NCBI GenBank assembly: GCA_964579135.1
Contig: CAZOFD010000001.1
Span: forward strand, 26,063-90,062
Direction: 5' to 3'
Length of the DNA: 64,000 nucleotides
From: an uncultured Ruminococcus sp.
GTDB lineage: Bacteria > Bacillota > Clostridia > Oscillospirales > CAG-272
Shown: positions 1 through 64,000 of the stretch, in pieces
Layout of the letters: each line of letters starts with the position of its first letter
Numbering within the stretch: the stretch's first letter is position 1
The notes under the pieces: model-generated
Database searches by the model: none
Told to the model about the DNA's origin: nothing
Seen by the model: only the letters and a program-made list of their open reading frames with translations
Made by a program: the position numbers and the translations under genes

Positions 1-2
1 AA

Positions 3-920
3 CAACTTTCCGCGGCGGCAAACGGCGACGCCTTGGCACTCGCGCAGGCGCTTACCTTTTGGGCAAACGCCGGCGTCGTTTGCGTCGACGACGCCGAGAT
101 AAGCGCACGTTCGACCGACGATGACGCCGATCGGACGGCAAAAAAAGCGACTGCGACGCACGACGAAGCAAAACGCGAAAAAGCGCACTACGGCAACGTT
201 CCGAGTTATGATATCGGCGAGCTTACGCGCGTCGTCGATTCGAACCCCGACGTAAAGGCTTTGATCGACGAGTGCGGACGGATACTCGGCAAGATGCTTA
301 ACAACACCGAAATAACGCGACTTTTGTCCGTAATGGATTACCTTTCTCTCTCGCCGGAATACGTGCTCGTGCTGTGCTCGCACTGCGCGACGGCGGGGAA
401 AAAGTCGATGCATTACCTTGAAACGGTAGCCGTTAAAACGTTTGACGCGGGAATAACCGACGCGGACGAGCTCGAAAAACATTTTTTAAAGATAGAAGAA
501 GCCAAGCGCGTCGAAACACAGATACGTAAAATGTTCGGTCTGGACCTCTCTCGTGCACTTACGACGAGGGAGAAAAAGTTTTTGGATGCGTGGACGGTGA
601 GGTTCGGCTACGACGCTGACGTTATCGAGATCGCGTACGAGATCACCGTCGACTCGACCCACGAGCCATCGTTGGCATATGCAAACGCAATACTCGAAAG
701 TTGGTTTTCTCGCGATCTGCACTCTGCCGACGAGATAAAAGCATTCATTTCCGAGGAAAAAGAGAAAAAGCGCGCCTCGGCTACCGGCAACGTCGGCAAA
801 AGCTTCGATTCCGACGATTTTTTCGCCGCGGCGCTTAAGCGGAGCTACGGCAAGGCGGGTATTCCGCCGGCAGTGGCGGAAGCGCAAAAAAAGGCTGCCG
901 CAAATAAACAGGGAGGTTAA
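3..920 (+). CDS. DnaD/DnaB(Bacillus-type) replication-initiation helper protein; 5' end probably outside the window
   Basis: ORF 33..920 stays open in frame back to base 3, so the real start may lie upstream. It has two DnaD-C-like repeats (..LSVMDYLSLSPEYVLVLCSHC.. and ..FLDAWTVRFGYDADVIEIAYEI..AYANAILESW). It sits directly upstream of a DnaI-type loader, as in the Bacillus dnaB-dnaI arrangement. Confidence 0.7.
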   Translation, partial: QLSAAANGDALALAQALTFWANAGVVCVDDAEISARSTDDDADRTAKKATATHDEAKREKAHYGNVPSYDIGELTRVVDSNPDVKALIDECGRILGKMLNNTEITRLLSVMDYLSLSPEYVLVLCSHCATAGKKSMHYLETVAVKTFDAGITDADELEKHFLKIEEAKRVETQIRKMFGLDLSRALTTREKKFLDAWTVRFGYDADVIEIAYEITVDSTHEPSLAYANAILESWFSRDLHSADEIKAFISEEKEKKRASATGNVGKSFDSDDFFAAALKRSYGKAGIPPAVAEAQKKAAANKQGG

Positions 921-928
921 GATCACGT

Positions 929-1897
929 ATGGCTTTCAACGGCAACAACCTCGCACGTATCAGAGAGAGTTACAATACCAAGCATCTTATCGCCGAGAGG
1001 GCGGCTGACGAAAGACGACGCGCCCTTTGGGAAACGATACCCGGTCTGCGCGAGATAGACGCTCGTCTCGCCGCAACGGGTCCGCGCCTTATGGCAATCG
1101 CCCTTAAAAAGAGCGGCGAGACAGTGGAGAGCGTTCGCGCGGACGTTGAGGAACTGAACGCCAAACGCGCCGAGCTGCTCGAAAATCACGGTTATCCCAA
1201 AGACCATACCGCGCCGAAATACGATTGCCCCGTTTGCGGAGACAGCGGCTACGTCAACGGCAAGATCTGTTCATGTATGCGCCGCGAATTGATCCTTGCG
1301 GGCTACGAATCCTCGGGAATCTCAAAACTTATGCAAACGCAGACTTTCGAGACTTTCGATCTCGATTATTATCGTTCCTCACCCGACGTTTATCGCAATA
1401 TGTCGTACGTATACGGCGAGATGAAAAATTATGCGGCAACGTTTTCCCCCGCGACGTCTCCGAGCCTTTTGCTTTGCGGCGGCACGGGGCTCGGCAAAAC
1501 CCATCTTTCCACCGCCGTTGCGAAAACCGTTATCGAATCCGGGTACGACGTCGTTTATACCGGCACCATCGGGATGATGGCGGACTTCGAAAAGGCTCGC
1601 TTCGGCAACGCTTCGGGAATCGAAAGCGGGCTCGGCGGCGACAGATATTTCGAATGCGATCTGCTAATCGTGGACGACCTCGGCTCCGAGCTGACGAATC
1701 AATTTACCGTAAGCTGTCTTTACAACGTAATAAACACACGCATAAACCGCCGCACCCCGACCGTCATCAGCACCAACCTGAATCAAAAAGAACTTAACGC
1801 ACGTTATTGCGACCGTATCACGAGCCGCATCTTCGGAGAGTATCTGCCGCTCTTATTCAGCGGCAACGACGTAAGAAAGCAAAAAATCTTGCGTTAG
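929..1897 (+). CDS. dnaI: Primosomal helicase loader DnaI/DnaC-type AAA+ ATPase
   Basis: GGGAGG RBS at 911..916. N-terminal Cys cluster (CPVCGDSGY..CSC), Walker A LLLCGGTGLGKTHL and Walker B LLIVDDLG. Confidence 0.85.
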   Translation: MAFNGNNLARIRESYNTKHLIAERAADERRRALWETIPGLREIDARLAATGPRLMAIALKKSGETVESVRADVEELNAKRAELLENHGYPKDHTAPKYDCPVCGDSGYVNGKICSCMRRELILAGYESSGISKLMQTQTFETFDLDYYRSSPDVYRNMSYVYGEMKNYAATFSPATSPSLLLCGGTGLGKTHLSTAVAKTVIESGYDVVYTGTIGMMADFEKARFGNASGIESGLGGDRYFECDLLIVDDLGSELTNQFTVSCLYNVINTRINRRTPTVISTNLNQKELNARYCDRITSRIFGEYLPLLFSGNDVRKQKILR

Positions 1898-1912
1898 AAA
1901 CGCAAAAAATTC

Positions 1913-1940
1913 GGTGCGGGGCGCTTTTGCGCCCCGCACC
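1913..1940. terminator. Bidirectional rho-independent terminator between the convergent dnaI and SASP genes
   Basis: Perfect 12-bp stem GGTGCGGGGCGC/GCGCCCCGCACC with a TTTT loop. An A-run lies upstream and a T-run downstream. Confidence 0.8.
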
Positions 1941-1967
1941 TTTAAAATCACTCGGACAGACCCGCGG

Positions 1968-2168
1968 TTATTTGCCTGCCTTAACGTCGTTTTCGTACTT
2001 TTCTATCATCTTCTTGACCATCTGACCGCCGACGGATCCCGCCTGACGGGAAGTAAGGTCGCCGTTATAGCCTTGATTCAGATTTACGCCGACGTCGTGC
2101 GCAGCCTGCATCTTGAACTGCTCGAGTGCGTTCTTTGCCTCGGGAACGAGAGGTTTGTTATTTGCCAT
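1968..2168 (-). CDS. Small acid-soluble spore protein, alpha/beta type
   Basis: 66-aa product MANNKPLVPEAKNALEQFKMQAAHDVGV..LTSRQAGSVGGQMVKKMIE, the classic alpha/beta SASP signature. AAGGAG RBS lies 6 nt before the ATG at 2168. The longer tracked ORF (to 2303) has an Arg-rich, non-protein-like N-terminus. Confidence 0.9.
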   Translation of the reverse strand: MANNKPLVPEAKNALEQFKMQAAHDVGVNLNQGYNGDLTSRQAGSVGGQMVKKMIEKYENDVKAGK

Positions 2169-2230
2169 TTCATACTCCTTGCGCCTACGCTCGCAAAGCG
2201 GGCTTCGGCAATCTATATTAATCGAGCCCG

Positions 2231-2276
2231 CCGTGCGACTTTTCGCCGTGGCGATTTTCGCCGTGGCGACTTTTCG
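2231..2276. repeat. Three tandem copies of a 15-16 nt unit (CCGTG[C/G]CGA[C]TTTTCG)
   Basis: Read directly: 2231..2245 ccgtgcgacttttcg, 2246..2260 ccgtggcgattttcg, 2261..2276 ccgtggcgacttttcg, then a partial unit cctgcg. The repeat lies about 60-110 nt upstream of the SASP start on the other strand. Confidence 0.85.
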
Positions 2277-2438
2277 CCTGCGTTCTCTGCTAATATTCTG
2301 CACGCCGTTCGCCTTTTTATGATTGGAAATTTTATCATTGCGATTGCCGCTTCGCCCAGCAAAACACGCAAACGCCTTGCAAAAAACTTTTTTGAGCGGA
2401 TAACGCGCGAATATCGTGCGTTATTTTTTAAAAACCGC

Positions 2439-2467
2439 TTGACATAAATTATTTTTGGTATTATAAT
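2439..2467 (+). promoter_or_regulatory. Sigma-A-type promoter for yceD-rpmF
   Basis: TTGACA (2439..2444), 17-nt spacer, TATAAT (2462..2467). Confidence 0.65.
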
Positions 2468-2513
2468 AAGTATCGTCGATTATTTTGCCCCGATATCGAA
2501 GGAGGTTATTACC

Positions 2514-3035
2514 GTGCAGATCGATCTTTCTGCGCTTCTGCGCGGCGATATAAATTCTTTGCATATCGATTGCAAAATCCCGCTCGGCTCCGCACCGAAC
2601 GGTCTCGAATATGCGGACGACGCTCACCTTGTGGGTGACGTTTCCGACAGCGGCGGTTATATCCGCCTTTGCGCCTCCGCCTCGGTCCCGTACCGCGGAG
2701 AATGTGCGCGTTGTCTCGCCCCCGTTGACGGAGAGATGCGTCTCGATTTCGAGAGGACTCTCGTCCCCGAAGGCACGGTAAGCGAGCAAACGATCGACGA
2801 AAACCCCGACGAATATCTCGTTATCAGCCGCGGTATGCTCGCGCTCGACGAGCCGCTGGCGGAGACGGTATTTCTCGAATGTCCGCAACGCGTGTTCTGC
2901 TCCGAGGATTGCGCGGGGCTGTGCCAACACTGCGGTCGCAAACTCAAGGCGGGGGAAGATTGCACTTGTCACCCAAAGGAAACGGACCCGCGTTGGGCAA
3001 AACTGAAAGAATTGCTCGATAACGACGACGTCTGA
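2514..3035 (+). CDS. yceD: YceD/DUF177 family protein (large-subunit rRNA accumulation protein)
   Basis: GTG start with GGAGG RBS 8 nt upstream. C-terminal Cys motifs (CSEDCAGLCQHCG..DCTC) are typical of DUF177. The position immediately upstream of rpmF is conserved. Confidence 0.8.
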   Translation: MQIDLSALLRGDINSLHIDCKIPLGSAPNGLEYADDAHLVGDVSDSGGYIRLCASASVPYRGECARCLAPVDGEMRLDFERTLVPEGTVSEQTIDENPDEYLVISRGMLALDEPLAETVFLECPQRVFCSEDCAGLCQHCGRKLKAGEDCTCHPKETDPRWAKLKELLDNDDV

Positions 3036-3085
3036 TCCGCTTTTAAAAAAGTAAAACATCCCACTCAAATAGGAGGAATAATACC

Positions 3086-3265
3086 ATGGCAGTACCGAAG
3101 AGAAAAACGTCCAAAGCTCGCAGAGATAAAAGACGCGCTAATTGGAAACTCGTAACTCCCACTCTCGTCAAGTGCCCTGCTTGCAGCGCATTGATCAAGC
3201 CCCACCATGTTTGCCCCGAATGCGGCAAATATGACGGTAAGGTTATCGTCGACACCGAGGCATAA
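3086..3265 (+). CDS. rpmF: 50S ribosomal protein L32
   Basis: Not in the ORF track because it is only 59 aa. My translation is MAVPKRKTSKARRDKRRANWKLVTPTLVKCPACSALIKPHHVCPECGKYDGKVIVDTEA. AGGAGG RBS at 3071..3076. Confidence 0.92.
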   Translation: MAVPKRKTSKARRDKRRANWKLVTPTLVKCPACSALIKPHHVCPECGKYDGKVIVDTEA

Positions 3266-3294
3266 GACGACCGTGAAGCAAACTTCACGACTGC

Positions 3295-3331
3295 ATACCG
3301 CATCATCGGAAAACGAGGATGCGGTATTTTG
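3295..3331 (+). terminator. rpmF terminator
   Basis: Stem ATACCGCATC (3295..3304) pairs with GATGCGGTAT (3318..3327) and is followed by TTTTG. Confidence 0.75.
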
Positions 3332-3360
3332 TTAATTAAATTCGGAGGAGACCGCCACTT

Positions 3361-4539
3361 ATGAAAAAAGCAATTCGCTCGATATCCGCCCTGCTCGCTT
3401 GCCTGTTGCTCGCGCTCTCGGCGCTCGCCGCCTGCAATGCGGACGATACCCCCGACGCGACAAGCGACAACGGCACGACAACGACAGCCAAGCCCTCACT
3501 CAATATTCCGATGCCGGAGCCCGCGGATCTTTCGCTGCTCGATATGCGAAACTACGTTTCCGTTAATTACAAATCCATTCCTCTTTACGTCGAGGAGCTG
3601 CCGCAAAAGATCACCGACGACGACGCCGTTGCCGATATAATCTCCGCTATGGCGGAGTCGGGAGACTATTCTCTGCTCTCCGAGGGGACGGTAAAAATCG
3701 GCGATCGCCTTGAGATAGCCTTTGTCGGCACTATGAACGGCGAAGAATTCAGCGGCGGTACGTCGGAAAAATCGCTGATACTCGTCGACACCGAAAACAG
3801 CGGCTACATAACCGGCTTTGCCGACGTTTTGATCGGCAAAAACGTCGGCGATACGGTCGGCGCCGACCTTACTTTCCCCGATAATTATTATGCGGAACTC
3901 GCCGGCAAAGCCGTGCATTTCGACATAACCGTCAAGGGCATATGCACTTTCGACATAACCGACGAGATCGCGCAAAAATACACCGACAACGCTTGCCAAA
4001 CTAAGGACGAGCTTATAAAATACGTTCGCGAATATCTCGAAGAAGATGCGCGTACCGACCTTCTTAACGAAGTATACGACCAAATATGGGACGAGCTTAC
4101 GAAACGCGTGGAGATAAAGGGATACGTCGAGGAACAAAACAAGTTCTACTACGACCTTTACTTAAAGCAACTCCGCGAAGCGGCATACGAAGACGACGTC
4201 GAACTTGACGATTACCTTGCCGAGATCGAAAAAACTTACGACGACGTTACCGAAGAGAGCAAAAAAAGCACGCTTTCCGATATGATACTGTATTTTATCG
4301 CAAGCGAGGAGGAGCTCTCCGTGAGCGACGAAGAGTATAGGGAAGCACTCCAAAATTACGTGGATTATTATAACTCCTACGGATATTCTTTGACTCTCGA
4401 AAGCCTCGAGGCGGAGTTTGACGCCTCGTACTACCCCGGATATTTTCGCCAATACCTGCTTGAGGAAAAGGTAATAGACCGAATAACCGATTATTCGCTG
4501 ATCGAAAAAGCCCCCCAGACATCCGAGGACGTTTCGTAA
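3361..4539 (+). CDS. Lipoprotein with trigger-factor-like FKBP PPIase and C-terminal chaperone-like region
   Basis: Signal peptide plus lipobox (LLALSALAAC). FKBP/trigger-factor PPIase-like core (GDRLEIAFVGTMNGEEFSGGTSE..ITGFADVLIGKNVGD..FPDNYYAELAGKAVHFDITVKGI). Acidic helical C-terminal region. Confidence 0.75.
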   Translation: MKKAIRSISALLACLLLALSALAACNADDTPDATSDNGTTTTAKPSLNIPMPEPADLSLLDMRNYVSVNYKSIPLYVEELPQKITDDDAVADIISAMAESGDYSLLSEGTVKIGDRLEIAFVGTMNGEEFSGGTSEKSLILVDTENSGYITGFADVLIGKNVGDTVGADLTFPDNYYAELAGKAVHFDITVKGICTFDITDEIAQKYTDNACQTKDELIKYVREYLEEDARTDLLNEVYDQIWDELTKRVEIKGYVEEQNKFYYDLYLKQLREAAYEDDVELDDYLAEIEKTYDDVTEESKKSTLSDMILYFIASEEELSVSDEEYREALQNYVDYYNSYGYSLTLESLEAEFDASYYPGYFRQYLLEEKVIDRITDYSLIEKAPQTSEDVS

Positions 4540-4547
4540 GGCAAAAT

Positions 4548-4597
4548 AAAAAGTATACCGCACGCCGGGCAAACGCCGACGTGCGGTATACTTTTTC
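4548..4597. terminator. Bidirectional terminator between convergent genes
   Basis: AAAAAGTATACCGCACG ... CGTGCGGTATACTTTTT: a 17-bp stem that includes its own A and T runs. Confidence 0.8.
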
Positions 4598-4659
4598 GCG
4601 AGAGCGCGTTCGGGCGACCGCGCCCGACAACGAAGCCGTTGCGGGTTGCGGACGGCGAA

Positions 4660-5460
4660 TTATTTGTCTATGCCGAAATACGAAAGAGCGTTGAGGAGCT
4701 CGCCGTCGTTAAGCTTGCCGGCTGCCTTTTTCTTCTCGTACTCGTGCGCGGTGCAAATGTGGGGGCAAAGGTCGCCGCGCATATAGCCGTCCGTAAGGGG
4801 AGCAGCCCAATGCACCGCGTTCTTTATAACGCGCAAAACGTAGGGGTTATAATAGGTGGGGCAATATTCGTGACCGGGCTGGAAGTAGAATATCTTGCCG
4901 CAGTCGCGCAAGAACGTCATTCCGGAACGGAAGATATATCCGTCCTCATACCAACCGCCGAAGATCACCTCGTTGGGTTGCGAGATGGAGAAAGGCTCGG
5001 CATAGATCTCCTCGCTCTCTATATAGAACTTTTCGGGGATGCCCTGAGCTATCGGGTGCGAGGGGAGCATATTCCAAACTATCTCCTTGACTTCTCTGCC
5101 CCAATTGAGGTTTCCGGAGGTGCCGACAAGCGCTCTGAACGGCTTCGACTTATGTGCGGAGTGCAGCGCGATAAAGCCCATTTTGCCGGTATAAACTCTC
5201 GTTTGTATCTTGCGTACGAGCTCGTCGCTTACCTCCTCGTGCGCCATATGCCCCCACCAGATAAGCACGTCGGTGGAATCGAGGAGCTCGTCGGGCAAGC
5301 CTTGGCAAGGATCGTCAAGGGCTGCCAAAGTTACCTTTATATCCTCGTCTTTCGAAAGATAATCGCCGATTGCCGCGTGCAATCCGTTCGGATAGATAGA
5401 TCTGACGGCTTCTTCCATTTTTTCGTGTCGGAATTCGTTCCAAATAGTTACTCTTATCAT
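4660..5460 (-). CDS. ThuA-domain (trehalose-utilisation-like) protein
   Basis: MIRVTIWNEFRHE..VLIWWGHMAHEEV..ALHSAH.. is a typical ThuA family pattern. The opposite-strand ORF 4639..5466 has no protein-like features. Confidence 0.8.
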   Translation of the reverse strand: MIRVTIWNEFRHEKMEEAVRSIYPNGLHAAIGDYLSKDEDIKVTLAALDDPCQGLPDELLDSTDVLIWWGHMAHEEVSDELVRKIQTRVYTGKMGFIALHSAHKSKPFRALVGTSGNLNWGREVKEIVWNMLPSHPIAQGIPEKFYIESEEIYAEPFSISQPNEVIFGGWYEDGYIFRSGMTFLRDCGKIFYFQPGHEYCPTYYNPYVLRVIKNAVHWAAPLTDGYMRGDLCPHICTAHEYEKKKAAGKLNDGELLNALSYFGIDK

Positions 5461-5669
5461 ATTTGACCCTCCGGGAAATTTTTATTGCGGATAATACCGC
5501 CGCTCTTTGAGATAATTATACAACGCCCACCCGTTTATTTCAAGTCAAATTTGATTTTTTTATGGACATATTTCCAATAATATGGTACAATATTATGGGT
5601 GTATTTCGCCTTTTTCGACGCAATAAAAGACCGAAAAGACACTCGTTACGGAAAGGACTTGATCTGTTT

Positions 5670-6506
5670 ATGGAAGAATTTCTCGCTTGGCTCGTTGCCA
5701 CGCTCAAAAATATCGGGATAAAGTCGCTCGCGGCTATCGCAGTGCTCGCACTCGGCTCCGCCGTTATAAAATTCGTTTTACGCCGCTTCAGGCAAGGCAA
5801 AACGTACGAGAGGCTCGACCCCACCGTGCGCAGTTTTCTGCACTCGTTCATATCCATAGCGCTGTGGGTGCTGCTTATCGTTTGCATCGTAGCCATTCTC
5901 GGCGTACCTATGGCGTCCGTAACGGCGGCGATCGCGTCTGCGGGCGTTGCCATCGGTCTCGCCTTGCAAGGCTCGCTTGCAAATCTTGCGGGCGGCATAA
6001 TGCTTTTGATATTTCGCCCGTTTGAGATCGGCGACTATATAGAAACCGAGGGCGGCAGCGGCACCGTGCGCGAGCTCGGCATATTCTACACGATGCTTTG
6101 CACCCCCGACAACAAACATATAACCATCCCGAACGGCACGCTTATGAACACCGCGATAACAAACTATTCGCGCGAAAAAACGCGCCGAGTCGACGTTGCC
6201 GTCGCCGTACCTCACGACGCCGACCTAAGAGGTGCCGCCGAGCTTGCGAAACGCATCGCCGAGGAGAACAAGCTCGTTCTTCCCGAGCCGAAAGTATTCG
6301 CGAAGATCACGGATATAGGCGACTCGTACGCAACGCTTACCGTTCGCGTTTGGGTAAACAACGGAGATTTTTGGACGGTCAAGCACGACCTTATCTCGAG
6401 TTTGCGCGAGGGCTTTGACCTTGCCGAGATAAAAATACCGCACAACACGATGGACATATCCGTTAAGACCCCCGAGCCCATAAAGGAGCAAAATACGAAA
6501 AAATGA
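5670..6506 (+). CDS. Small-conductance mechanosensitive channel (MscS family)
   Basis: Three N-terminal TM segments, then the MscS core (GLALQGSLANLAGGIMLLIFRPFEIGDYIE..GTVRELGIFYT.L.TPDNK.ITIPNG). I chose the start at MEEFLAW (5670) with AAAGGA upstream; the tracked ORF starts at 5562. Confidence 0.85.
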   Translation: MEEFLAWLVATLKNIGIKSLAAIAVLALGSAVIKFVLRRFRQGKTYERLDPTVRSFLHSFISIALWVLLIVCIVAILGVPMASVTAAIASAGVAIGLALQGSLANLAGGIMLLIFRPFEIGDYIETEGGSGTVRELGIFYTMLCTPDNKHITIPNGTLMNTAITNYSREKTRRVDVAVAVPHDADLRGAAELAKRIAEENKLVLPEPKVFAKITDIGDSYATLTVRVWVNNGDFWTVKHDLISSLREGFDLAEIKIPHNTMDISVKTPEPIKEQNTKK

Positions 6507-7771
6507 AAAAAACGATCGAAAGTGCCGAGATTTTATCCGTCGGAACCGAACTTTTGCTCGGCGATATAGTTAATACTAACGCGGCGTTTATCGCCCGCTC
6601 TCTTGCGGAAAACGGGGTGTTCGTTTACAGGCACACCGCAATCGGAGACAACGAGCAAAGGATAATCGCCGCGCTGGACGAAGCGTATTCGCGTTGCGAC
6701 ACCGTTATCCTAACGGGCGGGCTCGGTCCCACCTGCGACGATATAACGAAAGAGACCGTCGCGAAATATCTCGGTCTCGAAATGCGTCTCGACGAGACGT
6801 CGCTCGCCCGAATCCGCCGTTATTTTGCGGATATCGGCAAGCCTATGCCGAACAACAACGTAAAGCAGGCATATGTACCCGTCGGCGCAACGGTATTCGA
6901 AAACGAATGGGGCACCGCGCCGGCAATGGCTGTCGAAGCGGACGGAAAAACCGCGATATTGCTCCCCGGACCGCCCGTCGAACTTGTGCCGCTCTGGCGC
7001 AGATACGTTATCCCCTATCTGCACGAGCGCACGGGACGCATCATCGTTTCAAAAAACGTGCACGTACTGAATATGGGCGAATCGCGCGTTGAGGAGATAT
7101 TGCGCGAACTTATGTCAAGCTCGAAAAATCCGACCGTCGCCCCGTATGCCAAAGACGGAGAGGTGCGAGTTCGCGTCAGCGCTTACGCCGCCACGGCAAG
7201 CGAAGCGGGAGAACTATGCGACAAGACCGTAAAAACGATCACAGCCACGGAAGTCGGCGCGTACGTTTACGGCATTGACGTCGAAAGTGCGGAAAACGCC
7301 CTGATATCCGCGCTCAGAGCACGAAAAATGACGCTCGCCGTCGCGGAATCGTGCACGGGCGGGCTGCTTGCCAAACGCATAACGGACGTCCCCGGCTGTT
7401 CCGACGTGTTTCTCGGCGGCGTCGTCAGCTATGCAAACGAGATCAAAATGCGACTTCTCGGCGTAAAGAGCGAGACCCTCGATGAATTCAGCGCGGTATC
7501 CGAGCAAACGGCTGTCGAGATGGCGCGCGGCGTTCGCGCGGCGACGGGTGCGTCGATCGGTCTTTCGACCACGGGGATCGCCGGTCCATCGGGCGGCACC
7601 GCACAGAAGCCCGTCGGCACGGTGTTCGTTGCCGTATCGAGCGATAAAGGCGAAAAAGTCAAAAAGCTCTCGATGTCTCCCCTGCGCTCCCGCGATTATA
7701 TACGCTACAGTTCGGCAACCCAAGCCTTGGGACTCGCTCTCGAGGAGATCGGCGCGTTCGGCATTTTGTGA
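6503..7771 (+). CDS. cinA: CinA family competence/damage-inducible protein (MoCF-like N domain plus PncC-type NMN deamidase C domain)
   Basis: AEILSVGTELLLGDIVNTNA..LTGGLGPT.DD at the N-terminus and ..LAVAESCTGGLLA..ISTTGIAGP.. at the C-terminus. ATGA start/stop overlap with the upstream gene. Confidence 0.88.
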   Translation: MKKTIESAEILSVGTELLLGDIVNTNAAFIARSLAENGVFVYRHTAIGDNEQRIIAALDEAYSRCDTVILTGGLGPTCDDITKETVAKYLGLEMRLDETSLARIRRYFADIGKPMPNNNVKQAYVPVGATVFENEWGTAPAMAVEADGKTAILLPGPPVELVPLWRRYVIPYLHERTGRIIVSKNVHVLNMGESRVEEILRELMSSSKNPTVAPYAKDGEVRVRVSAYAATASEAGELCDKTVKTITATEVGAYVYGIDVESAENALISALRARKMTLAVAESCTGGLLAKRITDVPGCSDVFLGGVVSYANEIKMRLLGVKSETLDEFSAVSEQTAVEMARGVRAATGASIGLSTTGIAGPSGGTAQKPVGTVFVAVSSDKGEKVKKLSMSPLRSRDYIRYSSATQALGLALEEIGAFGIL

Positions 7772-7873
7772 AAAAGAATAATTAAATTTGCTTTTTCTAT
7801 TGATTTTAAAAGAATTATGGTATAAAATATAAAAGAGTTTTATTTAGTATTTTTCGTTTATATGGAGTATAAA

Positions 7874-8950
7874 ATGACAAAATTTCAAACTATCGGAGTT
7901 TTAACGTCGGGCGGCGACGCTCCGGGAATGAATTCGGCTATCCGCGCGATCACTCGCCGAGCTATCCAACACGGGCTCACGGTCAAGGGCATCATCGGCG
8001 GATACAGCGGCCTCGTTAACGACAACGTTATCGATCTCGACGCACTCGCCGTTTCCAACGTCGAGTATCTCGGCGGAACTATCCTCTATACCGACCGCTG
8101 CCTTGAATTTAAAGAAGAATCCGGCATGCAAAAAGCCATTGCGACTTGCAAAAGGCATAATATAGACGCCATCGTCGCAATAGGCGGCGACGGAACGTTT
8201 CGCGGCGCGACGGATCTCTCGCTCCACGGCGTTCCCACCATCGGCGTTACGGGCTCCATCGACAACGACGTTACCGCAACCGACTATACCGTCGGCTTCG
8301 ACACTGCAATGAACACCGTGGTCGAGGCAGTAGACCGTCTGCGCGACACTTGCCAATCTCACGCCCGTTGCAACGTAGTCGAAGTAATGGGGCGCGACTG
8401 CGGCGAGATCGCCCTCAAAACGGGAATCGCCTCCGGCGCCGTAGCCATCGCCATCCCCGAGCTTCCGTTTGACGAAGACGCGGCGATAGAGCGAATATTA
8501 AAGGCAAAAGCCTCCAGCAAAAGAAGTATGCTCGTTATCGTTTCCGAGGGAGTTTTCGCCCCCGACGGCACGCCTTACGGCGAGGTGCTTCGCAAACTTA
8601 TCGAAGAAAAGACCGGTATCGAAACCAAGTTCGCCCGTCTTGCGCACGTTGTGCGCGGCGGAGCACCGACGCTTCGCGACAGGCTCGCGGCAACGGAGAT
8701 GGGCGCTTACGCCGTCGACTTGCTCGTTGACGGAAAGAGCGACTGCATCGTTGCGGAGATCGACGGCAAGATAGTTAATTTCGAGATATCTTTCGCCCTC
8801 ACGCTCGATAAGATGTACAAAAACAAACTCAAAGACGGACAGCTTGACAAATTCACCCCCGAGCAGATAGACGAAATGCGCGCTGTCTGCGCACGTCGCG
8901 CAAGCGAGATCAAAAGGCTTTACGACATTCACGTAGGTCTTTGCCAATAA
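7874..8950 (+). CDS. pfkA: ATP-dependent 6-phosphofructokinase
   Basis: IGVLTSGGDAPGMN, IGGDGT/GSIDND and MGR motifs. I chose the start at 7874 (GGAG 6 nt upstream) over the tracked 7862. A possible promoter is TTGATT-17-TAAAAT at 7800..7828. Confidence 0.9.
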   Translation: MTKFQTIGVLTSGGDAPGMNSAIRAITRRAIQHGLTVKGIIGGYSGLVNDNVIDLDALAVSNVEYLGGTILYTDRCLEFKEESGMQKAIATCKRHNIDAIVAIGGDGTFRGATDLSLHGVPTIGVTGSIDNDVTATDYTVGFDTAMNTVVEAVDRLRDTCQSHARCNVVEVMGRDCGEIALKTGIASGAVAIAIPELPFDEDAAIERILKAKASSKRSMLVIVSEGVFAPDGTPYGEVLRKLIEEKTGIETKFARLAHVVRGGAPTLRDRLAATEMGAYAVDLLVDGKSDCIVAEIDGKIVNFEISFALTLDKMYKNKLKDGQLDKFTPEQIDEMRAVCARRASEIKRLYDIHVGLCQ

Positions 8951-8955
8951 ACCGA

Positions 8956-8997
8956 AACAACGGCTCCGCGGAGAGGTATCTCCGCGGAGCCGTTGTT
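8956..8997. terminator. Stem-loop between the convergent pfkA and tmcAL genes
   Basis: 19-bp perfect stem AACAACGGCTCCGCGGAGA / TCTCCGCGGAGCCGTTGTT with a GGTA loop. Confidence 0.75.
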
Positions 8998-9014
8998 ATT
9001 TCGCTTATCGGCTG

Positions 9015-10208
9015 TCATGTGTCGCCCGGCGCTCCGGCTCGGTCTGCCGGTGCCTCTCTCGCGTCCGCGGCAGCGGCGCTTTTTTCGTTTTCGATATAAG
9101 GCGACACCTCGCGAAACCTCCCCGCTCCTCGCGGCACGGGCATAGCAAGAGTATAAATCGAATCCATATTTGCACAGAGCTCCGCTTGGCGACAAGCGGG
9201 GAGTCTGCTCGGCTTCGTTACGATATCTATCCCCCCGCCGCGCCGGCTCTCTGCAACAAATTCGCACCCTGCCTTGTCTGCGGCGATGAGCCTCACGTAA
9301 GTCGGGGCTGCGTCAAGATCGCTTTGCAAAACGCCCGTAAGCCCGAAAAGAGCCGCACGGCGCAATCTTGCGTCCGTATACCTTTTCGTGGCGGCACGGC
9401 AAAAAAACTCGTCGAGCGTCGCGCCTTTCATCGCGCTTGCGTGCAATCTCCCGGCAACGCCGCCGCCGCACTCGGCATATTTCCCCGCCGACGCGGGATC
9501 GGCAAAACGCCAAAATCCGATAAGCGCCGCGGATATCGCCTCGCCGCGTACCGGGCAATCGCCTGCGGATATCGCCTCGCGTATGCGGCGCGCCATCGGC
9601 AGCGGCACGCCGCACGCCTCTCCGCCCGCAAGCATTTCGCTTCGCACCGCTGTAGCCGAGGGGTACGCCGCGCCCGCAGCGACCGAAACGTCGTTATACC
9701 CCGCCCCCTCGCGCCGAACGAGCCACAGCGGCACGTCGCTGCCGTATCGTATCAGCGCCTTTTTATATTCCGCGGCGAGAATATCGTTCGGGGCAAGCTC
9801 CGCTCCGACGTCGGCGAAATAATCCCTTGCGTTTCGCGGCAAAGCAGTACTCCTCGCGGCGCCGCGCCGTGCCGCGGCAAAAACGACGTCTTCGTCAGCC
9901 GACTCGGAGCCGCAAGCGACGGCATCGACCCCGATGCGCAAAAGTATCCCGACCGCAGCCGAGGCGAAAAACTCCGCGCTTGCCATACACCATGGATACG
10001 GCAACTCGAAAACCGCGTTCGCCCCGCAATCCACTGCGGCTGCCGCGCGATAAAACGGCGGCAACACGGCAAGTTCGCCTCGCTGAACGGCGTTGCCGCT
10101 CATAAGGCAAATTATCCTTTCCGCGCCGCGGCGCCTTAACTCGCCGAGCATATATTCGTGACCGCAATGAAAAGGATTATATTCGCAAACGACACCGACC
10201 GTAAACAT
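9015..10208 (-). CDS. tmcAL: tRNA(Met) cytidine acetate ligase (YlbM/TmcAL nucleotidyltransferase family)
   Basis: N-terminus MFTVGVVCEYNPFHCGHEYML..LMSGNAVQRGE matches the UPF0348/TmcAL signature. GGTGGAG RBS. Confidence 0.8.
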   Translation of the reverse strand: MFTVGVVCEYNPFHCGHEYMLGELRRRGAERIICLMSGNAVQRGELAVLPPFYRAAAAVDCGANAVFELPYPWCMASAEFFASAAVGILLRIGVDAVACGSESADEDVVFAAARRGAARSTALPRNARDYFADVGAELAPNDILAAEYKKALIRYGSDVPLWLVRREGAGYNDVSVAAGAAYPSATAVRSEMLAGGEACGVPLPMARRIREAISAGDCPVRGEAISAALIGFWRFADPASAGKYAECGGGVAGRLHASAMKGATLDEFFCRAATKRYTDARLRRAALFGLTGVLQSDLDAAPTYVRLIAADKAGCEFVAESRRGGGIDIVTKPSRLPACRQAELCANMDSIYTLAMPVPRGAGRFREVSPYIENEKSAAAADAREAPADRAGAPGDT

Positions 10209-10245
10209 CGCTCCACCTCATTTTTTCGTATTTTTGCGATTTTTA

Positions 10246-10274
10246 TTGCAAAAGAGTTTTTTGTGTTGTATAAT
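10246..10274 (+). promoter_or_regulatory. Sigma-A-type promoter for ackA
   Basis: TTGCAA (10246..10251), 17-nt spacer, TATAAT (10269..10274). Confidence 0.6.
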
Positions 10275-10314
10275 AACCGATGTACAGTATGTAAAACATC
10301 GGAGGAAAATACAA

Positions 10315-11547
10315 ATGAAAATTCTTGTCGTCAACGCGGGCTCGAGTTCTCTGAAATATCAGCTTTTCGACACCGCGGATTACAGCGTTCGGGCAAAAGG
10401 CATTTGCGAAAGGATCGGCGAGAGCGTCGGCGTGCTCGACCACAAAAACCTTATAAAAGGCACTCGCACGAAAAAAGATCTCCCTATTCCCACGCACACG
10501 GAAGCCGTTAAGATAGTTATCGACGCACTTACCGACACGGATATCGGCGTTATCTCCGATATGTCCGAGATAGAAGCCGTAGGTCACCGTATCGTGCACG
10601 GAGGATTTTATTTTTCGGAATCTATGCTCCTTACGTCCGAAGTCCTCGAAAAGCTCAAGCTCTGCTATGATTTCGCGCCCCTGCACACCGGTGCGCACCT
10701 GCAAGGTATAGACGGATGCCTCGCCGTTATGCCCGGCGTTCCGCAAGTGCTCGTTTTCGACACGGCTTTCCACCAGACTATGGCTCCCGAGGCATACACC
10801 TACGGTCTCTCGTACGATATGTACGAAAAATATCATATTCGCCGTTACGGCGCACACGGCACCTCGCACCGCTACGTAGCCGGCGAAATGATAAAGATAC
10901 TCGGCGGCAAAGCCGAGGGCACCAAGATAGTCACCTGCCACATCGGCAACGGTTCGTCCATCTCGGCTGTTAAAGACGGTCGCGTTCTCGATACCTCGAT
11001 GGGCTTTACTCCCCTTGCAGGCGTTATTATGGGCACACGCTGCGGAGATATCGACCCCGCGATAGTCCCCTATATTATGCAAAAGGAAAATATGACCCCT
11101 GACGAAGTTGCCGCATATATGAACAAAAAGTGCGGATATATCGGATTGACAAACGGCTTTTCCTCCGATTCGCGCGACCTCGAAACGGCGATAGCAAACG
11201 GTCCTTCCGACCCGAACTACAAAAACGCGGATCTTGCCGTTAACGTGCTCAAGCACCAGATCAAAAAATACATCGGCGGATACGCGGCTGTTATGAACGG
11301 GCTTGACGCCGTGGTATTTACCGCGGGGCTCGGCGAAAACAACCCCCGTCTGCGCAAGATCATATGCCAAGATATGGAATACTTCGGCATAAAGATCAAC
11401 GACGAAGTCAACGACAAAACCTTGCGTCAGGGCAATATAGTCAAGATCTCCTCCGACGACTCGAAAGTCGCGGTATACGTTATCCCCACCGACGAGGAAC
11501 TCGTAATCTGCCGCGATACCGAAACGATAGTTTCTTCGCAACGATAA
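10315..11547 (+). CDS. ackA: Acetate kinase
   Basis: MKILVVNAGSSSLKYQLF.., ..HRIVHGG.., ..VFTAGLGEN... GGAGG RBS before the ATG at 10315. The tracked ORF start (10234) adds a non-homologous leader. Confidence 0.93.
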   Translation: MKILVVNAGSSSLKYQLFDTADYSVRAKGICERIGESVGVLDHKNLIKGTRTKKDLPIPTHTEAVKIVIDALTDTDIGVISDMSEIEAVGHRIVHGGFYFSESMLLTSEVLEKLKLCYDFAPLHTGAHLQGIDGCLAVMPGVPQVLVFDTAFHQTMAPEAYTYGLSYDMYEKYHIRRYGAHGTSHRYVAGEMIKILGGKAEGTKIVTCHIGNGSSISAVKDGRVLDTSMGFTPLAGVIMGTRCGDIDPAIVPYIMQKENMTPDEVAAYMNKKCGYIGLTNGFSSDSRDLETAIANGPSDPNYKNADLAVNVLKHQIKKYIGGYAAVMNGLDAVVFTAGLGENNPRLRKIICQDMEYFGIKINDEVNDKTLRQGNIVKISSDDSKVAVYVIPTDEELVICRDTETIVSSQR

Positions 11548-11560
11548 TCAAAAAACACCG

Positions 11561-11597
11561 ACGGGCGATATCCGCAAGGATATCGCCCGTTTATTTT
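11561..11597 (+). terminator. ackA terminator
   Basis: ACGGGCGATATCC GCAA GGATATCGCCCGT followed by TTATTTT. Confidence 0.85.
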
Positions 11598-11665
11598 ACC
11601 ATAATACCGAACTTACGGCAAGATTTTTCCGCAAAAAATCCGTCGCATAGGCAAACTCGCCACCA

Positions 11666-12724
11666 TCACTCGGCATCTTCCGCGCATAAGGCGAGCAGAC
11701 GTGAGGCAAATTCGCGGGTAAACTTTTCTTTACGCTTGAAATCCATAGCGGCGGAGTATATCTTTTCGAGTTCGAAATGCGCCTGCGACATCTGCGCAAA
11801 CGACGTTACGGCACATCTTTCGGCAGCATCCGCGGCTTTTTCGATCTCTCGCAAGCGCGAAGAACGGTTTGCAAGACCTTTCGCATCGATAAAAGCCGCC
11901 GTATCGACGCGCATTACGGGCTCACGCGACGCGCGTTCGCCCTCGACGGCAGCGACGTTTCCGTCCGTTATCGCCCTTATATGCTCCGGCACGACGGCGT
12001 CGGGCGCGTAGCGCACCCGCCCCTCGAGTGCGCGGCAAAGCGCATCGAAAAAGAAGTGCTCGGTGCCGCACCGCGTACCGTCCTCAACGAAAATAAGTTG
12101 CATCGCCTGCTCGGCGAAAGTATCGAATTCGACCTTGCCCCGCATTCCCACCGCGTTCAGCGGAGACCTTATCCCGCGCGTCGGGGCAAAAAGCCTTGCC
12201 GCCCTTTCGGCGCGAGCCGCAACCCCCGCGAGATCCGTAATGGGGCGCAACAGCGCGGCGCCGGCGCGGCGAAGCGCCCCCGCCGCAGCCAAACACGAAT
12301 ATCCCTCGGCGGCGGCTCGCGTTTTACTTTGAGCAAGAGAAATTATCTTTTCTCCGTTTGACGCAAGCATATCGCTGTCCCAAAAAGCACCGAGATCGAT
12401 AAGTTCGTCAACGGCACCGGGGCACGTTGCCTCCGCCGAATGGGGCGAGGTGCCGTCTATCATCGACACCGTTTTTCCGCCCTCGAAGGACAAAAATATT
12501 CCGTCGAGCGATTGCGGGTCGGAGGAACAGTAATAATATTCGACCCGTGCGCCACCGCTTTCGGCTTCAAGCGCAATATCCCCCATAAAGCGCGACTTCC
12601 CCGTCCCCGGTCCGCCCTTTATCACGTAGCGGCGGCGCGAGCGCGGAAACGCGGAAAAATCGTCGAAATAATTTACGAATCCGTCGGCGCTGTTGGAAGC
12701 GCAAAAATATCTTTTTTTCGGCAT
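11666..12724 (-). CDS. P-loop NTPase of unknown function (resembles the PRK06851-type Firmicute ATPase family)
   Basis: Walker A VIKGGPGTGKS. N-terminus ..YFCASNSADGFVNYFDD.. resembles that family. GGGAGGGG RBS before the ATG at 12724. Confidence 0.7.
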   Translation of the reverse strand: MPKKRYFCASNSADGFVNYFDDFSAFPRSRRRYVIKGGPGTGKSRFMGDIALEAESGGARVEYYYCSSDPQSLDGIFLSFEGGKTVSMIDGTSPHSAEATCPGAVDELIDLGAFWDSDMLASNGEKIISLAQSKTRAAAEGYSCLAAAGALRRAGAALLRPITDLAGVAARAERAARLFAPTRGIRSPLNAVGMRGKVEFDTFAEQAMQLIFVEDGTRCGTEHFFFDALCRALEGRVRYAPDAVVPEHIRAITDGNVAAVEGERASREPVMRVDTAAFIDAKGLANRSSRLREIEKAADAAERCAVTSFAQMSQAHFELEKIYSAAMDFKRKEKFTREFASRLLALCAEDAE

Positions 12725-12820
12725 AATCCCCTCCCTTCCCCTCGCACTCCTTTGCGTTCTCACTTCCCCTCTCACGCGTCACGTGGCGCGGCGCGAAAAG
12801 CGGCGCTCGGGAGATGAGAC

Positions 12821-13360
12821 TCATTTTTCGATTATAACGACCTTATCCGGGCGAAGTCCCGTTTGCTCGTAGACTATGGTATTGATTTGCGCTATCTGCC
12901 CGGCGTTCAGCCCATCTTCCCCCGCGTCGACGACAACGTTAACGCTATCCGTGCCTATAACGGCAACGCATCTTGCGAATCCTTTTGCCATCACGAGCGT
13001 TTCGATATTAGCCTCGTTCTCCATATCCTTGGCGATGCGGCTGATGTCGGCAAGCGCCGCAGCACGCGAAGAATCGTCGGCGGAAACGTCGTCCACAACG
13101 TTTTGCAAGACCTCGATGGCCTCGTCGCGCGCACGTTGACGGCTGAGCTGCGTAGCGGTAAAATAGGTCTCTCCCGCGTCGCGCAATTCTTCGCCGCCGT
13201 CGCCCGACGCCGCCACGTCATCGTTTTTACCCGAAAAATAAATAACGTTTGCCGTTACCGTTACGAGTGCCAAAAACACCGCGCATATTATCACGAGATT
13301 ACGTTTGCCGAGTTTTTTAAAAAACTCCTTTACGGCTTCGGTCTGCTTTTCAAATTTCAT
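12821..13360 (-). CDS. spoIIIAH: Stage III sporulation protein AH
   Basis: Last gene of the spoIIIA cluster. N-terminal TM segment (NLVIICAVFLALVTVTANVIYF) followed by a YscJ/FliF-like soluble domain. I chose the start at MKFEKQ (13360) with GGAGG upstream. Confidence 0.8.
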   Translation of the reverse strand: MKFEKQTEAVKEFFKKLGKRNLVIICAVFLALVTVTANVIYFSGKNDDVAASGDGGEELRDAGETYFTATQLSRQRARDEAIEVLQNVVDDVSADDSSRAAALADISRIAKDMENEANIETLVMAKGFARCVAVIGTDSVNVVVDAGEDGLNAGQIAQINTIVYEQTGLRPDKVVIIEK

Positions 13361-13422
13361 ATCCGTCCTCCGAAAAGTTTTGATTTTGTTATATGATATT
13401 TGCCGCGCTCGCCGAATATTCG

Positions 13423-13911
13423 CTATGCCGCCGAAGAAATGTAAATTTTGTTCGTCGGCACGCCGAAAGTCGACGATATAAGCGCTGTAAGTTCCGCGCG
13501 AACGGCAAGGCTCTCCGCTCCGCTGCACACGATACCTATCCCCGCTATCTTCGGCGGATCGGTACGCACGGCGGTAAGCCTTGCCGCCGTACCGCTGCCG
13601 ACGGTCACGTATTCTTCGACCCGCTCGCCGTTTTTTTCGGCAACGTCCGCCGCGTATATCTGCTCGAATCCGCCCGAAAACGTTACCGCAACGCGAACGT
13701 CCGCAACGCCGGCAACTCCCATACACAGATCGCGAGCCTTAGCCTCGAGATACGCGCCGTACGCTTCGAGCTCGACCTGCGTGCTATCCGTCGACTTTTC
13801 TTCGTCGTCCGAAGCGTTGCCGCGCAGCATCAATACCACTCCGAGCAAAGCCAACAGCAAAAGGGCGATCACCCTGACGGGCACTTTTTCAAACAACGAT
13901 TTTACGTTCAT
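13423..13911 (-). CDS. spoIIIAG: Stage III sporulation protein AG
   Basis: Position in the operon, an N-terminal TM segment, and a C-terminus ..IAGIGIVCSGAES..VRAELTALISSTFGVPTNKIYI typical of SpoIIIAG. Confidence 0.8.
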   Translation of the reverse strand: MNVKSLFEKVPVRVIALLLLALLGVVLMLRGNASDDEEKSTDSTQVELEAYGAYLEAKARDLCMGVAGVADVRVAVTFSGGFEQIYAADVAEKNGERVEEYVTVGSGTAARLTAVRTDPPKIAGIGIVCSGAESLAVRAELTALISSTFGVPTNKIYISSAA

Positions 13912-13947
13912 CTTTCCGTCCTCTCCGTCAAACGATTCGTTTTTCTG

Positions 13948-14457
13948 TCATTCGTATATTATCGCACATTCGCACCCCGCCGCCTCCGCAACGTATTCGC
14001 GCAGACTTTGCGGCGGCACGGCTCGCGCCGCGCCGCTGAGATAAACGTTTACAGCGGCGACCGCCGCCCCGTTCTCACCGACGTTTACGCGCACAACGGC
14101 TCTCACTCCGTTTGCGTCGACCCCGAACTTCTCGCATATCGAACTTTGCAAGGCTTGCGCCACGCGCTGCTCGCTCTCTGCCTCGAGCCTGTCGTACAAA
14201 GCGCCGAGATCCGCCGTCGCGGAAGAAGCGTCGCCGCCGAACGGCGCATCGAGCGTCGAGCGAATACCCGATATAACGTCCGTAAGCGGCGAAAGCACGC
14301 AAACGGCAAGCGCTATCGACAGCAATCCGCCGAGATATTTTTTAACCCGCACGTTCGGCACAAGGCTTTGCGCCAGTGCCGACATAATCGACGTTATGCT
14401 TACTCCGACTATAAACTCACCGATCCTCATTTTTCTACCACACGTATCGAATAGCAT
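13948..14457 (-). CDS. spoIIIAF: Stage III sporulation protein AF
   Basis: Position in the operon, two N-terminal TM segments, and a size of about 160-170 aa. An alternative start is MRIGEF at 14430. Confidence 0.7.
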   Translation of the reverse strand: MLFDTCGRKMRIGEFIVGVSITSIMSALAQSLVPNVRVKKYLGGLLSIALAVCVLSPLTDVISGIRSTLDAPFGGDASSATADLGALYDRLEAESEQRVAQALQSSICEKFGVDANGVRAVVRVNVGENGAAVAAVNVYLSGAARAVPPQSLREYVAEAAGCECAIIYE

Positions 14458-14460
14458 ATT

Positions 14461-15600
14461 TTACGCCGCAGCGACAGCGGAAAGCGCGAATATCGTCAGC
14501 ACAAGAACGAAAAGCACGCCGCAAAGTGCCACCGCAGCCGTCAGGTAGCCGCATAGAGACGCGCACTCGCGAATAAATCGTGCCTCACCGCGACGACCGA
14601 GCATATCTCCCACGGCGGCTGCCGAAGAAAAAGCCAAACGCGAAAGCAACAGCTCCGCAAGCACGGGGATAACGGCAAGCAACAACACGCATATCCCCGA
14701 AGCACCGACCGCCGAGCGCAAAAAACGCACCCCCTGCGCAACGGTGCGCAAAGCATCGCCGACGGTTGCGCCGACAATGGGTATCGCACTGCCCGAAATA
14801 TACTTGACGGTCTTTGTCCCCACCGTGTCTTTCGCCGAAGACAGCGCGTTTTGCGCACTTAACGAAGCGGCAAGCAAAGTCCCCGAAAGTCCGAGAACGA
14901 ACGTTAATATCCTTTTCGACACGTCGCCCACACCGCTCATCGCGCCCTCGTGCCCGACTATCAGATCGGAAAAAGCGGCGGCAAGGCAAACGCAAACGCA
15001 CGGCGTTATAACCGACGACGTCAATATTTCCGTCAGATCGAGCATAAAGACCGTCGTGGCATTGTTTACGGCGGCAACGTTAACGTTGCCGCCCGCGACG
15101 TAAAGGCAGCTCATCACCGGCAAGCACGCGCTCATTACGGCTGTCAGCTCCGAAAAATACACTCGCAAAACTTTTATCTTCTCGTAAAAAAGTCCGAGCG
15201 ACGAAACGGCAAGCGCAAATCTTGCCGCGGTCGCTGCGGCTTTGGCGGCGGGCGCATCGCCGGGGCAAACGGCAGAAACGAGCGCCGATATCGCAATCAA
15301 CACGCAAAGAGCGGCAAATATACGTGCAGCCGAGCCAAAGCGGTCGCCTATCGCGGCAATCACGCTCCTCGCCAAATACCTTACCGACAGCCCCTCTCCC
15401 GCCGCCTCGGCAACGCTGTCCGCATCATCCGAAAAAAGCCCGTTCGGCATAAGAGCGGCGCTGCCATCCGTAAGAGCCGAGCCGAGAGCACCGTACTCCG
15501 GCGGCAGAGTCTCCGCAGCCGAAGCGGCGAGCACCGCACCGCAAGCGACGACCGTTAACAAAATATTCAGCAAAGCCATCCGTTTGAGCGTACGCCTCAT
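14461..15600 (-). CDS. spoIIIAE: Stage III sporulation protein AE (polytopic membrane protein)
   Basis: Signal-like N-terminus followed by multiple TM helices, about 380 aa. 4-nt overlap with spoIIIAD. Confidence 0.82.
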   Translation of the reverse strand: MRRTLKRMALLNILLTVVACGAVLAASAAETLPPEYGALGSALTDGSAALMPNGLFSDDADSVAEAAGEGLSVRYLARSVIAAIGDRFGSAARIFAALCVLIAISALVSAVCPGDAPAAKAAATAARFALAVSSLGLFYEKIKVLRVYFSELTAVMSACLPVMSCLYVAGGNVNVAAVNNATTVFMLDLTEILTSSVITPCVCVCLAAAFSDLIVGHEGAMSGVGDVSKRILTFVLGLSGTLLAASLSAQNALSSAKDTVGTKTVKYISGSAIPIVGATVGDALRTVAQGVRFLRSAVGASGICVLLLAVIPVLAELLLSRLAFSSAAAVGDMLGRRGEARFIRECASLCGYLTAAVALCGVLFVLVLTIFALSAVAAA

Positions 15601-16007
15601 CCGACTCCCGCCTCCCCGACGAGCCGTTCCACGGCGTCAATCGCCTGAGATATGAGCGGTAAGGACAAAACGGTTATCTCCGCGCAGCCGACAAGTTCGA
15701 GCGCCTCGGCAATCCGAGACGCTCCGAGCTCCGTACAAAACGCGGAACCCGCGTGCGTCAGCCACGCCGTCGCAAAAGCCTTAAACACCAGTTTTATCGC
15801 CTCCTCGGATAACGGCGACGCCTCCATAAGCTCCGAAATATATACGACGGCGGGGCGACAAACTGCGAGCGCACACGTCCCGAGCACCAGCATCGCCGCC
15901 AGCCTTACCGGGATATCGAAGCCGCGGTGAAGCTCGCGAACCGCGACGGCACACACGGCTGCAAGCACCGCCGCGCCGCACGCCTTTAAAACAGCGACGG
16001 TCTCCAC
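15597..16007 (-). CDS. spoIIIAD: Stage III sporulation protein AD
   Basis: Membrane protein of about 135 aa in the conserved operon slot. Confidence 0.8.
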   Translation of the reverse strand: METVAVLKACGAAVLAAVCAVAVRELHRGFDIPVRLAAMLVLGTCALAVCRPAVVYISELMEASPLSEEAIKLVFKAFATAWLTHAGSAFCTELGASRIAEALELVGCAEITVLSLPLISQAIDAVERLVGEAGVG

Positions 16008-16010
16008 CGC

Positions 16011-16205
16011 TTAAAAATCAAACAGCGAACGCACGCTGTTAAAGAGCTTGGCTATCTCTCCGACAAGAAGCATCATAACCGCAAGTATCCCCGCCACCGT
16101 TACGAGCGTCGATTGCTCGTCCCGACCGCTTTTCGAAAGAATTTGCGTTGCTACGGCGACAAGTATCCCGACGCCGACTACCTTAAAAAGAACCGTTATA
16201 TCCAT
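16011..16205 (-). CDS. spoIIIAC: Stage III sporulation protein AC
   Basis: MDITVLFKVVGVGILVAVATQILSKSGRDEQSTLVTVAGILAVMMLLV.. is a near-canonical SpoIIIAC sequence. Confidence 0.88.
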   Translation of the reverse strand: MDITVLFKVVGVGILVAVATQILSKSGRDEQSTLVTVAGILAVMMLLVGEIAKLFNSVRSLFDF

Positions 16206-16267
16206 TTTCCTCTGCCAAACTTTCACTCGTCACAACCTGTCCGCCCGAAAGTTGTTTTTTGCGCTTT

Positions 16268-16759
16268 TCAGATCAAAAATATTATAATACCGCCTGCCGC
16301 GCAAAGCCCGATTACCGCCGCGGTCCTGCGCCGCTGCGGTAACTCGCGACGCAAACTCTCGCTTATCCGCATAAGCGCTTCGATACATTCGTCGCAGTTT
16401 TTAAGTTCGTCGTCGCGAAACGAAGATCCGAAGCGCGAGGCAAAATCGTCTATCTCCGCACAGCCGTCGCGATAATGCGACGTACGCACGGCAGCGGCAA
16501 AAGAGTCGACGTCTTTGACGCTCGCAATCGCATCCATCGGGCAACCGATCAAGCAATTCTCGAGGATTTTATCGTCTGCCCGCCCTACGATCTCCGCCGA
16601 AGTGGCGAGATATCGCTCGAGCTGCAAACGAACGAAGCGCAAAAAATCGAGCAAAGCGTCGACTCGCACGAGCCTCTCTCCGTCGCGCAAACGCGCGAGT
16701 AACGCCCCGCCGGTTACGGCGAAAAACAAGGCAAGCGCCCCCACGATCTTACTTGTCAC
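16268..16759 (-). CDS. spoIIIAB: Stage III sporulation protein AB
   Basis: Operon position. The protein-like part begins at (V)TSKIVGALALFFAVTGG.., giving a GTG start at 16759 that overlaps the spoIIIAA stop by 11 nt. The start call is uncertain. Confidence 0.7.
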   Translation of the reverse strand: MTSKIVGALALFFAVTGGALLARLRDGERLVRVDALLDFLRFVRLQLERYLATSAEIVGRADDKILENCLIGCPMDAIASVKDVDSFAAAVRTSHYRDGCAEIDDFASRFGSSFRDDELKNCDECIEALMRISESLRRELPQRRRTAAVIGLCAAGGIIIFLI

Positions 16760-17696
16760 GGCAAAAAATCTCCTTATCGTAAACGACGTCGTAAGTAAAT
16801 CGCCCGCCCGCTCGTCCGAGCCCGACGTATGCGAAAAAGCAATGCGCGGCGTGCAAACGCGCAAATCCGTCGCGGCTCAACAGCCCGTCGAGGCTCGAAG
16901 CGTGCGCCGCCGCCACAAGCGGCACGCCGCAATTTTGCGCGCCGCACACGGCTTCCGCTTCGCCCGCGCCGATCTCGTCGCAAATTATAACGTCGGCGCC
17001 GAGCGTTCGCGCGGCTATCTCTATCCCGACAGCTTTCGGGTACGAAGAAAGGATATCGACGTTCATCTCCTCGCCCGAAAGGTCTCTGCCGAGCTCAAGC
17101 CTTGTATCCACAACGGCAACTCGTCGTGCAGCCGCCCCCGTCGCAAGGCGGCGTATCACACCGCGGAGCAAAGTGGTCTTTCCGACGCGCGGCGGCGAAT
17201 AGACGAGCACACCCGATGAAAACTCGCACAAGTTAAGTATCTCGCATATTCGATCGCCGCAATACGGCGGCGGTGCGCTCGGCAGTCTGACTATCAAGCT
17301 CGTAACGTCGCACACCGCGCATATTTTCCCCTCTCGCACGACGGCACTCCCGCACACGCCGACGCGAATCCCGTCCCCGACGGTCATATACCCCTGATTT
17401 ACGGATTCGCCGAAAGCGTACGCCGACCCTCCGCAAAGCCTTTTAAAAACGGCGGAGAGTTCGTCCGAGGTGAGGGTCGCGGGAACGAAAGCGTTGCCGC
17501 CGCCGCAAAGCGTCAGGCATACCCGTCGCCCGGCACGCATACGTATCTCCTCGACGCGCGGCAGCCCCTCGGCAAAACGGCATATCGCGCCCCTTACCCT
17601 TTCGGGCAGGGCGGCGCCTATATGCGGCGGCAAAGAAAATCGCGCCGTTGCAGCGCCGCGCCGCTCTGCGCCCCGTTTTTCGTCAGTTTTTTGCAT
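16749..17696 (-). CDS. spoIIIAA: Stage III sporulation protein AA (secretion-type ATPase)
   Basis: Walker A SPPRVGKTTLLR and Walker B ADVIICDEIG. First gene of the eight-gene cluster. I chose the start at MQKTDEK (17696) with AAAGGA upstream. Confidence 0.85.
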   Translation of the reverse strand: MQKTDEKRGAERRGAATARFSLPPHIGAALPERVRGAICRFAEGLPRVEEIRMRAGRRVCLTLCGGGNAFVPATLTSDELSAVFKRLCGGSAYAFGESVNQGYMTVGDGIRVGVCGSAVVREGKICAVCDVTSLIVRLPSAPPPYCGDRICEILNLCEFSSGVLVYSPPRVGKTTLLRGVIRRLATGAAARRVAVVDTRLELGRDLSGEEMNVDILSSYPKAVGIEIAARTLGADVIICDEIGAGEAEAVCGAQNCGVPLVAAAHASSLDGLLSRDGFARLHAAHCFFAYVGLGRAGGRFTYDVVYDKEIFCRDK

Positions 17697-17822
17697 ATTC
17701 CGTCCTTTCGCTTTACCCGCGCCGTTTTCCCCCTCGGGGCGATTGCTCGTACACTGCATTATATTTTCACCACCCGTTTTTTATTCCGCGCTTTTATTCG
17801 ATCTTATTTCTCCGCAAACAGG

Positions 17823-17851
17823 TTGACAATCGGCTCATACGATGATATAAT
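17823..17851 (+). promoter_or_regulatory. Sigma-A-type promoter for alaS with extended -10
   Basis: TTGACA (17823..17828), 17-nt spacer, TGATATAAT (-10 at 17846..17851). Confidence 0.7.
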
Positions 17852-17905
17852 TATTTTAATTATTTGAAAATTTTAAAAATCGTTCGATTTTCGAAAGGCA
17901 ACATT

Positions 17906-20536
17906 ATGAAATGGACATCTCTTAACGACATCCGCGAAAAGTACCTTGCTTTTTTCGAATCCAAAGGTCATTTGCGTCTGCCGTCTTTCCCCCTTATTCC
18001 GATCAACGACCGTTCGCTCCTGCTTATAAACTCGGGCATGGCACCTATGAAAAAATACTTCACGGGAGAGGAAGAGCCGCCGCGCAATCGCGTTACCACT
18101 TGCCAAAAGTGCATACGCACCCCCGACCTTGAGCGCGTCGGTCACACCGCTCGCCACGGCACGTTTTTCGAAATGCTCGGCAACTTCTCGTTCGGAGATT
18201 ATTTTAAAAACGAGGCTATTCCGTGGGCATGGGAATTTTTGACCGAAGTAATGGAGATCCCCGCCGAGCTCCTTTGGCCCTCCGTTTACGAGGAGGACGA
18301 GGAGGCCTTTAAGCTATGGCGCGACGTTATCGGCGTTCCCGAAGAGCGCATAGTCAAGCTCGGCAAAGCGGACAACTTTTGGGAGCACGGCACGGGGCCT
18401 TGCGGTCCCTGCTCCGAGATCTATTTTGACCGCGGCGAAAAATACGGTTGCGGCAAGCCCGACTGCAAACCCGGTTGCGATTGCGACAGATATATGGAGA
18501 TATGGAACAACGTTTTCTCGCAGTTCAACAACAACGGCGACGGAACGTACTCCGAACTCGCGCAAAAGAACATCGACACGGGAATGGGGCTTGAGCGCCT
18601 TGCCTGCGTTATGCAGGGCGTGGACAATATGTTCGAGGTCGACACCGTTCGCGCCATAATAGACAAGGTGTGCGCTATCTCCGGCAAAAAATACGGCGAT
18701 AACGCGAAAGACGATATATCCATCCGCGTTATCACCGACCATACGAGAAGCGCGATGTTTATGATATGCGACGGAGTAACGCCGTCGAACGAGGGCAGAG
18801 GCTACGTTTTGCGCCGCATAATCCGCCGCGCCTGCCGCCACGGCAAGCTGCTTGGCATAAATCACGCGTTCCTTGTCGACGTCGTAGGCGTTGCCATACG
18901 CGAAAGTTGCGGAGCATACCCCGAACTTGCGGAGCGCTCCGACTATATAAGAAAGCTGCTTTCGATCGAAGAAGAAAGATTCGACGCCACGATAGACGCA
19001 GGTCTCTCGATCCTCACCGACCTTATCGAAAACGCGATACACGACCACGTCGACGTTATCTCCGGCGAAGAAGTCTTTAAACTGTACGACACCTTCGGCT
19101 TCCCGATCGAATTGACGCGCGAGATAACGTCCGAGAGCAAGATAGGCATCGACGAAGAGGATTTTGCCCGCCTTATGGAAGCGCAAAAGCTCCGCGCGCG
19201 CGGCGCACGAAACAATGCCGGCGGCTGGAGCGAAGCCTCCAAAACGATCGTATCCGAGCTGCCGAAGACCGAATTTACGGGCTATACCGACTATCGCTCC
19301 GAGGCGAAGATCATCGCCATCATAGTCGACGACGTATCCGTGCCCACCGTAAGCGAGGGAGCAGCCACTATCATCCTCGATCGCACTCCTTTCTACGGCG
19401 AGGGCGGCGGTCAGGTCGGCGACACCGGCACCATATATACCGGCAAAAATCTGATGAACGTCTCCGACACCAAAAAGACAGACGGCGTTTATCTGCATTT
19501 TTGCACCGTTGTCGGCGGTATCTTCTCCGTCGGCGACAAAGTGACCGCGGATATTTCCGATATGCGACGACGCGCAACGGCACGCAACCACTCCGCGGCG
19601 CACCTTTTGCAGGCGGCACTGCGCAAAGTTCTCGGCAACCACGTGGCGCAAGCCGGCTCTTACGTCAGCGACGACGTGTGCCGCTTCGACTTCAGCCACT
19701 TCGCGCCGATGACAAAAAGCGAGATTTCTCAAGTCGAGGCTCTCGTCAACGAATATATACTTGCCGCGCGTGAGATAGTTACGACGGAGACCGACCCCGA
19801 AACAGCCAAAAAGATGGGGGCTATGGCTTTGTTCGGCGAAAAGTACGGCAAAGTGGTTCGCGTTGTCAAAATGGCTGATTTTTCGACCGAACTTTGCGGC
19901 GGCACGCATTGCTCCAACACCGGGGAGATCGGGCTGTTTAAGATAATCTCCGAATCCGGCATAGCCGCCGGGGTTCGCCGTATAGAGGCGGTCACCGCCA
20001 GAGGCGTGCTTAAACTGATAAACGAAAAAGAAACGCTCATCTCCGGCGCCGCTTCTGCGATGAAGGTCAAAAACTTCGCCGAACTTCCGCACAAAGCCGC
20101 GTCGCTTACCGCGGAGCTCGCCTCGGCAAAGAAAGAGATCGACGAACTCAACGCCAAACTTGCGGCAACCAAAACCGACTCGCTCCTCGCGAACGCAATC
20201 GACGTCGCATCCATCAAACTCGTGTGTGCAAAACTCGACGGTATGGGCGTCGACGCCGCGCGAGCACTTGCGGACAGCATAAGGAACGCGCAGGAAAATG
20301 CCGTCGCGGTATTTGCGATAAACGGCGAAAAGCTGAGCTTCGTATCCGCTTGCGGAAAGGGCGCGGTCGCAAAGGGCGCCCACGCGGGCAAACTCGTATC
20401 CGCAGTAGCCGCCGTTACGGGCGGAAAAGGCGGCGGTCGCCCCGACAGTGCTATGGCGGGCGGCAACGACGCCTCGAAGATCGACGCGGCACTTTCGCTC
20501 GCAGCGGAAGCGCTTGCATCACAAATCGCGAAATAA
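17906..20536 (+). CDS. alaS: Alanine--tRNA ligase
   Basis: MKWTSLNDIREKYLAFFESKGH..FTGEE....R.TTCQKCIR..NFSFGDYFK.., editing-domain HSAAHLL, and C-terminal DHHA1. AAAGG RBS. Confidence 0.95.
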   Translation: MKWTSLNDIREKYLAFFESKGHLRLPSFPLIPINDRSLLLINSGMAPMKKYFTGEEEPPRNRVTTCQKCIRTPDLERVGHTARHGTFFEMLGNFSFGDYFKNEAIPWAWEFLTEVMEIPAELLWPSVYEEDEEAFKLWRDVIGVPEERIVKLGKADNFWEHGTGPCGPCSEIYFDRGEKYGCGKPDCKPGCDCDRYMEIWNNVFSQFNNNGDGTYSELAQKNIDTGMGLERLACVMQGVDNMFEVDTVRAIIDKVCAISGKKYGDNAKDDISIRVITDHTRSAMFMICDGVTPSNEGRGYVLRRIIRRACRHGKLLGINHAFLVDVVGVAIRESCGAYPELAERSDYIRKLLSIEEERFDATIDAGLSILTDLIENAIHDHVDVISGEEVFKLYDTFGFPIELTREITSESKIGIDEEDFARLMEAQKLRARGARNNAGGWSEASKTIVSELPKTEFTGYTDYRSEAKIIAIIVDDVSVPTVSEGAATIILDRTPFYGEGGGQVGDTGTIYTGKNLMNVSDTKKTDGVYLHFCTVVGGIFSVGDKVTADISDMRRRATARNHSAAHLLQAALRKVLGNHVAQAGSYVSDDVCRFDFSHFAPMTKSEISQVEALVNEYILAAREIVTTETDPETAKKMGAMALFGEKYGKVVRVVKMADFSTELCGGTHCSNTGEIGLFKIISESGIAAGVRRIEAVTARGVLKLINEKETLISGAASAMKVKNFAELPHKAASLTAELASAKKEIDELNAKLAATKTDSLLANAIDVASIKLVCAKLDGMGVDAARALADSIRNAQENAVAVFAINGEKLSFVSACGKGAVAKGAHAGKLVSAVAAVTGGKGGGRPDSAMAGGNDASKIDAALSLAAEALASQIAK

Positions 20537-20540
20537 AATA

Positions 20541-20581
20541 AGCTCCCGCAGATCCGTAAGGATCCGCGGGAGCTCTTTTTG
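20541..20581 (+). terminator. alaS terminator
   Basis: AGCTCCCGCAGATCC GTAA GGATCCGCGGGAGCT (one mismatch) followed by CTTTTTG. Confidence 0.85.
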
Positions 20582-20608
20582 CTATGAGGGCACGAAAAAA
20601 GTGCCCGA

Positions 20609-21250
20609 TTAGCTAAGCAAAGCGCCCCACGTGAGTTCTCCGACAACACCGTCCTCGGAGAACCCATTCGATCTTTGAAAATTTTTAACGCTTGTTTGCG
20701 TGTTGACGCCGAAAACGCCGTCGATATCTGTCTCGAATCCGCGAAAAGCGAGCAGCGCCTGCAAAAATCTCACCTCATCGCCACGCGAGCCGCGGCGCAA
20801 ACGTTGCTTTTCCGTCGCTATGCGAACGACGTCACCGCGAGTAAGATCCGAGTCGAAATAGGGTTTGGGATCCGTGGTCTTGCCGTTTTTGTAAAGCCCG
20901 ATATGTAAGTGAGCGCCCGTGCTGTTGCCCGTGCTGCCCATATAGCCGAGAACGTCGCCGCGTGCAACGATATCCCCCTTTTTAACGCGCAAAGTACCGC
21001 TTTTCATATGACAATACACCGTTGAAAACACGTCGCAGTGCTTAATTTTGCAAAAATATCCCGACACCGAATTATATCCCGCTTCGGTCACCTCGCCGCC
21101 GTCGAACGCAATGATATAATCGGACAGCGCGCCTCCGTTTTTCGCGACGGCGACAAGATCTACTCCCTCGTGCCTGCCGTGCGAACGCGCCTCACCGTAA
21201 TCCGACGTGATCCTGTAAGCCTCGTAATTTTTAAAGAATCTGCTTCCCAT
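20609..21250 (-). CDS. Leaderless M23 (LytM-type) metallopeptidase with C-terminal PG_binding_1 domain
   Basis: Intact HxxxD (HEGVD) and HxH (GAHLHIG) motifs. C-terminal LQALLAFRGF..DGVFGVNTQTSVKNFQRSNGFSEDGVVG..TW resembles a peptidoglycan-binding domain. There is no signal peptide or TM segment. The ATG at 21250 lies 2 nt after the upstream stop. Confidence 0.8.
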   Translation of the reverse strand: MGSRFFKNYEAYRITSDYGEARSHGRHEGVDLVAVAKNGGALSDYIIAFDGGEVTEAGYNSVSGYFCKIKHCDVFSTVYCHMKSGTLRVKKGDIVARGDVLGYMGSTGNSTGAHLHIGLYKNGKTTDPKPYFDSDLTRGDVVRIATEKQRLRRGSRGDEVRFLQALLAFRGFETDIDGVFGVNTQTSVKNFQRSNGFSEDGVVGELTWGALLS

Positions 21251-21252
21251 TT

Positions 21253-22113
21253 TTACGCCGTTTCCGCTCTTATACCCCATATCTCTATGGACGAATCCGT
21301 TAACGTGACCGTGTTTGACGAGATAATATCCACCGAGGTTATCGCGCTTTGCGCCTCCTCTGCCGACGAGCACACGCAGTTTACGTTTCCGCCCGAGGCG
21401 TATTCGAACACCTCGCCGTCCGAGCCGTCGATGCCGAGCCGCCCTACGTGACGCACCGAGGCGGTCTCCTCGTTCGTATCGCACTCTACCCTGCCCATAG
21501 TCATAAATCCGCCGACGCCGCCTTTACCGCAACGAGCGTATATATCGTATATCGCGCCCTCGCAATTTTTGAATTTGACTATCATCTTTTTAAGCGCAAA
21601 GCCGTTTCCGTTTACGTCCTTGGCGGTAACGAATTTGGCGGCGTATGCGCTCCCCTCTTTGGTCTTTGCGGCAATAAGTTCGTATACGTCCGTCGCCCCG
21701 AGGGCGGCAACGTCCGCCGCAAGCGACGTCATCTCAAGACGCATTTGCTCCGCTTCGCTCGGCGTGGCACCGCCGCTCTCCCCGCCGCCCGGAGTTTTCG
21801 TCTCAAGCACCGCCAACTTGCCGCATACGCTTATAAGTCGCCGCCCGTCCGCGATACCGTCGACAACGTATTCCGCCGTTCCCGCGCACGAGGTTACCTC
21901 CGCCGGCACGACTGCCTCGTTGCCGTCCATATGCACGGCGACGGGCGACGAATTTTCGCCGGCGGGGAAAAAAGTTATTCTTTTTTGCAGATCGTCCCAT
22001 TCTTCGCCGAAGCCGAAGATGATCTTGCACACGCCGTAGCTTCCGCTCGTACCTGCCACCGCGATTTCGGGAGAAAGCCCGTACTTTTCGACTTTAATCA
22101 ATATCCGTTCCAT
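21253..22113 (-). CDS. Hypothetical protein; N-terminal domain resembles phage baseplate/tail-fibre N domains (BppU_N/DUF2479-like), then a Gly/Ser linker, a short helical segment and a Cys-containing C-terminal head
   Basis: Strong RBS (AAAGGGGA). The N-terminus ..GSYGVCKIIFGFGEEWDDLQKRITFF....AVHMDGNEAVVPAEVTSCAGTAEYVVDG follows the pattern I associate with siphophage receptor-binding or tail-fibre N domains. This similarity is judged by eye only. Confidence 0.45.
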   Translation of the reverse strand: MERILIKVEKYGLSPEIAVAGTSGSYGVCKIIFGFGEEWDDLQKRITFFPAGENSSPVAVHMDGNEAVVPAEVTSCAGTAEYVVDGIADGRRLISVCGKLAVLETKTPGGGESGGATPSEAEQMRLEMTSLAADVAALGATDVYELIAAKTKEGSAYAAKFVTAKDVNGNGFALKKMIVKFKNCEGAIYDIYARCGKGGVGGFMTMGRVECDTNEETASVRHVGRLGIDGSDGEVFEYASGGNVNCVCSSAEEAQSAITSVDIISSNTVTLTDSSIEIWGIRAETA

Positions 22114-22352
22114 TTTATCCCCTTTTTATAAAGTTTTATATTACGCTCATCCTCTGCCATTCCGAGACAATTTTAGCCGTTGCGCCCGCCGTATGACTGA
22201 CGGATTTTTGACTTTTTTCCGCGCGGCACCGAAAAGTGCCGTTCTTCGAAAACGAAACGCGATCGACTCGGCAAGACAGTCGACGTAAATCGCCGATCGC
22301 CGCCCTTGCGGAACGAACCGAATAACTCAAGACCGTTTGCGCAAATTTTTTG

Positions 22353-22381
22353 TTGACTTGCCTCGAATATGATGATATAAT
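22353..22381 (+). promoter_or_regulatory. Sigma-A-type promoter for glyA with extended -10
   Basis: TTGACT (22353..22358), 17-nt spacer, TGATATAAT (-10 at 22376..22381). Confidence 0.7.
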
Positions 22382-22412
22382 CATTTATTATCACAGAAAT
22401 GAGGAAAAAGCT

Positions 22413-23654
22413 ATGTTCTTTGAGAGAGTTTCCGAATTTGACCCCGAGGTAGGCGCGTCGCTCGCACGCGAGTTGAATCGCCAAAGGGGAAATATCGAGC
22501 TTATCGCATCCGAAAACATCGTTTCCGAAGCGGTGCTTTTGGCTGCCGGCGGCGTTTTGACCAACAAATACGCCGAGGGTTACCCCGCTCACCGCTACTA
22601 CGGCGGTTGCGAGTTCGTCGACGAGGTCGAAAACGTCGCGCGCGAACGTGCGTGCCGCCTTTTCGGTGCGAAATTCGCCAACGTTCAACCGCACTGCGGT
22701 GCAAACGCAAACCTTGCGGCATTCTTTGCGCTCGTAAAACCGGGCGAGACCGTTCTTTCTATGAATCTCGCGCACGGCGGTCACATCTCTCACGGACTTC
22801 CCGTTAACATCTCGGGAAAATACTTTAATATAGTTCAGTACGGCGTAGACCCGACAAGCGGACTTATAGACTACGACAACGTTCGCCGCCTCGCACTCGA
22901 AAATCGCCCGAAGATGATCATCGCCGGTGCCAGCGCATACCCCCGCGTTATCGATTTTGCGAAATTCCGCGAGATCGCAGACGAGGTCGGAGCGTATCTT
23001 ATGGTCGATATGGCACATATCGCGGGGCTTGTTGCCGCAGGGCTCCACCCCTCGCCCATTCCCCACGCCCACGTTACTACCACGACAACGCACAAAACGC
23101 TTCGCGGTCCGCGCGGCGGTATGATACTGACCAACGACGAAGAACTGGCGAAGAAAATAGACAAAGCCATTTTCCCCGGCACGCAGGGCGGTCCCCTTAT
23201 GCATATCATCGCGGCAAAAGCCGTCGCTCTCGGCGAGGCTTTGACCCCCGAATATAAGCTCTATCAAAAACAGGTAATAAAGAACGCAGCGGCAATGGCG
23301 CAAACGTTGACCGCACGCGGAGTTTCGCTGTTGACGGGCGGCACCGACAACCACCTTATGCTCCTCAACCTTGTTGGCACGCCCGTGACGGGTCGCGACC
23401 TTGAGGTCAAGCTGGACGAGGTGCACATCACGGCAAACAAAAACGCCATCCCGAACGATCCGCTCAAGCCCGCGGTAACGTCCGGCTTGCGTATCGGCTC
23501 GCCCGCCGTTACGACGCGCGGTTTCGACGAAGCCGATTGCTCGCTTGTCGCAAACTTGATAGCAGACGCGATATACGATTTCGACGCGAAAAAAGACGCT
23601 ATCGCCGCAAGCGTAGCCGAGCTTTGCGCGGCTCACCCGATATATAACGCCTAA
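22413..23654 (+). CDS. glyA: Serine hydroxymethyltransferase
   Basis: ..[30 protein letters not shown].., ..[14 protein letters not shown].. (PLP lysine motif). GAGGA RBS. Confidence 0.95.
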
Positions 23655-23662
23655 GGTAAAAA

Positions 23663-23707
23663 CTGCAGGATATCCGCACGAAAATATCGCGGATATCCTG
23701 CGGTTTC
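23663..23707 (+). terminator. glyA terminator (weak U-run)
   Basis: CTGCAGGATATCCGC .. GCGGATATCCTGCGG stem followed by TTTCGCT. Confidence 0.6.
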
Positions 23708-23739
23708 GCTCATATTTCGCTCAAAAAGCGTTTTTTCGC

Positions 23740-23768
23740 TTGACAACGCGAGCAAAAACGATTATAAT
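23740..23768 (+). promoter_or_regulatory. Sigma-A-type promoter for the cobalamin-riboswitch leader
   Basis: TTGACA (23740..23745), 17-nt spacer, TATAAT (23763..23768). Confidence 0.7.
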
Positions 23769-23834
23769 TGCCTTGTTCTGAATCAAGGTCAAACGATTCG
23801 AAACGATTTTAAATCAGATCGTAAAAACAGAATA

Positions 23835-24116
23835 TTTCGCAGTTCGGTTTCGCTTTACGCGAATCAGAGGGAAGTTCGGTGAAAATCCGTCGCAACCGTC
23901 ATTACCGTAATTGGAGTTTTCTTCATAAGTCGGAATACTCACCGAACAAGGCGATGGTCATTCGTGTGGTCACTCTCTTGCGACCGCAAGCGTTTTTGGG
24001 CATGAAAAGCGCAGCCGTTTCTATTTGTGCCAAGGGGTATTGCACCCTTTTGCCGCCTATGGGATAGCTGCGCTTTTTTATCGCTTTTCAGCGTAAAAAA
24101 GCGCATTTTTGTTTTT
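23835..24116 (+). promoter_or_regulatory. Cobalamin (B12) riboswitch with terminator/antiterminator expression platform
   Basis: Aptamer hallmarks: AGAGGGAAG..GGTGAAAATCC (23866..23888), ..CCGTAA.., and a B12-box-like AAGTCGGAATACTCACCG (23927..23944). The terminator stem is TGCGCTTTTTTA/TAAAAAAGCGCA (24069..24105) plus a U-run. GAAAAGCGCAGC (24004..24015) can pair instead with 24067..24077. The boundaries are approximate. Confidence 0.72.
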
Positions 24117-24127
24117 CGGAGGCGACG

Positions 24128-24457
24128 ATGGCAGACAAAACTTTTACAAAAAGCACCTGTATCGAACTTTTGCAAAACAAAAGCGCACAACTTGCAAAGT
24201 CGGGGGACGCGCGCTATCCGCGCCGTTCCGATTTCGGCGAAAGCGAGGTCGCGGCTATAAAAAGCTTTCTCGGTCCGTGGCCGCGCGCACTCGAGGCGGC
24301 TGGCGTTAAATCTTTGCGCGACGACAGCCGTGCAAAAAAAACGAAAGAAAAACGCATCGCCGCAAAACGCGAAAAGACCCGCCGCAAGATCGCGAATATG
24401 CAAAACTCAGGTAGCGAGCTAAAGCAATCTCCGCCTTTCGCAAGCGATGACGATTAG
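24128..24457 (+). CDS. Small basic protein with a homing-endonuclease-associated-repeat (HEAR)-like motif
   Basis: GGAGG RBS 5 nt upstream. The sequence ..YPRRSDFGESEVAAIKSFLGPWPRALEAAGVK.. matches my memory of the HEAR pattern (P..sDF....i...FGsW..AL.aAGl). The tail is Lys/Arg-rich. Confidence 0.6.
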   Translation: MADKTFTKSTCIELLQNKSAQLAKSGDARYPRRSDFGESEVAAIKSFLGPWPRALEAAGVKSLRDDSRAKKTKEKRIAAKREKTRRKIANMQNSGSELKQSPPFASDDD

Positions 24458-24564
24458 CCGATGGCGCCACCGCCGCGCTTGCCCGAATCGCCTTATCTTT
24501 TGAGGCGGAAACTCACCCAATATAAAATATTTGCCCGATCGGCAAATGATAAGGAAAAGAAAAA

Positions 24565-25383
24565 ATGAAAAAGATCATCTCTCTCATCCTCACCGCACTC
24601 ACGGCAATGACCGTCATCGCCTGCGTCGCCGTTCCCTGCGCTGCCGGAAACGAGGCGTTCGTTTACGTTACGATAGTCGACGGAAACGGCAACCTCGCTC
24701 TTACGCAAAAGCAAGTAACCGTTACCGACGTCGATAACGACGGCAAACTTACCGTAAACGACGCTCTTTATTGCGCACACGAGCAAAATTACAGCGGTGG
24801 CGCAAGCGCGGGCTACGCCTCATCGCAAAGCTCCTACGGTCTTTCGCTCGACAAACTTTGGGGCGTGCAGAACGGCGGCGCATACGGATATTACGTTAAC
24901 GACGCTATGGCGATGAGCCTTGCGGACACCGTAACGAACGGCGACTTTATAAACGCTTTCGTATACACCGACACCACCGCGTGGAGTGATACTTATTGCT
25001 TCTTTTCAAGTAGCGTCGCAAGCAGCGTTGCCGGCGGCAAGATACTTCTCACGCTGAACTGCTTGGGATACGACGCACAGTCATCCTCTTTCGTCAATAT
25101 GCCGATCGAGGGCGCGACCATCACCGTTAACGGCGCGGCAACGGAATACAAAACGGATGCAAACGGCTCCGTTTACCTCAAGATAGACAAAGCGGGTACG
25201 TACGTCGTCAGCGCAACGAGCACCTCGAAAAATCTCGTCCCCCCCGTGCTGACCCTCTCCGTTACCGCAGCCGCCCCCGAAACGGGCGACACCGAACTTT
25301 GGATTTTGGCGGCACCGGCGCTTGCCTTGACCGCGCTGCTCGGGGCTGCGTTCGTATATCGTCGCAAGCACGATGAGATCTAA
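24565..25383 (+). CDS. Secreted DUF4430-like protein with Ig-like middle domain and C-terminal sortase-type sorting signal
   Basis: Signal peptide MKKIISLILTALTAMTVIACVAVPCAAG. DUF4430-like region (VYVTIVDG....LTVNDAL......YGLSLDKLWG....GYYVND). The C-terminus is AAPETGD, then a hydrophobic stretch, then RRKHDEI. Confidence 0.7.
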   Translation: MKKIISLILTALTAMTVIACVAVPCAAGNEAFVYVTIVDGNGNLALTQKQVTVTDVDNDGKLTVNDALYCAHEQNYSGGASAGYASSQSSYGLSLDKLWGVQNGGAYGYYVNDAMAMSLADTVTNGDFINAFVYTDTTAWSDTYCFFSSSVASSVAGGKILLTLNCLGYDAQSSSFVNMPIEGATITVNGAATEYKTDANGSVYLKIDKAGTYVVSATSTSKNLVPPVLTLSVTAAAPETGDTELWILAAPALALTALLGAAFVYRRKHDEI

Positions 25384-27127
25384 ACCTTTACGCGCGACGG
25401 CTCTTATTGCCGTCGCGCTGCTTTTACTTTGCCTTTTTCCCGTAACGGGGGCAGCGACGCAAAACGGACAAGCCGAAGCCGAGGCGATATATTCCTCGGT
25501 GCTCGCCTCGCTCGGAGCGGACACAAACAACGTGCAAACGTTTATCGACGAAAAACTTGCCGCCGCGCCGGCAAACGGCTCGGAATGGTACGTTATCGCA
25601 CTTTCGCAAAGCGGAACGTACGACTTTTCGCGCTACGAATCGGCGCTTGTCGCTTACCTTAACTCGGCGACGATATCCTCCGCCTCCTCAAGGCTGAAAT
25701 TCGCGCTTTGCCTTGTCGCCGTCGGCTCCGAAAACGAATATATCCGAAATGCGATAGATTCCTCCGTCGGAAAGCAAGGGATTATGAGTTTGATATTCGG
25801 GCTGCACCTTATAAACAACGGCTATACAGCGGCAGACTATACCGCGCAAGACCTTGCCTTAGAGATCGTCGGCGCGCAACTTGCGGACGGCGGGTGGAGC
25901 GTCGTCGGTCAAGCCGGCGACCCCGACGTCACGGCAATGGCTTTACAAGCCGTCGCCCCGTATTGCGAAAGCAACGCAAGCGTTAAAAGCGCCTCCGAGC
26001 GCGCTGTCGATTTTCTCTCGTCAAAGCAGTTGCCAAGCGGCGATTTTGCCTCTTTCGGCACGCCGAATCCCGAGAGCACCGCGCAAGTTATCATCGCCCT
26101 TGCCTCGCTCGGCATCGACGCGGAAAACGACGCGCGATTTAAAAAGAACGGTACCCCTTTCGACGGGATAAACAAATATCGCCTGCCGAGCGGTGACTTC
26201 GCGCACACCGAGGGCGGCGCGTCCAACGCCAATGCCACTATGCAGGTCTTTTGCGCCTCGGCGGCGTATATACGTTTTTGCCGCGGCTTGTCGCCGTTTT
26301 ATTCGAATCTCGGCAGCAATAATACGAACGGCAACGAGGCGACCGGCGAGCAAACGACCGGCGAGCAAACGACCGCCGACAAAACCGGCGACAACGGCTC
26401 TGCCGCGCTTACCGACGGTGCGGGCGACGACCGCGAGCAAACCGCGCAGCGTGACGGCAACGGCAACGCCTCTTACAAGCCTTATGCCGTATCCGCGATC
26501 GTTTTGGTCGCGTGCGGCGTAGCACTCGGGCTTTTTGTCGCCAAAAAGCGCAAGATCTCGAATTTTGTCGCCGTTATCCTCGTTGCCGCCGCCGCAAGTG
26601 CCGCCGTGCTGCTTACAGACGTACGCACGCCTGAAGATTACTACGGCTCCACCGAGCAAAAAACGGACGTTATCGGCACGGTATCGCTGAGCATAAGGTG
26701 CGACACCGTCGTAGGGCTCGGCGACGCCGTACCGCAAAACGGCATTATTCTCGACACCGTTTACGTGGATATCTCCGAGGGAGACACCGTATTGTCCGTT
26801 TTGACCGAGGCGGCGCGGCGCTGTTCCGTAAGGCTCGACGTCTCGGGCGACGGTGCGCTTGCCTACGTCAACGGCATAGCGTTTCTATACGAATTCGACT
26901 TCGGTCCCCTCTCGGGCTGGACTTACCGAGTGAACGGCGAGATGCCGTCCGTCGGCGCGGGGGCGTACACGCTCGCCGACGGCGACGTGATCGAATGGCT
27001 GTACACAAAGGAACTCGGCTCGGATATTTCACGTTGCCGCGCTGAGCGGGTGCGCTCGCCGTACCGCTTATGTGTTTCGTTAAAAGCGGGAAAATCAGCG
27101 GAGCTTTTCCTATCGGAGCGTGCTTAA
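25373..27127 (+). CDS. Membrane-anchored protein: alpha/alpha-toroid (prenyltransferase/squalene-oxidase-repeat-like) domain, TM hairpin, and C-terminal DUF4430 (transcobalamin-like beta domain)
   Basis: Signal peptide. Repeats QLADGGWS, KQLPSGDFASFG and YRLPSGDFAHTEGG. TGEQT low-complexity linker. Two TM helices flanking KKRKISN (26483..26617). C-terminal ..DISEGDTVLSVL......YVNGI......GPLSGWTYRVNGEMPSVGAGAYTLADGDVIEWLYT. Confidence 0.75.
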   Translation: MRSKPLRATALIAVALLLLCLFPVTGAATQNGQAEAEAIYSSVLASLGADTNNVQTFIDEKLAAAPANGSEWYVIALSQSGTYDFSRYESALVAYLNSATISSASSRLKFALCLVAVGSENEYIRNAIDSSVGKQGIMSLIFGLHLINNGYTAADYTAQDLALEIVGAQLADGGWSVVGQAGDPDVTAMALQAVAPYCESNASVKSASERAVDFLSSKQLPSGDFASFGTPNPESTAQVIIALASLGIDAENDARFKKNGTPFDGINKYRLPSGDFAHTEGGASNANATMQVFCASAAYIRFCRGLSPFYSNLGSNNTNGNEATGEQTTGEQTTADKTGDNGSAALTDGAGDDREQTAQRDGNGNASYKPYAVSAIVLVACGVALGLFVAKKRKISNFVAVILVAAAASAAVLLTDVRTPEDYYGSTEQKTDVIGTVSLSIRCDTVVGLGDAVPQNGIILDTVYVDISEGDTVLSVLTEAARRCSVRLDVSGDGALAYVNGIAFLYEFDFGPLSGWTYRVNGEMPSVGAGAYTLADGDVIEWLYTKELGSDISRCRAERVRSPYRLCVSLKAGKSAELFLSERA

Positions 27128-27128
27128 A

Positions 27129-28007
27129 ATGAGATCTCTCGACAACCTCAACCCCATAACGGCAGCCGTATACTTTACATGTGCAATATGCATACCGACC
27201 TTTTCGCAGAACCCCGTAACGACGCTGACCGCCGTTGCGGCGTCCGCGCTGTACTGCATTATGCGCAAATGCCGCGCACTTCGCTCGACTATGCGTTTTT
27301 GCTTGCTTTTCGTTGTCGTTATGACCGTGCTGAATCCTCTTATTTCGCACAACGGCAAGACCGTGCTCTTCTTTATAAACGATTCGCCCGTTACCGCCGA
27401 AGCGGCGATATACGGTGCGCTGTCGTCACTCGCAGTATCTGCCGTTATCCTCTTTTTCAGAGCACTGTCCGATATCCTTACGCAGGACAAATTGCTCTAC
27501 GTTTTCGGCAAAACCTCGCCGAAGACCGCGCTCGTTTTATCTATGGCTCTGCGCTACTCCTCGCTTTTGCGCGAAAAGGCGCGACAAATCGAGGATAGCC
27601 AGACCGCGCTCGGGCTTTACGAGGACGGTAACGTGGCGGCAACGATCAAAGGTAAAGCGCGTATTTTTTCCGTACTTGTCACGTGGTCGCTCGAAAACGG
27701 GATAACGACCGCCGACTCTATGGCGTCTCGCGGATACGGCAAGCACCGCCGCACGTATTTTTCTTTGTTCGGTTTTTCCGCAAGTGACGCGGCAACACTT
27801 GCTTTTACCGCTGCGTGCACGTCACTTTACGTAGCGGCGGCACTTCGCGGCGACTTGGCTTTCGCTTGTTATCCGAGCATCGCAATATCGCCGCTCACCC
27901 CGCTCGGCGCCGTCGCGTATACGGCATACGCGCTGCTTGCACTGTTTCCCGTGATATCGGAATCCGGAGAAAGGCTCAAATGGAAATACTTAAGGTCGAA
28001 GATCTGA
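27129..28007 (+). CDS. ECF transporter transmembrane (T) component, EcfT/CbiQ family
   Basis: Polytopic membrane protein with the conserved ..ALRYSSLLREKARQIEDSQTALG.. coupling-helix region. The ATG at 27129 is 1 nt after the upstream stop, with GGAG upstream. Confidence 0.8.
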   Translation: MRSLDNLNPITAAVYFTCAICIPTFSQNPVTTLTAVAASALYCIMRKCRALRSTMRFCLLFVVVMTVLNPLISHNGKTVLFFINDSPVTAEAAIYGALSSLAVSAVILFFRALSDILTQDKLLYVFGKTSPKTALVLSMALRYSSLLREKARQIEDSQTALGLYEDGNVAATIKGKARIFSVLVTWSLENGITTADSMASRGYGKHRRTYFSLFGFSASDAATLAFTAACTSLYVAAALRGDLAFACYPSIAISPLTPLGAVAYTAYALLALFPVISESGERLKWKYLRSKI

Positions 28008-29638
28008 CTTTTCAATATCCCTTATCAGAGCGTACCGCCGTTCGCTCCGCGTCGTTTGCCGTAAACTCGGGCGAATTCGTAGTCCTTTGCGGAGCAACTG
28101 GAAGCGGCAAATCGACTTTGCTTCGTTGCTTGAAACCCGAGATCGCGCCGACGGGCACAAAAAGCGGAAATATCGTTTTTCAAAACGCGCCGCTCGACGT
28201 CGGATCCGAACGCATAGGCTTCGTCGCGCAGCGCCCCGATGAGCAAATAGTTACCGACAGAGTGTATTCGGAGCTTGCTTTCGGGCTTGAAAATCTCGGC
28301 ACCCCGAGCGACGTCATCGCTCGCAAGATCGCGGAGATATCCGCGTTTTTCGGCATAGAAGATTGGTTTGAGCGCGACGTCGCAACACTCTCGGGCGGGC
28401 AAAAGCAACTTTTGAATCTCGCCGCGGTAACGGTCACGGAGCCCGATCTCATACTCCTCGACGAGCCGACCTCGATGCTCGACCCCATCGCGGCAAGCGA
28501 CTTTATATCGATGCTGAAAAAGCTGAATCGCGAACTTTCCCTGACCGTCGTTATCGCGGAGCACAGAACGGAAGACGCCGTCGCCGCTTGCGACAGAATA
28601 ATCTTTATGGCAAACGGCGCCATCGTCGCCGACGGCGATCCGCAAACGATTGCCGCGGTGGGCGGCGATATATTGCCGTTTATGCCGGCGGCAACGCGGC
28701 TCTATCATATGGTCGGCGGCACGGGCGCGTGCCCCGTAGATGTGCGCGACGGCAAACGATTCGCGGCACGCTTCGCCCCGCAGACCGAATACGAAACGAA
28801 AAAAAACAAAGGCGCGAGCACAAACGATACGGTCGCGCCAAAAAAGAGAAAGCGCGATATCGCCGAAGCCGCGCTCGAATTTAACGACGTATACTTTAAA
28901 TACGACAGAAAATCCGACGACGTACTCTCCGCGCTCGAGCTTTCGATATACGAAAACGAGATATTTTGCCTGCTCGGAGGCAACGGCTCGGGCAAATCCA
29001 CACTGCTCTCCTGCGCGTGCGGATTGCGCAAGCCGTACGGCGGCAACGTTCGCGTTTTCGGCAAAAAGATATCCGACTACCGCGGCGGAGAACTGTATTC
29101 GGGGTGTGTATCGCTTCTTCCGCAAGACGTTCAAACGCTTTTTTTGCGTGCAAGTGTGCGCGAGGAGCTCGAAGACGCGTACGAAAGCGCCGCCGATTCT
29201 CCGATCGATCTCTCGCCCCTCTTCGAAAAGCACCCGTACGATCTGTCGGGCGGCGAGCAACAACTCCTCGCATTGGCAAAGGTGCTGTCGCGCAAACCGC
29301 GCCTGCTCCTTATGGACGAGCCGACGAAAGGGCTCGATCCACGCAGAAAGGACGAACTGAGGCAGATAATAAAAGATCTCAGAGCACACGGAACAACGAT
29401 CTTGGCAGTCACTCACGACGTCGAGTTCGCCGCGAGCACGGCTGACCGTTGCGCCATACTTTTCCGCGGCAAGGCGCTCGGCACGGCAACGCCACGCGAT
29501 TTCTTCTCTTACGGCAGTTTTTATACCACTGCGGCTGCCCGTATGGCGCGCGGATATTTCGAGGGGGTGGCGACCACCGAAGACCTTGCCGCCGCGTGCC
29601 TAAAAAGCCTTGAGATAGCGGAGGCGGCAACAAAATGA
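27980..29638 (+). CDS. Fused tandem ECF/ABC ATPase (EcfA-EcfA')
   Basis: Two complete ABC cassettes. The first has GATGSGKSTL / LSGGQKQ / LILLDEPTSMLD; the second has GGNGSGKSTL / LSGGEQQ / LLLMDEPTKGLD. The start at 27980 (MEILKVEDLTF) overlaps ecfT by 28 nt. Confidence 0.88.
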   Translation: MEILKVEDLTFQYPLSERTAVRSASFAVNSGEFVVLCGATGSGKSTLLRCLKPEIAPTGTKSGNIVFQNAPLDVGSERIGFVAQRPDEQIVTDRVYSELAFGLENLGTPSDVIARKIAEISAFFGIEDWFERDVATLSGGQKQLLNLAAVTVTEPDLILLDEPTSMLDPIAASDFISMLKKLNRELSLTVVIAEHRTEDAVAACDRIIFMANGAIVADGDPQTIAAVGGDILPFMPAATRLYHMVGGTGACPVDVRDGKRFAARFAPQTEYETKKNKGASTNDTVAPKKRKRDIAEAALEFNDVYFKYDRKSDDVLSALELSIYENEIFCLLGGNGSGKSTLLSCACGLRKPYGGNVRVFGKKISDYRGGELYSGCVSLLPQDVQTLFLRASVREELEDAYESAADSPIDLSPLFEKHPYDLSGGEQQLLALAKVLSRKPRLLLMDEPTKGLDPRRKDELRQIIKDLRAHGTTILAVTHDVEFAASTADRCAILFRGKALGTATPRDFFSYGSFYTTAAARMARGYFEGVATTEDLAAACLKSLEIAEAATK

Positions 29639-30321
29639 AAACGATAAAAAACGCCAAAATTCGCCGCGCGATAAAAATAATCGTACCGTTATTCGCCATC
29701 CCCACGCTCGTTCTGGCAAGCGCAAAGGCGACGGGCGAAAGGGTAGCGCTTTTCACCTCGTGCGCAGTAGCCGCGCTTACCGTTCCTCTTTTCGTCGCCG
29801 GCGTCGAAAAGGCGGAATTCGGCACACGGCGCACCGTTATCGTGGCGATATTGACAGCTCTCGCCTCGTTCGGCAGGCTGATACCGTTCTTTAAGCCGGT
29901 AACGGCTATCGCCACCATCGCGGGGATACATTTGGGGGCGGAATCCGGATTTGCGGTAGGAGCTTTTTCGGCGCTGATATCGGATTTTTATTTCGGTTTG
30001 GGTCCTTGGACGCCGTTCCAAATGCTTGCTTGGGGCGTAATAGGCTTTTTTGCCGGGGTATTGTCCTCGCCGCTCGGGCGCAGCCGCGTTATGCGTACGT
30101 TTTACGGAGTCGTCTCGGGGGTAGCCTTTTCGCTGATAACGGACGTATGGACCGTAACTTGGTACAACGGCACGTTCAGCGCGTCGCTGTACCTTGCCGC
30201 AACGATAACCGCGCTACCTCACACGATTTTGTACGCGGTGTCGAATCTTTTGTTTCTCGCGCTGCTGTCAAAACCGTTCGGCGAAAAGCTCGAGCGCGTC
30301 AAGATCAAATACGGCGTTTAA
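29635..30321 (+). CDS. ECF transporter substrate-specific (S) component; putative corrinoid-specific, from operon context only
   Basis: About 228 aa, six predicted TM helices, ATGA overlap with the ATPase. The specificity is inferred from the riboswitch, not from sequence. Confidence 0.65.
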   Translation: MKTIKNAKIRRAIKIIVPLFAIPTLVLASAKATGERVALFTSCAVAALTVPLFVAGVEKAEFGTRRTVIVAILTALASFGRLIPFFKPVTAIATIAGIHLGAESGFAVGAFSALISDFYFGLGPWTPFQMLAWGVIGFFAGVLSSPLGRSRVMRTFYGVVSGVAFSLITDVWTVTWYNGTFSASLYLAATITALPHTILYAVSNLLFLALLSKPFGEKLERVKIKYGV

Positions 30322-30376
30322 CGCCGCGCTTTACCTCCTCGGCAAGTATGCGAAGGCAAGCTTTAAAACAAAAATC

Positions 30377-30401
30377 GGGGGGCAGACCTTGTCTGCCCCC
30401 C
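30377..30401. terminator. Stem-loop terminator between convergent operons (U-run on the minus strand)
   Basis: GGGGGGCAGAC CTT GTCTGCCCCCC. On the minus strand it is followed by GATTTTTGTTTT. Confidence 0.8.
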
Positions 30402-30413
30402 TAAATTACGGCA

Positions 30414-30968
30414 TTATTTGCCGAAATATCTGTTAAGAAGCCCCTCGAACGCTTTGCCGTGGCGTGCTTCGTCCCTTGCCATTTCGTGTACGGTATCGTG
30501 GATCGCGTCAAGCGAGTGCTCTTTCGCGAGTTTTGCAAGCTCGAACTTGCCTGCGGTAGCACCGTTTTCGGCTGCGACGCGCGCCTTAAGGTTCGCCTCG
30601 GTGGAAGCGGAAACGCACTCGCCGAGAAGTTCGGCGAATTTTGCCGCGTGCTCTGCTTCCTCAAGAGCAGCCTCTTTCCAATAAAGTGCGATCTCGGGAT
30701 ATCCCTCTCTTGCCGCAGCGCGCGACATAGCAAGGTACATTCCGACCTCGGAGCACTCACCCTCGAAGTTAGCGCGAAGTCCCTCGATAATCTCCGCGGG
30801 CGCTCCCTTTGCAACGCCGATAACGTGCTCGGCAGCCCAATCGAGAGCCGCGCCGTCATCGACGACCTCAACGAACTTTTCTCCGGGTTGCTTGCAACGC
30901 GGGCAAATATCGGGGCGAACGTCGGACTCGACTATTTCTCCGCAAACGGTGCATCTCCATTTTTTCAT
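30414..30968 (-). CDS. Reverse rubrerythrin (N-terminal rubredoxin-like domain, C-terminal diiron ferritin-like domain)
   Basis: [13 protein letters not shown]....CPRCK at the N-terminus, then EGE..E..Y and E..H diiron ligand motifs. AAGGAG RBS. Confidence 0.85.
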
Positions 30969-30995
30969 AACAAAATTCTCCTTTATTTTTAAATT

Positions 30996-31442
30996 TTAAT
31001 TTTTACGAATTTTTTCCGCAACGTCGGATACGGTAAACGCGGGATCCGACAGCATTGCGACCGTAACGACGGAAAGGTCTCGGCGTATCTTTTGATTTAT
31101 CACGCAAAAAGCGGCGTGCATCTTGCACTCGGATTTTTGCGGATTTCGCGTGCAATCGCAATTCGGATCCAAACATCTCGTTATAAGCGTCTTTCCGTCG
31201 ATAGCCTCGATAACGTCGAGCGCGGTAATACTCGAAGCGTCGCGTGCAAGCACGTAGCCGCCGTCCGCCCCCTTATAAGACCGCAATATCCCCGCCTTAG
31301 TAAGTTTGCGCAGTATCTTTACGGTAAATTTTTGCGGGACCGACGCGATCTCCGCAAGGCGCGGCCCACCGGTCTTCTTACCCGCCGCGTCAAGCGATAT
31401 GCATATTCTGACGGCGTAATCCGCCTCTTGAGTTATCCGCAT
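30996..31442 (-). CDS. Rrf2 family transcriptional regulator
   Basis: MRITQEADYAVRICISL.. wHTH N-terminus, and three Cys (CLDPNCDC..C) consistent with Fe-S-binding Rrf2 members. GGAGG RBS before the ATG at 31442. Confidence 0.85.
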   Translation of the reverse strand: MRITQEADYAVRICISLDAAGKKTGGPRLAEIASVPQKFTVKILRKLTKAGILRSYKGADGGYVLARDASSITALDVIEAIDGKTLITRCLDPNCDCTRNPQKSECKMHAAFCVINQKIRRDLSVVTVAMLSDPAFTVSDVAEKIRKN

Positions 31443-31523
31443 CGTACCTCCGCTTCGGTAAACCATACCTTTTTGGTCTGCATTGATTATATCACGGGAT
31501 AAACGATTTGTCAACACCTTTTT

Positions 31524-32687
31524 TTAAAATTTTAAATATTTGATAAAATCGGTTTCGAATCCGCAGCTTTCCGTTAAAAGTACCGTGTGCACGTCCCTTA
31601 TAAAACCGAAAAGATCTCCTCTCCGCTCTTCCCCCGCACACAGCACGTCGCGCGCACCGGCAAGCGACGTATTGCCGCAAACAACTACGTTTTTATCCGC
31701 AAGGCTCGGTAATACTCCGAGATATTCGAGATCTGCGGCATCGATACCGTCGCCGAAACTTCCGCAAATATATACGTCTCGCACGTCATCCCCGACGGCT
31801 TCCAATGCGCAACGCACCGCGGATTTCGCAAGCTGAAACGCCCGAACGTCCGCCTGCGAAACGTACACGTTCTCCGTCAGATAAAATCTTCCGTCGCGCA
31901 AGCGTACCTGTGCCGCCTCGCCGACAAAAGCGCCGTTATCGTCAAGTGCCCCGATGCGCCGCAATGCGGCAAAGGCACCGACAAGTCCGCTGCCGCATAT
32001 CCCGCGCGGTCTTTCGCCGCCGACGACGCGAGGCACAAGGCGCGCGCCAACCTGCTCGACGCGATATATCGCGCCCGGGGCATATCGCATACCGCATTCC
32101 ACCCCACCGCCCTCAAAGGCGGGACCCGCCGCCGCACTTGCCGCCGTCATACGCCCACCCGAAACGGAAACCGCCTCGCCGTTCGTTCCGAGATCGAGCA
32201 TAAGCGCGCTGTCTTTGCGTTGCATACCGAGCGATACCACCCCGGCGGTGACGTCCCCGCCGACAAACGAGGATATCGGCGGCAGCAAAAAGACGCTGTT
32301 CGCGTTTATACCGATCTCGTCCCCGCCGAACTCCGATTTATTCGGCAAAACGGACGCATAAGGATACGTGCCGAGGGAAAGCGGAGATACGCCGCACAAA
32401 AAATGCAGCATAACCGTATTCGCGGCAATAACGACTCGTTGCGGAGATACGCCGCAGGTCGTCTCGCAAAGCTCGTTAACGGCGGAACGCAAACACGCCG
32501 TCAGCTCCGCAAGATGCTCTTGCGACGCGGCAATACGTGACATAACGTCCGCTCCGAAACGAGCTTGCGGATTTGCGACAGCCGCCGATGCCACGTTTTC
32601 GCCCGTCCCGAGATCCACGCACTCGCACACGATCGTCGTAGTGCCGACGTCAATCGCCGCGCCGATATTTTCGCGTTTTTCCGCCAT
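31524..32687 (-). CDS. ASKHA-fold ATPase of the DUF4445 / RACo (corrinoid reductive activase) C-terminal type, lacking an N-terminal ferredoxin domain
   Basis: Phosphate-1 motif AIDVGTTTIV and the RACo-like LMLDLGTNGEAV motif. At 387 aa it starts directly with the ASKHA domain. Confidence 0.65.
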   Translation of the reverse strand: MAEKRENIGAAIDVGTTTIVCECVDLGTGENVASAAVANPQARFGADVMSRIAASQEHLAELTACLRSAVNELCETTCGVSPQRVVIAANTVMLHFLCGVSPLSLGTYPYASVLPNKSEFGGDEIGINANSVFLLPPISSFVGGDVTAGVVSLGMQRKDSALMLDLGTNGEAVSVSGGRMTAASAAAGPAFEGGGVECGMRYAPGAIYRVEQVGARLVPRVVGGERPRGICGSGLVGAFAALRRIGALDDNGAFVGEAAQVRLRDGRFYLTENVYVSQADVRAFQLAKSAVRCALEAVGDDVRDVYICGSFGDGIDAADLEYLGVLPSLADKNVVVCGNTSLAGARDVLCAGEERRGDLFGFIRDVHTVLLTESCGFETDFIKYLKF

Positions 32688-32906
32688 TCGCTATCCCCCC
32701 CTCGCACCGAGCAACGCTTTAAGCTCGTTTTTTATCATTATATCACAAAAAAGCCGCCTGTCAATCACAACCGAGCGAGCCGCATCGCACCGTCCCGACA
32801 GATCGAGGCGGTTGACAATCGCTTATTTATATGATAATATATATTGAAATATTGTTTGTCGACGCGTGTGCTTTTCGATACCGTCGGCAGGAAAAGGAAA
32901 TTTGCC

Positions 32907-33389
32907 ATGGATAAAATCTTAAAGCTGCTTGAAGACGACGCCGCCCTTACAACGGAACAACTTGCCGCAATGCTCGACAAAGACCCCGCCGAGGTCGGCG
33001 AGGCGATCCGCAAATACGAAGCGGACGGCGTAATCCTCGGATACAAAACGCTTATAGATTGGGAAAAGGTCGGCGGCGAGGACGTTACTGCCATAATAGA
33101 GGTCAAAGTTATGCCGCAACGGGATTGCGGATTCGACCGCATAGCGGAAAAGATCGCAAATTATCCCGAGGTAAAATCGCTCTTTCTTATGTCGTCGGGC
33201 GGATTCGATCTTGCCCTGATCATAGAGGGAAAAACGATGAAAGAGATAGCACACTTTGTTGCCCGCAAACTTTCGGGCATAGAATCCGTTACCGCGACCG
33301 CCACGCATTTCGTCCTGCGCAAATACAAAGACAAAGGCGTGATATACGGCGCGGAAGAGGTCGACGAAAGAGGAATAATGCCGCTATGA
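32907..33389 (+). CDS. Lrp/AsnC family transcriptional regulator (AlaR-like by context)
   Basis: MDKILKLLEDDAALTTEQLAAMLD.. HTH, then a RAM-like domain. ATGA overlap with the downstream aminotransferase, as in B. subtilis alaR-alaT. A possible promoter is TTGACA-17-TAATAT at 32812..32840. Confidence 0.8.
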   Translation: MDKILKLLEDDAALTTEQLAAMLDKDPAEVGEAIRKYEADGVILGYKTLIDWEKVGGEDVTAIIEVKVMPQRDCGFDRIAEKIANYPEVKSLFLMSSGGFDLALIIEGKTMKEIAHFVARKLSGIESVTATATHFVLRKYKDKGVIYGAEEVDERGIMPL

Positions 33390-34558
33390 TAGATTACGAT
33401 TCCGTTATTTCCCCAACGGTCAAAGAGCTTAAGCCGTCGGGGATAAGAAAATTTTTCGATCTGATAAGCGCCACCGACGACGTTGTCGCGCTTACCGTGG
33501 GGCAGCCGGATTTCGTGACCCCGTGGCATATCAGAGAGGCTGCAATCGACAGTATAGAGCGCGGCAAAACGTATTACACGTCGAACGCAGGCACCCCGGA
33601 ACTGCGCCGGGAGATCTCGAACTATATGCTTCGGCGCTTCGGTCTGTCTTACGACCCGAACGAAGAGATTTTCGCGACCGTCGGCGGCAGCGAAGCGATC
33701 GACGTTGCTATGCGCGCCGTTCTGACACCGCAAGACGAGGTGATATTACCCACTCCTTGTTTCGTTTGCTACGAGCCGATAGCGAAAATGCTCGGTGCGC
33801 ACGTCGTACACGTTCCGACAAAGCTCGAAAACAATTTTAAACTGACCGCAGACGAATTGCGGCGTGCCATAACGCCGAAGACGAAGATGCTCGTCCTTCC
33901 TTTTCCGAACAACCCCACCGGCGCCATTCTGACCGAAGAAGAGCTTGCCGAGATAGCCGACGTACTGCGCGGAACAAATATCATAGTGCTTTCCGACGAG
34001 ATCTATGCGGAGCTTACGTACGGAAAAAAGCACAAATCGATAGCCTCGATCGACGGTATGCGCGAAAGGACGATCATCGCAAGCGGATTTTCCAAGGCTT
34101 ACGCTATGACGGGCTGGCGACTCGGCTACGTATGCGCTCCCGCCCCCTTGACGCGCCAAATGCTGAAGATCCACCAGTTTGCCATAATGTGCGCCTCGAC
34201 AGCCTCGCAATTCGCCGCTACCGAAGCGCTTAAAAACGGCGACGAGGACATCGACGCCATGCGCGACGAATACGACCGCCGCCGCGCGTATCTGTTAAGC
34301 GGTCTGCGGTCTCTCGGGATCGAATGTTTCGAGCCCGAAGGCGCTTTTTACCTTTTCCCGAGCGTAAAGCCCTTCGGTCTTTCAAGCGACGAGTTTGCCG
34401 AGCGGTTGCTTTACGAGCACAAATGCGCGGTCGTCCCCGGCTCCGCTTTCGGCGAGGACGGCGAGGGATTCGTGCGCATATCCTACGCATACTCGGTAAA
34501 GCACATATCCCACGCGCTCGAACGCATAGAAAAATTTGTGAATATACTGAAACGATAA
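33386..34558 (+). CDS. Class I PLP-dependent aminotransferase (AlaT/AspC-like)
   Basis: ..KPSGIRKFFDL.., ..LTVGQPDF.TP.., ..SGFSKAYAMTGWRLGY.. (PLP lysine in SKAY). Confidence 0.88.
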   Translation: MIDYDSVISPTVKELKPSGIRKFFDLISATDDVVALTVGQPDFVTPWHIREAAIDSIERGKTYYTSNAGTPELRREISNYMLRRFGLSYDPNEEIFATVGGSEAIDVAMRAVLTPQDEVILPTPCFVCYEPIAKMLGAHVVHVPTKLENNFKLTADELRRAITPKTKMLVLPFPNNPTGAILTEEELAEIADVLRGTNIIVLSDEIYAELTYGKKHKSIASIDGMRERTIIASGFSKAYAMTGWRLGYVCAPAPLTRQMLKIHQFAIMCASTASQFAATEALKNGDEDIDAMRDEYDRRRAYLLSGLRSLGIECFEPEGAFYLFPSVKPFGLSSDEFAERLLYEHKCAVVPGSAFGEDGEGFVRISYAYSVKHISHALERIEKFVNILKR

Positions 34559-34630
34559 CGAAAAAACCGTGAATAAAACGTCGATTTTTGCATAAACCGC
34601 CGTTTTATTCGTTTTTGATGCATATTTCGG

Positions 34631-34658
34631 TTGACATTCCGAAAAAAACGATTATAAT
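34631..34658 (+). promoter_or_regulatory. Sigma-A-type promoter for aspartokinase
   Basis: TTGACA (34631..34636), 16-nt spacer, TATAAT (34653..34658). The leader to the ATG is only about 37 nt. Confidence 0.6.
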
Positions 34659-34695
34659 ATATGATCATCAGATCCATTACGTCAGGAGAATTAAT

Positions 34696-36024
34696 ATGGG
34701 TATAAAAGTCGTAAAATTCGGCGGCTCGTCGTTGGCGGATGCTGAACATTTTCGTATGGTAAAAGAAATAGTCACGTCCGACCGCGAAAGAAGATACGTC
34801 GTGCCCTCCGCCCCCGGCAAACGCTTTCCGAGCGACGAAAAGGTCACGGATATGCTTTACGAATGTTATCGCCTTGTGCGCGACAAAGCGAGCGAGCGCG
34901 AATTCGACGAGCATTACGGCAAGATAACGGCACGATTCAACGGTATCATCGCCGACCTCGGTCTCGATTTCGACATTTCGGGCGAGCTCGAATACATTCG
35001 CCGCGCTATCCTTTGCCACTCCGGGCGCGACTTTGCCGCAAGCCGCGGAGAATATCTGAACGGACTTATCCTTTCGAAATATTTGGGGTACGATTTTATC
35101 GACGCGGAAAACGTTATCCTGTTCAAAGAAGACGGCTCGTTCGACTCGGAGCGAACCGACGAAACGCTCGCCGCCGAACTCGCGAAGCACGAATACGCCG
35201 TTATCCCCGGTTTTTACGGGCTTATGCCGAACGGCACCGTAAAGACGTTTTCGCGCGGCGGCTCCGACGTTACCGGTTCGATAGTGGCGCGCGCCGCCGA
35301 AGCCGATCTTTACGAAAACTGGACCGACGTTTCCGGCTTTTTGATGGCGGACCCGCGCATAGTGCCCTCGCCTCTGACAATGGACACCGTTACCTACGGC
35401 GAACTACGCGAGCTTTCCTATATGGGCGCCTCCGTCTTGCACGAAGATTCGATATTCCCCGTTCGCTACGCCGGCATACCGATCAATATAAGAAACACGA
35501 ATCGTCCGAACGACAACGGCACTATGATCGTCGCTTCCGCCTCGGATTACGACAGACGGCACGTTATTTCCGGCGTCGCGGGTAAGCGCGGATTTTCCGT
35601 CATCACGATCGAGCACGATATGATGAACGCCGAGATCGGTTTCGCCCGTCGTGTGCTCGAAGTCCTTGAGGATTACGGCGTATCGTTCGAGCATTTGCCA
35701 TCGGGTATCGACACGATGAGCATCGTCGTCTCCACCGCCGATATAGAGCCGTGCCGCGAAAAACTGGTCTCGTCGATCAATCGCGCCGTTCGCCCCGACA
35801 GCCTCACCGTTGAGGACGGTCTGGCGCTTGTCGCGGTCGTCGGTCGCGGTATGGTAAAAGCCAAAGGAACGGCGGCGAGGGTATTTTCCGCCGTATCCGG
35901 CGCGGGAATCAACGTAAAAATGATAGATCAGGGCTCGAGCGAGTTGAACATCATCCTCGGCGTTGACGAAAACGACTTTGAAACGACGCTTCGCGCAATA
36001 TATTCCGAATTCGTAAAAGAATAA
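34696..36024 (+). CDS. Aspartate kinase
   Basis: MGIKVVKFGGSSLADAE.., ..FSRGGSD.TG.., and C-terminal ACT repeats (LVAVVGRGM..GTAARVFSA...GINV.MI.QGSSE.NI). AGGAG RBS. Confidence 0.9.
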   Translation: MGIKVVKFGGSSLADAEHFRMVKEIVTSDRERRYVVPSAPGKRFPSDEKVTDMLYECYRLVRDKASEREFDEHYGKITARFNGIIADLGLDFDISGELEYIRRAILCHSGRDFAASRGEYLNGLILSKYLGYDFIDAENVILFKEDGSFDSERTDETLAAELAKHEYAVIPGFYGLMPNGTVKTFSRGGSDVTGSIVARAAEADLYENWTDVSGFLMADPRIVPSPLTMDTVTYGELRELSYMGASVLHEDSIFPVRYAGIPINIRNTNRPNDNGTMIVASASDYDRRHVISGVAGKRGFSVITIEHDMMNAEIGFARRVLEVLEDYGVSFEHLPSGIDTMSIVVSTADIEPCREKLVSSINRAVRPDSLTVEDGLALVAVVGRGMVKAKGTAARVFSAVSGAGINVKMIDQGSSELNIILGVDENDFETTLRAIYSEFVKE

Positions 36025-36037
36025 CCGACCGAAAAAA

Positions 36038-36068
36038 CTCGTGGCAGTCCGAATGGGACTGCCACGAG
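36038..36068. terminator. Stem-loop between the convergent aspartokinase and HIT genes (U-run on the minus strand)
   Basis: CTCGTGGCAGTCC .. GGACTGCCACGAG. The minus-strand reading is followed by TTTTTTCGG. Confidence 0.75.
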
Positions 36069-36090
36069 AAGATATGAATTTGCGGCGACT

Positions 36091-36429
36091 TTACGCCATT
36101 TTTTCTGGCATTCGGCAACCGCCGAGAACGTGAAAATGCAGATGCTTAACGGATTGACAAGCGTCCTCGCCGCAGTTGGTTATAACGCGGTACCCGCCGA
36201 CAAGCCCCTCCGACGCGGCAATACGCGGTATCGCCTCGAACACAGCCGCAACGTATTTCGAATTCTCCGAGCATATACCGTCGGCAGACTCGATATGCTC
36301 TTTCGGCACAACGAGGATATGCACCGGTGCCTGGGGCGCTATATCTCTGAAAGCGTATACCGCGTCGTCCTCGTAAACTTTGTTCGACGGTATCTCACCC
36401 GATATTATTTTACAAAAAAGACAATCCAT
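36091..36429 (-). CDS. HIT family (histidine triad) protein
   Basis: MDCLFCKIISGEIPS..VYEDD and the C-terminal HxHxH motif (VKHLHFHVLGG). Confidence 0.88.
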   Translation of the reverse strand: MDCLFCKIISGEIPSNKVYEDDAVYAFRDIAPQAPVHILVVPKEHIESADGICSENSKYVAAVFEAIPRIAASEGLVGGYRVITNCGEDACQSVKHLHFHVLGGCRMPEKMA

Positions 36430-36506
36430 TTGTTCGCCCGTTTTTGCCAAAGCAAAAATCACCTTTCGTTTTTTTAATTATACAACCTAAAAAGTTCAAA
36501 ATCAAG

Positions 36507-37337
36507 ATGAAAGATCAAAAAATATTCGATATCCATACCCACGTATATCCCGAGCGCATTTCCGCCGCTGCGGTAAAGAATCTCGGAGATTTTTACGAAT
36601 TTCACGTAGAAGGCGCGGGCACTTTTGCGGAACTCGCGCAAACGTCGAAAGACTGCGGCGTTTGCGGTTTTCTCGCCCTCGCCGTCGCCACCAATCCGAA
36701 GCAAGTGCTTCGCGTAAACGATTCCGTCGCCGAAGCCGTCGCCGCGGCACGCAAGCAAGGGTTTGACGCACACGCTTTCGGAGGTTTTCACCAAGACTGC
36801 CCCGACGCCGACGAGGTCGTTTGCCACGCCTTGGACGTCGGGCTCGAGGGGATAAAACTGCACCCCGACATTCAAGGCGTCGATATCGACGACAAAAGAC
36901 TTTTTCCCCTGTACGAACTGTGCGAAAAAAAGCACTTGCCCGTCTACTTCCATATGGGCGACGCAAGACCGCAGTACAGATTTTCCGAAGCTCGCAAACT
37001 CGCACGTGTCATCGAACGCTACCCCGACTTAAAGGTCGGCGCGGCACACCTCGGCGGATATTCCGCTTGGGAGGACGCAGCTCTTTTGGCAGGGGCAAAA
37101 AACGTGTGGTTCGACACGTCGAGCACACTTTGGGCAACGTCTGCCGCACACGCCTCCGAGCTCATCCACCTGCTCGGGACGAATCGGGTGATGTTCGGCA
37201 CCGACTACCCCGTAAAGACCGCCGCGCAGGAGCTCGAATACTTCGCGCGCCTCGAACTTACGGACGAAGAAAGAGCGGACGTGCTGTACAACAACTCGCG
37301 TGCGTTCTTAAATCTTCCCCTCGAAACGAACGTATAA
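36507..37337 (+). CDS. Amidohydrolase-family (TIM-barrel metal-dependent hydrolase) protein
   Basis: MKDQKIFDIHTHVYPE.. metal-binding HxH, and ..MFGTDYP.. at the C-terminus. The RBS is weak, so the start is uncertain. Confidence 0.75.
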   Translation: MKDQKIFDIHTHVYPERISAAAVKNLGDFYEFHVEGAGTFAELAQTSKDCGVCGFLALAVATNPKQVLRVNDSVAEAVAAARKQGFDAHAFGGFHQDCPDADEVVCHALDVGLEGIKLHPDIQGVDIDDKRLFPLYELCEKKHLPVYFHMGDARPQYRFSEARKLARVIERYPDLKVGAAHLGGYSAWEDAALLAGAKNVWFDTSSTLWATSAAHASELIHLLGTNRVMFGTDYPVKTAAQELEYFARLELTDEERADVLYNNSRAFLNLPLETNV

Positions 37338-37340
37338 GAG

Positions 37341-37377
37341 AAAAAGCGGGAGAGCCGGCAAGGCTCTCCCGCTTTTA
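37341..37377. terminator. Bidirectional terminator between the amidohydrolase gene and rpsU
   Basis: AAAAAGCGGGAGAGCC GGCAA GGCTCTCCCGCTTTT. Confidence 0.8.
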
Positions 37378-37404
37378 CAATCGGACGAAACGCCGCAAAG
37401 CGAA

Positions 37405-37581
37405 TTACTTGTACTTACGCTTTCTGGCTGCTTCGGATTTTTTCTTTCTCTTTACGCTGGGCTTTTCGTAATGTTCTCTTTTACGAAGCTCGGTAAGGAC
37501 GCCGGAGCGTGCGATCTGTCTCTTAAAGCGACGCAGTGCGCTGTCGAGCGATTCGCCCTCTCTGAGTTTAACTTCTGCCAT
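37405..37581 (-). CDS. rpsU: 30S ribosomal protein S21
   Basis: [69 protein letters not shown]. Confidence 0.93.
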
Positions 37582-37627
37582 TCTTTTTCCCTCCCCTCGC
37601 TTGTTCGAAAACAATATATCGTTTGGT

Positions 37628-37656
37628 ATTATACAACACGCCTTGTCAATTGTCAA
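37628..37656 (-). promoter_or_regulatory. Sigma-A-type promoter for rpsU
   Basis: On the minus strand: TTGACA (37656..37651), 17-nt spacer, TATAAT (37633..37628). Confidence 0.6.
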
Positions 37657-37683
37657 TAGTGTTTTTTGTTTTTTCTTATTTTA

Positions 37684-37712
37684 TTGACATAAAAACGCAT
37701 TTATATTATAAT
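37684..37712 (+). promoter_or_regulatory. Sigma-A-type promoter for the yfcE-like/pth/mfd gene string
   Basis: TTGACA (37684..37689), 17-nt spacer, TATAAT (37707..37712). Confidence 0.6.
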
Positions 37713-37802
37713 ATTATCATTGCGCCAAGCGCCGACGCAAAAGGCGCGACAAACTGTCGCATACGGCAAAAACGGCGCGGTAAAAGGCAGGTATCTAACG
37801 AA

Positions 37803-38345
37803 ATGAAACTATTTGTTGCTTCGGATATTCACGGCTCGGCTTTTTGGTGCGAAAAAATGCTCGACGCCTTTCTCTCCTCGGGGGCGGATCGCCTCGTTCT
37901 TTTGGGCGATCTTTTGTATCACGGTCCGCGCAACGATCTGCCGCGCGACTACTCGCCAAAGCAAGTCATAACTATGCTGAATTCTTTGACCGTGCCGCCC
38001 CTCTGCGTACGCGGCAATTGCGAAGCCGAAGTGGACGCTATGGTACTTGACTTCCCCGTTATGGCAAGTTACACGCTTATTTCGCTCGGCAAGCGAACGA
38101 TATACGCCACGCACGGTCACCTTTTTAACGCAAACGAAAAGCTGCCGCTTCGCAGCGGCGACGTGCTCTTGCACGGGCACACCCACGTTCCGCGTTGCGA
38201 GACCGTAGGCGGTGTGCTGTACCTCAACCCCGGCTCCGTATCGCTGCCCAAAGAGGGCTCGGCAAACGGCTATATGACTCTTACCGAGGACGAAGCGCGG
38301 TGGCTTGACTTCGACGGGAAGCAAACGAAAATTTACAAACTTTAA
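37803..38345 (+). CDS. YfcE/MJ0936-family metallophosphoesterase
   Basis: MKLFVASDIHGS.., ..LGDLLYHGPRN.., ..GNCE.., ..THGH.., ..HGHTH... Confidence 0.85.
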   Translation: MKLFVASDIHGSAFWCEKMLDAFLSSGADRLVLLGDLLYHGPRNDLPRDYSPKQVITMLNSLTVPPLCVRGNCEAEVDAMVLDFPVMASYTLISLGKRTIYATHGHLFNANEKLPLRSGDVLLHGHTHVPRCETVGGVLYLNPGSVSLPKEGSANGYMTLTEDEARWLDFDGKQTKIYKL

Positions 38346-38418
38346 TTTGCGATTCGCCGTTATACGCGCTGCGCAAAACGACAAATACGAAACCGCAAAA
38401 AAGGACAACGAAGTAAAA

Positions 38419-39063
38419 ATGAGCAATATTTTCGATCTTTTTGAAAAGATAAGATCTTCGCCCTCCGCGACGGAAACGTCGCCCGTGGAATTTATCGTCG
38501 CAGGGCTCGGAAACCCCGGCAAAGAATACGAAAAGACGCGCCACAACGCAGGCTTTATGTGTATCGACGCCATATGCGAAAAGCTCGGGGTAAAGTGCGA
38601 CAGGGCGCGATTTCACGCACTCACGACGCGAGCGATAATCGACGGTCGCGGCGTGCTGCTTATGAAACCGCAAACGTTTATGAATCTTTCGGGCGAGGCG
38701 ATCGCGGAAGCGGCGGCGTTTTATAAGATCGCGCCGCAACACGTCATAGTCATCGTGGACGATATATACCTCGACGTCGGAAGAATAAGGATACGCGACA
38801 GCGGAAGCAGCGGCGGTCACAACGGTCTGAAAAATATCGAAGCAAAGCTCGGCAGCGCACAATATCCGCGCATACGGATAGGTGTCGGGCAAAAGCCGCA
38901 CCCCGACTATCCGCTTATGGACTGGGTGCTGTCGAAATTCGGCGACGAAGATATCAAACTTCTATCCTCCGCATTCGGCGCCGTATCCTGCGGACTGCCG
39001 TACGTTCTAAAAGGCGACTTTGCCGCAGCTATGCAGCTCTGCAACGGCAAAAGAGGGGCGTAA
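38419..39063 (+). CDS. pth: Peptidyl-tRNA hydrolase
   Basis: ..FIVAGLGNPGKEYEKTRHNAGF.., ..KPQTFMNLSGE.., ..GSSGGHNGLK... About 24 aa of N-terminal extension; the start is less certain. Confidence 0.88.
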   Translation: MSNIFDLFEKIRSSPSATETSPVEFIVAGLGNPGKEYEKTRHNAGFMCIDAICEKLGVKCDRARFHALTTRAIIDGRGVLLMKPQTFMNLSGEAIAEAAAFYKIAPQHVIVIVDDIYLDVGRIRIRDSGSSGGHNGLKNIEAKLGSAQYPRIRIGVGQKPHPDYPLMDWVLSKFGDEDIKLLSSAFGAVSCGLPYVLKGDFAAAMQLCNGKRGA

Positions 39064-39166
39064 AAGTCGCACAGGCTATCGGCACGCCGCCGTTTTGGCG
39101 CAACGCAAAACCAAACGGACGCAATTCAAAGAAACGGAGATCCCGCACGCGGGATACCTTATTATT

Positions 39167-42100
39167 ATGAAAGAAAATACCAACGATATGCGTCGGTCGC
39201 TGACGGACGCGGTGCGATTTGACGGCGAATACGCGCAGTTGCTTTCGGCGATCAAACAAACTCGCAATTCCAAGCCGAAACCGATAATGGTAAGCGGACT
39301 TTGCGAGGGCGCAACGGATATTTTGTGCACGGCATTGGTCGAAGATATGCCGTCGGCTTGCCCTGCGCTGATAATCTGCGCCGAAGAAAAGGACTGCGCA
39401 CGTATGAACTCCGTGCTCGCATCTTTCGGCATCCGCGCCGCTGTCTACCCGGCGCGCGACCTTAATTTTTACAACGTTGCGGCGTCGCACGAATTCGAGC
39501 ATCGCCGCATAGCAACGCTTATGGGTATCATCGGCGGCGAAACGGAGGCTGTGATCTGCACCCCCGACGCCGCCCTTTCGTACACCATCCCGCCGGAGGA
39601 TCTGCGCGACTCCGTGCTCTCCGTGTCCGCATCGGATAAAGTCGAAATCGCAAATATCGCAAGCAAACTCGCCGCCGCGGGGTATTGCCGCGCATCGCTT
39701 GCCGAGGGCGCCGGGCAATTTGCCGTGCGAGGCGGAATTTTGGACGTTTGCTTTTCCGTGCCGACCCCCGGCGAGACCACAAAAAACGAAAACGAAATAC
39801 TGCAAGCCGTAAGGATCGAATTTTTCGGAGACGAGATCGACCGAATGGGACTGTACGACGTATCCACACAGCGCGTAATATCAAACGTCGACAAAGTCGT
39901 TATACCGCCCGCCCGTGAGCTTTTACCCTCGCGCGAGGTGCTACGCAAGATCGCCTCGGCAATATCCGAGCTGAAGAAAAAGACGAAAGACCCAAAGATC
40001 GAGGAACAACTCGAGGGCGAGCTCGATGCCGCACGCGCCGCCGCGGAAAACGGCGGCGAACTGAAATTTATAGACAAATATATTTCGGCGGTATATAAGA
40101 GAAAGACCTGTTTGCTCGATTATTTCTCCCCTATGTCGATCTGCATCGTTCGCGGCAACGCCGCCGTTGCCGAAAGGGCAAAAGCTCACGAATGGCATAT
40201 GCAACGCGAAACGGAAGATATGGTCGCCTCCGGTACGGTCGGCGGCAAATATGCCGACTACGGCGAAGCGGCATCTCGCCTCGACGTTTTTCGCGCAACG
40301 CACACAACGGTGCTTTTGGATTCGCTTATGCAAGGAACTTCTTCGCTGTCCCTCGGCGGACTTTTCGGCTTTAGAACAAAGCACTCGCTTTCCTGCAGTG
40401 AGAACGACGAACTTTTGCGCGACGAGCTTACGCAATTTTCAAAGTCAAAATACCGCACGTTGCTTATGGCAACAAGCGAAACTCAGGCAAAAAACTACAC
40501 GGGGTTGCTCAACGAATGGGGGATACCCGCGCAATTTTGCGGCGAAGCGGCAAACGTCGATCTGTCGAATATGCGGGGCGGAGAGGTACACGTGATTTCC
40601 GACGCGGTTTGCGCTCCTTTCGAAATGCTCTCCCCGAGGATAGCCGTCGTCTCGCTCGCACACAAAAGCGCGATCACTCGCGAGCGGCGCGAACGAAACA
40701 AACGCCGCTCGCAAAGCTCAAACACCGTTCGCCTGCTCTCATACGCCGATCTTTCCGAGGGAGATTACGTCGTTCACGAAAATCACGGTATCGGCATATT
40801 CGAGGGCATAAGCACGATGACGGTCGGCGGTGTAACGCGAGACTACATAACGATACGCTATGCCGGCAGCGACAAACTGTTTTTGCCCGTAGAGCAGCTC
40901 GACAAGGTCTCGAAGTACATCGGCGCGCACTCCGACGACGGCACGCTGAAACTCTCGAAATTCGGCGGCACAGAGTGGGGACGCACAAAAGCGCGTACGA
41001 AAGCGGCTCTCAAAGACGTCGCCAAGGAGCTTATCGCGCTTTACGCGGAGCGGTTGCGCCGCCCGGGGCACGCCTTCCCCGCGGACGACGCTTTTCAGCG
41101 CGATTTCGAGGCGGCTTTCGAATACGACGAAACCGCGGCGCAACTCGACGCCATAACCGACATAAAAGAAGATATGCAAAAATCGACTCCTATGGATCGT
41201 CTCCTTTGCGGAGACGTGGGATACGGAAAAACGGAAGTGGCTTTTCGCGCCATATACAAGGCAATCCTCGACGGGAAGCAGGCGGCGCTGCTCGTTCCGA
41301 CGACGATACTTGCGCTGCAACATTATCAAACAGCTGTCGCCCGTATGCGCGCCTTTCCCGTAAACGTCGAGATGCTATCTCGTTTTCGCACCCCGAAAGA
41401 ACAAAAAAAGATAATTTCGGATCTTGAAAAAGGCGACGTGGACCTGATAATCGGTACGCACCGTATGCTGTCGTCGGACATAAAATTCAAGTCCCTCGGT
41501 CTGCTCGTCATCGACGAGGAGCAACGCTTCGGCGTTGCGCAAAAAGAAAAGATAAAGCAAAAAATCGGCAACGTGGACGTACTTTCGCTCAGCGCAACGC
41601 CCATACCGCGCACGCTGAATATGGCTATGTCTGGCATACGCGACATATCCCTGCTCGACGAAGCGCCGACGGATCGTTTGCCAGTACAAACCTACGTTTT
41701 AGAGCACGACGACGTAATAATAATCGATGCCATCAAGCGCGAATTGCGCCGCGGCGGTCAGGTTTTTTATCTTTACAACGTCGTGGAAACGATAGATCAC
41801 GTTGCCGCCAAGATCTCCGCCGCCATTCCGGAAGCGCGTGTCGTTACCGCGCACGGAAAAACGGACAAAGCCCGCCTTGAGGAAATCTGGCAGGAGATGA
41901 CGGACGGCGAGATCGACGTGCTCGTATCCACCACGATAATCGAGACGGGCGTCGACGTTCCTAATGCCAACACGCTCATCGTCGAAAACGCGCACAAAAT
42001 GGGGCTTTCGCAGCTACATCAGCTTCGCGGACGAGTCGGGCGCTCCTCACGCCGAGCATATGCGTATTTCACGTTCCCGCGCGGCAGGGCATTGTCCGAA

Positions 42101-42757
42101 ATATCCCAAAAAAGGCTCGAAGCCATCAGAGAGTATGCGGAATTCGGCGCGGGCTTCCAGATCGCACTGCGCGACCTTGAGATACGCGGTGCCGGCAACG
42201 TGCTCGGCACGGAACAACACGGTCATCTCGACGAGGTAGGATACGATCTTTATATCAAATTGCTGAACGAAGCTATCCTCGAGGAGCGCGGAGAAACGCC
42301 CGAGGAAAAAGAAGAATGTACCGTTACGCTCGACACGGACGCCTTTTTGCCGGACACGTACGTCGCCTCCTCCGCGCAGCGTATGGCGCTTTACAAAAAG
42401 ATATCTCACGTGCGCGACGAGAACGACGTAAACGAACTATACGACGAGCTATGCGACCGCTACGGCGAGCCTCCCGCTCCCGCGCTTTACCTGCTGGACG
42501 TTTCCCTGCTTCGTGCACGCGCGACAGCGTGCGGCATAACCGCCGTAACGCAGGACAAAGACGAGATCCGCATACATCCGAAAGAGCTCGACGTCGACGT
42601 ATGGAGCGAACTCGCGAGCGAGGCAAAGGGCAAATTGCGCGTCGTTCTCGCAAACGAGCCGTATCTTACCCTGCGTCTGCGCCGCGGCGAGGACGCGATA
42701 GAACAAACGTCGGAACTGTTCAAAAAATACGCGCACGTATCCTCGCAAAACAAGTAG
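39167..42757 (+). CDS. mfd: Transcription-repair coupling factor
   Basis: UvrB-homology N-terminus, CarD/RID region (..GDYVVHENHGIG.F.G..), SF2 helicase motifs (LLCGDVGYGKTEVA, DEEQRFGV, TATPIPRT) and TRG motif region. Confidence 0.93.
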   Translation: MKENTNDMRRSLTDAVRFDGEYAQLLSAIKQTRNSKPKPIMVSGLCEGATDILCTALVEDMPSACPALIICAEEKDCARMNSVLASFGIRAAVYPARDLNFYNVAASHEFEHRRIATLMGIIGGETEAVICTPDAALSYTIPPEDLRDSVLSVSASDKVEIANIASKLAAAGYCRASLAEGAGQFAVRGGILDVCFSVPTPGETTKNENEILQAVRIEFFGDEIDRMGLYDVSTQRVISNVDKVVIPPARELLPSREVLRKIASAISELKKKTKDPKIEEQLEGELDAARAAAENGGELKFIDKYISAVYKRKTCLLDYFSPMSICIVRGNAAVAERAKAHEWHMQRETEDMVASGTVGGKYADYGEAASRLDVFRATHTTVLLDSLMQGTSSLSLGGLFGFRTKHSLSCSENDELLRDELTQFSKSKYRTLLMATSETQAKNYTGLLNEWGIPAQFCGEAANVDLSNMRGGEVHVISDAVCAPFEMLSPRIAVVSLAHKSAITRERRERNKRRSQSSNTVRLLSYADLSEGDYVVHENHGIGIFEGISTMTVGGVTRDYITIRYAGSDKLFLPVEQLDKVSKYIGAHSDDGTLKLSKFGGTEWGRTKARTKAALKDVAKELIALYAERLRRPGHAFPADDAFQRDFEAAFEYDETAAQLDAITDIKEDMQKSTPMDRLLCGDVGYGKTEVAFRAIYKAILDGKQAALLVPTTILALQHYQTAVARMRAFPVNVEMLSRFRTPKEQKKIISDLEKGDVDLIIGTHRMLSSDIKFKSLGLLVIDEEQRFGVAQKEKIKQKIGNVDVLSLSATPIPRTLNMAMSGIRDISLLDEAPTDRLPVQTYVLEHDDVIIIDAIKRELRRGGQVFYLYNVVETIDHVAAKISAAIPEARVVTAHGKTDKARLEEIWQEMTDGEIDVLVSTTIIETGVDVPNANTLIVENAHKMGLSQLHQLRGRVGRSSRRAYAYFTFPRGRALSEISQKRLEAIREYAEFGAGFQIALRDLEIRGAGNVLGTEQHGHLDEVGYDLYIKLLNEAILEERGETPEEKEECTVTLDTDAFLPDTYVASSAQRMALYKKISHVRDENDVNELYDELCDRYGEPPAPALYLLDVSLLRARATACGITAVTQDKDEIRIHPKELDVDVWSELASEAKGKLRVVLANEPYLTLRLRRGEDAIEQTSELFKKYAHVSSQNK

Positions 42758-42830
42758 ACAAAGCGAAAAACAAGTAGTATAATATAATTGTCGTTTTTAT
42801 ACAATCGAAAAACAAGGAACGGATAAATTT

Positions 42831-44009
42831 ATGAAAACCTTTTGCAAAAAATATCTCGTGCTGCTGCTCGCGATAGCGTTGCTTCTGCCGACACTCGCCG
42901 CCTGCGCCTCTCTCGGCGAGCCGGCACTTAAACTCGGCAAAACGGAAATAACGGAAAATATGATAGAGTTTTGGCTGACAAGATACAAAGCCGAGTTTCT
43001 CTACTATTACCGTTCGGCTATACTTAACGAATATTCCACCTTTGCCGACTTTTGGGCGGATACCGCCGAGGACGGCAGAACGTACGACGAAATCTTTACC
43101 GCAAACGTGATCGAATCCGCGAAAACGTACCTTTGCGTTGCATATCTTTTTGACGAAAAAGGGCTCTCCCTGCCCGAAGAAACGGTCGCGGCGGTAGACA
43201 AAACGATAAGCGATATGATAGAGAACTTAGCCGACGGGAGCAGCTCCGAATTCAACACCCAGCTCGCGCAATACGGCGTTAACAAAAAGATATTGCGAGA
43301 GCTCTATCTGCTTGAAGAAAAAGCGGAATATCTAAAGAACTATCTCTTCTCCGACAGCGGCGAAAAGCGCATAACGCAAAAACAAAAGGACGAATATTAT
43401 AACGACAATTTTCTGCGTATGGAGCAGATCTGCATATTTATCAACGAAACGCCGAAGCTCGACAGCGACGGAAATTACGAAAAAGACGACGACGGCTACA
43501 CCGCATATCGCGATATGACGGAAGAAGAAAACAAAAAAGCGCGCGAAAAAGCCGCCGAAGCCTTTGAAAAAGCTGTCGCAGGCGCCGATTTTGACGACTT
43601 GGTAAAAAAATACGACGAAAACAAAGCCGACGACGGCTATACCGGAGGGATATATATGAGCACCGTATCCGCCTCGGGATACGACGAATCTCTCGGCAAG
43701 ATATACGAGGAACTGAGCGATATGGAGATCGGCAGCGTCGCTATGGTCGAGACCGAGAACGGCTTGCACATAATAAAGCGTTTGCCGCTTGAGGAAAAGG
43801 CATACGAGGACGACGCAAACACCGACTTTTTCACCTTTTGGGATTCGCGCCAACAAAATTACGTCACCTACGAGCAGTACCTGCGCACGCCGTTTTTCCT
43901 TGAATATATAAACGGTTTGCTCGAGGAATACGCCGACAAGATCAAGATCGACGAGGATATAATAAAGTCGCTCAAGATCAGCAGCGTCAACGCCAACTAC
44001 GATTTTTAA
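42831..44009 (+). CDS. PrsA/SurA-like lipoprotein with parvulin (PpiC) domain
   Basis: Lipobox LLLPTLAAC. Parvulin-like ..GGIYMSTVSASGYDESLGKIYEELSDMEIGSVAMVETENGLHIIKRL. Confidence 0.78.
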   Translation: MKTFCKKYLVLLLAIALLLPTLAACASLGEPALKLGKTEITENMIEFWLTRYKAEFLYYYRSAILNEYSTFADFWADTAEDGRTYDEIFTANVIESAKTYLCVAYLFDEKGLSLPEETVAAVDKTISDMIENLADGSSSEFNTQLAQYGVNKKILRELYLLEEKAEYLKNYLFSDSGEKRITQKQKDEYYNDNFLRMEQICIFINETPKLDSDGNYEKDDDGYTAYRDMTEEENKKAREKAAEAFEKAVAGADFDDLVKKYDENKADDGYTGGIYMSTVSASGYDESLGKIYEELSDMEIGSVAMVETENGLHIIKRLPLEEKAYEDDANTDFFTFWDSRQQNYVTYEQYLRTPFFLEYINGLLEEYADKIKIDEDIIKSLKISSVNANYDF

Positions 44010-44013
44010 ACCG

Positions 44014-44057
44014 AAAACGAAAGATCCGACGCTCACGCGTCGGACCTTTCGTTTTTG
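44014..44057. terminator. Bidirectional terminator between convergent genes
   Basis: AAAACGAAAGATCCGACGC .. GCGTCGGACCTTTCGTTTT. Confidence 0.8.
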
Positions 44058-44066
44058 CACCGCGTA

Positions 44067-45635
44067 TCATTCGGATACGCGCTCGTACGTAATAATGGAG
44101 CGGATCGAAGAATATCTGTAACCCATCTTATACGCGGTCGAATCCTCGAACGCCACGTTGTCGCCGTCCTCGGCTTTGTAAGCCGCCGGGTCGCTCACGG
44201 CAAACCGCAATTTCGAAGAATTCTTTTCTTCCGGATTCAGGCATTTCGTTATGACTATGTAATGCGTGTTGTTGCCGAGGGAAAGCTCGGCGATTATCCC
44301 CTGCGGATATTGATCGAGCAACTTTTTTATCGTCGCCTTACCGACGCCGTATACTCTGCGATAGGAGACGTCGTCGCCGTCCACGTTAAAACGGGCAGCC
44401 GTTACGCGCCAATTCATATTTACGGGGTTGCCGTACATCTTTTCTTTTACCGATTCAACTCCGTAGTTGCCGCTGTTCGCAAGCGCGACGGTATACGGGT
44501 CGGCTGCAAGGTTGTCGGTCTGCCCCGTTCGCAGATCGTACCCCGTCGTCAGCGTCGCCCCCATATTTCTGAGCACCATCGAGACGGAGCAAAGTGCGCA
44601 CCCCACGTCTATCCAACTGTATTTGTTGCCGTTCGGGTCGTCTACCGCAAACAGCGTTGAGCCGAACTTCAGCCCCTCGAGCTCCGAAGCGCTCCAATCG
44701 CTGGTATAAACGTTGTTTTGACTGAACCACGAAAAAGCTTCGTTGTCCGATACCTCGACCGTAAACGAGGCGCTTACCCCGTCGGCGGTGGCAGTAACCG
44801 TGACCGTACCGCACTCAAGCGCACAATATCTGCCGTCGGTGCCTACCATAAGCACCCGATTGTCATCCGACGACCATACGACGTCGTCTATAAGATCGTA
44901 CGGATACTTTTTGGCAAAGAATTCGCCCGAGGAATAGAGGCGAACGCTTGTCGAATTATACGCAACGCCGATCTTTTCGGTCTCTACCTTTTCGAAATAC
45001 CAGATCTGAGACGTATTCGACGAATCGTACGGCGCTATGCCGACTTGCACGTCTCCGAACACGGACACGGTCGTAAGCTCCGCGACGACCTCGCTTCTGC
45101 CGTTCTCAAAAGGCAGCGCTATCGAAAAACCGTCGCCGCAAGGCATTATATCGAAAAGTGTCTCGTTGCTTTTTTCCGCGGCGGACACCTTTGTCAAAAC
45201 GACGCTGTCCTTTTTGTCGTCGCCATGCCAAGTCAGCGCGTAATCTCCGCCGTCGTTTTGCGGCACAAGCGTATAAGTGCCGTTTTCCGCCGCGTCGACA
45301 AGAAAGATCTGTCCCTCGTCCTTTTCGGCAAAAGTTGCGCAATACGTTTTGCCCGCGGATTTGGAAGATTCGCGGTACACGTCAAGATACTTGCCGCTAT
45401 ATGCGTTTTTTATGCGATAAACGCCGGGGCGGACAGACGTCTGCTCCGCATATTCTTCCGTCTCGACGTTCGTCGCCCCGTTTCCGACGTCGTCGGCATC
45501 GCCCTTATCCGCCCGCGAGGTCTCCTCAAAAGCAACGGGATCCGTTGCCGCGGCAGGCGTCACGTCCGCTTTGGCAAGCATCAGCGCTGCCAAAGCGAAT
45601 GCCGCCGCCCTCAGGCATATTCGGGTGTGATTCAT
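44067..45635 (-). CDS. Secreted multidomain protein: ricin-type beta-trefoil-like region, Big_2 Ig-like domain, C-terminal C39-like/papain-like cysteine peptidase domain
   Basis: Signal peptide (AAFALAALMLAKA). GVYRIKNAYSGKYLDV .. SQIWYFE (QxW-like). Big_2-like VVWSSDDNRVLMVGTDGRYCALECGTVTVTATADGVSASFTVEV. Candidate catalytic Cys (..WIDVGCALCSVSMVL..) and His (..GNNTHYIVITK..). Confidence 0.6.
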   Translation of the reverse strand: MNHTRICLRAAAFALAALMLAKADVTPAAATDPVAFEETSRADKGDADDVGNGATNVETEEYAEQTSVRPGVYRIKNAYSGKYLDVYRESSKSAGKTYCATFAEKDEGQIFLVDAAENGTYTLVPQNDGGDYALTWHGDDKKDSVVLTKVSAAEKSNETLFDIMPCGDGFSIALPFENGRSEVVAELTTVSVFGDVQVGIAPYDSSNTSQIWYFEKVETEKIGVAYNSTSVRLYSSGEFFAKKYPYDLIDDVVWSSDDNRVLMVGTDGRYCALECGTVTVTATADGVSASFTVEVSDNEAFSWFSQNNVYTSDWSASELEGLKFGSTLFAVDDPNGNKYSWIDVGCALCSVSMVLRNMGATLTTGYDLRTGQTDNLAADPYTVALANSGNYGVESVKEKMYGNPVNMNWRVTAARFNVDGDDVSYRRVYGVGKATIKKLLDQYPQGIIAELSLGNNTHYIVITKCLNPEEKNSSKLRFAVSDPAAYKAEDGDNVAFEDSTAYKMGYRYSSIRSIITYERVSE

Positions 45636-45671
45636 AAACAGTCCTCTTTCCGGCTTTTCCCCAAGCCTGTC

Positions 45672-46442
45672 TTAATCAGCGTTTTCGTCCTCGCCCGGGC
45701 GAGACGACTGCTTTATCTCTTTGTTTTTAACGTTCTTTTTTATCCTCGCAAGGTCGCGCAGCATACGAAACGCGTCGCGTAGCACCCGCACCTTCGAATC
45801 GCCGTGGTTTATGACCTTGACCGGCATCTCGCCGATCTCGTAGCCGAGACGCGACGCCAACAGTATGACCTCGAAATCAAACGCGAAACCGTCGACCTCG
45901 CAAAGCGAAAAAATCTTTTTCGCCGCCTCGCGGCGAAAAGCCTTGCATCCGCACTGCGAATCGCTCACCTTAAAGCCGCCCCACGTGCATATCACCTTGA
46001 TATATATCTTCGACGCGAGCTTGCGAAAAAAGGTATACCCCTCGTATCCCTCGCTCGAAATATTGCGCGAACCTATTATCACGCTTTTTTTCGGATCGAG
46101 CGCAAGTTGTTCGGCAAGCCCGGCGATAACGTCGGTGCCGTAAGCGAGATCGGCGTCGGTAAACACGACCGTATCGCCCTCGGCGACAAGCGCACCGGTG
46201 CGCACCGCGCAACCCTTGCCGCGATTTTGGTCGTATCCGCAAACGCGAACACCGCCGAGATTAAGCTCACGCAATATCTCGCGCGAGTCGTCGCAGCTCC
46301 CGTCGTCTATAAATATTATTTCGTATTCGCGACCGTTATCGCCGGCGGGGAACGCGTGTTCCATATAATCGCAAAGCGTCTTTGCCGTGTCGGCTATAAC
46401 GGCGGCTTCGTTATACATAGGTATCAATACCGATATCTTCAT
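45672..46442 (-). CDS. Family 2 glycosyltransferase (polyprenyl-phosphate sugar transferase-like)
   Basis: MKISVLIPMYNEA..IFIDDGSCDDS..DADL.. Confidence 0.82.
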   Translation of the reverse strand: MKISVLIPMYNEAAVIADTAKTLCDYMEHAFPAGDNGREYEIIFIDDGSCDDSREILRELNLGGVRVCGYDQNRGKGCAVRTGALVAEGDTVVFTDADLAYGTDVIAGLAEQLALDPKKSVIIGSRNISSEGYEGYTFFRKLASKIYIKVICTWGGFKVSDSQCGCKAFRREAAKKIFSLCEVDGFAFDFEVILLASRLGYEIGEMPVKVINHGDSKVRVLRDAFRMLRDLARIKKNVKNKEIKQSSRPGEDENAD

Positions 46443-46510
46443 TTTATCGTTTTTACCTTTACAAAAACTTTTTATCGTGCGCGGCGCGACGTAAGGCTTT
46501 TTTGCAACAT

Positions 46511-47347
46511 TTAAGACTCGCGCCCCTTTTCGTAAACGAGAAAATCGACCTCTACCTCGGTCAAAAGAGAGTCGAGACTGCAAAGCCGCTCGTAAGCCTC
46601 GGCGGAGGTACGGAATTTATACGGCGTCATACCGAAAAGTCTCTTTATATCGTCGCCGTTATCTATCCGCATATCGTAAGCCGTGCGCCTTTTTTCGGCA
46701 AAACACATATTCATCGGGAGATCGGCGCGCTCGTCGTTAAGATAAACGCTGTCGTATACGGCTTTTTTGAGACCGAGCAGATGATTCGGCGCGGCGCAGG
46801 CAACGATAAGCACGCCGCCGGGCTTTAACACGCGCAATATCTCCGCCTCCGCTATCGGGGAGAAAACGCAAATCGCACCGCCCGCGCAAGCATCGGCTAC
46901 CGGCAACTTGTACACCGAAGCAACGGTATAAAAAGCGTTGTCTCCGCCGCGTGCCCGACAGCGCTTTGCCGCCCTGTCGACCGCATATTTCGATACGTCG
47001 GCGCCGATAAGACCGCCGCGCCTCGATGCGGCGAGCCTTTCGGAATAATATCCCTCGCCGCAACCGAGATCGAGGATAACGTCGTCGTCGGGGACATATT
47101 TGCCGCAAAGCTCCGCCAAAGTATCCGCTATCGGAGCGTAATATCCGCCGTTCAAAAAAGCCGTTCTGTCGGCAACCGCGGCTTTGGGGTCGCCTCCGCC
47201 GCCCGGCTTCGCGGAAAGATCCGCATAGCCCGACGAGGCAAGGTCAAAACAATGCCTTTTTTTCTCGCCGAGGCAAAAAAGACTTTTTTCTTTTTTCTCA
47301 AGCGCGGCACCGCAAAGCGGGCAACGCAAAGCGTCCGTTACCGTCAT
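46511..47347 (-). CDS. RlmA(RrmA)-family 23S rRNA (guanine-N1) methyltransferase-like protein
   Basis: N-terminal Zn-finger-like LRCPLCGAAL...SLFC....HCFD, then the SAM motif VILDLGCGEGYY. The ATG is 1 nt after the srtB stop. Confidence 0.75.
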   Translation of the reverse strand: MTVTDALRCPLCGAALEKKEKSLFCLGEKKRHCFDLASSGYADLSAKPGGGGDPKAAVADRTAFLNGGYYAPIADTLAELCGKYVPDDDVILDLGCGEGYYSERLAASRRGGLIGADVSKYAVDRAAKRCRARGGDNAFYTVASVYKLPVADACAGGAICVFSPIAEAEILRVLKPGGVLIVACAAPNHLLGLKKAVYDSVYLNDERADLPMNMCFAEKRRTAYDMRIDNGDDIKRLFGMTPYKFRTSAEAYERLCSLDSLLTEVEVDFLVYEKGRES

Positions 47348-47348
47348 A

Positions 47349-48440
47349 TCAATTTTCCACCGAAACGAGTTTTGCCTGCACAACGTATCGGTAAAGATCG
47401 TTCGTTCCGTCGGTATCGCAGGTCGAAAGCGTAAGCACAACGTCGTCCTTATCGAACGTTATGCCGTCTTTTTGAAAAACGGACATATTTTTGTAATAGT
47501 TGCAAAAATCGACGAAATCCTCGTCCGAAAAGAACTCCGTTCTGAAATATCGCTCCGTGTTTACCGCTTTGTACACGGCAAAGACCTCGAAAATATATAT
47601 CCCGTCAAAAGCGAATATCTCTATCTGCGTATCGTTGAAAGCCGCCTCGTTAAAGAACGCGTCAAGCTCGTGAAACATCGAAGAAGTGTTCCACATATTG
47701 TGCCCGTATATCACGAGATTTCGGTTTGCGGTAACGGTCGGCGCGTTTCTGTAATCGACGAATATCGTGCCGGAGTTCAGCTTTTGCCCGTCGAAACCGT
47801 GGTTTAAATAAAAGTCGTTATCCGTCGTTTGGACGATCGGATACTTTATATCCACCGAAGGATTGCCTTTGCGCTCTATGCTGATAAAGCCGAACGTTTC
47901 GCCGTTTTTTTGGCGCAAAGTCTCAAGATAAGCGAGCACGCGCTGAAATCGCAACGTGGGTATATAGGTAACGCCGTTTGACGGAGGGTCGTAGACCTGC
48001 GCCCCGTTTACAAGAACCTCGGAATACTTCATAAGCGCCGAGTCGGGCGACATCGGAGATTGGCGCAACGTCGGCTCGACGGGGAGCGGCGCAAGCAACG
48101 CCCTTTCAAACCCGTCGGCATATTCGTCGTAAAGCACCCTCGCGCGATTGTAATCCGCCACGATGCTTACCACCTCGAAAACGGAAAAAGACAATATCGC
48201 AAGGCACAGCAGCACGATTACCGCGCTTGTGACGGCGCCGCGCCTTTTTTTCTTCTTTTTCGCGCGCAAACGCCGTGCAAGCTCGGGCGAAACGTCGTCT
48301 GCACGCAACGCGTCGAGCGATTCGATGAAAAGATCGGCACGCCGCGCTTCGATTTCCGCATCGTTCTTCGGCGTTTGTTCTTCGCTCAAGCCGATCTCGC
48401 GACTCGCCGTTTCGTTTTGCCAAATATTCGCGTCCGCCAC
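47349..48440 (-). CDS. srtB: Class B sortase with long N-terminal cytoplasmic/TM extension
   Basis: LVIYGHNM.., ..TLSTCD.. and overall SrtB-like order. I prefer the GTG start at 48440, preceded by AAGGAGG 7 nt upstream. The tracked ATG at 48491 lacks an RBS. Confidence 0.85.
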   Translation of the reverse strand: MADANIWQNETASREIGLSEEQTPKNDAEIEARRADLFIESLDALRADDVSPELARRLRAKKKKKRRGAVTSAVIVLLCLAILSFSVFEVVSIVADYNRARVLYDEYADGFERALLAPLPVEPTLRQSPMSPDSALMKYSEVLVNGAQVYDPPSNGVTYIPTLRFQRVLAYLETLRQKNGETFGFISIERKGNPSVDIKYPIVQTTDNDFYLNHGFDGQKLNSGTIFVDYRNAPTVTANRNLVIYGHNMWNTSSMFHELDAFFNEAAFNDTQIEIFAFDGIYIFEVFAVYKAVNTERYFRTEFFSDEDFVDFCNYYKNMSVFQKDGITFDKDDVVLTLSTCDTDGTNDLYRYVVQAKLVSVEN

Positions 48441-48538
48441 GCCTTTCCCTCCTTTTCGCCGATTTGTTTGTGCTTTTTTGCCGATTTGCATTTTGCCGCA
48501 GTTCGGGGCGTTGCGCCCGTTTATATCTACAACTTTAT

Positions 48539-48567
48539 ATTATATAATAAAAGTAAACAAATTTCAA
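48539..48567 (-). promoter_or_regulatory. Sigma-A-type promoter for the srtB operon
   Basis: On the minus strand: TTGAAA (48567..48562), 17-nt spacer, TATAAT (48544..48539). Confidence 0.6.
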
Positions 48568-48608
48568 CCCCGTTTTTGCCGAAAGGTCGCTTTTCTGCCG
48601 AAATACCC

Positions 48609-48651
48609 TAAAAAAAGCGGGCAAACGTCAAGATCAAAAGACATTTGCCCG
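48609..48651 (-). terminator. Terminator of the htrA/response-regulator/kinase operon
   Basis: On the minus strand: CGGGCAAA, 18-nt loop, TTTGCCCG, followed by CTTTTTTTA. Confidence 0.55.
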
Positions 48652-48668
48652 TATGAAGATATCGTTTT

Positions 48669-50132
48669 TTATTCAACGGAGTCGAGCTCAAACCAGAAAG
48701 TAGAGCCCTTGCCCACACAACTTTCCACCCCGTAAGAAGCACCGTGCAACTGCAATATGTTCTTTACTATCGAAAGTCCGAGGCCGCTGCCGACAAACGC
48801 CCTGCGGTGCACTTTGTCGACCTTATAATACCTATCCCATATATACGGGAGTTTGTCGGGCGGGATCCCATCGCCCGTATCGGAAACGGAAATACGCACC
48901 TTGCCGTTTTCGTCCGACGTTTGAACTACCGTAACGGTTTTGTCCTCGCCGCAATAGTTCACCGCGTTGTTGACAAGATTGGAAACGACTTGAAGTATCT
49001 TGCCGCGATCGGCATATACCGAAACGTTCTCCGAATATTCGAACTCTACGCAAACGCCCGAAGATTCGAGCATCTTGGAGTATCTGCCGGCGATATCGCG
49101 CACCGCGTCCGTCAAATCGAACCTCGTACGTTCGAGCCGCTCCGTGACCGCCTCCGTTTTCGAAAGATCGAGCATATCGTTAACGAGAGCCGTCAGCCTA
49201 TTCGCCTCGTCGACTATGATCTGCACGTTTTCGGGCGTATTCTCCCCGGGGATGTCCCGCATCATCTCCGCATATCCCGTTATCATCGTAAGCGGAGTGC
49301 GCAAGTCGTGGGAAACGTTTGCCATAAGTTCTCTTTTCAAAGCGTCCGTTTTGCCGATCTCTTGCGCGGCGACGTTCAGCGCCTTTGCGAGATCCCTTGT
49401 TTCCCTATACCCGTTCGGTTCGAAATCCGCGTTGTAGTTGCCCGCCGCAAGTTCTTTCGCCGCGGCGGTCATACGCTTCAGCGGGCGCGCTATTTGCGAA
49501 GAAAACACGTAACCGAGAAGCATACCGCTCACCACGAGCACGGCGGCAAGCCAAACGAATTGCGTGCCTATACTTGTAACCGTAGACTGTTTCGGAGCAA
49601 ATTCCGTATTGAGAAATATCGCCCAATTTCGCCCCTCACCGTCGGATACGGCGCGCACAAGGATGTACGTCACGTTGCCGTCGCCTGCTTTCGAGGGCGA
49701 CGCATCCGAACGCACCGCGCCGCCGAGGCTCCTACTCGACCACTCGCCCCCCTCCGACACCGCGTTCGAATAATAAGTGTAAAGACCGCTGTAATCGAGT
49801 TTGTGGATCATACAGGTCGGCGAACGATCGAAAGACACCGCCTCTCTGCCGGCGGACGGCGAATACACCTCGAATATCCGAACGCATATGCCGTATTCGT
49901 CGGAAAAGCCGAAAGCGACCTCGGCAAGCAGATCCTCGTCGTCCAAAACGCGCGATATGGTCTCCGCGGCTTTGTCTATCTCTTTAAGTTTGGTCTTTTC
50001 GTAAAAAAACTCAAAGAGCCTGACCTGAAAAAGCCATATCATCAAAATGATAAAAAGGCTGAAAGTCCCGAAACATATAACGAGTCTGCCGCGCATACCG
50101 ACTCCGCGCCACGAACGCTCTTTTTTGCTCAT
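48669..50132 (-). CDS. Sensor histidine kinase (two TM segments, HAMP, HisKA, HATPase_c)
   Basis: H-box NVSHDLRTPLT, N-box VVSNLVNNAVNY, G-boxes DTGDGI and GSGLGLSIV. Confidence 0.9.
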   Translation of the reverse strand: MSKKERSWRGVGMRGRLVICFGTFSLFIILMIWLFQVRLFEFFYEKTKLKEIDKAAETISRVLDDEDLLAEVAFGFSDEYGICVRIFEVYSPSAGREAVSFDRSPTCMIHKLDYSGLYTYYSNAVSEGGEWSSRSLGGAVRSDASPSKAGDGNVTYILVRAVSDGEGRNWAIFLNTEFAPKQSTVTSIGTQFVWLAAVLVVSGMLLGYVFSSQIARPLKRMTAAAKELAAGNYNADFEPNGYRETRDLAKALNVAAQEIGKTDALKRELMANVSHDLRTPLTMITGYAEMMRDIPGENTPENVQIIVDEANRLTALVNDMLDLSKTEAVTERLERTRFDLTDAVRDIAGRYSKMLESSGVCVEFEYSENVSVYADRGKILQVVSNLVNNAVNYCGEDKTVTVVQTSDENGKVRISVSDTGDGIPPDKLPYIWDRYYKVDKVHRRAFVGSGLGLSIVKNILQLHGASYGVESCVGKGSTFWFELDSVE

Positions 50133-50226
50133 ATCGACACAGTCCCCCTCCGAAAGTTCCGAAAATCAAAGTCGAAAAAATCGGAGGGCGGCAAAAACAG
50201 GCGCCGACCTCCGATTTTCGGGAATA

Positions 50227-50916
50227 TCATTTTCCCTCAAAGCGGTAACCGATACCGCGAAGCGTAACTATATACGACGAATACCGCCCGAGCGACTTGC
50301 GCAAAAGTTTTATGTGCGTATCGAGCGTTCTGGCATCACCGTAAAAATCGTATCCCCAAACGTCGCAGATAAGCTTTTCGCGCGAAAGAGCCACGTTGCG
50401 GTTTGCAAGCATATAAAACAGCAATTCGTACTCTTTGGGCGACATATCCACGCGCTCGCCGTCGATATATACTATCCGCGCCGTTATATCCGCGCGAAAA
50501 GCGCCGCCGTCAAGCTCGACGATCTCGTTTTTCGGCGCGTCGGCGGTGACCTTGCCGCTCGCACGCTTCATTATGGCGTCTATACGGAGCATCAGTTCTT
50601 TCGGAGAGAAAGGTTTTACCACGTAATCGTCGACCCCTATGCTGAAGCCGTTTATCTTGTCGTATTCCTCTCCCCGCGCGGAAAGCATTATTATCGGGGT
50701 CTGACAAGTTTTTCTGATCTCGCGACTTGCGGAAAATCCGTCGAGCTCCGGCATCATAATATCCATTATGATGATGTCAAACTTCTCCGTACGGCAAAGG
50801 CTGACCGCTTCCATTCCGTCGGCGGCTTCGGTCACGCTGTGCCCCTCGAACTCCGCGTATTTTTTTATAACGGAGCGAATTCGCGCCTCGTCGTCGACAA
50901 CCAAGATATTATACAC
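50227..50916 (-). CDS. OmpR-family response regulator
   Basis: ILVVDDE..DIIIMDIMMPELDG (receiver domain) and ..LRGIGYRFEG (winged helix). GTG start with AAGGAG 10 nt upstream. Confidence 0.9.
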   Translation of the reverse strand: MYNILVVDDEARIRSVIKKYAEFEGHSVTEAADGMEAVSLCRTEKFDIIIMDIMMPELDGFSASREIRKTCQTPIIMLSARGEEYDKINGFSIGVDDYVVKPFSPKELMLRIDAIMKRASGKVTADAPKNEIVELDGGAFRADITARIVYIDGERVDMSPKEYELLFYMLANRNVALSREKLICDVWGYDFYGDARTLDTHIKLLRKSLGRYSSYIVTLRGIGYRFEGK

Positions 50917-50955
50917 CGTTATTCGTCTCCTTTTTGCGTATTTGCGCGCCGCGTA

Positions 50956-52347
50956 TCAAGTCTCGGGCACTTTTTCACTCAGCGTTACCTTGGTATCGAC
51001 GGTCTTGCCGCCTCTGACCACGGTAACGTCTATCACGTCTCCTATGGCGTGACGCGATATTATCCCCGTTATATCCGAGAAAGAGGTAATCTCGGTCGAG
51101 TCTATCGTCAGCAAACGGTCGCCCTTTTTAAGCCCGTCGTTTTGACCGGGGTCAGCCACGTACACGCCGGCGGAGCCCATCGTACCGAAGTAATAATATA
51201 CCTGATAGCTGCTCTCGAGCGTTATAAGCGAAACGCCCATCGCGGGTCTGCCGGTAACGTACCCGTTTTCTTTCAGTTCCTTTACGACCGCTATCGCATC
51301 GTTAACGGGGATGGCAAATCCGAGCCCCTCGACGTCCTCCGCGGAATATTTTGCGTTTACGACACCCACGAGCTCGCCGTAGAGACTAAACATCCCGCCG
51401 CCCGAGTTTCCGGGGTTTACCGCGGCGTCGGTCTGAAGAAGAGTCATAGACCAGTTTCCGTCGACGGTGATCTCGCGACCGAGCGCGCTTATTATACCGT
51501 ACGTTACCGATCCGCCGAGCTCGCCGAGCGGGTTGCCGATAACGATAACGTCGTCACCCACCGCAAGTTCGGAGCTGTTGCCGATAACAGCCGCGCTGAA
51601 CGTCTCGTCCTCTTGCGGCGCGATCTTCAAAAGCGCGATATCCGACTGTTCGTCGCTGCCCACAAGGCTCGCGACGTATTCTCTGCCGTCCGTCAAGCGA
51701 ACGTTTATAGTGCTCGCGTCCTCGACAACGTGGTGATTCGTTACTATATATCCGTCTGCGGAAATGATAACCCCGCTGCCGGAGCCCGTGCTGACGTAAT
51801 ACGAGTTAGCCACGCTTACGGTTATCTCGACGACCGAATCACGCACCTTTGCTGCGGTCTGCGACTTCGTCATAAGTTCGCCGCGGTCCGTTTGAGTCAC
51901 GTTGACGGTTCCGCCGGCGGAGTTGCCGCGCGAAACGACAAGATTGAGGTCGTTCCCCTTAAACAGCGAAGAGCCGTCCGTATCGAGCAATTTCGACGCG
52001 AAATACGCCCCGCCGAACCCCGCAAGACCGGAGAGAACTATGCACAAAACGGCAAGTGACGCAACTATCGCAATTACCGTCGCCTTGCGATTTTTCTTTT
52101 TCGGTTTCGTCTTCGTTGGTGTCATGGTGTACGCGCTGCAGTTATACCCTCGGTCGCCGCCGGCGGAAACGTACATATATCCGCTCGCCGCATTCGCGCT
52201 CTCACCGTTCGCTTTATCGTTTTCGTTGTTTTCGCCGCAGCAGTTTTCCCCCTCGGCGTCGCATAGAGCGGCACTGCCATCTGCGGTCGCATTTTCGCCC
52301 GCCTCGTCGATATTTTCGTTTTGTTTGTTCGGATCGAACTCAGCCAT
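50956..52347 (-). CDS. htrA: HtrA/DegP-family serine protease with PDZ domain and TM anchor
   Basis: ..TNHHVV.., ..D.ALLKI.., ..GNSGGGMF.. catalytic triad context, plus a C-terminal PDZ. I chose the start at MAEFDPN (52347) with GGAGGG upstream. Confidence 0.88.
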   Translation of the reverse strand: MAEFDPNKQNENIDEAGENATADGSAALCDAEGENCCGENNENDKANGESANAASGYMYVSAGGDRGYNCSAYTMTPTKTKPKKKNRKATVIAIVASLAVLCIVLSGLAGFGGAYFASKLLDTDGSSLFKGNDLNLVVSRGNSAGGTVNVTQTDRGELMTKSQTAAKVRDSVVEITVSVANSYYVSTGSGSGVIISADGYIVTNHHVVEDASTINVRLTDGREYVASLVGSDEQSDIALLKIAPQEDETFSAAVIGNSSELAVGDDVIVIGNPLGELGGSVTYGIISALGREITVDGNWSMTLLQTDAAVNPGNSGGGMFSLYGELVGVVNAKYSAEDVEGLGFAIPVNDAIAVVKELKENGYVTGRPAMGVSLITLESSYQVYYYFGTMGSAGVYVADPGQNDGLKKGDRLLTIDSTEITSFSDITGIISRHAIGDVIDVTVVRGGKTVDTKVTLSEKVPET

Positions 52348-52626
52348 AAAGCCCTCCGCGGGACGTCTTGCGCCAAAGCGCCGCCATCCCATTTGATTAT
52401 TTGCTTTTATTATAAGCTCGGTATGTGAAAGCTATATGAAGACGAAATTAAATTTCCTTGAATTAACCCGCAAAGTGCACCCACACCGTCTTTCACGCAC
52501 ACGCGCGATATGCGCAATATTTTGTTGATTTTGCGGAATTATATGATATAATAGAATGGATAAAGCGCGTTTTCGCGCGTCGAAAAACAGTAATAATCAA
52601 ACCAATTTGAAGCGGAGAACGCGCAA

Positions 52627-53499
52627 ATGAGCCGAAATATGACAGAGACAAACGTTACGCTGCCAGACGCACGCACAGACGGAAGCCTTAAAGGGGCGAA
52701 AAGCGCCGATATCCTTATCGCCGCGGGTGTTGCCGAAGCCGCCGAGCTGCCGCTTTCTTCGTGCAGAATAACAAAGCCGTATCTGCTCGAGCGCCTCGGA
52801 TTCGTTCCGACCGCCGTCGCGATAGGCATCATCCCCTATTACACAAAAGCGTGTGACGAAAAGCGCACCGTGTCCGCATATGCCGTCGGTCGCGATTACC
52901 ACGCGCTCGCCGCCGAGATAGGGCAAAAAGCCGCACGCTTCGCCGCCGCGCACCACCCAAACGCGCACGTCGCGTGCTTTTCGGACCACTCGCCGATCGC
53001 CGAGGTGGAGGCGGCGGCTCGAGCCGGGCTCGGCGTTATCGGAATGAACGGGCTCCTGATAACGAAAAAATATTCGTCGTACGTTTTTATCACCGAACTG
53101 TTTACCGATATCGAAACCGACGCCGAGCCGCGCGTGGCGGAATACTGCGAGCGTTGCGGACGTTGTCGCACCGCCTGCCCGAGCCGACTTTGCGGGTTTA
53201 AAGAATGTCTCTCGGCGATAACGCAAAAAAAGGGCGAACTCGGGGAAAATGAAAAAGAGCTTATGCGCCGTTACGGCACCGCTTGGGGTTGCGACGTTTG
53301 CCAAGAAGTATGCCCCCACACGGTAAAAGCAAAAAAAGACGGCACGATATATACGGACTCGGAATTTTTCAATCAACAGCCGATATCCGTCCCGACCGAA
53401 GAAACGATCGCGGACAAGGCGGACTTTGCCAAAAGAGCATACTCGTGGCGCGGGGCGGCGACGATCCTGCGAAACGTAAAAATACTAAAAAATGATTAG
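52627..53499 (+). CDS. queG: Epoxyqueuosine reductase QueG-like (DUF1730 plus 4Fe-4S), short form
   Basis: ..SAYAVGRDYH.., ..SPIAEVEAAARAGLGVIGMNGLLITKKYSSYVFI.. and the ferredoxin motif CERCGRCRTACP. Confidence 0.75.
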   Translation: MSRNMTETNVTLPDARTDGSLKGAKSADILIAAGVAEAAELPLSSCRITKPYLLERLGFVPTAVAIGIIPYYTKACDEKRTVSAYAVGRDYHALAAEIGQKAARFAAAHHPNAHVACFSDHSPIAEVEAAARAGLGVIGMNGLLITKKYSSYVFITELFTDIETDAEPRVAEYCERCGRCRTACPSRLCGFKECLSAITQKKGELGENEKELMRRYGTAWGCDVCQEVCPHTVKAKKDGTIYTDSEFFNQQPISVPTEETIADKADFAKRAYSWRGAATILRNVKILKND

Positions 53500-54184
53500 T
53501 TTCAGCAAACAAAAAGAAAGTTTTTACAAAAAAGAAGAACGCCGCCTCAAAAACGAGATCTTGCAGCGCGAGCAACAACTGAACAACCTGCGCGCCAAAA
53601 GCGCCGACGAATCGAAAAAACGCGCCGCGGAATCCTCCGCCTCCGTGCACAGATTTAAAAAATCGAATTACCCCTCGTACGTCGTCTCCGCCGTACGCGA
53701 AAACTCTCTGTTCGGCATAGTGTCGCGCTTTTTCGCTTATTTTCGCCGCTTTCGTCTTGTCTCCACCATCGTTAAAACGGTAAGTGCCGTATTCGCGATC
53801 GTGCAGGCGGGAGCTTTGCTCATAATTTTGTCCGGTGTTCTCATCGTCGTGATCCCCGCCCTTATCGTTTTTGCCGTAACCGCATTCGTTTTGACGTTTG
53901 TCACAAGGCGAAAGATCACGGAGAAAGCCGAAAAAGTATTTTCCGGTCGACCTCTCACCGTTATATTCGTATCGCACACCGCCCCCTCGCTGTCGTGCGT
54001 GTACGCAACGGCGCGCGACCTTGCCGCCGCCGGGCAGGCGGTGCTCGTGGTATTGCCGACGATGACGTCGAAGCGAACGCAAAAAAAGATCGACGGCGTA
54101 CTGACCGTCAAGCACCATATGTATTTTCATCTGCAATCTCACGTGCTGAAAAACGCCCCCGACAGGACCGAAATATACCTTTGA
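53492..54184 (+). CDS. Hypothetical membrane protein (basic coiled-coil N-terminus, two or three TM helices, soluble C-terminus)
   Basis: ATG overlaps the queG stop by 8 nt. I recognise no family motif. Confidence 0.55.
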   Translation: MISFSKQKESFYKKEERRLKNEILQREQQLNNLRAKSADESKKRAAESSASVHRFKKSNYPSYVVSAVRENSLFGIVSRFFAYFRRFRLVSTIVKTVSAVFAIVQAGALLIILSGVLIVVIPALIVFAVTAFVLTFVTRRKITEKAEKVFSGRPLTVIFVSHTAPSLSCVYATARDLAAAGQAVLVVLPTMTSKRTQKKIDGVLTVKHHMYFHLQSHVLKNAPDRTEIYL

Positions 54185-54292
54185 CGTTCGCCCCTCGCGT
54201 GCCGTTTTCGCACAGCAGTCGCACCCACGCCGCGCGCACCCGAAAAATGCAAAGTGCGATCGGCAATCAAAACCGAAGAAAAGGCAAAAAAT

Positions 54293-57200
54293 ATGATCAG
54301 ATTCGTATACGGCGACCTCGGTTGCGGAAAAAGCAAATATATCACGGATCGGATGGTTCTCGACGCGGAAAAAGGCGAAAAAGTGCTATTGATAGTCCCG
54401 GAGCAAGCGACCGTATGCGCGGAGCGCGATCTTTTGTCGCGTCTGCCCGCGCGCGCGCGCCTCTCGGCAGACGTGCTGAATTTCTCAAGGCTTTGCGACG
54501 CGGTCTTCAGAAGATACGGCGGCGGCGCATACGAACGCGCTTCGGAGGGCGTGCGCAAGATCATCGTATGGCGTGCGCTTCGCGAAGCGTCGCCTTTTTT
54601 GCGCGAATATTCGCTCCGCGCCGCGGACGACGTGCCGCTTACGGAGAAGATGCTTGCCGCGATCGACGAATTCGCTCTCGGCGGCACGTCCGCGCAAGAT
54701 CTTGACAACGCCCTGCGCCGCCTGCCCGCGGGCAAACTCGCCGACAAAGTGCGCGACCTCTCGCTTGTCTACTCGATATATTGCGGTCTCTTGGAGCCGA
54801 AATACTCCACCGAAGTAACGTCGATGCAAAAAGCCGCCGACATCCTCGAAAAAGAGGACTATTTTGCGGAAGTAAACGTTTATATCGACGCTTTTACGAG
54901 TTTTACGTCTCCCGAGCACAGAATCATACGGGCGGCTATGGCAAAAGCGAAAAACGTTACCGTAACGATTCCGCTGCCCTCGCCGACACATCGCGGCACG
55001 GACACGCTGTCCATACGGGCGTGCTCCGACAAATTGCGCGCAGCCGCCGCTGCAACGGGAGCCCCCGTGCAAAGCGTATGCCTTGAAGAACGCAGCCGCG
55101 CCGACAGCGCGACTTTGCAATATACCGCAAAAGACCTTTGGACGACGCGCGACGGGGTGCGACCGCAAAACGACGGCAGCATCGAGCTGTGGCGCAGCGA
55201 CGATATCTACGACGAGGTCGAATACGCCGCGGCGCGGATACGCGAACTGCTCGAAAACGGTTGCCGTTGCCGCGACGTCGCTCTGATAGTACGGCGCGCC
55301 GATACGTACCGCGGAATCATCGAGCCGGCTCTCGAGGAGATGGGAGTGCCGTATTATTTCGCGCAAAGAACGTCGCTTGCGAGCACGGCTCCCGCAAGAC
55401 TTATAATCTCCGCGCTTCGCATCGCCCTTTACGGTTGGCGGCGCGAGGACGTTATCGCGCACCTAAAGACCGGGCTTTGCGGCGTAGATCCGCGCGACGC
55501 GGATATGTTCGAATATTACGTCGCGAAGTGGCAAATATCGGGCAATCGTTTCACCGTTAACGAGCCGTGGAATATGAATCCCGACGGATATACCGACAAG
55601 ATCAGTCGCCGCGGCGAGACCGTGCTTGCCGCCGCCAATCGCGTGCGCACAAAGATCACGGGCGCACTCGAAGATTATTTTTCCGCCCTCAAAGCCGCAG
55701 ACAGCGCCGCGGGAATGTGCCGCGCCACGGCGGAATACCTTGAGCGTGTCGGACTTGACGACTCGCTACGAAATATCGCGGCAAAGCATCTCGGTGCGGG
55801 CAGACTTCGTTACGCAAACGAGACCTCGCGCCTCTATGCCGCAACGCTTGACGCTCTCGACGAATTGTGCGAAGCGTTCGACGGCGCCCCGAAGCCCGAT
55901 CTCTCGACTTTTGCCTGCGCATTGCGTATGCTTTTGGGCTCAACGGACATAGGCACCATTCCGACGTCCGTTGACGAAGTAAACGTACTCGAGGCAAATA
56001 TGATGCGAGCCGACAACGTAAAATACGTCGTCATCCTCGGCTGCGTAGACGGCGAATTCCCCGCTGCGGTGACCGACTCGGGGCTGCTTTCGGAAAACGA
56101 AAGAGCACTTCTGGCGGAATTTCTGTCGGATGCGGGCAAAAGTCGCGCCGAACGCGCTTCGGACGAACTTTTTTATTTTCGTCGCGCCGTTGCAAGCGCA
56201 AGATGCGGCGTTATGATCAGTTCGCACGGTCCGACGCCGCCCTCCGCCGCCTTTGAGCGTATAAGGGCGCTACTCTCCGTATCGGTAACGGACGCCTCTG
56301 GCGATATCTTGCGCCGCATACGCACACCGCGAGCCGCCGCCGAATACGCGCCGTTGCTTTACGGCAGTGCGATAGGCGGCGCCGTCGACGAAGCCCTCTC
56401 CCAACTCAAAGGCGAGTCTTTCCGTATAGGCTCTGCCGCAGAGCCGCCCGTTTGCGCCGCAAACGACGCGATATCACCCGCCGTCGCCTTGTCCGCCGTC
56501 GGGAAAGACCTTGTGCTCAGTCAATCGCGCACCGAAGACTTCGCAAACTGCCGATTTATGTATGCCTGCAAATATTTGCTGTCGCTCGACGATGGGAAAA
56601 AGGTCGAATTTTCGTTCGACAGCATAGGCACGTTTATCCATTCGGTTCTCGAAAACGCTTTGTTTGAAATATTCGCCGTGCGAGGCGGAGAGCTGCCGGG
56701 CGCCGTCGAGCGCGAAGAGCTCATCGCCTCCTGCGCCGAAAAATACGTCAAAGAGCACCTGCCGCAAGATATCGGCGACCGAAAAATGCGCATCGCGCAC
56801 CTGACCGAGCGTTGCCGCAGGCTCGCTTCGCTCGTGCTGACCGACCTTGTCGCGGAATTCGAAGACAGTGCTTTCCGCCCAGAATTTTTCGAGCTTAAGA
56901 TAGGTCGCGGCGGCGTGCCCTCTCCCGTGCTCGATACCGCCGGCGGCAATCGCGTATCGATCACCGGAGTCGTCGACCGAGTCGACGTTTTTCGCAGCGA
57001 GGGCAAAGCGTATATCCGCACGGTGGACTATAAAACCGGCAACAAAACCTTTAACCTAAAAAACATCGGCGACGGCAAAGACCTGCAGCTGCTGCTCTAC
57101 CTGTATTCGCTTACGTCGCCGAACGACGCCGTCAAAAACAAACTCGGAGGCGAGCCGTTGCCCGCCGGTATAAGTTATTACACGGCTACGCCGCCCACCG

Positions 57201-57538
57201 TCGAACTTGCCGCTTTGGACGACCCGACCGTCCGGGAGCGCGCGCGACTGGAACTTAGGCGCAGCGGTCTTTGGCTCGACGACGAAACGGTGCTCGGCGC
57301 GGCAAGCGCCGAGGGAAACACGCGCCACCTCATGGCGAGCGGCAAAAAGGCGACGGTGCCATCGGTAAGTCGCGAAGGCTTCGACCGCCTCTTTAGTCAA
57401 GTATGCGATACGGTTTGCGCCGTCGCGGACGATATCGCCGCCGGTCACGCCGAAGCGCGTCCGCGAGACGCGCGAACGTGCGAATTTTGCCCGTTTTTCT
57501 GCATATGCCGCGTAGGCGCGAGGGGCAAAGGCGCGTAA
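54293..57538 (+). CDS. addB: ATP-dependent helicase/deoxyribonuclease subunit B
   Basis: Walker A GDLGCGKS, PD-(D/E)xK nuclease region (GVVDRVD..VDYKTG) and a C-terminal Fe-S Cys cluster (CEFCPFFCIC). Confidence 0.9.
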   Translation: MIRFVYGDLGCGKSKYITDRMVLDAEKGEKVLLIVPEQATVCAERDLLSRLPARARLSADVLNFSRLCDAVFRRYGGGAYERASEGVRKIIVWRALREASPFLREYSLRAADDVPLTEKMLAAIDEFALGGTSAQDLDNALRRLPAGKLADKVRDLSLVYSIYCGLLEPKYSTEVTSMQKAADILEKEDYFAEVNVYIDAFTSFTSPEHRIIRAAMAKAKNVTVTIPLPSPTHRGTDTLSIRACSDKLRAAAAATGAPVQSVCLEERSRADSATLQYTAKDLWTTRDGVRPQNDGSIELWRSDDIYDEVEYAAARIRELLENGCRCRDVALIVRRADTYRGIIEPALEEMGVPYYFAQRTSLASTAPARLIISALRIALYGWRREDVIAHLKTGLCGVDPRDADMFEYYVAKWQISGNRFTVNEPWNMNPDGYTDKISRRGETVLAAANRVRTKITGALEDYFSALKAADSAAGMCRATAEYLERVGLDDSLRNIAAKHLGAGRLRYANETSRLYAATLDALDELCEAFDGAPKPDLSTFACALRMLLGSTDIGTIPTSVDEVNVLEANMMRADNVKYVVILGCVDGEFPAAVTDSGLLSENERALLAEFLSDAGKSRAERASDELFYFRRAVASARCGVMISSHGPTPPSAAFERIRALLSVSVTDASGDILRRIRTPRAAAEYAPLLYGSAIGGAVDEALSQLKGESFRIGSAAEPPVCAANDAISPAVALSAVGKDLVLSQSRTEDFANCRFMYACKYLLSLDDGKKVEFSFDSIGTFIHSVLENALFEIFAVRGGELPGAVEREELIASCAEKYVKEHLPQDIGDRKMRIAHLTERCRRLASLVLTDLVAEFEDSAFRPEFFELKIGRGGVPSPVLDTAGGNRVSITGVVDRVDVFRSEGKAYIRTVDYKTGNKTFNLKNIGDGKDLQLLLYLYSLTSPNDAVKNKLGGEPLPAGISYYTATPPTVELAALDDPTVRERARLELRRSGLWLDDETVLGAASAEGNTRHLMASGKKATVPSVSREGFDRLFSQVCDTVCAVADDIAAGHAEARPRDARTCEFCPFFCICRVGARGKGA

Positions 57539-57643
57539 GCGAAAAGCGCGGCTTGTTTCGCATTGGTTAACACTTAAGTTCGCCCTTGCCGCCTCGGCAA
57601 GGGCGGAAAGGAACGATCGCCCGAACAAAGCGAATATCGAAAT

Positions 57644-60600
57644 ATGAAAAAACCGACAAAAGCGCAACAAAGCGCCATCGATCTGCGCGGCAGGAGCGTT
57701 TTGGTCTCCGCCGCCGCAGGCTCGGGGAAAACAGCCACCCTTACGCAGCGCATTATCCGCCTGCTGACCGACGAGACCTCCCCCGCCGACGTTTGCGATA
57801 TGCTTATCGTTACCTTTACACGAGCCGCCGCGGGCGAGTTGCGCACACGCATATCCGCCGCGATCTCCTCCGCGCTCGCCGTCGATATGCAAAACGAGCA
57901 TCTCGCACGTCAGCTCGCCGCGCTCGGCAGTGCAAAAATATGCACGATAGACTCGTATTATCTCGATCTCGCACGCGGCAATTTCGAGCGTTTGGGTCTG
58001 CCCGCGTCGTTCCGCCCCGCCGACGAGGGCGAAGCGAAGATATTGCGCAGATCCGTTATGAACGCCGTTATCGAAGAAAGATACTCCGCCGACCCCGATT
58101 TCCCGGATCTTTGCGAGCAGCTGACCGGCGTGCGCTCAAGCGGCGCACTCGCAGACGTGTTCATAGATATTTACGAGGATACGGAGCGGCTCACTGACGG
58201 CGGCGATTACCTGCTTCGTTGCGCCCAAAAATACAAGCACGGCGCCGAATCGCCGTTTTTCGACACCGTTTGGGGCAACGCATTTCGCCGCGAAATGCGC
58301 CTTGAGGCGCAAACTCTCGCCGCACGTGCCGATTCCGCGCTCGAAATCGTCGCAAACAACCCCGAATGTGCCGCGTATTCCGATTCGCTCGAAAACTCCC
58401 GTGAATTTTTAAAGGAGTTTTTGCGCATTACGGAAAACGGCAGCTACTCCGCGGTGCGGGAGACCGTACGTCGCTTTTCGCCGATAAGCGCGGGAAGAGT
58501 ATCTGGCAAAGCAACAGACGCCTCGCGAGCCGCACTTGAGGAGCGCAACGCGCTCAACAAAGCTATAAGCGATTGGTCGAAACGCGAATTTTTGCTTGAC
58601 GACGAAAATATTTCGGCTGCAATGCTGCGCTCAAGCGATATATGCGAAAAAATACATTCGGTAATAAGCGAATACCGAAAAGCGTTGAGCGACGAAAAAG
58701 CACTGCGCGGCATATGCGATTTCGCAGACCTGTCGCGTTTCGCACTGAAGCTTTTAACGGACGAAAACGGCAACCCGACAGACCTCGCCCTTGAAGAGAG
58801 AAAAAAATACAGCCATATATTCGTCGACGAATATCAGGACACCGACGGAATACAGGACACCGTATTTCGCACGATATCGAACGGGCATAACCTGTTTTTG
58901 GTCGGAGACGTTAAACAAAGCATATACGGTTTTCGCGGTGCGGAGCCCTCGATCTTTACCGAATATCGAAAGGAATCCCCCCCCGTAGCCGAGGTGCCGA
59001 GCGGCGACTGCCCGTGTTCGATATATATGTCCGAGAACTTCAGATGTGCCCCTTGCGTCGTAAACTTCACGAACGCCGTTTGTTCTTATCTTTTTTCCGC
59101 CGCCGAAAAAAGCGGCAACGGCATAGGATACCGCAAAGAGGACGATCTCGTCCTCTCGCGCCCCGAGCCGTACGGCAACGAACGCGTTAAGATCGCGCTC
59201 GTTGAAAAAAACGACGAAGAAAACGCGGCATACTCGGAAGCGATCTATATAGCAAACGAGATCAAGCGGCTCGTTAAATACGAAAAGAACGCCGACGGCA
59301 CCCCTTTTAAATACGGCGATATGGCGATCCTCGTTCGCTCACACTCCAAAGCCGAGGCGATAGCCGACGTGCTCGTGCGCGAGGGCATCCCCCACGCAAA
59401 CGGCGCGGGAGAAGCGCTTTTCGAAAACCCCGAAGTACTTATGATGTTCTCTCTGCTGTGCGCGATAGACAACCCCGAGCGCGACGTTCCTTTGGCGGGT
59501 GCTCTGCGCTCGCCCATATTCCGTTTTTCACTATCCGACCTTGTCGAGATACGCCGCACAAGAACCGACACGTCGCTTTTCGGCTCCCTGCTCGAATACG
59601 GCAGCGACGAGAACGCCGACGCGCAACTTGCCGAAAAATGCCGTGAGGCAACGAAAACGATCGACGACTGGCGCGAAGCGGCACAAGCGCTGCCCGTGCA
59701 TATTTTCGTTCGCGACCTTTGGCGGCAAACAAACGCGCTAACGTACGCCGGCTCAGGCGCGGACTCCGCACGTCAAACCCCGAACGAAAGGCGGCGAAAC
59801 CTGCAACAATTCTACGAATACGCAAGAAAGTTCGAAGCCTCCGCATTTCGCACCCTGCACGATTTTACCGAATATATCGGCGGCATCATCGAAAGCGGCG
59901 AAAAGATAGCTTTCGAGAACGCGGGCGACGAAAATACGGTGCGGATAATGACGGTGCACAAATCCAAAGGGCTCGAATTCCCGGTCGTATTCCTCGCAGG
60001 CACGGCAAGCCGCACGAACACAAGCGACGGTAACTCGCCTTTGATATTTACCCCGCAGGACGATCTCGGTCTGACTTTGCGACTGACCGACAAAAGCGGA
60101 TTCGGCAAGATAGAGACCCCGATGCGTCTCGCCGCGGCAAAAAAAGTCGTATCGCTCTCACTCGAAGAGGAGATACGGGTGCTTTACGTTGCGCTCACGC
60201 GCGCGCGCGACCGACTTTACGTAACCGCGGAGGGCAGCGGCGACTTTGCCGCGAAAAAGCTCGACGCCGCAAACCGCCGTGCATCCCTCGGTGACGTTGC
60301 CGCACTCGACGCCTGCTCGTCGACCCTCGATCGAATCCTCACCGCGCTGAGCGCCTCGCCCGACTGCGACTGCTATGAGATCGAAGCGGCGCACTGCGCC
60401 TCGCAACAAGAAGAGACGAGCGACGTCGAAACGCGAGAGGAGCCGACGCCCGAGGGCTCAATACGCGCCGATACGGCAAACGAGCTCTCCGCGCGTTTTG
60501 CTTTCGAATATCCCTTGAGCTCGACTCGCATACCTGCCAAGCTTTCTGTCTCCCGACTTTACCCCGAGATCCTCGACCCCGAGGAGACGGATCTCGACGA

Positions 60601-61243
60601 TCTGCTGAAAAAGGTCGCGTCGCAAGAGCGTCGCGTACCGAAATTTATGGGCGGAAAAGGAGACGGCGCTGCCGAGCGCGGCACCGCAACGCATTTGTTT
60701 TTGCAATTTTGCGACTTTTCGCACCTCGACGGAACCGAGGCGAGCGTAAACGACGAGGTCGCCCGTTTGTGCGAAAAAAGGTTTATATCCGAGGCAAGTG
60801 CGAAACTTATAAGAAAAGACGAGATCGCCGCATTCGCGAAAAGCGAGATATTCAAATCGGTCAAAGAAGCGCGCAACGTTTGGCGCGAACAAAGATTTAA
60901 CGTTTTTCTCCCGGCACGCGACTTCACGTCGGACGAAAAAACGAAAAAGCTGCTCGCAGACGAGAAACTGCTCGTACAAGGCGTTATCGACCTGTTCTTT
61001 ACGGACAAAAACGGCAACCTCGTGTTATGCGATTACAAAACCGACCGCCTGACGCCTCGCGAACTTCGCGACCCCGACGCCGCAAAGCAAACGCTGCTCG
61101 AACGGCACGGGAGGCAACTCTCGTATTATGCGGCGGCACTCGGCGAAATTTTCACTCACGCCCCCGACGTGATATGCGTTTACTCGCTCCATTCGGGTGC
61201 CGAATACCGCTTTACCGTCGACGAGTTGTCGAAAGCGCCGTAA
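57644..61243 (+). CDS. addA: ATP-dependent helicase/nuclease subunit A
   Basis: UvrD/Rep motifs (SAAAGSGKT, DEYQDT, VGDVKQSIYGFRGA, HKSKGLEFPVV, LYVALTRA) and a C-terminal RecB-type nuclease (GVIDLFF..CDYKTD). Confidence 0.93.
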   Translation: MKKPTKAQQSAIDLRGRSVLVSAAAGSGKTATLTQRIIRLLTDETSPADVCDMLIVTFTRAAAGELRTRISAAISSALAVDMQNEHLARQLAALGSAKICTIDSYYLDLARGNFERLGLPASFRPADEGEAKILRRSVMNAVIEERYSADPDFPDLCEQLTGVRSSGALADVFIDIYEDTERLTDGGDYLLRCAQKYKHGAESPFFDTVWGNAFRREMRLEAQTLAARADSALEIVANNPECAAYSDSLENSREFLKEFLRITENGSYSAVRETVRRFSPISAGRVSGKATDASRAALEERNALNKAISDWSKREFLLDDENISAAMLRSSDICEKIHSVISEYRKALSDEKALRGICDFADLSRFALKLLTDENGNPTDLALEERKKYSHIFVDEYQDTDGIQDTVFRTISNGHNLFLVGDVKQSIYGFRGAEPSIFTEYRKESPPVAEVPSGDCPCSIYMSENFRCAPCVVNFTNAVCSYLFSAAEKSGNGIGYRKEDDLVLSRPEPYGNERVKIALVEKNDEENAAYSEAIYIANEIKRLVKYEKNADGTPFKYGDMAILVRSHSKAEAIADVLVREGIPHANGAGEALFENPEVLMMFSLLCAIDNPERDVPLAGALRSPIFRFSLSDLVEIRRTRTDTSLFGSLLEYGSDENADAQLAEKCREATKTIDDWREAAQALPVHIFVRDLWRQTNALTYAGSGADSARQTPNERRRNLQQFYEYARKFEASAFRTLHDFTEYIGGIIESGEKIAFENAGDENTVRIMTVHKSKGLEFPVVFLAGTASRTNTSDGNSPLIFTPQDDLGLTLRLTDKSGFGKIETPMRLAAAKKVVSLSLEEEIRVLYVALTRARDRLYVTAEGSGDFAAKKLDAANRRASLGDVAALDACSSTLDRILTALSASPDCDCYEIEAAHCASQQEETSDVETREEPTPEGSIRADTANELSARFAFEYPLSSTRIPAKLSVSRLYPEILDPEETDLDDLLKKVASQERRVPKFMGGKGDGAAERGTATHLFLQFCDFSHLDGTEASVNDEVARLCEKRFISEASAKLIRKDEIAAFAKSEIFKSVKEARNVWREQRFNVFLPARDFTSDEKTKKLLADEKLLVQGVIDLFFTDKNGNLVLCDYKTDRLTPRELRDPDAAKQTLLERHGRQLSYYAAALGEIFTHAPDVICVYSLHSGAEYRFTVDELSKAP

Positions 61244-61546
61244 AAACGGGCGGTGCCCCTTTTGCCACCCTGCCGCGAACAAGGTGCGCTGACGGTGTGC
61301 CGCGGGTGGATTTTTCGATATCGAATTTCAAAACGCCGAGCGACACGCCCGTGCACCGAGTGGTGCGCGGGCATACGTAAATCAAAAAAGTGTTTGCCTA
61401 TGCTGAGACGCACGTCAAATTATATCAAAAACGCGAATATATAATCGTTTTTTGTTATTTTGGTGAATAATTGCGTACATTTTCCTGCATTTTAAGCCGT
61501 GGGCTTTAGTTTTTTGGGCGTTTTATGAAAAAATCTCTTTTTGCTC

Positions 61547-61575
61547 TTGCAAAAACCGGAATTATGATGTATAAT
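61547..61575 (+). promoter_or_regulatory. Sigma-A-type promoter for the citrate synthase-like/aconitase operon
   Basis: TTGCAA (61547..61552), 17-nt spacer, TATAAT (61570..61575). Confidence 0.6.
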
Positions 61576-61656
61576 ATTCGTATTATACTCTGCCGTCTGT
61601 CGCCGTAGCGCATATCTCGGCGCCAAAAGCAAACTCAAAGCAAGGAGAATCGTAAA

Positions 61657-63024
61657 ATGATAGAGATCTCATCCAGGTCCAATTTGTTGGAACAAAAATC
61701 GTACAAATATACGTTGCAGGACGTAGCGGAGCCGAATCTTTACCGCGAGATATACACTTACGACGACGTGCCTATGCTCGCGTTCAACCACAGGCGCGTC
61801 CCCCTCGGTATGCCGGAACAGATCTGGATAACGGACACCTCTTTTCGCGACGGTATGCAGTCTCGCGCGCCCTATACGCCGAAACAGATAGTAGATCTTT
61901 ATAAAATGCTGAGCCGCCTCGGCGGACCGAAAGGCATAATTCGCGCCACGGAATTTTTCGTTTACAGCGAAAACGACAGAAAAGCGCTGAACGACTGCCG
62001 CGAGCTCGGACTTGAGTTCCCCGAGATAACGACGTGGATCAGGGCGAGCCTTGAGGACTTTAAACTCGTTAAGGATCTCGGAATAAAAGAGACGGGCATC
62101 CTTGTCTCCTGCTCCGACTACCACATATTCAAAAAACTCGGTATGACGAGAAAGCAGGCGTTCGACCATTACCTCAGAACCATATCCGCGGCGCTTGAAA
62201 TGGGCATCCTGCCGCGTTGCCACTTCGAGGACATAACGCGTGCGGATTTCTACGGTTTTGTAGTACCTTTCGTTAACGCCATCCAAGAGCTCGCTCGCGA
62301 AGCGGGCATACCCGTAAGGATACGCGCCTGCGACACTATGGGTTACGGCGTTCCGTACAGCGAAGTGGCTCTGCCGCGAAGCGTGCCCGGTATAATATAC
62401 GGCTTGCAGCACTACTCCGACGTTCCGAGCGAAATGCTCGAGTGGCACGGTCACAACGACTTTTACAAGGGAGTGGCAAACGCGACTTGCGCATGGCTCT
62501 TCGGCGCTTGCTCCGTCAACACGTCTCTGCTCGGCATAGGCGAACGCACCGGCAACGTTCCGCTCGAGGCTATGGTATTCGAGTACGCGTCGTTAAAGGG
62601 AACGCTCGACGGTATGGATCCGACCGTCATCACCGAAATAGCGGACTATTTTAAAAACGAAATGGGTTACGAGATCCCGCCGATGACTCCCTTTGTCGGA
62701 GAAGACTTTAACACGACGCGCGCCGGTATCCACGCAGACGGTATGCTCAAGGACGAGGAGATCTACAACATATTCAATACCGACAAGATACTCAACCGTC
62801 CCGCCGGCGTAACGGTCACCTCGACCTCGGGCCTTGCGGGCATCGCATACTGGATAAACGTCCACTACCGCCTGAAGGGCGACGACGCCGTCAGCAAACA
62901 CGACGACCTCGTCGTGCACATCAAAAAATGGGTCGACGCACAATACACCGCCGGCAGGCAGACAGCCATATCTTCCCGCGAACTCGAAAAACAGATAATA
63001 AAATACAAAAAGGAACACAACTGA
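61657..63024 (+). CDS. HMGL-like (isopropylmalate/homocitrate synthase family) enzyme, likely Re-citrate synthase
   Basis: ..ITDTSFRDGMQS.. and ..EWHGHNDFY.. DRE-TIM metal-site motifs. About 455 aa with no LeuA regulatory domain. It sits directly upstream of aconitase, the arrangement described for clostridial Re-citrate synthase. Confidence 0.6.
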   Translation: MIEISSRSNLLEQKSYKYTLQDVAEPNLYREIYTYDDVPMLAFNHRRVPLGMPEQIWITDTSFRDGMQSRAPYTPKQIVDLYKMLSRLGGPKGIIRATEFFVYSENDRKALNDCRELGLEFPEITTWIRASLEDFKLVKDLGIKETGILVSCSDYHIFKKLGMTRKQAFDHYLRTISAALEMGILPRCHFEDITRADFYGFVVPFVNAIQELAREAGIPVRIRACDTMGYGVPYSEVALPRSVPGIIYGLQHYSDVPSEMLEWHGHNDFYKGVANATCAWLFGACSVNTSLLGIGERTGNVPLEAMVFEYASLKGTLDGMDPTVITEIADYFKNEMGYEIPPMTPFVGEDFNTTRAGIHADGMLKDEEIYNIFNTDKILNRPAGVTVTSTSGLAGIAYWINVHYRLKGDDAVSKHDDLVVHIKKWVDAQYTAGRQTAISSRELEKQIIKYKKEHN

Positions 63025-64000
63025 TGGGAAAAACGATAGCACAAAAGATAATTGCCTCCCACCTCGTCAGCGGAGATATGACTCCGGGCAGCGAGATATC
63101 CCTGCACATCGACCGCACTTTAACGCAAGACGCCACTGGCACTATGGCGTACATCGAATTCGAAGCGATAGGCATACCGCGCGTGCGTACCGAGCTTTCC
63201 GTTGCATATATAGATCACAACACGTTGCAATCCGGATTTATGAACGCCGACGACCACCGCTTTATCCGCACCGCGGCGGCGAAATACGGCATTCACTATT
63301 CGCGCCCCGGCAACGGTATCTGCCACCAAGTCAATCTCGAGCGCTTCGGCGTCCCCGGCAAGACCCTTATCGGCTCCGACAGCCACACCCCCACCGCCGG
63401 CGGCATCGGTATGCTTGCTTTCGGCGCGGGCGGTCTTGACGTAGCAGTCGCTATGGGCGGCGGAGCGTATTCTATGGTAATGCCCAAGATGATACGCGTT
63501 AACCTGACGGGCAAACTTAACCCTTGGGTAAGCGCCAAAGACGTCAGCCTCGAGATACTTCGCATACTTTCCGTCAAAGGCGGGGTCGGCTGCATAATCG
63601 AATGGGGCGGCGAGGGCGTAAAAACGCTCTCCGTACCGCAACGCGCGACGATAACCAATATGGGCGCGGAGCTCGGCGCGACGACCTCCGTTTTTCCCGC
63701 CGACGAGATCACCGAGGCATTTTTGACAGCCCAAGGCAGGGGCGACGACTTTACGCCCGTGTTTGCGGACGACGACGCCGTATACGACCGCGTTATAGAC
63801 ATAGACCTCTCGTCGCTCGAGCCTATGGCGGCTTGCCCGCACAGCCCCGACAACGTAAAAAAGATCAGCGAACTGGTCGGAATGCCCGTCAGCCAAGTTT
63901 GCGTCGGCTCCTGCACCAACTCCTCGCTCGCCGATATGCTTGCCGTCGCAGCAGTATTGCGCGGCAAGACGGTATCTCCCTCTGTCGGGATGTCCGTCTC
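63024..64000 (+). CDS. Aconitate hydratase (aconitase family), 3' end outside the window
   Basis: Not in the ORF track because there is no stop in the window. My translation is MGKTIAQKIIASHLVSGDM..IDRTLTQDATGTMAY..YSRPGNGICHQV..IGSDSHTPTAGG..ATITNMGAELGATTS... The ATG overlaps the upstream TGA by 1 nt. Confidence 0.85.
   Translation, partial: MGKTIAQKIIASHLVSGDMTPGSEISLHIDRTLTQDATGTMAYIEFEAIGIPRVRTELSVAYIDHNTLQSGFMNADDHRFIRTAAAKYGIHYSRPGNGICHQVNLERFGVPGKTLIGSDSHTPTAGGIGMLAFGAGGLDVAVAMGGGAYSMVMPKMIRVNLTGKLNPWVSAKDVSLEILRILSVKGGVGCIIEWGGEGVKTLSVPQRATITNMGAELGATTSVFPADEITEAFLTAQGRGDDFTPVFADDDAVYDRVIDIDLSSLEPMAACPHSPDNVKKISELVGMPVSQVCVGSCTNSSLADMLAVAAVLRGKTVSPSVGMSV

Follow-up and report, generated by a model that had tools for sequence, protein, structure and literature searches.

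A predicted B12-repressed operon pairing a membrane-tethered, transcobalamin-like protein with a CbrT-type ECF importer

Introduction

Why would a bacterium place a protein built like an animal B12 carrier next to a transporter of a kind that can work by itself? The question is raised by a locus in a window of 64,000 nucleotides from an uncultured Ruminococcus sp., in which six ORFs, all in one orientation, follow a terminator/anti-terminator platform. The best reading is that the six genes, in a gut/rumen Clostridia bacterium, stand under a B12-sensing RNA switch. Taken together, the sequence features, the assigned families and folds and the conserved gene linkage make it reasonably probable that they constitute a corrinoid-uptake operon repressed by B12, in which ORF3 would bind corrinoid and hand it on to the importer.

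The leader and its expression platform

The locus opens with a sigma-70-type promoter, TTGACA-17-TATAAT (23740..23768; this and all features below lie on the plus strand unless stated), which agrees with the consensus at 12 of 12 positions and is the sole perfect match within 23500..30700. It is followed by a compact cobalamin riboswitch aptamer (23828..23960) bearing the motifs AGAGGGAAG..GGTGAAAATCC at 23866..23888 and AAGTCGGAATACTCACCG at 23927..23944. When 951 nt were searched with the Rfam model RF00174 (Cobalamin), this segment aligned end to end, over model positions 1-189, with 30.4 bits and E = 1e-05. The score lies 1.1 bits under the gathering score of 31.5, which is why a default Rfam scan of the whole window reported no cobalamin match, and the shortfall itself is due to a very short peripheral extension, of about 9 nt against 62 in the model. 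The same compact aptamer stands upstream of orthologous operons, where it reaches 40.1 and 32.4 bits with Rfam. More broadly, at least 73 of 81 related loci have this aptamer, or a member of the cobalamin clan related to it, ahead of the cluster (69 by a purpose-built covariance model and 4 more by Rfam); no riboswitch was detected at two Lactobacillales loci, those of L. curvatus and L. plantarum pMF1298-5. Compensatory changes are found at 20 of the 29 aptamer pairs, and 91% of the cells of the aptamer alignment are paired, compared with 28-52% when the partners are slid.

Downstream of the aptamer, an intrinsic terminator (24069..24116) combines a perfect 12-bp stem (24069..24080 with 24094..24105; hairpin -20.3 kcal/mol) with a TTTTTGTTTTT tail. 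Its competitor is an 11-bp anti-terminator helix (24005..24015 with 24067..24077), which in an enforced fold closes a long hairpin and whose 5' strand is GAAAAGCGCAGC (24004..24015). A predicted anti-anti-terminator hairpin (23990..24012) would sequester this strand and forms part of the minimum-free-energy, terminator-containing fold of 23961..24118. The terminator fold and the enforced anti-terminator fold are nearly isoenergetic, at -57.2 and -56.9 kcal/mol respectively, and with the transcript folded only to 24080 the anti-terminator is the minimum-free-energy structure. Of 80 related aptamers, 73 are followed by a T-run and a hairpin at least as stable as -15 kcal/mol, as against 6.6% of random segments. 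The Rfam match to the full model, albeit just below gathering, the orthologs, the covariation and the conserved terminator thus sustain an earlier note's description of the leader as a cobalamin riboswitch with a termination platform.

We infer the direction of control as follows. At low B12 the nascent leader would adopt the anti-terminator and the six genes would be transcribed. Once the aptamer has bound B12, the 23990..24012 hairpin would capture the anti-terminator 5' strand, allowing the 12-bp terminator to fold and halting transcription ahead of ORF1.

A dedicated ECF importer

The last three genes are the most readily assigned. ORF4 (27129..28007) is an ECF T component of the CbrV type (Pfam CbiQ, E = 1.1e-11), with the same ATG start at 27129 as in the NCBI annotation and 26% identity (E = 3e-22) to the T gene of pMF1298-5, which has been called CbrV (PMC6722938). 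ORF5 (27980..29638) is a CbrU-type fused double ATPase, A-A', with two ABC_tran domains, a match of 304 bits to ECF_ATPase TIGR04520 and 35% full-length identity to the pMF1298-5 ATPase (E = 1e-109). ORF6 (29635..30321) belongs to the CbrT family of S components; its sole PDB sequence match is 6FNP_A, CbrT (E = 3.9e-05 as a single sequence and 5.8e-08 with a profile), the next-ranked PDB S component standing at 0.11, and it shares 31% identity (E = 6e-19) with the pMF1298-5 S gene, named CbrT. The structure 6FNP is that of ECF-CbrT, whose S component takes both cobalamin and cobinamide (PMC5997447). Judged by these sequence matches, ORF4 (T), ORF5 (A-A') and ORF6 (S) are a dedicated CbrV/CbrU/CbrT-type ECF B12 importer, which would accept cobalamin and probably cobinamide too; the Pfam, PDB and pMF1298-5 matches agree with the dedicated module and CbrT-type S component proposed previously. 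Both riboswitch and importer are of already-known kinds. Fundamental to the opening question is that an ECF S component binds with nanomolar affinity by itself and that ECF-CbrT is active in proteoliposomes without an accessory protein (PMC5997447), so that a hand-off tier would be dispensable for transport.

The transcobalamin-like protein

ORF3 (25373..27127) is a transcobalamin-like ectoprotein, assigned from its DUF4430 match and predicted structure. A signal peptide is followed by an alpha/alpha toroid (residues ~30-310), a disordered linker, a transmembrane hairpin (helices 369-389 and 395-414, with a KKRK loop between them) and a DUF4430 beta-domain (~430-546; Pfam E = 6.1e-16). In the model, pLDDT exceeds 90 across the toroid and is about 90 in the hairpin and about 85 in the beta-domain. 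The DUF4430 domain and toroid are therefore both present in ORF3, as had been suggested, and the structural comparison goes further than the earlier claim in that whole chains are matched: the top 15 PDB matches of the model are all transcobalamin, haptocorrin or intrinsic factor, over some 550 alignment columns, and these B12 carriers are the only fold matches to span both domains. The isolated transcobalamin beta-domain 5no0 also matches the model, with a TMt of 0.76. For the toroid half, the link to transcobalamin is one of predicted fold and architecture only, and a comparison with Pfam's eukaryotic Cobalamin_bind family gave no match. Within the toroid, H145 is invariant across 27 aligned relatives but, in an hhalign alignment, faces an alanine of the L. 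curvatus homolog.

The toroid is always fused or adjacent to DUF4430. The cbr clusters of Lactobacillales, as seen in L. curvatus and on pMF1298-5 of L. plantarum, encode toroid and beta-domain in two separate neighbouring genes beside cbrVUT, and the association thus spans Clostridia and Lactobacillales. The transcobalamin-like partner is widely distributed, amounting to 4,326 clusters at 50% identity, and no characterisation of it was found in the searchable literature. The earlier view that such a surface tier is uncharacterised fits that literature; however, L. delbrueckii already has a named accessory gene, cbrS, beside cbrT in its cluster, so that an accessory component as such is not entirely without precedent.

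In the proposed scheme ORF3 is exported, with toroid and beta-domain both facing outwards and the two-helix hairpin holding it at the membrane. If it works as transcobalamin does, a single corrinoid would be enclosed between the two domains and then passed to the S component; such capture and hand-off to the importer is the best reading of this gene.

ORF2 and ORF1

ORF2 (24565..25383) is a secreted, sortase-anchored wall protein with a signal peptide and a C-terminus of APETG, a transmembrane segment and RRK. Its N-domain, assigned to no family, has an EF-hand/dockerin-type DxDxDGxLxxxD loop at residues 55-66, and a transthyretin/Ig-like beta-sandwich is also present. Within the family, P-x-T-G-D, a transmembrane segment and KK are conserved, homologs carry dockerin or LPXTG variants (a dockerin substitutes in P0204), and Gram_pos_anchor is found in 13 and EF-hand in 5 of 34 members. 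The suggestion that ORF2, too, is transcobalamin-like was rejected: none of the 34 members has DUF4430, profile-profile comparisons with the ORF3 beta-domain were negative, and the top 50 fold matches of the AlphaFold model (pLDDT 88.8) are mostly Ig-like domains, with no transcobalamin or DUF4430 chain among them. As no relation to any B12 binder was detected in fold, profile-profile or family searches, the operon has one transcobalamin-like protein, not two. ORF2 is translationally coupled to ORF3 and sortase-linked to peptidoglycan; in what is the weakest step of the scheme, it might act in the wall at a greater distance from the membrane, where it would either bind first or partner ORF3.

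ORF1 (24128..24457, with GGAGG 5 nt before the ATG) encodes a conserved, small cytoplasmic protein of 109 residues, with one HNH_repeat-like motif (Pfam PF18780, 25.1 bits against a cut-off of 26) and a basic tail. Its core IKAFLGPWPRALEAAGLK is invariant across 37 operon-linked homologs. The gene is either the first of the operon or immediately 5' of the T gene. The protein went undiscussed in the earlier note, which counted it among three upstream proteins to be searched against DUF4430, toroid-repeat and cobalamin-binding families; it has no signal peptide.

Organisation of the operon

The promoter, aptamer motifs, platform and gene junctions described previously are all in place. ORF2 and ORF3 overlap by 11 nt (25373..25383), the ATG of ORF4 at 27129 is one base past the end of ORF3, ORF4 and ORF5 overlap by 28 nt (27980..28007), and ORF5 and ORF6 share an ATGA (29635..29638). 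NCBI calls on the source contig agree with five of the six gene boundaries; the exception is ORF3, for which NCBI starts 42 codons later, at V43, dropping the signal peptide. The probable operon end is a GC-rich hairpin at 30377..30401, to which no strand is assigned, between the convergent ORF6 and rubrerythrin genes; as its T-run is on the minus strand only, termination of the plus-strand operon there is uncertain. The gene order recurs 3' of B12 riboswitches in the related loci. Despite permutations of the operon, ORF2 is directly 5' of ORF3 in 81 of 81 loci, and in relatives with split operons the ORF2-ORF3 half and the ORF1-T-AA half each have their own riboswitch, such that both halves are independently tied to B12.

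Alternative explanations

ORF2 and ORF3 might instead bind corrinoids at the surface mainly to hoard them, keep them from competitors or store them, with uptake through ORF4-6 independent of both. Carriers of the operon, the cultured Ruminococcus flavefaciens among them, inhabit dense rumen and gut communities. Surface B12 binders of gut bacteria, such as Bacteroides BtuG, are usually discussed as competitive tools. It also favours hoarding that ECF-CbrT by itself moves B12 in proteoliposomes (PMC5997447). However, in almost every locus and in two bacterial classes the ORF2-ORF3 pair is linked to the importer, often through overlapping frames, and the conserved hairpin holds ORF3 at the membrane, where the importer is located, which leaves hoarding unlikely, though the most serious competitor to hand-off.

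A much less probable account is that ORF3 binds no corrinoid, its toroid being a terpene-cyclase-, prenyltransferase- or glycosidase-like enzyme or a carbohydrate binder on the envelope, with B12 control otherwise explained. Toroid sequence profiles do match only class II terpene cyclases (E ~3e-07) and Pfam SQHop_cyclase and Prenyltrans, the other fold matches include GH88, GH105 and prenyltransferase beta subunits, and the pMF1298-5 homolog is annotated as a lectin in RefSeq. Yet the best folds are B12 carriers, alone in covering both domains; the toroid keeps company with DUF4430, the transcobalamin beta-domain family; the signal peptide takes ORF3 out of the cytoplasm and away from prenyl diphosphate substrates; D-P-D-V occupies the position of the cyclase DxDD motif; and ties to CbrT-type importers and B12 riboswitches are found throughout. 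It is very improbable indeed that the leader resembles a riboswitch only as a decayed remnant or by chance, and that the operon is outside B12 control: the sub-gathering score and empty default scan speak for it, but the match covers the full model, near-identical cores in orthologs exceed the gathering score, the aptamer recurs with covariation, and a conserved terminator and competing helix follow. Capture and hand-off under B12 repression stays the preferred account.

Comparison with known systems

The closest relatives are ECF-CbrT and CbrVUT (L. delbrueckii 6FNP and pMF1298-5), whose T, ATPase and S subunits are homologous to ORF4-6. Like ORF4-6, cbrV-cbrU-cbrT of pMF1298-5 forms a dedicated module in which the two ATPases are fused, and it is adjoined by genes for a toroid and a DUF4430 protein. 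L. delbrueckii CbrT uses a shared general ECF module (group II; PMC5997447), whereas ORF6 has its own. Compared with the Lactobacillales cbrVUT loci, the toroid and DUF4430 are here fused via a transmembrane hairpin, and ORF1, ORF2 and a cobalamin riboswitch are added.

The beta-domain of ORF3 recurs in stand-alone DUF4430 proteins, including 3U7Z from Ruminococcus gnavus (TMt 0.68) and an L. curvatus protein (44% identical, E = 5.9e-24). Their neighbours are B12-dependent or B12-transport genes: L. rhamnosus LGG_02295 adjoins rtpR (PMC9963975), and cbrS, which from the two papers taken together is probably a DUF4430 protein, adjoins cbrT in L. delbrueckii (PMC5997447). Unlike the two-domain ORF3, these proteins are single-domain or short, and their function is stated as unknown.

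Transcobalamin, haptocorrin and intrinsic factor (2BB5, 4KKI, 2PMV) have the same domain order as ORF3, a toroid and then a small DUF4430 beta-domain, at a sequence identity of just 9-12%. The animal carriers are soluble, whereas in ORF3 a linker of about 100 residues that includes two transmembrane helices separates the domains and would tether the protein to the membrane.

In Bacteroides, BtuG and BtuH are surface B12-capture lipoproteins that feed BtuB and are under B12 riboswitch control; BtuG is a beta-propeller serving this TonB-dependent outer-membrane transporter. No match described as BtuG or BtuH was among the 50 listed fold matches of the ORF2 or ORF3 models. The role proposed here, extracytoplasmic high-affinity capture ahead of a membrane transporter, would be the same, but fold and transporter are unrelated: a toroid plus beta-domain would serve an ECF importer in a Gram-positive envelope.

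The cobalamin riboswitch and its expression platform

The leader is preceded by a TTGACA-17-TATAAT promoter (23740..23768, plus strand), the sole 12/12 match in 23500..30700, and the features that an earlier note had read from the sequence, namely the promoter, aptamer, expression platform and gene junctions, were all found where that note had placed them. When the leader was searched with the Rfam cobalamin model, as the note had proposed, RF00174 aligned over its full length (model positions 1-189) to 23828..23960 with 30.4 bits (E = 1e-05, 951 nt searched), which is 1.1 bits short of the gathering threshold of 31.5 (clan CL00101). The conserved core is matched throughout, with the GGGAA..GGUGAAAAUCC junction, the B12-box region and the consensus helices, and the deficit arises because the peripheral extension measures 9 nt as against 62 in the model. 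It is thus this small shortfall, and not the absence of an aptamer, that explains why a whole-window Rfam scan at gathering thresholds returned zero matches. Orthologous aptamers at the same genomic position in related loci score above the RF00174 threshold (L001 40.1, L003 32.4, L083 88.1, L027 64.6 and L009 60.6 bits), and those of L001 and L003, upstream of orthologous operons, have the same compact form as the window aptamer. In locus L068 an AdoCbl-II class aptamer (866..945; RF01689, 36.9 bits) replaces the classical one before the same operon.

A covariance model built from three sequences, the window aptamer and two orthologous aptamers, detects an aptamer ahead of the cluster, and on its coding strand, in 69 of the 81 related loci. 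Four further loci that this narrow model missed, one of them AdoCbl-II, were recovered with Rfam at gathering score, so that an aptamer precedes the cluster in at least 73 of 81; among those with no detected aptamer, at least one locus ends at a contig edge. Across 74 distinct aptamer sequences 91% of cells are paired and compensatory changes occur in 20 of the 29 pairs, compared with 28-52% of cells paired in a control where the partners were slid by 1-3 columns, although these statistics are somewhat favoured because the alignment was fitted to the covariance model.

Downstream of the aptamer, an 11-bp anti-terminator helix (24005..24015 with 24067..24077, plus strand) competes with the perfect 12-bp stem of a terminator (24069..24080 with 24094..24105, plus strand), which is followed by TTTTTGTTTTT. 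The two states of 23961..24118 are predicted to be almost isoenergetic, at -57.2 kcal/mol with the terminator and -56.9 kcal/mol with the anti-terminator enforced. When the transcript is folded only up to 24080 the anti-terminator is the predicted minimum-energy structure, and the predicted terminator fold contains a third hairpin (23990..24012) that sequesters the 5' strand of the anti-terminator. For 73 of 80 aptamers, as against 6.6% of random segments drawn from these loci, a hairpin of -15 kcal/mol or lower with a T-run is found within 250 nt; this cut-off replaced an initial one of -9 kcal/mol, which 35% of random segments had passed. Relatives in which the cluster is split into an ORF2-ORF3 half and an ORF1-T-AA half (T and AA being the transmembrane and ATPase genes of the importer) have a separate riboswitch before each half. 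Two cobalamin riboswitches are seen in the loci with the order ORF2-ORF3-ORF1-T-AA, namely L044, L046, L049, L051, L056 and L057. We regard the window leader as a genuine cobalamin riboswitch, whose ligand binding and effect on expression are predicted.

Gene boundaries and neighbourhood

All four gene junctions are exact in the sequence and five of the six gene boundaries coincide with the NCBI calls on the source contig. For ORF3 (25373..27127) NCBI starts the protein at V43 (P0001, 542 aa; region 25373..25501), which leaves out the signal peptide that ORF3 homologs keep; the ATG at 25373, which lets the reading frames of ORF2 and ORF3 overlap by 11 nt, appears the likelier start. A GC-rich hairpin, GGGGGGCAGACCTTGTCTGCCCCCC, lies at 30377..30401 between the convergent ORF6 and rubrerythrin genes. 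With its T-run confined to the minus strand, this hairpin is clearly a rubrerythrin terminator and only possibly an operon terminator. Elsewhere in the window, a scan of 20 proteins detected no B12-dependent enzyme, apart from a gene resembling a RACo-type corrinoid-protein activase (31524..32687, minus strand), 1.2 kb downstream of the operon, in which only the middle domain (E = 2e-40) and the ASKHA domain (E = 8e-49) are matched. This gene is a hint that corrinoid-dependent methyltransferases operate in the organism; its adjacency to the operon is not conserved in relatives.

A CbrT-type ECF importer

The last three genes encode an importer with its own T component and ATPase beside the S gene, in overlapping reading frames: ORF4 (27129..28007) is a T component of the CbiQ family, ORF5 (27980..29638) a fused double ABC ATPase and ORF6 (29635..30321) the S component. 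The only PDB match of ORF6 at E <=0.001 is 6FNP_A (3.9e-05 for ORF6 alone, 5.8e-08 for a small profile), the next S component following at 0.11. This structure is ECF-CbrT, which transports cobalamin and cobinamide, and it is solely for this Lactobacillus delbrueckii system that ATP-dependent corrinoid transport has been demonstrated (PMC5997447). All three proteins are also homologous over their full length to products of the L. plantarum plasmid pMF1298-5 (ORF4 E = 3e-22, ORF5 1e-109, ORF6 6e-19), where the T, ATPase and S genes are named CbrV, CbrU and CbrT (PMC6722938). Together the 6FNP_A match and the homology to CbrV/CbrU/CbrT bear out the claim of a dedicated ECF module with a CbrT-type S component. 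Both the riboswitch and the CbrVUT-type importer belong to known kinds, and transport by the importer is predicted.

An ATPase frame of about 2.5 kb is present in four related loci (L044 6498..9008, L049 11041..13662, L051 10124..12634 and L057 11074..13728), and in these four no separate S-component match was found; the long frames may be A-A'-S fusions. The SEED database may list an "additional lipoprotein component" for its "predicted cobalamin ECF transporter", a role name that did not occur in the literature searched.

ORF3 is transcobalamin-like in architecture and predicted fold

What, then, is the large protein encoded before the importer? DUF4430 (PF14478) is matched at ORF3 residues 470-546 (E = 6.1e-16, 59.1 bits against a cut-off of 23.8) and in 27 of 27 family members, and the N-terminal half has a weak Pfam match to squalene-hopene cyclase. 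In an AlphaFold model built from 27 sequences, an N-terminal alpha/alpha toroid (confidence >90) is joined to the C-terminal beta-domain (~85) by a linker that is disordered at 316-365 and then forms two confident transmembrane (TM) helices (369-389 and 395-414; ~90), conserved in the family. Given a signal peptide at the N terminus and a hairpin of two helices, toroid and beta-domain would both face outward. The loop between the helices (window 26486..26503; residues ~372-377 onward) reads KKRK, with the nearly invariant family consensus L-K-K-R-N-x-K-N, and the conservation of this predicted cytoplasmic loop exceeds what a passive anchor would need.

The best 15 Foldseek matches of the model in the PDB are all transcobalamin, haptocorrin or intrinsic factor (E 1.3e-07 to 1.9e-05), over alignments of 537-569 columns, so that both domains match the B12 carriers in the same order. 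Terpene cyclases and prenyltransferases rank after them, with about 280-330 columns covering the toroid alone. The isolated transcobalamin beta-domain 5no0 matches the model at a TMt of 0.76, and a DUF4430 protein of Ruminococcus gnavus, 3u7z, is also matched. The domain search and structural comparison that the earlier note had called for thus came out positive for ORF3, as regards both DUF4430 and the two-domain fold.

At the level of sequence the affinities differ. PDB searches with full-length ORF3 returned nothing and those with the beta-domain only chance matches, while the family profile recovered terpene cyclases only (E ~3e-07). Cobalamin_bind (PF01122) was absent from the matches of the window ORF3 and from the 25 most-matched families of the 27 members (E <=1). 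Could the toroid instead be an enzyme, a class II terpene cyclase or prenyltransferase? The similarity to terpene cyclases is real, though below threshold (19.1 bits against a cut-off of 26.1), but at the position of the catalytic DxDD motif of class II terpene cyclases the window sequence D183-P-D185-V186 lacks the third Asp, and the predicted signal peptide and outward topology are at odds with access to prenyl diphosphate substrates. The enzyme reading therefore fits ORF3 poorly. As the toroid is nearer in sequence to terpene cyclases and has no Cobalamin_bind match, ORF3 is called transcobalamin-like, which on the predicted model it is in both architecture and fold, and is not filed within that family. 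In two long homologs, P0459 (2179 aa) and P0489 (1733 aa), the ORF3 profile is matched in six and four separate stretches, respectively, and these proteins appear to carry several toroid/DUF4430 copies per chain.

ORF2 and ORF1

ORF2 (24565..25383) adjoins ORF3 in 81 of 81 loci, whatever the operon order. Its AlphaFold model (pLDDT 88.8) comprises a signal peptide, an N-domain unassigned to any family, a sandwich of transthyretin/Ig-like type and a sorting signal, in which APETGD, a TM helix and RRKHDEI fit the pattern of [LAS]PxTG, hydrophobic helix and basic tail. P-x-T-G-D followed by TM and KK is conserved across 34 homologs, of which 13 match Pfam Gram_pos_anchor and one is called LPXTG-anchored by JGI, and ORF2 is a predicted sortase-anchored (LPXTG-type) wall protein. 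The loop DVDNDGKLTVND of the N-domain (24727..24762, residues 55-66) fits the EF-hand/dockerin calcium-binding pattern, its Asp and Gly positions being invariant or nearly so across the 34 homologs. In homolog P0204 a dockerin takes the place of the C-terminal PxTG anchor, implying that this protein is attached to a cellulosome scaffold.

The earlier note had taken ORF2 as a second transcobalamin-like protein, a proposal that is rejected here: DUF4430 is found in 0 of 34 members, profile comparison was negative and no transcobalamin-beta fold occurs among the 50 fold matches listed. The likeness in the order of secondary structure and in a Y-x-VN..GD-x-I..Y-T motif was one seen by eye alone.

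ORF1 (24128..24457) encodes a cytoplasmic protein of 109 aa that lacks a signal peptide, has a basic tail and contains a single HNH_repeat-like motif. The 37 operon-linked homologs share its core, IKAFLGPWPRALEAAGLK, without variation. The gene is the first under predicted riboswitch control or, in permuted operons, stands immediately before the ECF T gene.

Distribution and proposed function

At least 537 species-level genomes contain a member of the ORF3 family; among the matches listed nearly all are rumen or gut Clostridia, with cultured Ruminococcus flavefaciens strains, in which the operon is seen at loci L050, L054, L065 and L066. A search of 1.84 billion library representatives matched the family to 4,326 clusters (50% identity) at E <=1e-30. 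In public records its members go by "DUF4430 domain-containing protein" or "hypothetical protein". In the literature searched, mostly outside subscription journals, none of the eight papers that mention DUF4430 gives it a bacterial function, and the ORF3 architecture is not described.

Textbook ECF transporters are importers that need no extracytoplasmic binding protein, since the membrane S component itself binds the substrate. ECF-CbrT functions without such a partner (PMC5997447). Three papers in the literature searched contain both "transcobalamin" and "CbrT"; one of them, the ECF-CbrT paper, has transcobalamin in its reference list only (PMC5997447). What is new is the transcobalamin-like ectoprotein accompanying the importer: in ORF3 the complete domain arrangement of the animal B12 carriers occurs in a protein whose gene is linked to that of a B12 ECF importer, under predicted B12 riboswitch control, a coupling seen in at least 537 species-level genomes. 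The best-supported function to link with it, given the predicted fold and topology and the conserved linkage, would be corrinoid capture and delivery. A broader proposal is that ORF3 belongs to a very large family of bacterial proteins that are true relatives, over both domains, of animal transcobalamin, intrinsic factor and haptocorrin, with the halves encoded by adjacent genes in Lactobacillales and joined by a membrane hairpin in Clostridia; its members would bind external corrinoids and feed them to an ECF transporter. We advance this tentatively, as less likely than not. Were it true, the importer would be the first known of the ECF class to be served by an extracytoplasmic binding protein, and the architecture of the animal B12 carriers would be of bacterial origin. 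ORF3 is carried by Firmicutes of the rumen and gut, where corrinoids are scarce and competed for. Were ORF3 to bind B12, it would (i) supply the missing capture step in Gram-positive B12 uptake, (ii) provide a Gram-positive counterpart of the BtuG/BtuH system of Bacteroides, and (iii) make the origin of the transcobalamin fold a directly testable question. Experiments are feasible with the cultured R. flavefaciens carriers and the annotated Lactobacillales plasmids.

Split, fused and animal forms

In Latilactobacillus curvatus the gene order is LPXTG protein, DUF4430 protein, T, AA and S, and on pMF1298-5 it is CbrV-CbrU-CbrT followed by a "fucose-binding lectin II" gene and then a DUF4430 gene. 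The L. curvatus LPXTG protein (hhalign 98%, E = 1.4e-13) and the pMF1298-5 "lectin" (94%, E = 2e-07) are homologs of the ORF3 toroid, and the ORF3 beta-domain shares 44% identity with the L. curvatus DUF4430 protein (E = 5.9e-24). From these homologies, the two halves are adjacent separate genes in Lactobacillales and one chain in the Clostridia family. The TM hairpin of ORF3 sits where the C-terminal anchor of the first protein and the N-terminal anchor of the second would meet, and we infer that it originated by gene fusion. The "fucose-binding lectin II" (L085 7641..8693; NZ_CP013155.2 29455..30507) has zero Pfam matches, and its RefSeq name looks like a misannotation. In L. delbrueckii the cluster is nrdJ-cbrS-cbrT-pduO (PMC5997447), and in L. 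rhamnosus a DUF4430 protein "of unknown function" adjoins rtpR (PMC9963975); from the two arrangements, cbrS is probably a DUF4430 gene.

Like transcobalamin, intrinsic factor and haptocorrin, ORF3 is predicted to carry a toroid and then a DUF4430 beta-domain in one chain. The animal proteins hold one corrinoid between their two domains, and ORF3 may do the same. Unlike these animal carriers, which are soluble with a short flexible linker, its linker is long, with a disordered stretch and two TM helices, and its toroid has no sequence match to Cobalamin_bind.

Follow-up and report, generated by a model that had tools for sequence, protein, structure and literature searches.

A membrane-hairpin protein with transcobalamin-like halves, a putative corrinoid catcher of an ECF-type importer in an uncultured Clostridia bacterium

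What is the role of a protein whose two transcobalamin-like halves stand on either side of a pair of membrane helices? The question was raised by an ORF of 584 aa (25373..27127, + strand) in the window, the whole 64,000-nucleotide stretch of DNA analysed here, which comes from an uncultured Clostridia bacterium of the gut or rumen. The fold of the encoded protein, the conservation of its membrane segments and its gene neighbourhood were considered together.

Domain layout and predicted fold

The protein was found to consist, in this order, of a signal peptide, an alpha/alpha toroid of 12-13 helices, a T/S/E-rich disordered stalk, TM1, the loop KKRKISN, TM2 and a DUF4430 beta domain (Table 1). 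The initial annotation had listed a signal peptide, toroid-type repeats, a linker, two hydrophobic helices and a DUF4430 domain, and all of these are present after small corrections of coordinates. The linker TGEQT-TGEQT-TADKT (aa 324-338), which had been traced to three 15-nt units at 26341..26385, occupies nt 26342-26386, within a tandem repeat that Tandem Repeats Finder placed at 26340..26391 (period 15, 3.7 copies, 87% matches); the hairpin around KKRKISN, given as 26483..26617, extends over ~26480..26623.

Both ends of the reading frame required attention. The hydrophobic signal sequence (aa ~6-28) is missing from the public gene call (P0001, 542 aa), which begins at residue 43; the ATG at 25373 is supported as the start because homologues align from residue 1. 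At the other end, the last ~31 aa (RCRAERV...SERA, nt ~27032-27124) result from read-through into the following gene. This tail has pLDDT <50 in the AlphaFold2 model and is not conserved, 102 of the 120 aligned sequences stopping at reference residues 552-554.

Table 1. Features of the locus (positions in the window; aa numbers refer to the protein named)
Feature	Position	Strand	Basis or remark
Sigma-70-type promoter, upstream of riboswitch	23740..23768	+	TTGACA-17-TATAAT, 12/12 matches
Cobalamin riboswitch aptamer, RF00174	23828..23960	+	full-length match, shortened peripheral extension
Terminator-like hairpin (CTTGCGACCGCAAG + T-run)	23977..23999	+	directly after aptamer; candidate expression platform, putative function
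Small basic ORF, 109 aa	24128..24457	+	first gene after riboswitch; weak HNH_repeat PF18780, E 2.3e-5, just under cut-off
Partner surface protein, 272 aa	24565..25383	+	signal peptide, TC-beta-like domain, Ig-like domain, TM anchor
584-aa protein: signal sequence	25373..25456	+	aa 1-28
584-aa protein: alpha/alpha toroid, transcobalamin alpha-like	25457..26317	+	aa ~29-315; has QLADGGWS, two LPSGDF, GDPDVTAM
584-aa protein: disordered stalk, T/S/E/A/D/P-rich	26318..26479	+	aa ~316-369; holds 15-nt tandem repeat
584-aa protein: TM1, outside to inside	26480..26542	+	aa ~370-390; hydrophobicity and AlphaFold2
584-aa protein: loop KKRKISN, predicted cytoplasmic	26543..26563	+	aa 391-397; family consensus KKRNxKNF
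584-aa protein: TM2, inside to outside	26564..26623	+	aa ~398-417; signal-anchor-like, presumably uncleaved
584-aa protein: beta domain, DUF4430/SLBB, transcobalamin beta-like	26669..27031	+	aa ~433-553; membrane-proximal
584-aa protein: read-through tail and stop codon	27032..27127	+	unconserved (conservation and pLDDT); overlaps ecfT start
ECF T component, CbiQ family (EcfT)	27120..28007	+	Pfam PF02361, E 1.1e-11; syntenic in 78/85 loci
Fused ECF ATPase A-A', two ABC_tran domains	27977..29638	+	start taken at MEILKVEDLTF within ORF 27815..29638; 79/85 loci
ECF S component, CbrT-like, predicted corrinoid-specific	29635..30321	+	Pfam PF07155, E 2.9e-11; 72/85 loci

The N-terminal domain carries QLADGGWS at aa 169-176 (nt 25877-25900) and LPSGDF at aa 220-225 and again at 271-276, motifs from which a toroid fold had been proposed. 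This was borne out by AlphaFold2, whose model shows 12-13 helices from aa 32 to 303, arranged as an alpha/alpha toroid (pLDDT mostly >94). At the sequence level, the protein alone gave a weak toroid match in Pfam (SQHop_cyclase_C, E 7e-4, 19.1 bits vs a cut-off of 26.1), and the family profile picked up PDB repeats of the squalene-hopene-cyclase type (E 1e-8). No match to Pfam Cobalamin_bind (PF01122) was obtained at E<=1; that family was also absent from those listed for the 61 scanned members, in which SQHop_cyclase_C/N and Prenyltrans were matched instead. The C-terminal domain was assigned to Pfam DUF4430 (PF14478; aa 470-546, nt 26780-27010) with E 6.1e-16 and 59.1 bits against a cut-off of 23.8, and all 61 scanned family members matched it. 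TCN proteins carry DUF4430 as their C-terminal domain (PMC4350170).

To the AlphaFold2 model of the whole chain (pLDDT 86.6, pTM 0.72), Foldseek returned transcobalamin (TC), intrinsic factor (IF) or haptocorrin (HC) as each of the 15 best PDB matches. These alignments run over both domains (~530-570 columns, E 5.6e-8 to 3e-6, target-normalised TM-score up to 0.63) at a sequence identity of 10-12%; whole-chain superpositions on TC and IF have an rmsd of 8-17 A, so the match does not establish that the two domains are placed relative to each other as in TC. Terpene cyclases were matched by the N domain only, from E 1e-4, and 5no0, the human TC beta domain on its own, matched the model at E 3.3e-4 with a TMt of 0.77. 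The pTM value, reached with ~95 disordered residues, exceeds what a toroid alone would give (~0.46 by rough arithmetic), which points to a confidently placed assembly of the alpha and beta domains, possibly with the hairpin. The transcobalamin-like architecture in two parts with a different connection, as originally suggested, is thus upheld by the model.

That connection is a membrane hairpin throughout the family. Both internal hydrophobic segments were detected in 120/120 homologues; in the present protein their Kyte-Doolittle 19-residue means are 2.6 (TM1) and 2.3 (TM2), and in all family members with listed values both segments have a mean >2.1. The loop window between them is of fixed length in 119 of the 120 homologues, and its net charge averages +4.0 and ranges from +2 to +6; K392 and N397 are conserved in at least 90% of sequences. 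The flanks average -1.6 after TM2 and about 0 before TM1. From this distribution of charge the loop is predicted to lie inside and the two domains outside, and the outward-facing topology that had been derived from the positive-inside rule is supported by this charge bias and by the universal hairpin. In all, ~115 residues, the two TM helices included, separate the toroid from the beta domain. The stalk ranges from 14 to 164 aa across the family (median 61.5).

Relatives of the toroid give a hint at how the hairpin may have arisen. At least eight close alpha-only relatives terminate in a stalk, a single TM and a basic tail, with neither TM2 nor a beta domain, and the same overlapping partner gene lies upstream of them where the contig reaches (L086, L088, L089). 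Giant relatives contain two or three toroids together with beta and Ig-like domains, are anchored by SLH domains or by a single C-terminal TM, and have the C-terminal order alpha, stalk, TM. The alpha domains of members of these two groups (P0253, P0256, P0268; P0241, P0303) are 37-55% identical to that of the 584-aa protein, and, as in the latter, the toroid is followed by a stalk, a TM and a basic tail. In other relatives the anchor is a dockerin or SLH domain and lies away from the membrane. The ending of the alpha-only relatives suggests, from sequence comparison, that the hairpin was formed when an alpha-only-type tail anchor (TM1 with the KKR tail) was joined to the signal anchor (TM2) of an appended beta module.

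The riboswitch and the conserved gene cluster

The ORF belongs to a conserved cluster of six genes, encoding the small ORF, the partner surface protein, the 584-aa protein, EcfT, fused EcfA-A' and the S component. A cobalamin riboswitch precedes it, separated from the first binder gene by 600 nt and the small ORF, an interval that also contains a weak promoter-like site at 24500. In the window this riboswitch scores 30.4 bits (E 7e-5 to 5e-6), 1.1 under the Rfam gathering score of 31.5, and was missed in gathering mode; its core is near-identical to those of above-threshold riboswitches at the same position in L001, L003, L008 and L019. Riboswitches at that position in related loci score 32-89 bits. 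RF00174 was found upstream of the cluster in L001 (40.1 bits), L003 (32.4) and L004 (79.6), and riboswitches of the Cobalamin clan reached the gathering score in 8 of 11 further loci. When a strict pattern of aptamer plus B12 box was used, 40 of 85 loci had it on the coding strand, always at the cluster head, and none of the 85 had it on the opposite strand. Two loci (L046 and L069) carry one riboswitch ahead of the binder genes and another ahead of the ECF genes. In 49/85 related loci tblastn revealed the small ORF, each time as the head of a sub-operon.

The stop of the partner gene overlaps the start of the 584-aa ORF by 11 nt, and the two genes adjoin in 77/85 loci. In the partner (AlphaFold2 pLDDT 90.2) a beta-grasp TC-beta-like domain (aa ~31-133) is followed by an Ig-like/CarboxypepD_reg-like domain (aa ~142-234) and by a C-terminal TM anchor ending in RRKHDEI. 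Its N domain matched the TC beta domain 5no0 by Foldseek (E 7.1e-4, TMt 0.64, rmsd 3.0), and no sequence or profile match to DUF4430 was obtained. For the S component, Pfam gives the generic ECF-ribofla_trS family and no specific NCBIfam model matched; its only sequence relative in the PDB, 6fnp_A (ECF-CbrT), is matched weakly, at E 3.9e-5. Of the 85 loci, at least three (L056, L057, L080) are without detectable partner or ECF neighbours, L056 and L080 having been checked by Pfam, and in L014 the partner gene is present with no ECF genes in the ~2.8 kb of contig downstream.

Proposed role and competing explanations

Taken together, these data favour, with a probability of roughly 0.7, an outward-facing, membrane-anchored corrinoid catcher built of TC/IF/HC modules, which serves a dedicated ECF-type B12 importer within a unit repressed by a B12 riboswitch. 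Corrinoids are favoured as the ligand by the cobalamin riboswitches at the cluster head, in the window as in related loci, and by an S component that is putatively CbrT-like. According to this proposal, the signal sequence would export the toroid and the flexible, length-variable stalk would then reach TM1; the 7-residue, strongly basic loop would be left in the cytoplasm, and TM2 would re-export the chain. Since the beta domain begins ~15 residues past TM2, it would lie on the membrane surface with the toroid on a leash. A corrinoid could then be sandwiched by these two domains in the manner of transcobalamin, kept at the membrane and passed to the S component of the importer (EcfT, EcfA-A' and the CbrT-like protein) encoded just downstream. 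The co-translated partner, with its TC-beta-like domain, Ig-like domain and tail anchor, is probably a second module for capture or relay. Such a sandwich does not depend on a short covalent linker, because IF30 and IF20, the fragments of cleaved intrinsic factor, remain able to assemble tightly around cobalamin (PMC6257451). The hairpin itself would primarily be an anchor and a fusion scar.

A more active part for the hairpin is conceivable, although we regard it as unlikely: TM1 and TM2 could dock on EcfT, on the ECF module or on a toppling CbrT-like S component, so that ATP-driven movement within the membrane would pull the two helices away from each other, pry the alpha and beta domains apart and unload a quasi-irreversibly bound corrinoid into the S component. 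The conservation of the hairpin, with its fixed loop length and KKRNxKNF consensus in a segment pair present in all 120 homologues, goes beyond the need of a generic anchor, the beta domain is modelled with high pLDDT and lies ~15 residues from the membrane, a dedicated ECF module is tightly linked to the binder genes, and carriers of the TC type have a near-zero off-rate and depend on proteolytic release, which a transporter could not use (PMC5997447). On the other hand, a single tail anchor suffices for the alpha-only relatives, dockerin and SLH anchors hold other relatives at a distance from the membrane, a few loci lack ECF neighbours, and the loop motif could be the mere signature of a stop-transfer segment followed by a signal anchor. 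If such a clamp were true, the release problem of transcobalamin-type carriers would be solved without proteolysis, the system would be the first among ECF transporters whose extracytoplasmic substrate-binding protein is coupled to it mechanically, and gut Clostridia would compete for B12 with homologues of the host's own carriers. It is very unlikely that TM2 is instead a cleaved internal signal peptide, leaving a tail-anchored alpha part and a free or separately retained beta part that assemble around B12 like IF30 and IF20, or, as a variant, that one segment does not span the membrane and the beta domain is cytoplasmic. The loop and TM2 do resemble the n- and h-regions of a signal peptide, an ASA motif occurs inside TM2 of the window protein, alpha and beta occur as separate proteins elsewhere and cleaved IF fragments are functional; but TM2 has ~20-22 hydrophobic residues, the AXA motif is not conserved among the homologues inspected, both segments are strongly hydrophobic wherever values are listed, and the charge bias fixes the loop inside.

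That the same architecture binds heme or another tetrapyrrole in place of a corrinoid is highly improbable: a heme-uptake phenotype and docking have been reported for Lsa1836-1840 (bioRxiv 10.1101/864751) and no sequence-level match links the alpha domain to the cobalamin-binding family of eukaryotes, but cobalamin riboswitches stand at the cluster head here and in many related loci, and hemin does not compete for ECF-CbrT (PMC5997447), which the S component weakly resembles. Scarcely credible is an extracytoplasmic toroid enzyme, terpene-cyclase- or prenyltransferase-like, that acts on a membrane or cell-wall isoprenoid with DUF4430 as a generic ligand-binding accessory. Squalene-hopene-cyclase and prenyltransferase repeats are indeed the best sequence matches of the alpha domain, and a motif G-D-x-D-[VA]-T-A-M is conserved at aa 182-189, with D185 invariant. 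Class II cyclases carry a DxDDTA motif, which this one resembles; the fourth position of DxDD is, however, Val or Ala across the family (D-P-D-V in the present protein, D-V-D-V in the family consensus), and every cyclase match is far under its family cut-off, as with TIGR01787 (22.5 bits against a threshold of 322.7). Assignment as a class II terpene cyclase or prenyltransferase is not supported, the scores being under family thresholds and the catalytic DxDD absent. B12 carriers are also the best fold-level matches of the whole protein, and the operon and riboswitch context concerns transport, not isoprenoids.

Relation to known systems

The preferred reading, a membrane-anchored corrinoid catcher, has counterparts among several systems. 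In the Lactobacillus sakei locus Lsa1836-1840, as here, an ECF S/T/A module is combined with extracytoplasmic TC-alpha- and TC-beta-like modules, and capture followed by transfer to the S component was proposed (bioRxiv 10.1101/864751). There the modules are separate secreted proteins, Lsa1839 (TC-beta-like) and Lsa1840 (TC-alpha-like), whereas here one polypeptide passes through the membrane; the L. sakei system was also reported to import heme, not B12 (bioRxiv 10.1101/864751), while the present locus has a cobalamin riboswitch at its head. The Lactobacillus delbrueckii B12 importer ECF-CbrT (PDB 6FNP; PMC5997447) has an energising module of the same composition, but it belongs to group II with a shared ECF module and no described extracytoplasmic binding protein, in contrast to the dedicated group I-like module and two surface binder genes found here. 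BtuG, BtuH and BtuJ of Bacteroides offer a functional analogy, being surface-exposed, riboswitch-linked accessory corrinoid catchers that feed a transporter in gut bacteria; their folds and anchoring are unrelated, as they are outer-membrane lipoproteins feeding the TonB-dependent BtuB (PMC6143338, PMC10404256, PMC13616437). A 2026 review among these sources calls extracellular cobamide capture by Gram-positive Firmicutes still entirely uncharacterised.

The eukaryotic carriers TC, IF and HC (e.g. PDB 2bb5, 2pmv/3kq4, 4kki) share with the 584-aa protein the order of an N-terminal alpha6/alpha6-type toroid and a C-terminal beta-grasp DUF4430/SLBB domain, both extracytoplasmic. They are soluble with a short flexible linker, whereas in the present protein the domains are connected through the disordered stalk and the two TM helices with their predicted cytoplasmic loop; their alpha domain falls in PF01122, unlike the one described here, whose gene belongs to a bacterial importer operon controlled by a riboswitch. 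A further precedent is a prediction made in 2007 by Burroughs, Balaji, Iyer and Aravind, that bacterial proteins with a toroid and SLBB in CbiO/CbiQ operons scavenge B12 (PMC1796856). The proteins concerned are of the same kind as ours, with a secreted or surface SLBB of the transcobalamin-like clade, an export signal, a fused toroid and CbiQ- and CbiO-like neighbours. Those operons hold a second SLBB-type protein; the present partner matches the TC beta domain in structure, with no match by sequence or profile. The 2007 text mentions signal peptides, Gram-positive wall anchors and fusions to Ig, FIVAR, fasciclin and propeller domains, describes no transmembrane hairpin between toroid and SLBB, and reports neither a riboswitch link, a CbrT link nor a structure prediction. 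The idea of a bacterial B12 scavenger with toroid and TC-beta domain therefore dates from 2007, and what is new here is only the connection of the alpha and beta halves through the membrane by a hairpin.

Gene, domains and fold of the 584-aa protein

The ORF proposed in the initial annotation was borne out and encodes 584 aa. Its start at ATG 25373 on the plus strand stood. At the other end, the ~31 final residues form a read-through tail that is not conserved and is modelled with low confidence; of 120 aligned sequences, 102 have their C-terminus at reference residues 552-554. The deposited gene call, P0001 (window 25373..25498 region), begins with a GTG at residue 43 and yields a protein of 542 aa that has lost the signal peptide, so that an automated localisation prediction on it would come out wrong. 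The sequence features named in the initial annotation were located as well. Hydropathy revealed three hydrophobic stretches, namely an N-terminal signal sequence (aa ~6-28) and two internal segments (aa ~370-390 and ~398-417) on either side of KKRKISN. Of the toroid motifs, QLADGGWS spans aa 169-176 and LPSGDF spans aa 220-225 and again aa 271-276; the linker TGEQT-TGEQT-TADKT was found at aa 324-338, and the C-terminal DUF4430-type domain as a match to Pfam PF14478 at aa 470-546 (E 6.1e-16). A lipoprotein anchor was rejected, as the N-terminus read from the sequence has no lipobox. A separate function of the 15-nt repeat was also rejected because neither the length nor the sequence of the linker is conserved.

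An AlphaFold2 model was obtained with an alignment of 120 homologues (38-49% identity), with a mean pLDDT of 86.6 and a pTM of 0.72. The N domain, claimed to be an alpha/alpha toroid, was modelled as 12-13 helices from aa 32 to 303, followed by disorder at aa 320-363, a pair of long helices (369-389 and 395-414) and a mixed alpha/beta domain (aa 433-545). The comparison with transcobalamin (TC) that had been proposed as a check was carried out with Foldseek against the PDB, and ranks 1-15 were occupied by transcobalamin, intrinsic factor and haptocorrin of rat, human and bovine origin (E 5.6e-8 to 3e-6). These matches covered ~530-570 columns and both domains in the same order, with TM-scores normalised to the target of up to 0.63; the whole-chain rmsd between the model and the carriers was large, at 8-17 A, and a carrier-like placement of the two domains relative to each other is tentative. 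Further matches were the DUF4430 protein 3u7z and the isolated human TC beta domain 5no0 (3.3e-4, TMt 0.77). A pTM of 0.72 for 584 residues, of which ~95 are disordered, would be too high for the toroid alone, and this may argue indirectly for the relative orientation of the alpha and beta domains as modelled.

Transcobalamin was reached from the target by fold comparison only, and not by sequence or profile searches of the PDB. Single-sequence phmmer gave no match to the PDB, the family profile reached by sequence only cyclase-type toroid repeats there (E 1e-8), and Pfam returned on the toroid a single, sub-threshold match to SQHop_cyclase_C. When 61 family members were scanned with Pfam, DUF4430 was found in all 61, SQHop_cyclase_C in 47, Prenyltrans in 37 and SQHop_cyclase_N in 35, and Cobalamin_bind was not among the families listed. 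Taken together, the fold match, the DUF4430 membership and an alpha domain without Cobalamin_bind make the protein, as modelled, transcobalamin-like in architecture and fold. By its Pfam match the beta domain is a true DUF4430 member, and the alpha domain would be either too diverged for PF01122 or recruited independently out of the same toroid superfamily. Conserved residues of the target include H145, N149, D185, Q238, Q291, W516 and Y544. The conserved motif G-D-[PV]-D-[VA]-T-A-M, in which D185 is invariant, looks like the DxDDTA motif of class II terpene cyclases in decayed form, a likeness hinting that the toroid descends from cyclase-type toroids or shares repeats with them.

Operon, riboswitch and partner protein

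Features of the operon, of the target gene and of its surroundings in the window
Feature	Position	Strand	Remark
Consensus promoter	23740..23768	+	12/12; upstream of riboswitch
Cobalamin riboswitch RF00174	23828..23960	+	full-length match; 30.4 bits vs gathering score 31.5
Terminator-like hairpin	23977..23999	+	
Small ORF	24128..24457	+	109 aa; first gene after riboswitch
Partner gene	24565..25383	+	272 aa; directly upstream of target
Target gene	25373..27127	+	584 aa
G-D-[PV]-D-[VA]-T-A-M motif	25916..25939		aa 182-189
15-nt tandem array	26340..26391		3.7 copies, 87% identity
KKRKISN loop	26543-26563		aa 391-397
EcfT, CbiQ-family	27120..28007	+	downstream of target
Fused double ABC ATPase	27977..29638	+	
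ECF S component	29635..30321	+	sole PDB sequence relative 6fnp_A, E 3.9e-5
RACo-like protein	31524..32687	-	1.2 kb downstream of operon

Rfam in gathering mode gave no match anywhere in the 64-kb window, and the riboswitch was picked up in E-value mode only. As it is borderline when taken alone, it was tested comparatively through related loci. RF00174 was found at the head of the same cluster in three loci reached via homologues (79.6, 40.1 and 32.4 bits), and a cobalamin-clan riboswitch above gathering occupied the same position in 8 of 11 further loci. The aptamer core of the window was near-identical to those of four related loci (L001, L003, L008 and L019), and a strict pattern of aptamer plus B12 box was detected on the coding strand in 40 of 85 loci and on the opposite strand in none.

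Synteny over the 85 loci was extensive, with the partner present in 77, EcfT in 78, EcfAA' in 79, EcfS in 72 and the small ORF in 49; the gene order was at times permuted, the ECF genes leading. At least three loci (L056, L057 and L080, target at 6001..~7600 in each) carried the target gene with neither a partner nor ECF genes detected next to it. The genes flanking it in L056 and L080 were unrelated housekeeping genes by Pfam, and the riboswitch motif was not found. The family is carried by at least 574 species-representative genomes, and the best 80 loci listed came, as far as they were classified, from uncultured Clostridia of the gut or rumen, among them Lachnospiraceae, Oscillospiraceae, Ruminococcus and Acutalibacteraceae.

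The small ORF encodes a basic protein with a weak HNH_repeat (PF18780) match and no TM segment. Its homologues in the 49 loci always head a sub-operon, standing before the partner gene or before ecfT, and in L025, L026, L046 and L069 it lies between target and ecfT. It thus separates the binder genes from the ECF genes in L046 and L069, and each of these loci contains two cobalamin-riboswitch-like elements (4934-5012 and 7670-7739 in L046; 732-810 and 3480-3551 in L069), one before the binder genes and the other before the small ORF and the ECF genes. With a riboswitch-like element of its own for each half, the halves would be separately B12-regulated transcription units in some genomes. In the window, the target's ATG and the stop of the gene before it overlap by 11 nt; comparable overlaps of 11-14 nt in related loci suggest that the two genes are translationally coupled. 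RACo is the reductive activator of corrinoid proteins. The RACo-like protein downstream lacks the ferredoxin domain usually found at the N-terminus and has the Pfam Raco_middle and RACo_C_ter ASKHA domain (E 1e-40 to 1e-49), and from the presence of this protein the organism probably uses corrinoid-dependent methyltransferases.

No Pfam family matched the partner protein above threshold, and hundreds of homologues were found. In its model (pLDDT 90.2), a signal peptide precedes a domain of beta-grasp-like form at aa ~31-133 and an Ig-like one at aa ~142-234, and after the C-terminal TM helix comes RRKHDEI. The N domain matched 5no0 (E 7.1e-4, TMt 0.64, rmsd 3.0 A, 111 columns), this match standing among generic Ig matches. 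Neither pairwise BLAST nor profile-profile hhalign linked the N domain to DUF4430, the sole hhalign match being a spurious alignment to the toroid, and the profile of the partner family, searched against the PDB, returned Ig-like noise only. Since sequence and profile comparisons give no support, the likeness of the partner to TC-beta is one of structure. As modelled, the N domain would fit the 'second paralogous extracellular SLBB protein' of Burroughs et al. (2007; PMC1796856).

Membrane hairpin and proposed corrinoid capture

Two internal hydrophobic segments (TM1 and TM2) followed the toroid in all 120 homologues, and a 10-column window around the loop between them was constant in length in 119. 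The loop consensus was KKRNxKNF, and both K392 and N397 were kept in 90% or more of the homologues. The mean net charge of the loop window was +4.0 (range +2 to +6), that of the 16 residues after TM2 was -1.6 and that of the 15 residues before TM1 about 0. From the N-terminal export signal and the positive-inside rule, the toroid is predicted to be outside, the loop inside and the beta domain outside; the claim that both soluble domains face outward, tethered by a hairpin in mid-chain, thereby gained support from the invariable hairpin and the loop charge. The stalk before TM1 ranged from 14 to 164 residues (median 61.5, or about 62) and was rich in T, S, E, A, D and P, and the beta domain starts in the model ~15 well-predicted residues past TM2. 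Given this short gap and the variable stalk, the beta domain is, on the model, membrane-proximal and the toroid on a leash.

We assign a probability of about 0.7 to the target being a surface corrinoid trap for the dedicated ECF importer. The toroid and the beta domain would clamp the corrinoid between them, as in the animal carriers, the membrane-proximal beta domain would hold the loaded clamp beside the S component, and the partner protein may serve as a first-capture or relay module. The cleaved intrinsic-factor fragments IF30 and IF20 together still bind cobalamin tightly (PMC6257451), which indicates that the short covalent linker of the carriers is dispensable. In the main open rival, the conserved hairpin would play an active part and link movements of the transporter to opening of the clamp. 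Such coupling would deal with the near-zero off-rate reported for TC-type binders (PMC5997447), and we consider it improbable; on the preferred reading the hairpin is primarily an anchor.

Other readings of the ligand, of TM2 and of the toroid are unlikely. Heme was claimed as ligand in L. sakei, where, unlike here, the TC-alpha-like and TC-beta-like parts are separate proteins beside an ECF transporter (bioRxiv 10.1101/864751); 6fnp_A, the relative of the S component, is CbrT of the vitamin B12 importer ECF-CbrT (PMC5997447). As to cleavage, TM2 has ~20-22 hydrophobic residues and no conserved AXA motif was found in it among the homologues inspected, from which it is read as a probable uncleaved signal anchor. 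As to an enzymatic toroid, drimenyl-diphosphate synthase and other class II cyclases came next after the carriers in Foldseek, with the N domain only and at about 1e-4. The surface trap is the reading we prefer.

Burroughs et al. (2007; PMC1796856) identify transcobalamin's C-terminal domain as an SLBB beta-grasp, report bacterial SLBB fusions to alpha/alpha toroids, co-occurring SLBB paralogues and CbiO/CbiQ operons, predict B12 scavenging for the bacterial toroid fusions, and propose that animals took their carriers from low-GC Gram-positives. According to a 2026 review, the way in which Gram-positive Firmicutes capture cobamides extracellularly is 'entirely uncharacterised'. In the literature searched, DUF4430 is mentioned by eight papers only, and no description of a membrane hairpin between toroid and beta modules was found. 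The initial annotation had suggested the two parts of transcobalamin with a different connection, in agreement with the fold match over both domains and the family-wide hairpin. Going by that literature, the target adds to a kind of protein predicted before an architectural variant that is new in its through-membrane connection; it belongs to a large, unnamed family whose general function was anticipated. ECF transporters are usually held to work without extracytoplasmic binding proteins, and in this family a transcobalamin-like binder comes together with an ECF importer of its own under riboswitch control. If binding is confirmed, the system would offer an experimentally tractable bacterial counterpart, possibly the ancestor proposed in 2007, of the animal B12 carriers, a new tethering mode for a two-lobed ligand clamp, and a likely determinant of B12 competition among Firmicutes, Bacteroides and host. 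It is testable and ecologically relevant, and its topology is unusual.

Relatives and probable origin of the hairpin

When a toroid-only query (aa 29-315) was run against 1.84 billion representative proteins, 4997 clusters matched at E<=1e-3; at E<=1e-30 there were 734 clusters (50% identity). The 145 closest new representatives were sorted by architecture. The hairpin type (alpha-TM-TM-beta) accounted for 107, and 8 were alpha-only, with a stalk, one TM and a short basic tail (e.g. ...AVRKRKKSS, ...FYRLRKK). Another 15 were giant proteins of 1.1-3.6 thousand aa, and 11 lacked a TM behind the toroid, these being fragments or proteins anchored in another way, in one case with a dockerin. Not one of the 145 was classed as a short protein in which alpha and beta are linked otherwise than through two TM helices. 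Four fell outside these classes; one of them, P0347, is alpha-only by inspection and ends in a TM segment and basic tail. In three alpha-only loci with upstream DNA (L086, L088 and L089) the same overlapping partner gene preceded the alpha-only gene, and in L086 unrelated genes followed it; the alpha-only contigs are just 1.3-6.2 kb, so that a beta gene may lie elsewhere in those genomes.

Read most simply, the module made up of toroid, stalk and tail anchor would be the older one. Either a signal-anchored beta module would have been appended to it in the hairpin family, or the alpha-only forms would have lost the beta module. In both cases TM1 with KKR would act as a stop-transfer tail, and xKNF with TM2 would provide a signal anchor's n- and h-regions.

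The giants (P0241, P0250, P0255, P0262, P0288, P0289, P0298, P0303, P0325, P0336, P0350, P0359, P0363, P0365 and P0371) for the most part follow the pattern 'alpha ... beta ... alpha, stalk, C-terminal TM'. Each has two or three toroids that are close kin of the target's, 14 of the 15 have one to three DUF4430 domains (P0359 being the exception), and 11 end in alpha, stalk and C-terminal TM; P0241 also bears SLH and Ig-like domains. Judged from these repeated domains, the giants may be multivalent corrinoid binders. Dockerin type I modules were observed on P0385, an alpha-only toroid protein, and on P0204, a homologue of the partner protein, and some relatives may thus be displayed on cellulosome scaffolds and not on the membrane.
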